Assembly: GCA_031290755.1 (NCBI GenBank)
Contig: JAITMY010000046.1
Span: 1-25,514, forward strand
Direction of reading: 5' to 3'
DNA from: Prevotellaceae bacterium
Lineage (GTDB): Bacteria > Bacteroidota > Bacteroidia > Bacteroidales > UBA932
Length of the DNA stretch: 25,514 nt
The notes below the pieces were generated by a model that had not been told where the DNA came from, did not search any database, and saw only the letters and a list, made by a program, of their open reading frames with translations. This document shows, in pieces, positions 1 through 25,514 of this stretch. Within the stretch, counting starts at the first letter, position 1. Each line of letters starts with the position of its first letter. Both the position numbers and the translations under genes were made by a program.

Positions 1-760
1 CCGTTTTCAGGGCGTTGAGGCGGCGGTAGGGCAGCATGTCCCGCGCCTCGTCGAGCAGGCCCTGCGCCATCATCTGGTCAACGCGGGCGTTGATGCGCTC
101 GTAGAGCGCAGGCCTGCTGCGGCTGAGCACAACGAGGCGCAGGCCGAAGCTGCGGGGCTTGGCCTCGGCGCGGCGGATTTGCGAAAAGGGCCTGCCCGCG
201 GCGAGGCACACCTCCAAGGCGCGGAGCACCCGCGCGGGGTTCTTCAGGTCCACCTCGCGGTAGTAGTCGGGGTCTAACACCCGCAGCTCGCGGCGCAGGC
301 GGTCGAGGCCCTCGCCGGCGAGGCGCTGCGCGAGGTGGGCGCGGAGCGCCTCGTCCACCTCCGGCATCTCGCCGAGGCCGTAGCACACCGCGTCGATGTA
401 CAGCCCCGAGCCGCCCACCATGAGCAGCGTGTCGTGCTCCGCAAAGAGCTGCCCGAGCAGCGCCCCGGCCTCGCGCGCGTACTGCCCCACGGAGTAGGAG
501 TCCTGCACCGAGCGGCTTGCGATGAAGTGGTGGGGGACGGCGGCCAGCTGCTCGTCCGAGGGTCTGGCCACGCCGATGCGCAGCTCGCGGTACAGCTGCC
601 GCGAGTCGCACGACACAATGGGCGCCCCGGCCTGCTTCGCCAGCGCGAGGCTGTAGTCGGTTTTGCCCACGCCCGTGGCGCCCATCAGCACCAGCAGGGT
701 TTTGGGCGGGGGCGCGGCGCGGCTCGCCTCAGTCTGAGGAGGAGGAGTAGAGGTTGACAT
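1..760 (-). CDS. miaA: tRNA dimethylallyltransferase (3' end runs off the window)
   Basis: Not in the ORF track; hand translation from ATG at 760-758 gives MSTSTPPPQTEASRAAPPPKTLLVLMGATGVGKTDY...IVSCDSRQLYRELRIGVARP...VPHHFI...MVGGSGLYIDA...DLKNPARVLRALEV...LYERINARVDQMM. These are the P-loop, DSxQ and GGSGLY motifs of MiaA. The exact start is uncertain; the 760 start overlaps the upstream gene by 32 nt. Confidence 0.95.
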   Translation of the reverse strand, partial: MSTSTPPPQTEASRAAPPPKTLLVLMGATGVGKTDYSLALAKQAGAPIVSCDSRQLYRELRIGVARPSDEQLAAVPHHFIASRSVQDSYSVGQYAREAGALLGQLFAEHDTLLMVGGSGLYIDAVCYGLGEMPEVDEALRAHLAQRLAGEGLDRLRRELRVLDPDYYREVDLKNPARVLRALEVCLAAGRPFSQIRRAEAKPRSFGLRLVVLSRSRPALYERINARVDQMMAQGLLDEARDMLPYRRLNALKT

Positions 761-1205
761 CGACGTCGGGCATTGCCTGGTCAAAGATGGCGGACATGGC
801 GTGGTTGGCCTTTCCGACCTGCACGGGCGGCTCGCCGCTTTCGGCGGCGAGCCGGGGGTAGCGGGCGCGGGGCGCGGCCTCCAGCAGCTCCAGCAGCTCG
901 ACCCTGAAGCTGCGGCCGCAGAGCACGTCGAAGAGGTAGAGCAGGCGGTGGTGGCCGGCCCGCACGAGGCTGCCGATGCTGACCTCGTCCATCAGCTCGG
1001 CCTCGTCTATGTCCATGAGCGCAAACTTGCGCTGCGGCGCCCACTGCTTGTCGGCGGTGAAGAACAGCACCGGCTGCGCCTCGTCGTAGTCCAAATCGCG
1101 CTGGATGTAGCGGTGAAAGTCGTAGAGCGTTTGCTCGGCGCTCACGTCGTACTCGCGCTTAAACCCGGCAGCGTCCGGGAAGGTCATCGTAAATCGGGAA
1201 ATCAT
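729..1205 (-). CDS. Plasmid pRiA4b ORF-3-like / IS1096 TnpR-like family protein
   Basis: MISRFTMTFPD...FKREYDV...TLYDFHRYIQRDLDY...FFTADKQW...LLYLFDVLCGRSFRVEL matches the pattern of the conserved Bacteroidota chromosomal gene usually found just before miaA (recognition from memory). Confidence 0.7.
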   Translation of the reverse strand: MISRFTMTFPDAAGFKREYDVSAEQTLYDFHRYIQRDLDYDEAQPVLFFTADKQWAPQRKFALMDIDEAELMDEVSIGSLVRAGHHRLLYLFDVLCGRSFRVELLELLEAAPRARYPRLAAESGEPPVQVGKANHAMSAIFDQAMPDVDVNLYSSSSD

Positions 1206-1230
1206 AGCGTTTTCGTGTATTGTGTTGGCG

Positions 1231-1238
1231 CAAAGGTA
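1231..1238 (-). promoter_or_regulatory. Bacteroidota sigma-A -7 box TACCTTTG
   Basis: CAAAGGTA on the + strand, 26 nt upstream of the 1205 ATG. Confidence 0.7.
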
Positions 1239-1268
1239 GGAAATATTTTACAAACGGCCAAGCGCACG

Positions 1269-2363
1269 TCAGAGCGAGCGCAGGAATTGGATGGTGTCCA
1301 CCCCGTCGGGGTAGTCGCGCAGGCCGGGGCGCTGGGTTGCGCCGAGGGGCACGCAGCAGCCGGCGAGGCCTTCTATGGGCGCGGCGGTGGCAATGCACTG
1401 TAGCTCGCCGCGGCAGCCGAGCAGGAGGCTTTGCAGCTCGCTGGGCGCGGCGTAGGCTTGCAAGAACAGCGCCCCCACGGGCGGGTGCAGCTCGCTGCTG
1501 GGCGTGGCCACGCAGCTGCCAAAGTCGAAGTAGGGCTGCCGGCGCATTTGCAGCAGCGCCTGCGCGTAGCGGCAGCAGCTGCTGTAGGGCGCGTGGCTGC
1601 GGAGGGCGGACAGCAGGGCGAAGCTGCGCTGTAGCCGCGCCGTGTCGTAGCCCTGCGGCAGGAACACCTTGCCCACGCTGCGGCAGCCCAGCCCGAAGTA
1701 GTCGAGCGCATCGTGCGCCAGCGCCAGCAGCTCCTCGTCGCTCTCTCCGCCGGTCAGCACGGCAACGCCGGTGCGGCTTCGGCGGAAGAGGTGGGGCAGC
1801 TGCCCGTAGCGCAGGGCAAAGTAGCGCTCCGTGTTGTTGCCCCCGCTGGCAATCACGGCGTCCACCCCGCCCAGCTCGCTGGCAAAGGCCACCCGCGAGG
1901 CAAACCGGTAGTCGATTTGGCACAGGTACTTGGCCAGCACGGGCAGCAGGGCGGCATCCTTGCTCGAGAGCTTGACCACCGCCCGGTGCCCCACGGCGAG
2001 CACGCACAGCAGGTCGTGGAAGCCCACCAGCGGGATGTTGCCGGCCATGACGATGCCCACGCTTTTGGGCGCCTTGCCTGCGGGCAGGTCGTAGCGCAGC
2101 AGCCACTCTTGCAGGCGCTCCGGCGCGAGCATGTCCGCCGCAATAGCCTCCAGCGACAGGCGGATGCTGTGGTCGGTGAACCACACGTTTTGCGCCGTAC
2201 TTTGCGCGATGGCGCCCAGAAAATCCTGCCTGATTTTCTGGGTAAGCCCCAGCCGCTGCAAAAAGCCGCTGACCAGAAACCCTAAGTGGGCGCAGGCGTG
2301 GAGGTAGCTGTCGTGGTAAGGCTGCATGGTAGTAAGGGGGTTTACGGAAACATTGCGAGGCAT
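1269..2363 (-). CDS. Acyl-CoA reductase (LuxC-like, aldehyde dehydrogenase fold), Bacteroidota type
   Basis: GIVMAGNIPLVGFHDLLCVL, VKLSSKD, DAVIASGGNNTERYF, FGLGCRSVGKVFLP, PGLRDYPDGVDTIQFL. The real start may be the ATG at 2327 (MQPYHDSY), because 2363 abuts the hup terminator. Confidence 0.85.
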   Translation of the reverse strand: MPRNVSVNPLTTMQPYHDSYLHACAHLGFLVSGFLQRLGLTQKIRQDFLGAIAQSTAQNVWFTDHSIRLSLEAIAADMLAPERLQEWLLRYDLPAGKAPKSVGIVMAGNIPLVGFHDLLCVLAVGHRAVVKLSSKDAALLPVLAKYLCQIDYRFASRVAFASELGGVDAVIASGGNNTERYFALRYGQLPHLFRRSRTGVAVLTGGESDEELLALAHDALDYFGLGCRSVGKVFLPQGYDTARLQRSFALLSALRSHAPYSSCCRYAQALLQMRRQPYFDFGSCVATPSSELHPPVGALFLQAYAAPSELQSLLLGCRGELQCIATAAPIEGLAGCCVPLGATQRPGLRDYPDGVDTIQFLRSL

Positions 2364-2397
2364 AAAAAAAGGGAAATCCGCGAGGACATCCCTTTTT
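2364..2397 (-). terminator. Intrinsic terminator after hup
   Basis: Minus strand AAAAAGGGA-TGTCCTCGCGGATT-TCCC-TTTTTTT: an inverted repeat followed by T7. Confidence 0.75.
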
Positions 2398-2424
2398 CAC
2401 AGGCGCTAAAGCCTTCGCCCTTTC

Positions 2425-2688
2425 TTAGAAGGAAAGTGCGCTGCTGGCTTTAAACTTCACCACCTTCTTTGCCTTAATCTTCAGCGCTTCACCCGTGCGA
2501 GGGTTGCGACCGGTGCGGGCGCTACGCTGCGAAAGGCTAAAAGTACCAAACCCTACAAGAGCAACCTTATCGTTTTTCTTGACAGTTTTTGCTACCGTTT
2601 CTGTTAAGGCCTCCAATACGCGCTTGGCGTCAGCCTTCGTTACTTCTGCCTTGTCGGCAATTGCATCAATCAGCTCACCTTTGTTCAT
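2425..2688 (-). CDS. hup: Nucleoid-associated protein HU
   Basis: MNKGELIDAIA...VALVGFGTFS...ARTGRNPRTGEALKIKAKKVVKFKAS: canonical HU signature. Confidence 0.97.
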   Translation of the reverse strand: MNKGELIDAIADKAEVTKADAKRVLEALTETVAKTVKKNDKVALVGFGTFSLSQRSARTGRNPRTGEALKIKAKKVVKFKASSALSF

Positions 2689-2889
2689 AATTTTTTGTTT
2701 TTTTAAAGGTTTAAAAACATAAGAATAAAGTTTAATGCTGCGAAGATATACGTGTTCATTGATATTTCCAAATCTTTTCGCCTCTTTTTTTCAGATTTTT
2801 CGGTGATTTTTGAAATGTTTTTTTTGCGGGAATATAAAATGCTGTTTTTGAACATGTTATTTTTTCGCTGGGAAGCTAAAAATGCGGCC

Positions 2890-3597
2890 TTACGGCGCGG
2901 CTATGTACGCTACGGCTGTCAGGTAGGCTTCGCCGCAGGCGCCGGTGTAGGCGTCGGCGTGGAAGCGAAGGCGGCTTGCCCCCACCTGCACCTCGCCCTG
3001 ACGGGCGTGCTCAACGTCGGGCACCTCAATGGCCTTGGTGTCGGCGTAAAAGCCTACGCCCAGCGCCTTTACGATGCTTTCCTTCAGCGTCCACAGCTTG
3101 GTGAAGAGGCGGCGGCGCTCCGCCTCGACGGGCTGCCGCAGCAGGAGGGCTACCTCTGCCTCGTGGAAGACCCTGCCGGCGATGGCCACCAGCTGCTCCC
3201 CGCGCAGCGACACCATGCGCTCGATGTCCACGCCCAGCGGGCGCTCGGAGAAGCCTACCATGACGGCTCCGGCGCTGTGCGACACGTTGAAGTGGCGCTC
3301 GGGGTAGCGCTCCAGAAAGGGCTTCTGGTGCTCGCCAAAGGCGATTTTGGCGTCGTGGGGGAGGCCGCGCCTTGCCAGCTCTTCCCGCAAAATGCTGCGC
3401 GAGCAGAGGAACATTTCCCGGCTGCCGGGCTGCCGGTAGCGGCGGTAGGTTTCCTGCTCGTCGGGCGGCAGCCTGCTCAGCAGCTCGGCTGCCGTTGCCT
3501 CGTCAACCCCCGCCGCCGCTGCCGCGTAGCAGCAGGTGGCGCCGTTGTCGAAGACTTTTTCTTTCCGGTAGGGCAGGGCAGGCATCGCGCTGGGCAT
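2890..3597 (-). CDS. 4'-phosphopantetheinyl transferase (Sfp type)
   Basis: GEHQKPFL, HFNVSHSAG, LGVDIE, FTKLWTLKESIVKALGVG motifs. Confidence 0.93.
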   Translation of the reverse strand: MPSAMPALPYRKEKVFDNGATCCYAAAAAGVDEATAAELLSRLPPDEQETYRRYRQPGSREMFLCSRSILREELARRGLPHDAKIAFGEHQKPFLERYPERHFNVSHSAGAVMVGFSERPLGVDIERMVSLRGEQLVAIAGRVFHEAEVALLLRQPVEAERRRLFTKLWTLKESIVKALGVGFYADTKAIEVPDVEHARQGEVQVGASRLRFHADAYTGACGEAYLTAVAYIAAP

Positions 3598-3600
3598 CGG

Positions 3601-6168
3601 CTAAATTTCGAACATCACCCGGAGCACCACGGCGAAGTTGGCGAAGGCGTAGGGGGGCTTGCCGCTCCCGTCGAGGGGCACCCGCCAGCAGCCGCCAATG
3701 CTGAAGAGCTGAAAAATGTTTTTCAGGCCGGCGTAGGCCTCCACGTAGGGGACGGGCGAGCGGAGCGTGTGCAGGTAGTCGGGCATGTCGAGCGCACGGC
3801 TGTGCCGCTCCTTGTTCAGCGTGCCGTACAGCAGCTTGAAGCCCAGCAGCTCCTTGATGTTGAGCCGCTCTACGAGGGGAATTTTGTTAAACAGCAGCCC
3901 GTTGAGGTTGTACTCCACGAGGCAGGAGGCGTAGAGGTCGCTCGCCACGGTGAGGTTGTAGAGGAGGTTGAACTTGTAGCGTGCCAGCAGGTTCGACTCG
4001 TTGCTGCGGTGCCACTCGAGCGCGGGGAAGGGCACCGCGCCCACGATAGCCCCCGCCTCGAGCATGTAGAGCAGCTGCGTGGTGCCGAAGGTGAGGTGCT
4101 GCTTCACGGCGAGGTGCGCCTTCCCGTAGAAGCTGCCGCTGCCGTTGCCGTCCAGCGCGTAGCGCCCCAGCGTGAGGCTGGGGCTGAGGATGGGCAGGTT
4201 GCCGTTGCCGAGGTAAACGCGGTGGCCGAAGAAGTCGGAGCGGCGCTCGCTGTTGGACGAGATGCGCAGCCCCAGCGACGCCTCCTGCTGGCTGAACGCG
4301 CCCACCGGCGCCCCGCCGCGCGTGAAGGGCACGTAGGGGCCGGCCATGAAGTCGTAGGCGCTGACCCGCAGCGTGGAGGATAGCCAGCGCCGCCACTCCC
4401 TCTCGTGCGACAGGAACCCGCCGCGGCACATGGCGTAGCGGTAGTCCGTGCGCACGGCGAAGGCCGCCCGCCAAAACACGTCGTCGTCCAGCCCGATGGC
4501 GTTTTCGCGCAGCAGGGCTAAGTGGGTCAGGTTGTTGCCCACGCGGTAGGTGTCGTACTTTCCCTCGGCGCTCAGCACCTCGCGGCGGCGGGTTTTGCGC
4601 TTCCAGCTGAGGTTGAGCATCCCCTTGAAGCGCTGGTCGCAGGTGCCGTAGCCCACCATGCCGCTGGCGCAGAGCTGGGGGTGCAGCCGTGCGCTGGTGC
4701 GCAGGGCGAGGTTCAGCCGCAGCCCCTCCAGCCCGTTCAGCTTCACCATGTGGGTGTAAGGCCCGATGTCCACCTTGTCGAGGCTGTAGCAGCCGCCGCC
4801 CAGCACCTCCCCCAGGCGGTTGAGGGCTACAATCCACAGCTTGCGGTTGAGGTTGTTGAGGGCGGTTGCCGCCTGCGCCTCCACGCCCGAAAGGCTGTCG
4901 GGGTGCAGGGGGTGAGGCGAGACCCCTGCGGCGGTTCGCGCTTGCAGGTAGTCGGGCACGTTTTCCATTGCCTCCACCTCGGCGGTGGACGGGTTGAGCC
5001 TCACGTTGGAGTAGCGGTTGCTGATGGTGAAGCCCGCGGCGGCGTGCCGGATGGTGTCCATGAACTTCCAGAGGTGAAAGTCCATGTCTATCTCGTTGGT
5101 GGCCACGAAGGGCGTGGCGCTGTCGGGCAGCGTGTAGGTGAAGTCGAGCGTGCAGCGGATTACGTAGGGCACGTTGGACTTGGGCGAGAGGCGCGCCGCT
5201 ATTTTTTTGAGCGCAAAGAGGGAGTCGTACACCGTAAGCTCGCCGTAGAAGGCCGCATCGCGGGGGTTTTTGGGGGCAAACCTGATGCGGTACTCGCGCA
5301 GCCCCAGCGTGGGGTCGTACACCGTATCGTGCAGCAGGCGGTAGGTGTAGTAGCTCAGCCCCAGCGACGAGATGGGGCTAACCAGCGGGGTGTGCCCGAT
5401 GACGATGTTGTCGTCGTACACGTTCACCTCTTGGCTGAAGAACTGCATGTAGTCGGAAAATATTTCGGCGTCCAGCACCGGCATGGCCACGCTGTTCGAG
5501 TCCAGCACCACCTCCGTGCTTATGCGCGGGCTGCGGTTGTAGCCTATGGTTTTCCACCGCTCGCTGAACATCAGGGGGAGGGTGTAGCGCTTCACCGAGT
5601 CGGGCTGCGCTACGATAGCATCTTGCAGCATGTTCAACATGCCGCGCTTGGCGAGGAAGGCGCTGTCGATGTTGCGCAGCTGCACGAAGGTTTTTTGGTA
5701 CACGTCGGCGGTGTACGAGGCCAAGTTGCCGGGGTTGTTCCTTTTCTTGTGGGCAATGATGCTGCGGATGATGGGGTGCGCGGGGTTTTCGCCCGGCCTC
5801 ACCACTACCTCCGCCAGCGCCGTCGTTTGCTCCTCCATGCTGACGGTTACCAGCTCCCGCGGCGCCTTGTCCAGCACCACCTCTTTGGTGGCGTAGCCCA
5901 GCACCATGACCATAATCGTGGCCGGAAACTTGTAGGCAGGCACGGACAGCGCAAAGTAGCCGCTGTCGTTGGTCATCGCGCTCCTTTGTATCCCCGACGC
6001 CTTGAGGAGCACGCTGGCGTAGGGCACGGGCAGGCCGCTGGAGGCCTCCAGCACCTGCCCGCGCACTTTTTTCATCAGCCGCTGGGCAGGGGCGGCAGCG
6101 CTGCCGCTAAGCAGCACGAGCAGCAGCAGGGCAATGCAGCGAATATTTTGACGGAAAATAGGTAACAC
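3601..6168 (-). CDS. Outer-membrane protein with N-terminal carboxypeptidase-regulatory-like domain and DUF5686-like barrel
   Basis: Signal peptide; VRGQVLEASSGLPVPYASV...TNDSGYF...LAEVVVRPGENPAHPIIRSII; PLVSPIS...YYTYRL; F(Y)GELTV; C-terminal PYVEAYAGLKNIF and a terminal aromatic beta-strand (VMFEI). Architecture recognised from Bacteroidota DUF5686 proteins. Confidence 0.8.
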   Translation of the reverse strand: MLPIFRQNIRCIALLLLVLLSGSAAAPAQRLMKKVRGQVLEASSGLPVPYASVLLKASGIQRSAMTNDSGYFALSVPAYKFPATIMVMVLGYATKEVVLDKAPRELVTVSMEEQTTALAEVVVRPGENPAHPIIRSIIAHKKRNNPGNLASYTADVYQKTFVQLRNIDSAFLAKRGMLNMLQDAIVAQPDSVKRYTLPLMFSERWKTIGYNRSPRISTEVVLDSNSVAMPVLDAEIFSDYMQFFSQEVNVYDDNIVIGHTPLVSPISSLGLSYYTYRLLHDTVYDPTLGLREYRIRFAPKNPRDAAFYGELTVYDSLFALKKIAARLSPKSNVPYVIRCTLDFTYTLPDSATPFVATNEIDMDFHLWKFMDTIRHAAAGFTISNRYSNVRLNPSTAEVEAMENVPDYLQARTAAGVSPHPLHPDSLSGVEAQAATALNNLNRKLWIVALNRLGEVLGGGCYSLDKVDIGPYTHMVKLNGLEGLRLNLALRTSARLHPQLCASGMVGYGTCDQRFKGMLNLSWKRKTRRREVLSAEGKYDTYRVGNNLTHLALLRENAIGLDDDVFWRAAFAVRTDYRYAMCRGGFLSHEREWRRWLSSTLRVSAYDFMAGPYVPFTRGGAPVGAFSQQEASLGLRISSNSERRSDFFGHRVYLGNGNLPILSPSLTLGRYALDGNGSGSFYGKAHLAVKQHLTFGTTQLLYMLEAGAIVGAVPFPALEWHRSNESNLLARYKFNLLYNLTVASDLYASCLVEYNLNGLLFNKIPLVERLNIKELLGFKLLYGTLNKERHSRALDMPDYLHTLRSPVPYVEAYAGLKNIFQLFSIGGCWRVPLDGSGKPPYAFANFAVVLRVMFEI

Positions 6169-6184
6169 AACAAAAAAAATTACG

Positions 6185-6274
6185 CGAAAGTAGGCAATAA
6201 AACCGTAATAAAAAAATTGCCGCGAAAAAATATGCCCCGCGGGGTAGCCCGATGCGTAAAAAGTTGTACTTTCG
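6185..6274. promoter_or_regulatory. Divergent promoter pair with TACTTTCG -7-like boxes
   Basis: CGAAAGTA at 6185-6192 (TACTTTCG on minus, facing the 6168 gene) and TACTTTCG at 6267-6274 (plus, facing the 6306 ATG). Confidence 0.55.
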
Positions 6275-6305
6275 CGGCCTACGTTAACGGCTAATTTTGA
6301 TAGCG

Positions 6306-6797
6306 ATGGAAAACGGATTTATGATAGAGCTTGGCATTGCGCCTGCCGAGCGAAAAAAGCAGTACTACGCGCAGCAGTACCGCAGCATTTCGGCGCTGCT
6401 GCGCACCATTGACCCCTGCGAGGTGCGCACGGTGGGCGGCGTGCCGCAGTGCACAGGCAACCGCGCCGGCGATGCCGACGCTGACGTGGGCACGCTGTGC
6501 TGCACGGGCTGCCACCACCTGTCAGCCAAAGGGTGCAGGGTGAAGTCGCTGGGCTGCAAAATGTGGCTGTGCACTGCCGCCTTCAAAAACCTGCTCGACA
6601 AGTACCCGCAGCTCCCCACCGAAGTGCCGCAGCTGCTCAAGGAAATTCAGGAGACCAACCGCACGTGCCAGTTTTACGACATTCCGTTCCGCTCGCGGCA
6701 TTCGATGGAAGAAAATCTGGCCGGCACGCTCTACAAAGAGGGCTTCAAGGCCTCGAAAGAAGGGGCCACGCTACTTGCAAATAATAGCGCTTCCTGA
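6306..6797 (+). CDS. Hypothetical Cys-rich protein (9 Cys), probable Zn/Fe-S binding
   Basis: Coding-like GC3 bias, upstream promoter box, motif C-x10-C-x15-CC-x2-C-x7-C-x6-C-x4-C. ATG 6306 is preferred over TTG 6297. Confidence 0.7.
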   Translation: MENGFMIELGIAPAERKKQYYAQQYRSISALLRTIDPCEVRTVGGVPQCTGNRAGDADADVGTLCCTGCHHLSAKGCRVKSLGCKMWLCTAAFKNLLDKYPQLPTEVPQLLKEIQETNRTCQFYDIPFRSRHSMEENLAGTLYKEGFKASKEGATLLANNSAS

Positions 6798-7457
6798 CGC
6801 ATCGGGCAGGGGCAAAAAGGTAATATTTTCGCCCTCGCAAAATTGGCGCACCGCCTCCTTCGCGCCCCTGTACTCGCTGTTGTTGTAGTCGTGAACCAAG
6901 ATATACCCGCCCTTTTCGAGGCGGGGGTAAAAAAACTTCAGCCCTTGCAGGATAGGCTCGTATAAGTCGGCGTCCAAGTTCACGAAGCAAAACCTGTCCT
7001 CCAACCCCTCTGCCGTTTGCGGGAAAAAGCCTTTTTTGACAATGCACTTTTGGGGATACTTCATTGCTTTGAGCACCAAGTCAACGCTGGTGTTGGAAAA
7101 TTTTGCCTTCCTCGTTTCCCTTGCCGTCGAAAAGCGGTTGCTGCATTCTACGGCAACATCCTTGTCGTCGAACCCCTCAAAAGTGTCAAAAAGGTACAGC
7201 ATTTTGTCGGGAAACACATGGTTGATTTTTGAGGCAAATCCACCCCTGTAAACGCCCAGCTCCGCCACGTTCCCCGGCACCGCCTTCCTTTTGATTTCAT
7301 CGCCGCACAGGCACAGCACGGCCTGCCGCACCGTGTCCTGATGCAGGGGTAAGCCCCCCATTTTTGCCGAGTTGTACCGCAGGGAGATGAGGTAAACGCG
7401 GTGCCGCGACAAAATTTTAGCCACAACTTTGTGGGCGTAGCGCAAAATCTTTTTCAT
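6771..7457 (-). CDS. TylF/MycF (macrocin O-methyltransferase) family SAM-dependent methyltransferase
   Basis: VPGNVAELGVYRG, LYLFDTFEGF, KGFFPQT, FVNLDADLY, FYPRLEKGGYILVHDY. Confidence 0.9.
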   Translation of the reverse strand: MKKILRYAHKVVAKILSRHRVYLISLRYNSAKMGGLPLHQDTVRQAVLCLCGDEIKRKAVPGNVAELGVYRGGFASKINHVFPDKMLYLFDTFEGFDDKDVAVECSNRFSTARETRKAKFSNTSVDLVLKAMKYPQKCIVKKGFFPQTAEGLEDRFCFVNLDADLYEPILQGLKFFYPRLEKGGYILVHDYNNSEYRGAKEAVRQFCEGENITFLPLPDASGSAIICK

Positions 7458-7471
7458 GCTTTATTAGGGGT

Positions 7472-7520
7472 AAAAAATAAACCTCCTTCGCGTGCAGCCA
7501 AGCCGCAGCGCGAAGAAGGT
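7472..7520 (-). terminator. Intrinsic terminator (likely end of the dprA run)
   Basis: About 16-bp imperfect stem 7481-7520 (ACCTCCTTCGCGTGC / GCAGCGCGAAGAAGGT) followed on minus by TTATTTTTT. Confidence 0.65.
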
Positions 7521-7553
7521 TAATATGTTGCAATAAACAATAAAAAATGTTAC

Positions 7554-7563
7554 GGGGGGGGGG
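7554..7563. repeat. G10 homopolymer in AT-rich intergenic DNA
   Basis: Ten consecutive G at 7554-7563. Confidence 0.9.
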
Positions 7564-7751
7564 CAAAATTTCTATAACTCGTTAGTAGTATTGAGTTATA
7601 GGTGCTTGTAAAAATATTAAATGTCCCCATTTTGTTATGCTTAGTAAATGACAAAAAAAATTGACCGCGCGAAGGTCGGTAAAATTTTTGAAACCGGTGC
7701 GGAGAAGGAACTTTTTTTGCCAACAATATTTTTCCGTAGCCACGCCGCTCC

Positions 7752-9851
7752 CTAAAACTTGACTAACAGCTGAAGCTTCAGCTCGGTTTGGTAAGGGGCG
7801 GCTATCAGGGTGAGGCCTTCGCCAACGGTGGGGCGGTCGTAGTAGCGGGTGCGGGCGCAGCGCAGCCAGAGGTCTATGCGGGGCGTGGGCTGCCACTGGA
7901 GGTTGGCCACCCAGCGGGCGCCGCGCCCGTAGTAGGCGGGCACGGTGAAGGCGTAGAGCACGTCGCGCTCGTAGGCGTAGAGGCGCGAGGCGTAGCCGTC
8001 GGTGCTGAACAGGGCGTAGCGCAGGGAGGCAGTCAGGGGGAGGCGGGGGAGGGCGTAGGCGAGGTCTTGGAAGGCAAGGAGGCCACGCTCGGGCGGCTGC
8101 CCCTGCTTGCGGTAGGCGGAGGCTTCGAGGCGGGTTTCGCAGCTCAGGCCGTCGAGCAGGCGGTAGGCGATGCTGTAGCGGGCGGCGGCCTTTTCTACCG
8201 GCACGGTTATCTTTGTGGGGACGGCAGCCTCGGCGGCGGCGTTCTCCTCCTTGGCCTCGTAGCGCAGGCGGACGTACATGCGGCAGCTCTGGCGGGGGGT
8301 GTAGTCCACCTGTAGCAGGGCGTCGAAGCCGCTGGAGGGGGCGCTCACCCTGTACCGGAGCCACGGGAAGGAGAAGGCGTCGAAGCCCACGGTAATCTTC
8401 AGCTGGGGGAAGAGGAGGTTGGCGCCGAGGTAGAGGCCGCTCTCGTTGGCCACCTTGCCGCCCTCGGCGAAGGCGCTGGCGTAGTAGGCCTGATACTGAG
8501 GCTGGTAGTAGCGGTGGAGCAGCGAGAGCTGGAGGCGCGGGGCAACGCTGGCCATGCAGCCGTTGAGGACGGCGAGGCCACCGTTCTGGCTCAGGCCTAC
8601 CTCGCCGAAGGCGCGGAGCTGCCTGTAGAACCAGCGGTAGTCGGCGCTGAGGTTGGCGTTTTGGCTCCGCTGTAGCTCGAAGAGGCTGTAGGGCTGCACG
8701 TTTTTCTGGTACTCGCCCGCAAAGCGGTGCCACAGGCCGGTCAGCCCCAGCCGCAGGCGCTTGGCGCTGTAGGCTACGTTGGCGCCGGCCACCAGCTCGC
8801 CCACGGCGCCCTTGTCGGCCATGCTCTTGGGCGTGTTGTGCAGGCCGGTGGTTTGCAGGGTCGAGAAGCTGCCGGAGGAGTCCGCGCCGGCATCCACGTT
8901 TTTGTAGGAGATGAAGGCGGTGGCGGTGAGCGGCTTGGCGAGCCGGATGGTGGCGGCGGCGCCCCGAAAGAACATGTTCTCGTTGGCGCCGCTGTAGGCC
9001 ACGATGCCGCCGCCGCGGGCGGCCACGCCGAGGGCGTCGCTGGTTTTGCCGAAGGCGCCGCCCTGCCACAGCGCGAGGCCCTGCCCAAACTGGGCGTAGA
9101 AGTCGCCCACTACGAGCGTGCGCACCCGCCCGACGTTGCTTAGCTGCACGTGCCCGGAGTAGAAGTCGAAGCCAGCCTCGTTACCCCTTCGGCCAAAGGG
9201 TTCGCCGGCGTCCTTCTCTGCGGTCAGCCCCCAGCGGAGGTTGTCGCGGTAGGTGTAGCGGTAGCGGAGGTAGGTTGCCTGCGGGCTGCCGAGGTAGCGG
9301 GCGTTGGGCTTTTGCTGTAGCTCGTCGTCGCCGATAGGCGCGTAGCCCTGCTGCTCCTCAAGGGTTTGCTTGGCGCGTGCCAGCAGCTGGTGCTGCCCGC
9401 TGGTAAGCATACGGCGCAGCGAGGGCTGCTGGGCGTCCTTGTGTGGGCGCACCACCACGAAAGGCTCCAGCAGCGCCACCTGCTCGGGCGAGATGCCGTG
9501 CACGTATTGCAGCTCGTAGAGGGTTTTCATTTCGCCCTGCTGCGCCACGTACTCAAGGATGCTGGCCGCCTGAAACTCGTTGAGCACGCGCAGCTGTAGC
9601 AGCTCGGCTTCGGTGGCGGCGTTGAGGTTGAGCGGGCTGGCGGCGTAGCGCATCAGGGTTTCGTGCACCGTTTCCATAGTCAGGTCGGCATCCTCCAGCG
9701 TGGCCATTTTCTCCATAATCTGCTCAATGGCCTCCGGCGGGCTTAGGGCTGCCACGGGCAGCGCCGTCAGGGCGACCACGGCGGCGAGCAGGCAGGCGCG
9801 GAGGAGCCTCGCCGCTGCGCCGCGCCGGTGGGTGGGTAGGGTGCGCATCAC
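7752..9851 (-). CDS. ComEA-like helix-hairpin-helix domain protein fused to a large C-terminal outer-membrane beta-barrel
   Basis: Signal peptide; PLNLNAATEAELLQLRVLNEFQAASILEYVAQQGEMKTLYELQYVHGI is an HhH_3/ComEA pattern; then alternating amphipathic strands (GLTAEKDAGE, GDFYAQFGQGL, RLYAYERDVLY) ending in a terminal Phe (LQLLVKF). Confidence 0.85.
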   Translation of the reverse strand: MMRTLPTHRRGAAARLLRACLLAAVVALTALPVAALSPPEAIEQIMEKMATLEDADLTMETVHETLMRYAASPLNLNAATEAELLQLRVLNEFQAASILEYVAQQGEMKTLYELQYVHGISPEQVALLEPFVVVRPHKDAQQPSLRRMLTSGQHQLLARAKQTLEEQQGYAPIGDDELQQKPNARYLGSPQATYLRYRYTYRDNLRWGLTAEKDAGEPFGRRGNEAGFDFYSGHVQLSNVGRVRTLVVGDFYAQFGQGLALWQGGAFGKTSDALGVAARGGGIVAYSGANENMFFRGAAATIRLAKPLTATAFISYKNVDAGADSSGSFSTLQTTGLHNTPKSMADKGAVGELVAGANVAYSAKRLRLGLTGLWHRFAGEYQKNVQPYSLFELQRSQNANLSADYRWFYRQLRAFGEVGLSQNGGLAVLNGCMASVAPRLQLSLLHRYYQPQYQAYYASAFAEGGKVANESGLYLGANLLFPQLKITVGFDAFSFPWLRYRVSAPSSGFDALLQVDYTPRQSCRMYVRLRYEAKEENAAAEAAVPTKITVPVEKAAARYSIAYRLLDGLSCETRLEASAYRKQGQPPERGLLAFQDLAYALPRLPLTASLRYALFSTDGYASRLYAYERDVLYAFTVPAYYGRGARWVANLQWQPTPRIDLWLRCARTRYYDRPTVGEGLTLIAAPYQTELKLQLLVKF

Positions 9852-10708
9852 GGGGGCGTGGGTTTACTTTTCGGCGGGAAGCAGTAGCTGAGCGACAGCT
9901 GCGGCGAGTAGCCCAGCGCCTCGTGCCGCGAGAAGGCCATGTCAATGCGCAGCCTGCGGTAGGTGTAGCCAAATCCCGCGTAGATCTCCACCGGCTTGAG
10001 CTGCACCCCCAGCCGCACGGCGAGCACCTTGGCCACGAGCACCTCCACGCCTGCGCTGGCCTGCGCAGCCTGCGTGGAGCTTATCTTTGCCGCGAGAAAA
10101 ATTCCCACGTGGGGGGCAGCGTGGTAGCCCATGCCCACGTCGAACGCCACGGGCAGGCGCTCAAGGTAGGCATCGCTGAAGTAGCGGGCGCTGGTGAGGT
10201 TGAAGACATGGGCGCCCACCCAGAGGTTGTCCAGCGGCTCGGCCAGCAGGCCTGCCTCGCCGGTGAGGGCGTAGGTGCTGCCGTAGCCCGCCACCTGCAC
10301 GAGGTGGTAGTTGAGCTGCGCCCCCACCGCCATGCGCGGCGACAGGCGCTTGCCCACCGCCGCGCCCACCCGCGTTTCGCGGTACAGGGAGTAGCCGAAC
10401 GAGCACACGCTGAGGCCCAGCACCCCCACCACGGGGATGGGCGTGGCAAAGGCCGCCGCGCTAAGCCCCAGCTCCTCCGAGAAGTACCGGTTTTCGTAGT
10501 GCAGCGCGGCCTCCGGCGCGGCCAGAAACCCCAGCGCCGCTTGGTTGTTGTACACCGCGAAAACATCGGCGTTCACCACGCCGGCGTTGCCCAGGGCCGC
10601 CGCGCGGCTCCCCACGGGGAGCACGTTCACGTCGGCGAGGCAGGGCGCCACCGCTAAGCAGGCGCCGAGCAGGCAGGCGAGCTTCGCTATCAGGCTCCGG
10701 GTGACCAT
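9848..10708 (-). CDS. PorV/FadL-like small outer-membrane beta-barrel protein
   Basis: Start taken at ATG 10708 (MVTRSLIAKL..., signal peptide), because the track's longer start overlaps dprA. GSRAAALGNAG...VYNNQAALGF N-terminal motif typical of FadL/PorV-like barrels; amphipathic strands; stop overlaps the next ATG (ATGA, 9848-9851). Confidence 0.75.
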   Translation of the reverse strand: MVTRSLIAKLACLLGACLAVAPCLADVNVLPVGSRAAALGNAGVVNADVFAVYNNQAALGFLAAPEAALHYENRYFSEELGLSAAAFATPIPVVGVLGLSVCSFGYSLYRETRVGAAVGKRLSPRMAVGAQLNYHLVQVAGYGSTYALTGEAGLLAEPLDNLWVGAHVFNLTSARYFSDAYLERLPVAFDVGMGYHAAPHVGIFLAAKISSTQAAQASAGVEVLVAKVLAVRLGVQLKPVEIYAGFGYTYRRLRIDMAFSRHEALGYSPQLSLSYCFPPKSKPTPP

Positions 10709-10722
10709 AGGTGTACTTGCTT

Positions 10723-11841
10723 TTAAATTCTCACAAACATTTTTCCGGGCAGCGCTTTCACCAAGCCGCTGAACTCCATGTTGAGCAGCGCCGACGAGGC
10801 CTGCGACATGGACAGCCCCACGCTGCGGCAAATCACGTCAACGCTTTGCGCCTCGGCGGAGGCGGATAAAAAGGTCAGCAGCTGCTGCTCGGCCTCCGAA
10901 AGGTTTTCGGGGAAGATGGGCAGCTGCACGGCGGCGGGCTTCCGCTTCACGTCCCAGCTGAGGGTGCAGGCCACGTCCGTCGCGCCTTCAATGAGCGAGG
11001 CCTTGTTGCTCTTAATGAGCTGTAGGCAGCCCTCCGAGGCCTTGTCGCCCACGCGACCGGGGATGGCCATCACCTCGCGGGAGTACTCGAAGGCCATGCC
11101 TGCGGTAGTGAGCGACCCGCCTTTTGCCGCCGACTCCACCACGATGGTGGCATCGGCCATGCCGGCCACGATGCGGTTGCGCTGCACGAAGTTCGCCGGG
11201 TCTATCTTGCACTTTGAGGTAAATTCGCTGAGCAGGGCGCCGCCGTGCTGTAGCATCTCGTGGGCAACGCTGGCGTGCTGCTGGGGGTAGAGCGTGTCCA
11301 AGCCGTGCCCCAACACCGCCACCGTGGGCAGGCCGTTTTTCAGCGCGGCGCGGTGCGCACAAACGTCAATGCCAAACGCCAAGCCGCTCACCACAAGGGG
11401 GTTGTAGCCCTGCCCGGCCACCTCGTGCAGCAAGCTTTCGCATTGCTGCTTGCCGTAGGGGGTGGCGTTGCGCGTACCCACGATGCTCAGCACCTTTGCA
11501 GGGTTGAGGTCGGTGGCGCCCTTGACGTACAGCACCAGCGGGCCGTCGTCGCAGCTGCGCAGGCGCGTGGGGTAGTCCTTGTCGAGGTAAAACAGCGCCC
11601 GTATGCCGTTTTGCTCCACGAACGCCAGCTCTTCCTCGGCGCGGCGCAGCACGCTGGAGGTGGAGATGGCCTGCGCCGTAACCTGCCCGATGCTGGGGAT
11701 TTTTTGCAGCCGCAGCTTGTCCGAGCCGAGCGCAGCCCGTGCGCTGCCGCAGTAGGCAATTAACTTTTTTGCCGTGATGCTCCCCACGCCCGGAATGAGC
11801 GTGAGGGCAATCTGGTATAAAAGTTCCTCGCTCTCTGCCAC
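10723..11841 (-). CDS. dprA: DNA-processing protein DprA (Smf)
   Basis: LTLIPGVG, YPTRL...DGPLVLYVKG, SIVGTRNATPYG, VSGLAFGIDVCAHRAAL, AVLGHGLD, FVQRNRIVAG, KGGSLTTA, C-terminal winged helix (LLNMEFSGLVKALPG). GTG start. Confidence 0.97.
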   Translation of the reverse strand: MAESEELLYQIALTLIPGVGSITAKKLIAYCGSARAALGSDKLRLQKIPSIGQVTAQAISTSSVLRRAEEELAFVEQNGIRALFYLDKDYPTRLRSCDDGPLVLYVKGATDLNPAKVLSIVGTRNATPYGKQQCESLLHEVAGQGYNPLVVSGLAFGIDVCAHRAALKNGLPTVAVLGHGLDTLYPQQHASVAHEMLQHGGALLSEFTSKCKIDPANFVQRNRIVAGMADATIVVESAAKGGSLTTAGMAFEYSREVMAIPGRVGDKASEGCLQLIKSNKASLIEGATDVACTLSWDVKRKPAAVQLPIFPENLSEAEQQLLTFLSASAEAQSVDVICRSVGLSMSQASSALLNMEFSGLVKALPGKMFVRI

Positions 11842-11852
11842 GCTACGTTACG

Positions 11853-13103
11853 CTACAATTTGAACTCCTTTTTTATGGCGCTCACAAAGTCCAGCTTCTC
11901 CCACGTGAAGAACTCGACCTCCTTGGCCTGCTTTTTGCCGTCGATTTGCAGCTCCACCTTTTTCTTAAACGGTGCGCGGCCAAAGTGCCCGTAGGAGGCG
12001 GTGGCCTCAAAAATCGGGTTGAGCAGCGACAGGCGCTGCACAATGGCGTAGGGGCGCAGGTCGAACAGCTTCTCTATCTTTGCGGCGATTTCGCCATCGC
12101 TCAGCTTCACCTTGGCGGTGCCGTAGGTGTTTACGTAAACGCCCACCGGCTTGGCCACGCCAATGGCGTAGGCCACCTGCACGAGCACCTGCTCTGCGAC
12201 TTTGGCCGCCACCAAGTTTTTGGCAATGTGCCGGGCTGCGTAGGCTGCCGAGCGGTCAACCTTGCTGCTGTCCTTGCCCGAAAACGCGCCGCCGCCGTGG
12301 GCGCCCCAGCCGCCGTAGGTGTCCACGATAATCTTGCGGCCTGTAAGCCCCGTGTCGCCGTGCGGCCCGCCGATAACGAACTTGCCCGTGGGGTTCACGT
12401 GCAGGATAAGCTTCTTGTCGAACAGCTTGGCCACGCCCGCGCCCAGCTTCTTGACGGTGCGCGGAATGAGGATGCTCTCCACGTCCTCCTTGATTTTTTT
12501 GAGCATCGCCGCATCCTTGTCAAACTCGTCGTGCTGCGTAGAAATCACGACGGTGTGCACGCGCTGCGGCTTGCTGTTTTCGCCGTACTCAACGGTAACT
12601 TGGCTTTTGCTGTCCGGGCGGAGGTACTTCATCACCTTACCCTCGCGGCGGATGGCGGCCAGCTCCACGAGCAGCTCGTGCGCAATGGTGAGCGAAAGGG
12701 GCATCAGCTCCTTCGTCTCGTTGCAGGCGTAGCCAAACATGATGCCCTGGTCGCCGGCGCCCTGCTCCTCGGCCTTGCGCCGCACCACGCCGCGGTTGAT
12801 GTCCGGCGACTGCGCGTGGATGGCGGAGATCACGCCGCACGACTTGCTCTCGAACATGTACTCGCCCTTGTTGTAGCCAATGCGCTCAATCACGCGGCGA
12901 GCCGTTTCCTGCACGTCCACGTAGGCGGTGGTGTTCACCTCCCCGCTCAGCACGCAGAGGCCGGTGGTAACAAGCGTTTCGCACGCCACCTTCGACGCCG
13001 GGTCTTGACTTAGGAATGCGTCAACAAGCGCATCCGAAATTTGGTCGGCAACCTTGTCCGGGTGCCCTTCAGAGACAGACTCTGATGTGAAAAAGTAAGC
13101 CAT
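11853..13103 (-). CDS. metK: S-adenosylmethionine synthetase
   Basis: [72 protein letters not shown]. Confidence 0.99.
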
Positions 13104-13190
13104 AATTTTTTTAGCTATACGTTAAACCATAAACACACTTGCTGTTCCACAGCGTGAATAGATTTGGAAGATACTCGCAAAGAAAGGTCT

Positions 13191-13240
13191 GCGGGTTTAG
13201 CATTTTTTTTCGTGGTTGCAATCGGCCAAATCTGTCCACC
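13191..13240 (-). ncRNA. SAM-II (SAM-alpha)-like riboswitch in the metK leader
   Basis: Minus strand GGUGG-ACA-GAUUUG-GCCGA-UUGC-AA-CCAC-G-A8-U-GCUAAA: P1 GUGG/CCAC plus the conserved GAUUU, UUGC and GCUAAA elements of SAM-II. It sits just downstream of a TACCTTCG promoter box (13256-13263) and upstream of metK. The P2a pairing is not obvious. Confidence 0.72.
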
Positions 13241-13372
13241 TGATAAAACTGGGAGCGAAGGTAGCAGTTTTTCGACATGCTATAGCTGTTTTATAGTTAA
13301 AAAACGTAAAGCAGCAGCATTTATTTTTGGGGCACCACACACCTATTAGCAGCGGCGTAGGGAGCGCAAGGC

Positions 13373-13408
13373 AAAAAAAGAACTCCCACAAGGTAGGAGT
13401 TCTTTTTT
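13373..13408 (-). terminator. Intrinsic (probably bidirectional) terminator after the Cys-rich lipoprotein gene
   Basis: AAAAAAGAACTCC-cacaaggta-GGAGTTCTTTTTT perfect inverted repeat. Confidence 0.85.
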
Positions 13409-13436
13409 ACGAGGGGATCATCCCTTTTTGCGTGGC

Positions 13437-13952
13437 CTACTTTGCGTGGCAATCGGCGGCAGCGGCGCTGTCCTTCTTGCAGCTTGTGCTGTCCTTCTTG
13501 CAGCAACCCTTGCCTTCGTCCTTCTTGCAGCAGCCCTTGCCGTCCTTTTTGCAGCACTCGGCCTTTTTAATGCACTTGGCAGAAACGATGTACTTCTCGG
13601 CCACAAACGCTATTGTGGTAACGCTGTCCACCTGCACCGAATCCGTAAAGCTACCCTCTACCACGGTGCCCACGATGCTAACAGGCTTGCCGCACATGCT
13701 GGGGCATACCTTTGCTGAGTCCACGGCCTGCACCAGAATGTACTTGGTAGAGTCGCTACCAAACACGGCGATGTGCCCTTGCTCAACGTTAGTAACACAT
13801 GCCTTTCCGGTAAAGGTTACCTCCTTACCTACAAACTCTGCGGGATTGCCAATGAGCTTATCCACGCACACGCTGCTGTCCTTTTTCCCACAGCAACAAG
13901 CAGCCACAACCATCATCATCGCTGCGAACGAAACAAATACAAGTTTTTTCAT
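13437..13952 (-). CDS. Hypothetical lipoprotein: OB-fold-like core plus CCKKD-repeat Cys-rich tail
   Basis: Start taken at ATG 13952 (MKKLVFVSFAAMMMVVAAC, lipoprotein signal), downstream of TACCTTTG at 14003-14010. Core VDKLIGNPAEFVGKEVTFTG resembles Bacteroidota OB-fold lipoproteins. 16 Cys in 171 aa. Confidence 0.8.
   Translation of the reverse strand: MKKLVFVSFAAMMMVVAACCCGKKDSSVCVDKLIGNPAEFVGKEVTFTGKACVTNVEQGHIAVFGSDSTKYILVQAVDSAKVCPSMCGKPVSIVGTVVEGSFTDSVQVDSVTTIAFVAEKYIVSAKCIKKAECCKKDGKGCCKKDEGKGCCKKDSTSCKKDSAAAADCHAK
13470..13555. repeat. Intragenic tandem repeat (4 x 14-bp core GTCCTT(C/T)TTGCAGC)
   Basis: Copies at 13470, 13491, 13518 and 13542 (spacing 21/27/24 nt, all in frame), encoding (C)CKKD units. 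Confidence 0.9.
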
Positions 13953-14354
13953 CTGTTTTTTCTTGAAAACTAATTTATTAATTATGAATTTTAAATCAGC
14001 GGCAAAGGTACACAAATTTTTGCTGCAAATTTACCTTTAACTGAATTTAGTAGTGGCCGCATCAGCGAAAGGCAGCGAGTTGGTTAGTAATACTAACCAG
14101 TTGAAAATGCTTGCCGAAGTAGCGGCCACCGATATTTCCCATTGAGCGACAACCTGCCAGCTTCAACGAAAGCGCTTGAGGTGGTAAAAGAGGGCGCGGA
14201 AGTTGCCCGCCTACAAATAGAGAAAAGCGCCGGTAAACTGTCTGTTGCGCCACGTGCGCACGTAGCTTTCGGTTGGGGGCAATAAAAAAACGTGGGAGTA
14301 CTTTTTGCCTCTGAGGTCGTAGGAAACCATGCCACAAATAAGTAAGCCCACGTC

Positions 14355-14381
14355 AAAAGCTGCCTTGCGGCAGCAAAGGTA
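14355..14381 (-). terminator. GNRA hairpin terminator of rsgA overlapping a TACCTTTG promoter box
   Basis: Minus strand TACCTTT-GCTGCC-GCAA-GGCAGC-TTTT. Confidence 0.6.
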
Positions 14382-14402
14382 GCACTATTTTCTTAGTTTA
14401 CT

Positions 14403-15341
14403 TCACCTCCTATATTTTCCATCCTCGCTGCTGGCCATCATTTTGCGGTAGCTGGCGTAGCGGGCTTCGCTGATGCTGCCGCCCCGCACGGCGCTGCGCA
14501 CGGCGCACCCCGGCTCCCGAACGTGGGTGCAGCCGTTGAACCTACAGCGGCTGGAGGCCGCAAATATCTCCCTAAAGTAGTGCGACAGCTCCTGCGGCCT
14601 GATGTCCACCAAGCCAAAGCCCTTGATGCCGGGGGTGTCGATGAGGTAGGTGTCTTTGGCCACCTCTACCATTTCGGAAAGTGCGGTGGTGTGCTTGCCC
14701 CGGTTGTGGTAGCCCGATATTTCGCCCACGCGCAGGCCGGGCTGCGGGCTTAGCGCGTTGATGATGCTCGATTTGCCCACGCCCGAAATCCCCGAAAGCA
14801 GCGTTACCTTATTCAGCAGCAGCTGTAGCAGCCTGTCCATGTCGCCCTTGGCGGCGGTGGCCGAGGTTTTGAGCACCGCGTAGCCAATGGCGCTGTAGGT
14901 GTCCTCCATGCGTAGCGCCATGTCCATGCGCCGCTCGTCGTACAGGTCTATTTTGTTGATGAGCAGCGTAGCCGGAATGCTGTACGCCTCGGCGGAGGCC
15001 AGAAAGCGGTCGATGAACTCAAGGCTGGTGGGCGGGGCGTCCACCGTAACCACCAAAAATGTCTGGTCGATGTTGGCCGCAATGACGTGCGCCTCCTTCG
15101 ACAGGTTCGCGGCGCGGCGGATAATGTAGTTGCGGCGCGGCGCCAGCGCGGTTATCACCGGCGTGTCGCCAAGCTCGTAGGTTACCATGTCCCCCACGGT
15201 TAGCGGGTTGGTGGTGCGCACGTCCCGGAGCCTCAGCTTGCCGCGTACTTTGCACTCGCGCCGCGCTCCGGACGCCGCGTCCCGCACCGTGTAGCTGCTG
15301 CCGGCAGCTTTTACCACTATCCCTGTGCTCATGTTGCCCAT
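14403..15341 (-). CDS. rsgA: Ribosome small subunit-dependent GTPase A
   Basis: N-terminal OB fold, AANID, NKIDL, GISGVGKSSIIN (G1), GKHTT, DTPG, Zn finger CRFNGCTHVREPGC. Alternative start at 15332. Promoter TACCTTTG at 15380-15387. Confidence 0.97.
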   Translation of the reverse strand: MGNMSTGIVVKAAGSSYTVRDAASGARRECKVRGKLRLRDVRTTNPLTVGDMVTYELGDTPVITALAPRRNYIIRRAANLSKEAHVIAANIDQTFLVVTVDAPPTSLEFIDRFLASAEAYSIPATLLINKIDLYDERRMDMALRMEDTYSAIGYAVLKTSATAAKGDMDRLLQLLLNKVTLLSGISGVGKSSIINALSPQPGLRVGEISGYHNRGKHTTALSEMVEVAKDTYLIDTPGIKGFGLVDIRPQELSHYFREIFAASSRCRFNGCTHVREPGCAVRSAVRGGSISEARYASYRKMMASSEDGKYRR

Positions 15342-15446
15342 AATTTTATACCTTTACGCTGCGAAAGGGGCAGCGCCGGCAAAGGTAGCGGAAATGCCCC
15401 AGATTTGCAACTGTAACACAGATAAAACAACGTAATTATTCATGCT

Positions 15447-16214
15447 ATGAAGCTGATTTCCTACAACGTAAACGGGCTGAGGGCCGCTATGGGCAAGGGC
15501 TTGACCGAGTGGCTCAGGGAGGCTAACGGCGACGTGCTGTGCCTCCAGGAGATTAAGGCAACGCAGGAGCAGATTGACGAGGCCGCGCTGCGCGCCCTGG
15601 GCTACGAGCACCTCTTTTGGTACTCGGCGCAGAAAAGGGGCTACAGCGGCACCGCCGTCCTCTGCAAGGCCAAGCCCAACGACGTGCGCTACGGCATGGG
15701 CATCCGCGAATACGACAGCGAGGGGCGCCTGCTCCGCGTGGACTTCGACGCGTTTACGCTCATCTGCACCTACTTCCCGTCCGGCACCTCGGGCGACGAG
15801 CGGCAGGCCTTCAAGATGCGCTACTTAGAGGACTTCTCCCGCTACATCGCCGCCCTGCGCCGCGAAAAGCCCAACCTCATCATCACCGGCGACCTCAACA
15901 TTTGCCACAAGCCCATCGACATCAACCGCCCCGAAAAGCACGAGACCATGTCGGGCTTCCTGCCCGAAGAGCGGGCGTGGTTCGACGGCTTTGTCGGCTC
16001 CGGCTTTGTCGATACGTTTCGCGCCTTCAGCCAAGCGCCCAACCAGTATAGCTGGTGGAGCTTTCGCGCCGGCGCCCGCGCCAAAAACCTCGGCTGGCGC
16101 ATCGACTACTTTCTGTGCACCGCCTCGCTACAGGGCAAGCTCCGAGGCGCAGGCATCTACCCCGCCGCCGTCCACTCCGACCACTGCCCCGTGGCCGTGG
16201 AGGTGGAGGTGTAA
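15447..16214 (+). CDS. xth: Exodeoxyribonuclease III / AP endonuclease
   Basis: ISYNVNGLRA, LCLQEIK, GYSGTAV, DSEGR, GDLNICH, WWSFRA, GWRIDY, SDHCP. Confidence 0.97.
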   Translation: MKLISYNVNGLRAAMGKGLTEWLREANGDVLCLQEIKATQEQIDEAALRALGYEHLFWYSAQKRGYSGTAVLCKAKPNDVRYGMGIREYDSEGRLLRVDFDAFTLICTYFPSGTSGDERQAFKMRYLEDFSRYIAALRREKPNLIITGDLNICHKPIDINRPEKHETMSGFLPEERAWFDGFVGSGFVDTFRAFSQAPNQYSWWSFRAGARAKNLGWRIDYFLCTASLQGKLRGAGIYPAAVHSDHCPVAVEVEV

Positions 16215-16282
16215 AACCTTTCCCCCGATGCTAAATTTCCGAATGGCGAACAGCGGCTTGTGAACCTGAGCTTTAGCGATGC

Positions 16283-16513
16283 CTCTGTGGACTTTTGCGA
16301 GACATCTATAGACTTTTCATAGATGTCTATGAAACTTTGCGAGGCGTCTATGAGCTTTCCGTAGATGTCTATGAAACTTTCCGAGGTGTCTATGAGCTTT
16401 CCGTAGACGTCTATGGACTTTTCCGAGGCGTCTATGAGCTTTCCATAGACGTCTATGGACTTTTGCGAGATGTCTATGAGCTTTCCGTAGATGTCTATGG
16501 AGCTTTGCGGTAC
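16283..16513. repeat. 11 x 21-bp tandem array with alternating A/B units (42-bp higher-order period) and internal palindromes
   Basis: Units start at 16283, 16304, 16325, ... 16493. B consensus GTCTATGAGCTTTCCRTAGAY; A consensus GTCTATG(AAAC/GACT)TTTSCGAGRY. Confidence 0.95.
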
Positions 16514-16517
16514 GCCG

Positions 16518-17702
16518 CTACCTTCCCAGCTCGAGCGCCAGCAGGATGAACGGGCCTACGGCCTTGGCGTCGTTGCTGCGCACCGGCTCGCTGACGTAGT
16601 ACGCGAAGCTGCCGTCGCGGTAGCGCCCGGCGCCGCCTAAGCCCGACACCACGCAGCCCATGGTGAGGCTAATCGTGCCGTTGTTGTTGAGGGTAACGAA
16701 GGTGCGCACCATGCCGTCGAGCACGTCGGCGGCCTTTTGCCGGTAGCTGCCGTCGAGCCAGCCGTGGTTGGCGGCCTTGGCCCAGGCGTAGCCGAACATG
16801 GCGGTGCCGGACGACTCGAGGTAGTTGCCCTCGCGGTCGCCCATGTTGGTTACCTGATACCACGCCTTGGAGTCGGGGTCTTGCTGCTTTTCGAGGGCTT
16901 CGGACAGGCCTTCGAGCACGGCGATGATTTCGGGGCGGCGGGGGTGGTCGGCGGGGAAGTTTTCCAGCACGTCCACCAGCGCCATCATGTACCAGCCCAT
17001 GCTGCGGCTCCAGAAGTTGGGCGAGCATCCGGTTTGCTCGTTCGCCCAGCGCTGCTCGCGGCTTTCGTCCCAGCCGTGGTAGAGGAGGCCGGTGGCGGAG
17101 TCGCGGGTGTGCTTGGCCACCAGCAGCAGCTGGTGCGCCACCTCGTCGTAGAGCGCCGGCTCGCCGAAGGTTTTCCCGTAGAGGCAGAGGAAGGGGGAGG
17201 CCATGTAGAGGCCGTCGAGCCACATCTGGTGGGGGTATATCTGCTTGTGCCAAAATCCGCCCTCGCTGGTGCGCGGGTGGGTGCGCATCTGCTCGCGGAG
17301 CAGCGCGGCGGCGTTCTTGTACTTCACCTCGCCGGTTTCGCGGTAGAGCGCCAGCAGCGTGTTGCCGCCGGCGATGTTGTCGATGTTAAACTTTTCGGGG
17401 CTGTAGGTGCGAATGGCGTGGCCGCTGTCCACCACCATCGTGTCGCCGAAGCTGCGCACGTAGTCGAAGTACTTTTGGCTGCCCGTGGCCTTGTACACGC
17501 GGTACAGGGCGTAGGTTTCCAGCCCCTGGCAGTAGCCCCACTTGGGGGCTTTGGCGAAGTCGAGCATCCAGCTTTCGGGGTAGCGCGCCATTTCGGAGTC
17601 GGCCATTCGCGCCGACCATTTTTCGCCGAGGCCGGAGCAGCCTGTGCCAGCGGCCAGCAGCGTGGCGGCTAAGGCAAGCGTAGCGTTGCGTAGTGTCATC
17701 AT
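16518..17702 (-). CDS. Glycoside hydrolase family 105/88 (unsaturated rhamnogalacturonyl/glucuronyl hydrolase, YteR-like), lipoprotein
   Basis: Lipobox (AGTGC); FNIDNIAGG, EGGFWHKQIYPHQMWLDGLYM, GLLYHGWDES, NFWSRSMGW, YLESSGTAMF, NDAKAVGPFI. Confidence 0.92.
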   Translation of the reverse strand: MMTLRNATLALAATLLAAGTGCSGLGEKWSARMADSEMARYPESWMLDFAKAPKWGYCQGLETYALYRVYKATGSQKYFDYVRSFGDTMVVDSGHAIRTYSPEKFNIDNIAGGNTLLALYRETGEVKYKNAAALLREQMRTHPRTSEGGFWHKQIYPHQMWLDGLYMASPFLCLYGKTFGEPALYDEVAHQLLLVAKHTRDSATGLLYHGWDESREQRWANEQTGCSPNFWSRSMGWYMMALVDVLENFPADHPRRPEIIAVLEGLSEALEKQQDPDSKAWYQVTNMGDREGNYLESSGTAMFGYAWAKAANHGWLDGSYRQKAADVLDGMVRTFVTLNNNGTISLTMGCVVSGLGGAGRYRDGSFAYYVSEPVRSNDAKAVGPFILLALELGR

Positions 17703-17723
17703 GGTAAAGTTGTTTTTAAGGGT

Positions 17724-19289
17724 TTAGGGTTTAGGGTTTTTCTTTTTGAGAAATCCGTAGAGGGTCAGGCCTTCGTCCACCGGCGGCGCCTTGAAGAAGT
17801 GGCTGGCCACCCAGGCCACGGCAAACAGCACGACGTGGCTATAGACGCCCAGCATGTACTTGTGGTGGGGGAAGTTGTAGCGCCCCAAGTCGCAGAGGGC
17901 AGTTTTCACGCCGTCGCCGTCGAAGTCGAACTTCGAGGAGGTTAGCATGGCGTAGGCGGTGAAGAGCACGCAGGCGCCGATGCCCACGTAAAGCCCCTGC
18001 TTGTTTGCCCTTCGGCTGAGCAGCCCCAGCAGGAACATGCCGGCGATGCCGGCGGAGAAGATGGCGTATAGCTCGAACACCAAGCCCAGCACGCCCTCGC
18101 CGCCCATGTGGGCGTAGAGGGCGGCGATGGCGAGCACGGCGGCGCCGGCGATGATGATGACAACCTTGGCGAAGCGAAACCGCTGCCGCTCGGTGCTGGC
18201 GGGCTTCAGGCGCTTGTAGTAGTCCTCTACCACCACCGCCGAGAGGCAGTTGATGTCGGCGTCGATGGTGGAGATGGCGGCGGCCACCAGCGCGGCGATG
18301 ATGAAGCCCTTGAAGCCCACCGGCAGCTGGGTGGTGATGAAGAAGGGGAACACCCCGTCGGCGGGCGTACCCGCGGGGAGGGGCGGCGTGGGCGCAAGCT
18401 GGTAGAAGGCAAACAGCGCCGCGCCGATGAACATGAACAGCACCCACAGCGGCACCGTGAGCGAGATGCCCAGCAGCGAGGCCCGCACGGCGGCCTTGTC
18501 GGTTTTGGCGGCGAGGTAGCGCTGCACCATTGTCTGGTCGGTGCCGTACTTCTGCACCGCGTAGAAGAGGCCGTTGATGGCCATCACCACGAAGGTGAGC
18601 TTCGTAAAGTCCCAGTCGTAGGGGCCGAGGCTCACCTTATGGTTGTCCGAAATCACCTGAAACACCGATGCCGGGGCGCCGTCGGGCATGAGCACCAGCA
18701 CAATGGCGCAGACGATGCCTCCCAGGATGAGCATGTTGCCCTGTATCACGTCCATCCACACCACGCCTTCGAGGCCGCCCAGCAGCGTGAGCAGCACGAT
18801 AGCCGCGCCTATCACCGCAATCAGCATGTAGATGTTGACGCCGAGCATGGGCGCCAGCGCAATGGCCACGAGGTAGAGCACCGACCCCATTTTGGTGAAG
18901 TGGCTGAAGGCAAAGGCCACCGAGCTGTATATGCGGGCAAAGAAGCCGAAGCGCTTTTCAAAGTACTCGTAGGCGCTGATGCCGATAACCCTTCTGAAGA
19001 GCGGCACGATGAACCATATCAGCGCCAGCAGCACGAGGGGCACCATCAGCCCCTGCACCAGCAGGATCCAGCTGCCGGCAAAGGCCGCGCCCGGGTAGGC
19101 CAGAAAGGTTACGCTGCTTATCAGCGTGGCCATGATGGAGAAGCCTATAGCCCACGAGGGGAGGTTTCGCCCGCCGGAGAAAAATTTGTCCGAGCTCTTT
19201 TGCCGCCTCGCAAAGTAGAGGCCTACAAAAACGGTGAGCACAATGGAGCCGGAAACGATAGCATAGTCAACCCAGTGTAAGCCCTGCAT
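17724..19289 (-). CDS. Sodium:solute symporter (SSS) family sugar transporter
   Basis: FFSGGRNLPSWAIGFSIMATLISSVTFLAYPG, SAYEYFEKRFG, GGLEGVVWMDVIQ, GTDQTMVQRYL, AAAISTIDADIN; many TM segments. Confidence 0.93.
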   Translation of the reverse strand: MQGLHWVDYAIVSGSIVLTVFVGLYFARRQKSSDKFFSGGRNLPSWAIGFSIMATLISSVTFLAYPGAAFAGSWILLVQGLMVPLVLLALIWFIVPLFRRVIGISAYEYFEKRFGFFARIYSSVAFAFSHFTKMGSVLYLVAIALAPMLGVNIYMLIAVIGAAIVLLTLLGGLEGVVWMDVIQGNMLILGGIVCAIVLVLMPDGAPASVFQVISDNHKVSLGPYDWDFTKLTFVVMAINGLFYAVQKYGTDQTMVQRYLAAKTDKAAVRASLLGISLTVPLWVLFMFIGAALFAFYQLAPTPPLPAGTPADGVFPFFITTQLPVGFKGFIIAALVAAAISTIDADINCLSAVVVEDYYKRLKPASTERQRFRFAKVVIIIAGAAVLAIAALYAHMGGEGVLGLVFELYAIFSAGIAGMFLLGLLSRRANKQGLYVGIGACVLFTAYAMLTSSKFDFDGDGVKTALCDLGRYNFPHHKYMLGVYSHVVLFAVAWVASHFFKAPPVDEGLTLYGFLKKKNPKP

Positions 19290-19391
19290 AGCTTGGTGCG
19301 CTTTACGTGTTAGAATATCACCCTCAAACCGGCGGCTAAGGTAGGAAATGTTTTTGAATTTACAAGCTAAGCAGGAAAAAAGAGCAGCGGG

Positions 19392-22193
19392 CTACTCGGC
19401 CACCTCCACGTTGTAGCACGACAAGAAGCTGTTCTCGTCGCAGGCCAGCACGCAGTACGCGCCGCTGCTGCCGTGCAGGTTGTCCACCGTGATGGGCGCC
19501 ACGGCCTTGATGGGGAAGCCGCTCAGCAGGTCGCCGCCGTCGTCGATGAGGTAGGCCTGCTGCTCGTCCTCCACAAACACGCTGTAGAGCCTGACGCTGG
19601 GCAGGGGGATGAATATGTGCGGCCCTGTCCTGACGGGGCGCCGGAACGTGTAGGTGAACTTTGGCTCGAGGTCGCCGCCGTAGGCGTGCAGCGTTTTTTC
19701 GTCTATCACGGCGTAGGTCGCCTGCCTGTCGGCCACGTTGTTGAAGGTGTTGAAGAAGTGGTACTCGTGGGGCTTTGGCTTCAGCGTTTGGTGGTCAACG
19801 CTGCCGTCGAAGTACACGTACACGAGGTCGCCCTCGGCGGTGGTGGTTACCATGCAGGCCACGTCGCCCTTAGGCCCCACTTCGGGCGTGATGCTGCTGT
19901 TGTAGGCCGGCGTAACGCGCTCGCGGACGTGCACGCGCTCCTCGCCCTGCCGGTTGAGGATGTAGGTGCGGCGGTTGTCGGCCACCAGAATGTAGTCCTT
20001 TTCGTGCGTGCGCACGTGCGTGAGCGGGAGCGTTACCGACCCAAAGGTGAACACCGGGGCGAAGCCCGTGAGGGGCCGCCCGCTCTGCTCAAAGGCGCGA
20101 ATTTTCCCGTCCTCGCAGGGCACGAAGTAGCGGTAGCTGCGCGAGCGGTCGTAGTCAAAGACGGCCATCGGCGCCGAGGCCGGCGAGGGCAGCTTGACGG
20201 GGAAGCCCTCCACGCTGTTGCCCAGCCGGTCGATGAGGTAGAGCTTCGTTTTGGTGTTGAACAGCATTTGCAGCTTTTTGTTGCTCAGGTAGTCTATTTG
20301 GTGCACCGGCCCCATGATGGCTTCGCCGAGCGCCTTTTTCCACAGCAAGATGCCCTGCCGGTCGATGAGGTAGATGTTGTTCCGAATGTCCTGCGCGAGT
20401 ATTTCTTTTTGCCCTGTCCGGTGGTTTTGCAGCACCCAGGGGGCGGCCAGCAGCGGGGCGTCGAGCTTCACCTCGAAGTCCAGCGCCATGCTCCTTGCCC
20501 GCTGCTTCTCCTCCGTTTTCGAGGCGGCCTTGAAGAAGATGTTGCAGTACACCTCGCTGCTGCTCATCACGCTCATCAGCACCCCTACGCCGTTGAAGCC
20601 CGCCACCGCGGGCGACTTCTTGAGCCTGCTTTTGAGCGAGGGCTTGAGCGCGTTGAGCGCCACGGCGTCGGGCTTCGAGGGGTTGAGGTAGATGAATAGG
20701 TTCGACGCGATGGTGTAGTCGCTCAGGTTGGTGGCCTGCGCGAGCGTTTTTTTCAGCAGCGCCAGCAGCGCAAAATCCTTCATGGCGGCGGGCGAGGAGG
20801 AGAAGATGAGGTAGCTCCCGATGAAGGTCAGGTAGGCATCGTCGCACTTCGCAAACAGGCTCCCCTGTAGCGCCGCGATGAAGCCGCGGGCGGGGTTGCG
20901 GTAGATGGTGAGCGGCTCCTTGTTGCTCATGCTTTCCGTCAGCGCGTAGTAGCTCTCCGGTCGGTTCTCGCCCTTGGCAGCGCCCGCTATCGCCGCCTTC
21001 ACGGCCTTGCTCGCCGCGTTTATCCTGTCGGACTTGATGACAACAAACCACTCGTCCTTTTCGCTCCCCTTGCCGGTGGGGACGTGCGCCAGCGCCAGCT
21101 CCGAGGGGTGCAGCGCCGCGAAGTACGCAGCCACGTCCGTGCCTATTTTTGTGCTCAGCTGCGCCACCTTTTCCTTGCGCTGCGCGTTGCCGCTCTGTCG
21201 GCGTTCGCGGAACTCGGCGTAGTTGGCCAGCAGCTTGCGGACGTTGTCTATGCCGAGGCACAGCACCCCGTCGGTGGTGCGCGGGAGGATTTCAAAGCAG
21301 CTCAGCTTCTGGCTGCCCTGCCCCGCCAGCGCCGAAAAGTAGGAGCCTTGCAGGTTTTCGGTGCGCAGCACGCCGGTTAGCAGCACCGCGTCTGCCATGT
21401 TGGCGTCGAGCACCGTGAAGCTGCCCAGCCGGCTCAAAAAGTCCAGCTGGCGGGCGTAGGGCTGGTCGGTGTACAGCTCCAGCAGCTTCGGCAGCTGCCG
21501 GTGGTTGAGGTACAGGTTCACGTCCACGTTTTTGCCCGCGGCCTTGGCCGCCTGCATGAAGCCGAAGTTGTCGGCCAGCGATGACGGCGTTTTGGCCTGC
21601 CGCACGGCCATCTCCACCAGCACCCGCGAGCGGCTGGCCACCAGCACGCGGCGCACCACGGCGGCGTGAAACTCCTCCACCTCGCGGCGGTAGAACGTGA
21701 AGATGCGCTCGTCGTCGTAGGGCTTATCCGCCGCGTGGTAGCCGCTTTTTTCGAGCAGCGGGATGATTTGCTTCACGTTGTTCAGGTACAGGTTGTCGCT
21801 CAGGTTGAGCGAGAACAAAAAGGACAGCTCCTTGCCGAACACGTGCGCCGACACCCAGATGGTTTGCCGCGCGAGGCTGCCCACGGCCTCGTTCTCGTGC
21901 GCCATCGTGTCCACCACGTAGCGCAGCTGCCGTGCCAGCTTGGCGGCGGTAGCGTCAGAGGCTATCAGCTGCGCCAGCGCTGCCTCCGAGCTTAGCTTGC
22001 GGGTCAGCCGGCCAAGGTCGTTCACGCGCAGCGCAAAGGAGGCGTCGGCGGGGATGGAGCGCATGGCGTCCATGCTGTTCTTTTTTTCGCCCTCGCGGAT
22101 AAAAAAGTACAGCCACACCCCCACGCACAGCAGCACCAGCAGCAGCGCCGTGAGCATAATCTTGTTGCTAAAAAGCTGGAGCAGCTTGTTCAT
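19392..22193 (-). CDS. Large membrane-anchored conserved hypothetical protein (DUF3352-like N-terminus, beta-propeller-like C-terminus)
   Basis: N-terminal TM anchor followed by 'SIPADASFALRVNDL'; C-terminal repeats GFPV/GFAP/GFPI, NKKLQMLFNT and FDYDRSRSYR, resembling the conserved Bacteroidota DUF3352-annotated family (from memory). Confidence 0.65.
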   Translation of the reverse strand: MNKLLQLFSNKIMLTALLLVLLCVGVWLYFFIREGEKKNSMDAMRSIPADASFALRVNDLGRLTRKLSSEAALAQLIASDATAAKLARQLRYVVDTMAHENEAVGSLARQTIWVSAHVFGKELSFLFSLNLSDNLYLNNVKQIIPLLEKSGYHAADKPYDDERIFTFYRREVEEFHAAVVRRVLVASRSRVLVEMAVRQAKTPSSLADNFGFMQAAKAAGKNVDVNLYLNHRQLPKLLELYTDQPYARQLDFLSRLGSFTVLDANMADAVLLTGVLRTENLQGSYFSALAGQGSQKLSCFEILPRTTDGVLCLGIDNVRKLLANYAEFRERRQSGNAQRKEKVAQLSTKIGTDVAAYFAALHPSELALAHVPTGKGSEKDEWFVVIKSDRINAASKAVKAAIAGAAKGENRPESYYALTESMSNKEPLTIYRNPARGFIAALQGSLFAKCDDAYLTFIGSYLIFSSSPAAMKDFALLALLKKTLAQATNLSDYTIASNLFIYLNPSKPDAVALNALKPSLKSRLKKSPAVAGFNGVGVLMSVMSSSEVYCNIFFKAASKTEEKQRARSMALDFEVKLDAPLLAAPWVLQNHRTGQKEILAQDIRNNIYLIDRQGILLWKKALGEAIMGPVHQIDYLSNKKLQMLFNTKTKLYLIDRLGNSVEGFPVKLPSPASAPMAVFDYDRSRSYRYFVPCEDGKIRAFEQSGRPLTGFAPVFTFGSVTLPLTHVRTHEKDYILVADNRRTYILNRQGEERVHVRERVTPAYNSSITPEVGPKGDVACMVTTTAEGDLVYVYFDGSVDHQTLKPKPHEYHFFNTFNNVADRQATYAVIDEKTLHAYGGDLEPKFTYTFRRPVRTGPHIFIPLPSVRLYSVFVEDEQQAYLIDDGGDLLSGFPIKAVAPITVDNLHGSSGAYCVLACDENSFLSCYNVEVAE

Positions 22194-22322
22194 TTTGCCT
22201 ATTGCTTACCTTCTTCACGGGCGTAAAGGTACGACTATTTTTCAAACCACAAAAAATAGGTTAAGGTAAGCGCGGGGGAGGCGCGCTGGGGGGAGGGGGC
22301 AAAAAAGATGCGGAATAATGCG

Positions 22323-22330
22323 TACCTTTG
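22323..22330 (+). promoter_or_regulatory. Bacteroidota -7 box TACCTTTG
   Basis: Perfect consensus 27 nt upstream of ATG 22358. Confidence 0.7.
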
Positions 22331-22357
22331 TAGGGAAATCTTTAAATTATTGCTGAT

Positions 22358-23023
22358 ATGGACGACTACGAAGTGCAAAAGGGAGAAAATCAGCACATTT
22401 CTACCGAACAAGGGGCACTACTCAACCAAGCGCAAGGCGCACCGCCATTAGAAGCCGCCAATGCCCTGCTCAACGAGGAGCTGCACAACTTTAAGCATGG
22501 CACACAAAAAGGGGAGTTGCACTTAGGTAAGCCATTAGCTTGCCTAATGGCCGCGGGCGTACAAGCCAAAGAAATAACCATTACTCCAAAAGTGCTCAAA
22601 GAGCATTTGGGTAAGCACGGTCTTGCTCCCGACGATCTGAAAGGGCTTGCAAAGGCTATTCAAGAGCCGTTAGTGGTATATGAGTGGGGTAAAAAACTCC
22701 CCTCTACCGTTATCGTTACCGAATTAACAATACAAGACGGACGTAAAATAGCCATTGCGATTAGGCTAGCGAAGAACGGAAGCAGGCTTAATGTAAATGA
22801 AGTTGCTACTGTTCACGGCAAAACCAATAGCCGCCTACTGGAAGACTTTTTAAAATCTACCCCCGAAGAGTTAGGGGGTGAAAAGTTAAAGTGGGTAGAG
22901 CACAAAAAAGTTTTGGATTGGTTAGGATTAGTCCCACCGAAGGGGACAGCCTCACTAACCAATCCAGCACTTAATTCGATAGCAAAGGTAGTAAAAGAAT
23001 TTGAAAATCCAAACACTTTGTAA
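22358..23023 (+). CDS. Stand-alone phage MuF C-terminal (MuF-C/BECR-like) domain protein, putative RNase toxin/effector
   Basis: ANALLNEEL...LHLGKP..LMAAGV...ITITPKVL..HLGKHGL..DDLKGLAKAIQEPLVVY...VIVTEL..DGRKIAIAI...VNEVATVHGK...AKVVKEFENP matches the MuF-C pattern seen in polyvalent proteins. GC about 42-48% in hand-counted lines, lower than the flanking core genes. Confidence 0.7.
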   Translation: MDDYEVQKGENQHISTEQGALLNQAQGAPPLEAANALLNEELHNFKHGTQKGELHLGKPLACLMAAGVQAKEITITPKVLKEHLGKHGLAPDDLKGLAKAIQEPLVVYEWGKKLPSTVIVTELTIQDGRKIAIAIRLAKNGSRLNVNEVATVHGKTNSRLLEDFLKSTPEELGGEKLKWVEHKKVLDWLGLVPPKGTASLTNPALNSIAKVVKEFENPNTL

Positions 23024-23050
23024 AAATAGGCAATGGCCTGCTGGCTTTTC

Positions 23051-23707
23051 CTACTCCACCTCTTCCTTTGCAAATGCACTCTTGCCCTCGCCGCAGAGGG
23101 GGCATTGCCAGCTGTCGGGCAAGTCCTCAAAGGGCGTTTCGCCGTCATAGATGTAGTCGCAAATGAGGCAGCGCCATTGCACGCGGTGCGCGGGCGCCGC
23201 GCCGCTTTCTTTGGACTTTTGGAGCGTTTCGCTCGCGGCCTCCTTCATGGCCGCTTGGTAGTCGGCGTAGATGAGCGGCTTGGCTGGGTTGGCGCCGTTT
23301 TCGGCGTCGGTAAGCTCGCAAACAAACAGGGTGTGGGTGGCAAACTCCAGCGAGTTGACCACGCGCAGCCGCAGGTAGGCCACAGCGTTGTCAAGCAGCG
23401 GCAGCCCGTCCTTAATGGTGTGGGGCACGTTGGCCCACTTGTCCACCTCGCGCCCCGATTGCAGGCCGAAGTTGCCCACCACAAACGGGTCAACGTTGGC
23501 CGGCAGCACCGAGAGGGTGAACTCGCCCGTGGCTTTGATACACTCGTTGGTGTAGCTTTTCTTGTTGCAGGCGAGCGTTACCACGGGGTTGTCGCCCATT
23601 GCCACCTGCCCCGCGGCATCGATGATGCAGCCGCCCAAGCCGCTTTCTGTCTTCACGCCGACCACGTACAGCCCATACGAGAACTTGGATAATGCAGTTG
23701 TGTCCAT
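23051..23707 (-). CDS. Flavin reductase-like domain fused to C-terminal rubredoxin
   Basis: [12 protein letters not shown]...GCIIDA...[17 protein letters not shown]...[12 protein letters not shown]...THTLFV; C-terminal [11 protein letters not shown]...[12 protein letters not shown] (CxxC...CxxC). Promoter TATCTTTG at 23782-23789. Confidence 0.92.
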
Positions 23708-23811
23708 AAGGTAAAATTGGTTTATATGTTTACTAACTGTTTACTTGGCGCCGGTGTTTCTCTCTTTTCCGGCTCCCTTGGCAAAGATAGTATATTTTTC
23801 CTAACTACCAA

Positions 23812-23844
23812 ATAAGAAACCGCAAACTTTTACGAGCTTGCGGT
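23812..23844 (-). terminator. Intrinsic terminator at the end of the AT-rich array
   Basis: Minus strand ACCGCAAGCT-CGTAAA-AGTTTGCGGT-TTCTTATT. Confidence 0.7.
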
Positions 23845-23885
23845 GTACGTTAGTTAGGGTGGGCAAATGCCGCCCTCTGCTACCG

Positions 23886-24526
23886 ACAAGCTTACTGCTC
23901 TGCTGAGCTACTTTTTCTTCCTGTTTTCTGCAATTATTTTTTCAATATCCAGCACAAATTCCATTTTAAATTTTTCGGATATTTGTTTCTGCTCCTTACT
24001 TTTCAAACTTGAATTATAGATAACGTGGTATGAATTCGTCGGATCGTAGGTACAACGAAGACAAATATCCATATATTTACTCCCATAAAAAGAATCATTA
24101 CAGATGTCAAGTTGTAAAGTGGTATCGCTATTAGCAAATTGAAAAAGAAAACTACCTTTCCTCCATTCTTTTTGTTTATCATAATAAAATTTTTGAGCAT
24201 CCGTATAGGAGAGGAGTAAACATGAAGTGTCTGGTAATCTTGCAAGTTCATGTTTTAAAGCTTGCGGAGACAACCATATTTCTGGATGTTGTACAAAAAA
24301 ACTATCCACAGCTTGCAACATCTCTTGCCAAGTCGCATTACCTACTTTTTTATAGCACACAATTGGTGTTGGTGGCGGAGGTGCTACTATAGAACATTGA
24401 TTAAATAAAATGAATAATAATAATGCTTTGTTTTTCATACAGATTTTTTTACAAATTTACTGCTCTGTTTAGCTGCTTTTTCTTCCTGTTTTCTGCAATT
24501 ATTTTTTCAATTTCCAGCACAAATTC
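23886..24526. repeat. Direct repeat pair at the 3' ends of paralogs 1 and 2 (offset 565 nt)
   Basis: 23911-23961 vs 24476-24526 are identical at 50 of 51 nt; weaker similarity extends to 23886/24451. Confidence 0.9.
23908..24438 (-). CDS. Hypothetical (lipo)protein, array paralog 1
   Basis: Signal-like N-terminus with Cys15; QEMLQAVDSFFVQHP, FQFANSDT and C-terminal KFKMEFVLDIEKIIAENRKKK are shared with the neighbouring gene. AT-rich. Confidence 0.75.
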   Translation of the reverse strand: MKNKALLLFILFNQCSIVAPPPPTPIVCYKKVGNATWQEMLQAVDSFFVQHPEIWLSPQALKHELARLPDTSCLLLSYTDAQKFYYDKQKEWRKGSFLFQFANSDTTLQLDICNDSFYGSKYMDICLRCTYDPTNSYHVIYNSSLKSKEQKQISEKFKMEFVLDIEKIIAENRKKK

Positions 24527-25015
24527 AATCCTAAAACGCTTTGTGAAATACTTGCGCTTTTTAGTAGATACATCACAGGAAGTTAGCCTTAAACGCTCAT
24601 TAGGGATATAAACATGATAGCAAACATCAGCATACGCATTATCATACAAAATAGCGTTTGAAACATATAAGAGAAGGGCTGTATCGCTATTAAGGAAGCG
24701 AAAATGGCATTCAAGGCCAATTACCCCTGTCGCGTACGAGTTTATAGAATTATACTTTTCTTTTAAATAGTTGCACTCCTGACAATTTGACAATTGTGCA
24801 CATGAATCATTTAACAGCATAATTGTTTCGCATGTAATTCTATTATCAGGATGTTGCATAAAAAAACTATCTATTGCTTCCACAATTTCTTGCGGTTTTG
24901 CTTCAATTTTAAAGCGATCCATGATGCGAGTACCCGGGCCTAATGGATTGTAACATAAGCACCCAGATACGATAATTGCAAACATTGGTAGAAAAACATT
25001 GCGTTTCATATTCAT
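24449..25015 (-). CDS. Hypothetical lipoprotein, array paralog 2
   Basis: Lipobox IVSGC; QEIVEAIDSFFMQHP, FRFLNSDT, RFRIEFVLEIEKIIAENRKKK. AT-rich. Confidence 0.78.
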   Translation of the reverse strand: MNMKRNVFLPMFAIIVSGCLCYNPLGPGTRIMDRFKIEAKPQEIVEAIDSFFMQHPDNRITCETIMLLNDSCAQLSNCQECNYLKEKYNSINSYATGVIGLECHFRFLNSDTALLLYVSNAILYDNAYADVCYHVYIPNERLRLTSCDVSTKKRKYFTKRFRIEFVLEIEKIIAENRKKKQLNRAVNL

Positions 25016-25031
25016 TGAATTTTAAGGAAAT

Positions 25032-25436
25032 AACGTCCATACTGCATAAAAGATTTGTCTCTGTTCATTTCCCTTTACTTTTTTTATATACACTTTTATC
25101 TGGGGTAAAACCCTTTTTTCAAAGTTTTTTAGGCTTTTTTTTGTTCTTTTTTTGATGAAAAATATCTACCCAATAATTTTGCTGTTTCAAATTATATAAA
25201 ATACTGTCTGTTTTAGGATGTAACGACAGTCCTGTCCCTCGAAGAATTTTCTCCCATTCATTATAGTTATGATACTCGGTATGCTGTTGAAGAAATAATT
25301 CTATCCCAGCTTCTATATTATTTTTGTGGTTTAAAAATACTATATAACCAACTATGGTCTCGTACCCTTGTGCATTTGTTATATTGATTGAACAAAGGAA
25401 AAAAAGCGACAATATGATACTTCTTTTCACCACCAT
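25032..25436 (-). pseudogene. Array paralog 3, probably internally deleted and frameshifted
   Basis: ORF 25436-25119 has a signal peptide and NIEAGIELFLQQHTEY (homologous to the AIDSFFxQHP motif) but stops in an A-rich tract. A shifted frame continues FIKKRTKKSLKNFEKRVLPQIKVYIKK..., resembling the family C-terminal helix. Left boundary approximate. Confidence 0.55.
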
Positions 25437-25514
25437 TTGCTACTCCTCCCTATTTTATAAGTTGTATATGGTACCCAAATTGTTGAAGTTGCCGCAGCAC
25501 CTTATAGGATTTTA

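Follow-up and report, generated by a model that had tools for sequence, protein, structure and literature searches.

Among the described systems closest to the barrel pair examined here is the SprA(Sov)-PorV pair (6h3i, 8gl6), in which a 14-strand FadL-type barrel accompanies a much larger one, SprA, of 36 strands and ~2400 aa. Barrels of 24 strands that carry a plug domain are found in the ushers FimD and PapC. The only Bacteroidota outer-membrane system with genetic evidence for pilus-free DNA passage combines a TBDT with a DUF5689 lid, as in DdbC-DdbD of B. thetaiotaomicron and RA0C_RS04915/04920 of R. anatipestifer, and has been connected with DNA utilisation and transformation (PMC8459023, PMC12478041). 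In R. anatipestifer these DdbC/DdbD-like proteins are the outer-membrane components essential for transformation, and the HhH protein is a periplasmic one with multiple HhH motifs (PMC8459023, PMC12478041). The HhH fold is also that of ComEA (HHH_3, PF12836; 8dss, 8dfk, 2duy), and in V. cholerae ComEA either of the substitutions G60E and K63E abolishes both DNA binding and transformation (PMC3879209).

Our window is a stretch of 25,514 nucleotides from a termite-gut member of the Prevotellaceae (contig JAITMY010000046.1), for which a sequence-only reading had proposed that dprA is coupled to two outer-membrane barrels, one bearing a ComEA-like domain, in a DNA-uptake system. All three open reading frames lie where that reading had placed them, on the minus strand: dprA (10723..11841), a PorV/FadL-like barrel (286 aa, signal peptide, ATG start; 9848..10708), and a 699 aa outer-membrane protein, also with a signal peptide, that joins an HhH module to a large barrel (7752..9851). 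The 372 aa dprA product is a canonical DNA-processing protein A (Pfam DNA_processg_A, E 1.2e-71; DprA_WH, E 3.7e-12; TIGR00732, 216.7 bits against a cut-off of 191.15), and the 14-nt gap between its gene and that of the small barrel is present as had been described. At the second junction the reported 4-nt overlap was borne out, in that the TGA stop of the small-barrel gene overlaps a GTG start, but the sequence is GTGATG and not the ATGA that had been named; the large protein could start either at this GTG or at the ATG at 9848, which would shorten the overlap to 1 nt, and the database copy, of 698 aa, matches the latter. The terminator placed after the large-barrel gene was likewise found, as an intrinsic-terminator-like hairpin with a U-run (7470..7521, minus strand). 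RNA folding gives its hairpin (7480-7521) a free energy of -30.3 kcal/mol (z -6.64; 0 of 200 shuffles fold as well), and it stands ~230 nt past the large-barrel stop and ~13 nt ahead of the next ATG, that of a TylF-like O-methyltransferase gene (6771..7457, minus strand; TylF, E 8.9e-20). Further downstream on the same strand is an 855 aa CarboxypepD_reg and DUF5686 outer-membrane protein (3601..6168; DUF5686, E 2.1e-37; CarbopepD_reg_2, E 7.8e-13). The first gene of the array is metK, encoding S-adenosylmethionine synthetase (11853..13103, minus strand; three S-AdoMet_synt Pfam domains; TIGR01034, 518.8 bits). As it is co-oriented and only 11 nt upstream of dprA, the tight array consists of four genes, one of which is a plainly unrelated housekeeping gene.

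The explanation towards which we lean, with modest conviction, is that this array holds two unrelated units brought side by side by a rearrangement specific to this species, and that the barrel pair forms an uncharacterised two-barrel envelope complex. The first unit would be a dprA of the usual kind, which here follows closely on metK, and the second a conserved, uncharacterised Bacteroidota outer-membrane module of two translationally coupled genes. A survey of gene neighbourhoods found dprA next to the barrel pair in none of 83 other related loci, even at E<=10. Among genomes holding both dprA and the pair, the two adjoined in 0 of 10 from the same genus and 0 of 8 from the same order, and were on different contigs in every one; the dprA orthologues of congeners are 59-71% identical to that of this species and are encoded on other contigs than the pair. 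The two congeners examined in this respect (G403 and G405) have the pair in the order mutY-ssb-pair, with recJ convergent, and a DUF5686-type gene immediately downstream of dprA (G403:C58 and G405:C1), whereas in this species the pair and the methyltransferase gene sit between dprA and the DUF5686 gene. In the three closest metagenomic relatives it is ssb, not dprA, that lies upstream of the pair. Given the empty survey, the arrangements in congeners and the equally tight packing of metK, the position of dprA next to the barrel pair is incidental. The sequence-only reading had itself named restriction of the linkage to this genome as grounds for giving it up; the linkage proved to be unique to this termite-gut species, so a functional coupling of dprA to the barrels that rests on it falls.

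The two barrel genes, in contrast, form a conserved pair. In 72 of the 73 loci with enough upstream sequence to be informative (80 were fetched), a small-barrel gene directly precedes the large-barrel gene in the same orientation, which agrees with the earlier proposal of a PorV/FadL-type protein that partners the large barrel. The large barrel itself was found in 321 of 400 Bacteroidota genomes at least 90% complete, covering 139 of 180 genera, and a search at E<=1e-3 gives 642 homologues, every named one of which carries a Bacteroidota label. Not every member of the phylum keeps the two genes together: the small barrel is non-adjacent in four genomes of one family (f24) and one of another (f28), and was undetected in two of these five.

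The AlphaFold2 model of the small barrel (pLDDT 92.7) has 14 strands and an N-terminal hatch-like segment, and its best structural matches in Foldseek are the PorV chains 6h3i_F and 8gl6_F (TM 0.75-0.77), followed by FadL (~0.69). That of the large protein (pLDDT 89.7, pTM 0.85) shows ~24 long transmembrane strands by DSSP at residues 153-698, in a beta-barrel domain spanning residues ~151-699 (7755..9401, minus strand), for which a Pfam search returned no match. The structural matches of the large protein are generic large barrels only (FimD/PapC, Occ porins, AlgE, TBDTs and MtrB). FimD and PapC resemble it in strand number and size (Z 12-13.7 over ~355-374 residues), and a globular domain that gates the lumen, as their plug does, is conceivable here, but there is no sequence relationship to them, nor are there usher N- or C-terminal domains or chaperone and pilin genes nearby. 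Like SprA-PorV, the pair combines a 14-strand FadL-type barrel with a considerably larger one, is encoded by conserved neighbouring genes and is predicted to form a lateral barrel-to-barrel interface; unlike SprA, the large barrel has ~24 strands and 699 aa and is not homologous to it. The barrel domain carries a net charge of +18 (family median +11), which is not distinctive, since the unrelated DUF5686 outer-membrane protein of the window also reaches +20.

When the two barrels were co-folded, contact was predicted weakly: ipSAE was 0.42 against 0.00 for the best control, a result graded as weak support, and the same interface was obtained in two of three runs, the third giving none. Of 80 solved complexes 58 pass the mark used, as do 2 of 110 mismatched pairs, yet the passing scores of 0.60 or below include only 7 of these solved complexes and both of the mismatches. 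In the mechanism that we find most likely, the two proteins would assemble into a heteromeric channel complex of the outer membrane, on the plan of SprA-PorV or BamA-BamG; the large barrel would be the conduit and the small one would dock on its wall, around strands 17-23. The N-terminal ComEA-fold module would then sit at the periplasmic end of the large barrel, as general barrel topology and TBDT alignments that start at residues 36-47 suggest, and could act there as a plug or adaptor.

The fold of this module is as had been claimed. Residues 73-132 of the large protein (9456..9635, minus strand) match HHH_3 with 37 bits against a cut-off of 27; the module aligns to 8dss with Z 11.8 and an rmsd of 1.2 Å over 65 residues (29% identity across residues 71-135) and to 2duy with Z 10. 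It differs from ComEA in being fused to an outer-membrane barrel, in lacking linkage to comEC and in reaching only 30 bits against the TIGR01259 cut-off of 152. It differs further in the residues with which ComEA binds DNA: in the first hairpin RVLNEFQ takes the place of the PGIGPAK of ComEA, and in the second the family has GIS or GFD instead of GIG. These replacements run through all 66 family members compared, 62 of which have D or E after hairpin 1 and 65 of which share the Q94 of the large protein, so that in this clade the module has neither the lysines of ComEA nor its Gly-x-Gly hairpins. It is also acidic rather than basic, with a net charge of -6 (family median -4; -11 for the whole N-terminal region). 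The earlier idea that the HhH domain serves as a DNA ratchet is accordingly disfavoured, the hairpins being degenerate, the module acidic and equivalent changes fatal to V. cholerae ComEA; judged from its residues, the module of this clade is unlikely to be a ComEA-type DNA binder, and it is this loss, with the strong acidity, that makes us prefer a plug or adaptor to a DNA clamp. Homologues in other classes retain the hairpins LPGLS or LPLLT and a module net charge of +1 to +2. Since these distant members of the phylum still show LPG-type hairpins and a module of basic character, the barrels from which the family arose probably had a true ComEA domain.

These distant homologues count in favour of the original proposal, in which the pair is a pilus-independent outer-membrane device that has the large barrel as its pore, an HhH module that binds or ratchets DNA and the small barrel as accessory, and that passes the DNA to ComEC and DprA. 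The ComEA fold itself and the neighbouring dprA of this species point the same way, as do the genes around the pair in other genomes, where ssb lies upstream in 5 loci, including the closest clade, recJ convergently downstream in 12 and mutY nearby in 2; moreover, how competent Bacteroidota bring DNA through the outer membrane is described as unclear in the case of P. gingivalis (PMC11532111). We nonetheless consider this proposal unsupported here and unlikely. The adjacency of dprA is limited to this species, ssb and recJ each occur beside the pair only within related clades, with recJ on the opposite strand, and the hairpin glycines and lysines are gone from an acidic module clade-wide. A hand-over to ComEC finds no backing in gene linkage, as comEC adjoins the pair in none of 85 loci, and all 10 of the diverse genomes have it either over 200 kb from the pair or on a separate contig; in the present genome ComEC is on contig C148. 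The outer-membrane components that R. anatipestifer requires are those of a different system: the pair is also a Bacteroidota outer-membrane system, but it has two barrels and no Plug, TonB_dep_Rec or CarboxypepD_reg domain or lipoprotein lid, and the scanned neighbours included no DUF5689 partner. A protein of the periplasmic multi-HhH kind is encoded elsewhere in this genome, and contig C198 encodes a separate ComEA-like protein that is membrane-anchored and has the canonical LPGIG hairpin. The commonest neighbour of the pair, finally, is purE (32 loci). Even so, the DNA-handling neighbours and the more ComEA-like distant homologues mean that a nucleic-acid substrate for our putative two-barrel complex remains plausible.

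One such possibility is that the pair takes up nucleotides or pieces of nucleic acid as nutrients, as a pore for scavenging and not for transformation, the degenerate HhH module being an ancestral leftover. Consistent with this, the neighbourhood of the pair includes, besides purE, the nucleotide-metabolism genes purK (6 loci), hpt (23) and adk (22), together with genes for UPRTase, PNP and purL in one relative, and DNA-utilisation loci are known in Bacteroidales (PMC12478041). The hpt-adk-obg block, however, is divergently transcribed and probably reflects a gene order inherited within a single large clade, so these loci do not count as independent events, and neither the window nor the loci examined contained a nuclease, nucleotidase or binding lipoprotein; we regard nutrient import as improbable.

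An accessory role in type IX secretion, by analogy with SprA-PorV, is suggested by the matches of the small barrel to PorV chains of translocon structures, by its weak PorV_fam match and by the presence of SprA in this genome, yet it is largely refuted by phyletic pattern and seems most improbable, the distribution of the large barrel being independent of SprA (family f8 has SprA in all of its 28 genomes and the large barrel in none, whereas of the 86 genomes of family f24 none has SprA and 85 have the large barrel) and the small barrel falling far below the PorV and PorQ family cut-offs (45.8 bits against 90 for NCBIfam PorV_fam). That the junction of dprA with the barrels is a chimera of assembly is scarcely credible, even though the genome is a 51%-complete metagenome-assembled one in 200 contigs and the arrangement is unique among relatives, since GC content is similar on either side, the gene boundaries are clean, and a contig assembled independently, with a different assembler, from a termite-gut metagenome run covers positions 9000-11131 and both junctions at even depth with two mismatches, so that the adjacency is not an artefact of binning or scaffolding.

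We found that the two outer-membrane barrels encoded at this locus are a genetic unit. The gene for the small barrel (286 aa; 9848-10708, minus strand) lies directly upstream of that for the large, 699-aa protein (7752-9851, minus strand), and on the same strand, in 72 of the 80 loci fetched, with one genome taken per species. In seven of the remaining eight the contig extends <500 nt beyond the large barrel on its upstream side, which is too short for a small-barrel gene; only one locus (L049) truly has no small barrel upstream, so the two genes are adjacent in 72 of 73 informative loci. The large barrel was found in 321 of 400 good-quality Bacteroidota genomes, representing 139 of 180 genera. 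In one family without SprA, the T9SS translocon marker (family f24), the large barrel stands alone amid housekeeping genes; the small barrel is not adjacent there and was undetected in two of the four genomes examined. A literature search found no publications on the HhH-barrel family, and the pair constitutes a conserved two-barrel outer-membrane module, a variant of a known architectural type that is uncharacterised in the literature. It is still of interest, as it occurs in ~80% of the Bacteroidota genomes sampled and does so independently of T9SS, and identifying its substrate would give a new envelope machine in a phylum important to guts, oceans and soils.

The small barrel is modelled with AF2 at a pLDDT of 92.7 as 14 strands with an N-terminal hatch-like segment, the FadL-type fold of the PorV/PorQ family. 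Its best solved structural matches are T9SS PorV chains (TM 0.75-0.77), followed by FadL, and it falls far below the cut-offs of the curated PorV and PorQ families (NF033709, NF033711), scoring 45.8 for PorV_fam (cut-off 90) and 19.2 for PorQ (cut-off 220). The model of the large protein (pLDDT 89.7, pTM 0.85) comprises a signal peptide, a helical N-terminal region and ~24 long strands. Structural searches with its barrel domain (Foldseek against the PDB, wide VIA-align against PDB representatives) found only generic large barrels, namely ushers, Occ porins, AlgE, TBDTs and MtrB; no Pfam family covers this domain, and an ESM Atlas search returned only the protein's own family. When the two barrels were co-folded, the score was 0.42 against 0.00 for the best control, which amounts to weak support, a hint rather than proof: of 80 solved complexes 58 reached the mark, as did 2 of 110 mismatched pairs, and among those that reached it just 7 of the solved complexes, together with both mismatches, scored 0.60 or less. 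Two of the three runs placed the same interface between strands near residues 519-671 in the large barrel and residues 122-215 in the small one. The most likely mechanism, towards which we lean slightly on the basis of these analyses, is that the two barrels would form a heteromeric channel complex of SprA-PorV build, in which a degenerate, acidic ComEA-fold module of the large protein would act as a periplasmic plug or adaptor. The comparison with SprA-PorV is one of two-barrel architecture, not of homology.

How DNA passes the outer membrane in naturally competent Bacteroidota, with no type IV pili to carry it, is so far understood only in part, and a barrel with a ComEA-like domain is an obvious candidate for this step. 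A sequence-only reading of the locus had indeed proposed pilus-independent DNA uptake through both barrels, coupled to dprA; we consider a DNA-uptake role for the pair unlikely. The genes themselves were as that reading described them, with dprA, both barrels, their tight packing and the terminator all confirmed. The array it gave as three genes also includes metK (11853-13103), so that four tightly packed genes, all on the minus strand, run from metK through dprA (10723-11841, after an 11-nt gap) and the small barrel (after a further 14 nt) to the large barrel. The start of the last does overlap the small-barrel stop, within GTGATG rather than the ATGA reported. A strong hairpin with a U-run (7480-7521, minus strand; -30.3 kcal/mol, z -6.6) follows ~230 nt past the last stop codon. 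A sigma-70 promoter scan gave no match, and since that consensus is inapplicable to Bacteroidota it is silent on transcription. The AT-rich spacer of 294 nt past the large barrel (7458-7751) contains a run of ten C on the minus strand (7554-7563), and its very stable hairpin ends only ~13 nt ahead of the ATG of a TylF-like methyltransferase gene; this spacer may be the scar of a rearrangement or part of a 5' leader.

The dprA product is a canonical DprA, with the Rossmann-fold DNA_processg_A domain (PF02481, 240.7 bits, E 1.2e-71), a C-terminal winged helix (PF17782, DprA_WH, 46.5 bits) and a TIGR00732 match of 216.7 bits (cut-off 191.15). Its position beside the barrels is peculiar to this species. 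No dprA gene adjoined the pair at any of 83 other loci, even at E<=10, nor in any of 18 relatives: the 10 congeners and 8 same-order genomes that have both dprA and the large barrel all carry them on different contigs. In the three metagenomic relatives that are closest (63-64% identity), the gene upstream of the small barrel is ssb, not dprA. In two congeneric genomes (G403 and G405) the order is mutY-ssb-small barrel-large barrel with recJ convergent, and dprA is found elsewhere in the genome, followed directly by a DUF5686-type outer-membrane gene (L102:6459-9008 and L104:2333-4894) that encodes a divergent CarboxypepD_reg + DUF5686 protein. In the window, the barrel pair and the TylF-like methyltransferase gene intervene between dprA and the orthologue of that CarboxypepD_reg + DUF5686 outer-membrane protein gene (3601-6168, minus strand), ~4.5 kb downstream. 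A broader dprA-DUF5686 pattern was considered and set aside, as the adjacency did not occur in the same-order genomes checked and holds only in these two congeners and, interrupted, in this window. The proposed coupling of dprA to the barrels is therefore not supported by the neighbourhood survey, which yielded the very outcome that the sequence-only reading had named as fatal to it, a linkage confined to this genome. The dprA gene is not part of the barrel module; it is an ordinary dprA set before the pair by a species-specific rearrangement. The window, with this one-species linkage and the degenerate module described next, is unfit as evidence for a DNA-uptake machine.

The ComEA-fold module (residues 73-132 of the large protein) also argues against DNA uptake. 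At the level of fold the label 'ComEA-like' is correct: the module matches HHH_3 (PF12836) with 37 bits (cut-off 27), and residues 71-135 superpose on Geobacillus ComEA (8dss; Z 11.8, rmsd 1.2 Å) and match the Thermus structure 2duy (Z 10). Against the curated ComEA family (TIGR01259, comE) the module scores 30.3 bits, below the cut-off of 152.35. In the alignment RVLNEFQ occupies the first hairpin, where ComEA has PGIGPAK, and the second hairpin reads GIS in the window protein and GFD in most relatives, against GIG in ComEA. Across 66 homologues the Gly-hydrophobic-Gly hairpins and neighbouring lysines that contact DNA phosphates were not found: the first hairpin lacks the glycine pair throughout, the residue after it is acidic in 62, and the ComEA lysine position is Gln in 65. 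In Vibrio cholerae ComEA, G60E, K63E and K62/63A each abolish DNA binding and transformation (PMC3879209). Nor does the module show the basic DNA-binding surface typical of ComEA, its net charge being -6 (family median -4, range -8 to +1); the whole N-terminal region of the large barrel family has a median charge of -11. Judged by these residues, the features that DNA binding requires have been lost from the module in this clade, and its proposed role as a DNA binder is disfavoured. The barrel domain is basic (+18; family median +11), and an electrostatic model of an acidic plug in a basic barrel was dropped because such basicity is not distinctive: the window's DUF5686 outer-membrane protein, which is unrelated, carries +20. 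In favour of DNA uptake, distant homologues in other classes (L096-L099 of family f24 and L101 of family f21) have more ComEA-like hairpins (LPGLS or LPLLT) and a slightly basic module, and the large-barrel family, as far as such motifs indicate, probably started out with a functional ComEA domain.

The gene neighbourhoods bear on DNA uptake in both directions. A linkage to comEC was sought and rejected: comEC was adjacent to the pair at none of 85 loci, and in each of 10 diverse complete or near-complete genomes it was either on a different contig or separated by >200 kb. No recurrent linkage of the barrels to dprA or comEC was seen across these lineages. Other DNA- and nucleotide-related genes are found near the pair and count in favour of a DNA link. 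They comprise ssb (5 loci, one clade), convergent recJ near the large barrel (12 loci, including L082, L103 and L105; 3-16 nt past its stop in six and within ~5 kb in six more), mutY (2 loci, and upstream together with ssb in the window's genus), and the purine/nucleotide genes purE (32 loci), hpt (23) and adk (22). The DNA-repair neighbourhood is recurrent but seems confined to related clades, and we gave these neighbours little weight because they represent few independent events, mostly inherited synteny. The source genome has its ComEC gene on another contig (C148). On a further contig (C198) it encodes another HhH protein, distinct from the large barrel, which is anchored in the membrane and has three HhH modules (L089:808-1791, plus strand, running to the contig end), one of them with a canonical LPGIG hairpin (HHH_3, 64.7 bits); this protein resembles the description of RA0C_RS02645, the periplasmic HhH protein needed for transformation of Riemerella anatipestifer (PMC8459023). 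Among Bacteroidota outer-membrane components, genetic evidence that DNA passes through exists only for a DdbC/DdbD-like TonB-dependent transporter together with its lid, a DUF5689 protein (PMC8459023, PMC12478041), and for Porphyromonas gingivalis the outer-membrane step of DNA entry is stated to be unclear (PMC11532111). The pair is unrelated to the DdbC/DdbD-like system in architecture: neither barrel matched the TonB-dependent-transporter domains PF07715 and PF00593, and a DUF5689 lid gene was absent from the window ORFs scanned.

A bolder version, which we think more unlikely still, would make the pair the route, missing so far, by which DNA or other nucleic acids cross the outer membrane of Bacteroidota without a pilus, and would derive it from barrels that carried a functional ComEA domain; the scattered dprA, ssb, recJ and mutY linkages would then reflect that function, and the acidic, degenerate HhH module would mimic DNA and gate a basic lumen. 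That the pair scavenges nucleic acids is in our view improbable. A T9SS role has very little to recommend it, and a T9SS accessory was rejected on phyletic grounds, as the large barrel does not co-occur with SprA: in family f8 all 28 genomes have SprA and none has the large barrel, and in family f24 none of the 86 genomes has SprA and 85 have the large barrel. An assembly artefact or chimera at the dprA/barrel junction has an equally slight chance, since a contig from a different assembler (termite-gut run) bridges 9000-11131 with two mismatches and spans both junctions, which are therefore real.

The window is an entire contig of 25.5 kb and comes from a 1.28-Mb, 51%-complete metagenome-assembled genome, the nearest relatives of which are termite-gut and other 'Prevotellaceae/Bacteroidales bacterium' MAGs. 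After rsgA, ~3.6 kb from dprA, an Exo_endo_phos protein of 262 aa is encoded (15426-16211, plus strand); it is probably an exonuclease III-type enzyme, and there was no sign of a link between its gene and the barrels. Towards the contig end, an ORF that encodes a phage MuF C-terminal domain (22346-23020, plus strand; E 9.4e-14) adjoins a stretch (24001-25000) of only 34% GC, against 60-70% GC in the rest of the contig, and together they may be a mobile-element remnant.

Follow-up and report, generated by a model that had tools for sequence, protein, structure and literature searches.

The nearest published elements to the array described here are BrickBuilt, with 23-nt units, and MITE464/PgRS, with 41-nt units, both minisatellite elements of P. 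gingivalis (Klein et al. 2015, PMC4596501). Each is spacer-less and intergenic, is equipped with a leader and a tail, occurs in 10-20 copies and has promoter activity (PMC4596501). The earlier record of minisatellites of 21-23 or 41-42 nt in Bacteroidales was from P. gingivalis alone, and there they were treated as the cargo of MITEs. The array considered here is located in a 25,514-nt stretch of DNA, hereafter the window, which is the whole of contig C140 of a metagenome-assembled genome (MAG) of 1.28 Mb in 200 contigs that is 51% complete. The closest homologues of the xth gene in the window are from 'Prevotellaceae bacterium' MAGs of termite guts, which indicates that the host is a termite-gut member of the Bacteroidales.

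The initial annotation described eleven 21-bp units in exact phase, alternating between a hairpin type (B) and a second type (A), and placed them between convergent xth and GH105 genes. Each part of this description was borne out, the identity of the neighbours by Pfam (Table 1). The interval 16290-16509 was called by TRF as 10.1 copies of period 21 and, as the better call, as 5.1 copies of period 42 with 88% matches and a score of 283, and in a layout of 21-base rows the phase was kept exactly over 11 rows from 16283 to 16513. The four B units beginning at 16346, 16388, 16430 and 16472 conform to the consensus GTCTATG-AGCTTTC-CRTAGAY and a further one is degenerate. The A units with which they alternate read GTCTATG-RRNYTTY-SCGAGRY, having the left arm in common with B and a right end of GCGAGRY or CCGAGGY. 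The inverted repeat, with arms of 11 nt, extends into the adjoining units. The palindrome claimed for a B/A junction was found at 16445-16456 as ATAGACGTCTAT, and the capacity of the units to form hairpins and palindromes was likewise confirmed. The GC content of the array is 45% compared with 59% for the window. A CRISPR, already dismissed in the initial annotation, is indeed excluded by units that abut without spacers, and a scan with Rfam 15 returned chance matches to miRNA models alone, at 20-25 bits against cut-offs of at least 90.

Table 1. Features of the xth/GH88 intergenic region of the window. Minus, as applied to the array, denotes the 'sense' orientation of homologous gene-linked arrays.
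Feature	Position	Strand	Evidence and remarks
xth-type exonuclease III gene	15447..16214	+	Pfam PF03372 (Exo_endo_phos); native stop codon 16212-16214 marks the left edge of the element
Non-repeated 'leader' remnant	16215..16282	-	Pairwise alignment; blastn of flanks; homologous to the C200 spacer between array and start codon
21-bp tandem array, 11 units, 42-bp super-period	16283..16513	-	TRF; 21-base row layout; 83% identity to C200:8012-8217
Hairpin (B) unit GTCTATG-AGCTTTC-CGTAGAT	16346..16366	+	Row layout
Further B units	16388-16408, 16430-16450, 16472-16492; degenerate one 16304-16324	+	
Promoter-proximal end of homology	16505..16517	-	GGCGTACCGC (minus strand) vs CCCGTATTCCGC at C200; GH88 stop codon next, 16518-16520
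GH88/GH105-fold unsaturated glycuronyl hydrolase gene	16518..17702	-	PF07470, residues 29-392 of 394; stop codon is the right boundary of the element

Together, the array and the leader remnant take up all 303 nt that separate the xth stop codon from that of the GH88/105 gene. The ends of both genes coincide with those of their orthologues or Pfam domains, and xth orthologues in relatives stop at the same residue. Neither a sigma-70-like promoter nor a hairpin-plus-U terminator was found in the spacer, and no TAnnTTTG box was present between 15388 and 17469. The order rsgA-xth is conserved in relatives, and the gene following xth was different in each relative examined, a result indicating that the junction downstream of xth is prone to rearrangement; comparison of synteny with the relatives did not reveal an empty site. 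Spacers following xth in relatives hold unrelated repeats (L004:4770-5000, L005:4765-4800), comprising ~50-bp units with CCCC-N-GGGG hairpins in one relative and a run of the heptamer GGTTAAT in another.

Support for the assembly, a point raised in the initial annotation, was obtained for both edges of the array and not for its middle. Logan contigs from one termite-gut run enter the array from either side, extending to 16357 and starting again from 16419, with no differences from the MAG. Since no Logan contig of that run crosses 16358-16418, the copy number of the array is that of the MAG assembly alone. A look-up of the exact xth protein yielded no record of another assembly of the locus, and the locus was found in no RNA run.

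A second locus carrying this array was identified by blastn against the same MAG, on the opposite strand of contig C200 (Table 1). The alignment runs ~70 nt past the array, through the leader, and reaches the initial codons of the gene on C200, an ORF encoding 222 residues and starting MGKNFIP. At C200 the array is situated between this ORF and a Bacteroidetes-type promoter (TTG, 19 nt, then TACCTTCA). Collinearity of the window minus strand with the C200 module starts ~10 nt ahead of the first unit, takes in array and leader and extends to codons 2-5; the leader remnant contains a conserved GCTAAA...TTTAGC pair together with 14 nt matching those codons. The leaders are ~72% identical, with differences that are mostly transitions and a GC-richer sequence in the window, which indicates that the two copies did not separate recently. 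The GH88 stop codon is ~5 nt beyond the opposite end of the homology. On the plus strand, the 9-mer GCTACCTTC at 16515-16523 overlaps the GH88 stop codon and matches the -7 box region of C200 exactly (GCTACCTTCA); it is at the same distance from the array as at C200 in the opposite orientation, and the match, noticed after the fact, may be chance.

The window copy thus has the 21/42-bp period and the homology into the leader that characterize the gene-linked arrays described below, and does not lie between a -7 box and an ATG. Since it is devoid of a -7 box, has GGG on the minus strand at the position homologous to ATG (16224-16226) and has no gene, the xth stop codon abutting the leader, the copy is classed as an orphan derivative and not as an intact module. 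The inclusion of gene-start sequence in the orphan indicates that descent was from a gene-linked copy to the orphan and not the reverse. Comparison of the sequences therefore leads to the conclusion that the window array is probably a copy of a 'phased-palindrome leader array' orphaned by the loss of its promoter, start codon and gene. It would have descended from a complete module of which the closest relative is that on C200 in the same genome.

The initial annotation had raised the prospect of dispersed related copies, and these are present in the genome, though in the case of this unit at two loci alone, both of them direct tandem arrays, in the half-assembled genome. A blastn search of 60 relatives with the array and its flanks matched the genome of origin alone, and a pattern scan of 185,579 species genomes with the unit gave no matches outside that genome. 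The window array has unit words in common with the loci L106 and L135, and its unit family recurs at L106, the protein of which is 75% identical.

A neutral minisatellite or an assembly artefact, with no functional module in its ancestry, would be in agreement with the frequent breaks of MAG contigs at arrays and with the lack of Logan contigs spanning the middle of the array. This explanation is considered very improbable, based on the agreement of an independent assembly with both edges, the differences among the units themselves and a homology to the second locus that takes in the non-repeated leader.

The possibility of a small protein born of the repeat was also evaluated. As stated in the initial annotation, one frame is open on each strand, and this is the case at both homologous loci; the openness is automatic since the 21-nt unit is free of stop codons. 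The candidate on the plus strand, an ORF of 84 residues at 16295-16549, has a TTG start, lacks an A-rich leader and overlaps the GH88 gene; the open minus frame has no start codon. The variable columns of the 42-bp alignment are distributed 5/5/5 over the three codon positions of the plus-strand ORF, Pfam matches at the C200 copy were limited to spurious low-complexity ones, and sister arrays cannot be coding repeats because periods of 23 and 41 break the frame. The proposed protein was rejected on these results and its existence is regarded as extremely improbable. Public gene calls include 'hypothetical proteins' of 67-139 residues that lie over arrays opposite the 222-aa gene (minus strand of L130:2177-2440, L131:2100-2432, L132:2043-2462 and L134:1967-2170), and these are almost certainly artefacts of stop-free units.

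The gene downstream of the C200 array (C200:8298-8963) and a gene on contig C17 (C17:707-42) encode 222-aa proteins that are 79% identical, and both genes are preceded by a -7-like box and a 21/42-bp array. The C17 array (C17:806-986), located between a canonical TACCTTTG box and the paralogue, differs in sequence from that of C200 and has the same 7-7-7 architecture. More distant paralogues on C21, C87 and C198 have 21/42-bp arrays directly upstream. At C183:4829-5161 a 21/42-bp array with GGCTAAGCA and GGCTAAAGCC units is followed by a match to residues 169-208 alone of a C21-like protein and then by the contig end, an arrangement that may represent a truncated or rearranged module.

No match to the 222-aa protein was found in Pfam, PHROGs, NCBIfam or the sequences of the PDB. 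The AlphaFold2 model, with a mean pLDDT of 88, consists of an N-terminal helix bundle and a C-terminal fn3-like sandwich. Foldseek searches of the PDB and viral libraries matched fn3 domains alone, the helical domain returning no known DNA-binding fold. A profile search retrieved 5,218 cluster representatives at 50% identity, nearly all of 218-225 residues. The loci of the family that were analyzed came from termite-gut metagenomes, Candidatus Ordinivivax and five other Bacteroidales genomes with GC contents of 32 to 56%.

The best autocorrelation was at lag 21 or 42 in 20 of the 21 family loci with upstream DNA, which represent several Bacteroidales families; two distant members add nothing to this result since their contigs end 48 and 175 nt upstream of the gene. 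The array ended 45-110 nt before the ATG in most of the 21 loci. Among 16 whole loci, totalling 73 kb, 13 had their sole 21/42-bp array scoring at least 100 within ~450 nt upstream of the gene. By comparison, loci from 80 other Bacteroidota (601 kb) and 399 kb of sequence from a same-genus genome (GC 46%) were free of such arrays at a score of at least 80. A scan of metagenome contigs with the protein profile confirmed no loci. Array words followed the protein tree in part: the pairs L108/L131, L106/L135 and L104/L133 shared words, and the arrays of C200 and C17, with proteins 79% identical, had none in common. Unit sequences varied between loci and the 21-bp period was fixed. The phasing of two helical turns per unit, to which the initial annotation drew attention, is therefore what matters, since it is the period and not the sequence that is conserved over long evolutionary distances.

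The exact TAnnTTTG box, wherever present, was located 5' of the array and never between the array and the ATG, and a TAnnCTTA variant common to several close orthologues was located 10-20 nt before the first unit. Since the -7 boxes stand 5' of the arrays, the arrays appear to lie in the initially transcribed region. The intact module is accordingly pictured as a -7 box (TAnnTTTG, or a close variant, TAnnCTTA for example) followed by the 21-bp array, often paired to 42 bp, a leader of 45-110 nt and the ATG, in which the sequence of the unit would turn over between loci and its 21-bp period would be retained. The array of such a module may serve as a cis-regulatory platform in the initially transcribed region.

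Close members of the family have a stem-loop, CCGCTCCCC-GAAA-GGGAGC, ~20 nt upstream of the ATG (L106:735-760, L108:2955-2975, L131, L135 and C17:735-752), with compensatory variants GTTCCT/AGGAAC, a T run before it and an A-rich stretch after it. The leader of the subfamily comprising the window and C200 is of a different type, with the GCTAAA...TTTAGC pair in its place. In Candidatus Ordinivivax streblomastigis (L104:57-2636) the module follows an HTH_17 gene, a gene for a Toprim-type primase of 686 residues and a 63-aa ORF, a setting that looks like part of a mobile element. At other loci the module stands alone among housekeeping genes, those for ClpB/HSP20, FAD synthase, YicC and trigger factor.

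The anatomy of the class suggests a function for the array, for which action at the level of DNA is slightly favoured over action as a hairpin in leader RNA. At the DNA level, inverted repeats would face the same side of the helix at intervals of two or four turns, where a dimeric or oligomerising factor would bind them. The single invariant of the arrays, a period of 21 bp (42 bp for DUF6261), was placed on this side. Several arrays contain zero-spacer palindromes such as AAGTAATTACTT or CGATACGTATCG and, since palindromes of this kind make poor RNA hairpins, they were counted in favour of DNA. A comparison of sense and antisense folding for 26 gene-linked arrays, in which the sense strand folded better in 11 and the antisense strand in 15, revealed no advantage of the sense strand, a result that argues against selection on the structure of the sense RNA. 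No G.U strand bias was found across the 26 arrays; the orphan alone shows bias. The inverted repeats of C200, which are of the form 12-5-12, have the compensatory variants AGACA/TGTCT, AGGCG/CGCCT and CGCC/GGCG, and the zero-spacer junction palindromes at this locus are imperfect. Compensatory changes in both arms are a classic sign of base pairing, in RNA or single-stranded DNA, and not of a protein operator, and they count against the DNA-level reading. The location of the arrays downstream of the -7 box may also be counted toward base pairing. The predicted structure of the adjacent 222-aa protein is without a match to a DNA-binding fold.

A role at the present site was considered in which the array was kept as a 3'-end hairpin element that stops or stabilises the converging xth and GH88 transcripts, similar to REP/BIME elements without REP ancestry. 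Such co-option is compatible with an orphan origin and differs from it solely in claiming a present function. The array fills the entire spacer between two stop codons that has no canonical terminator, in agreement with this role. The plus-strand RNA, which is sense for xth and antisense to the orientation of the family, is predicted to fold at -113.9 kcal/mol with z = -7.5 compared with z = -2.75 for the minus strand. All 10 of the 10 non-Watson-Crick positions in the four hairpins with 11-nt arms are G.T on the plus strand, and many 23-bp arrays of the genome likewise start 0-22 nt from stop codons. The z value and the G.T pattern hint that the array serves xth as a 3'-end structure. However, no U tracts follow the hairpins, and the G.T bias goes back to some four independent substitutions, multiplied as units were duplicated, and might be due to mutation biased by strand. 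The suggestion in the initial annotation of a terminator or RNA-stability element has the strong plus-strand fold in its favour and the absence of a canonical hairpin-plus-U terminator against it, and co-option of this kind is judged possible and on balance unlikely. The units of the orphan are still 88% identical to one another, which together with plus-strand hairpins fully preserved through G.T pairs could mean retention for local use and not a relic. If the array is an orphaned leader array, as preferred here, it would have no module function at this site and at most would supply the two converging transcripts with a 3' end rich in hairpins. Transcripts reading through from GH88 would carry the array in the orientation that is sense for the family.

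Analysis of the whole genome with TRF recovered ~56 arrays, that of the window included, whose base period is 21 bp (also 41, 42 and 63) or 23 bp (also 46). Their units fall into many unrelated families, most units having a short inverted repeat, and nearly all of the arrays are intergenic. Many contigs end in them; the arrays fragment short-read assemblies and are probably under-counted. Contig ends within or beside arrays were recorded at C54:1-208, C8:1-103, C177:1-100, C61:1-76, C87:1-92, C26:3510-3708, C200:18453-18631 and C75:17927-18009, and the metagenome contigs L136 and L137, on which family genes are located, end in the same manner. A second class is formed by ~19 arrays of hairpin units of 23 bp (or 46 bp) in several sequence families (C100:2194-2349, C103:7262-7361, C110:2398-2475, C116:145-252, C168:1202-1300, C182:2771-2886, C85:3519-3630 and others). 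Many of these begin 0-22 nt from the stop codons of housekeeping genes, none adjoins the 222-aa or DUF6261 families, and their period is that of the 23-nt unit of BrickBuilt in P. gingivalis. Repeats of 69-72 bp and multiples thereof inside large genes (C48:2931-3511, C91:1554-1813, C158:1526-1778) encode leucine-rich repeats of the BspA type (IPSSVTSIGxxAF). Upstream DNA was readable for six DUF6261 genes of the genome, and a 42-bp array was present there in every case. Comparison of DUF6261 with the 222-aa family by hhalign revealed no profile similarity (probability 0.5%), and no publication was found that describes palindrome arrays upstream of DUF6261 genes.

The initial annotation also proposed a REP/BIME-type mosaic, that is, an element spread by a RAYT transposase of the IS200/IS605 type, for which the palindromic units, the dispersal of related copies in intergenic DNA and the many hairpin-repeat families of the genome might be cited. 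This origin was not sustained and is deemed most improbable. The units are head-to-tail direct repeats and not alternating inverted REPs, this unit is present at two loci alone, and the array is linked to the leader of a gene. Searches with PF01797 (Y1/RAYT) gave no matches in the genome, a result that does not prove absence since the genome is 51% complete; a PF05635 gene was likewise not found in the half-assembled genome.

In a MITE of the BrickBuilt type, array and leader would have been inserted as a unit between xth and GH88, and the gene-linked copies would also be insertions. P. gingivalis, itself a member of the Bacteroidales, has comparable minisatellite elements that bear leaders (PMC4596501), the leader is common to the two loci here and the flanks of other arrays share modules. 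The window element has the spacer-less tandem units, shared leader and intergenic location of that class. It does not have IS5-like terminal repeats: the terminal inverted repeat GAGACCTTTGCA had no match in the window with up to 2 mismatches allowed, and flanking inverted repeats and target duplications were not found. Furthermore, the homology takes in the first codons of a gene, and the position of the arrays relative to the gene family is conserved across Bacteroidales families where their sequence is not, a pattern in keeping with vertical linkage and not with repeated insertion. Insertion as a MITE is therefore thought improbable, and descent from a gene-linked leader array remains the preferred origin.

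A broader proposal is a two-part recognition module distributed across the Bacteroidota, in which a factor, the adjacent protein or a partner, would read the phased palindromes of its own array in DNA or in processed leader RNA, and gene-less copies would be retained as decoys or sponges for titration of the factor or as insulators separating converging genes. The pairs proposed are 21-bp arrays with the 220-aa helix/fn3 family and 42-bp arrays with DUF6261. The proposal is regarded as doubtful; if it is true, the dozens of arrays in the genome would constitute a regulatory network and not junk. New here are the link between 21-bp arrays and the 5' leaders of a large gene family that has no name, which parallels the arrays of DUF6261, and an orphan copy that fills a convergent spacer. 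Gene-less copies are seen to survive as complete intergenic spacers. An oddity of sequence thereby becomes a testable pairing of a cis-element with a gene. The results also serve as a warning for annotation, in that small ORFs inside the arrays are artefacts and the arrays are points at which contigs of these genomes break.

Plasmid iterons and the centromere sopC of F (12 x 43 bp with an inverted repeat per unit) are phased protein-binding arrays, and the arrays described here resemble them in the direct repeats at two or four helical turns, the short inverted repeats and the location beside the gene served. They differ in being chromosomal and in many copies, with no partition or replication gene nearby and with a partner protein that has no match to a DNA-binding fold. 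The type III toxin-antitoxin system toxIN is composed of a promoter, tandem 36-nt RNA repeats, a hairpin and the toxin gene, and the order of promoter, transcribed tandem array, hairpin and gene is the same in both. In contrast to toxIN, the partner is a helix bundle with fn3 and not an endoribonuclease of the ToxN/AbiQ/CptN type (no match in Pfam, NCBIfam or PHROG), and no strand bias of RNA folding was seen. The REP/BIME elements of E. coli and Pseudomonas are likewise short intergenic hairpin repeats, often at the 3' ends of genes, with possible roles in termination and mRNA stability. REPs are single or alternating inverted units dependent on a Y1 HUH transposase, whereas the units here are direct and tandem, no RAYT was found and the ancestry is gene-linked.

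The arrays of DUF6261 genes have a like layout, in which a palindrome-bearing tandem array is followed by a short leader and the ATG, any -7 box is upstream, and the period is fixed with a free sequence; the window array differs from them in belonging to another protein family, in a base period of 21 bp as opposed to 42 bp and in the loss of its gene. With BrickBuilt and MITE464 the likeness extends to taxonomic order, spacer-less imperfect units of ~21-23 or 41-42 nt, a strictly intergenic location, a leader common to the copies and a unit sequence restricted to the species, and transcription through or from the P. gingivalis elements has been reported (PMC4596501). BrickBuilt has a tail segment, terminal inverted repeats of the IS5-like type and one unit family in 19 copies (PMC4596501), whereas here no terminal inverted repeat was found, this unit is at two loci and there are dozens of unrelated unit families. 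Finally, the main feature of the arrays described here is that they are tied to the start of one gene family, a linkage not reported in the paper on the P. gingivalis elements (PMC4596501).
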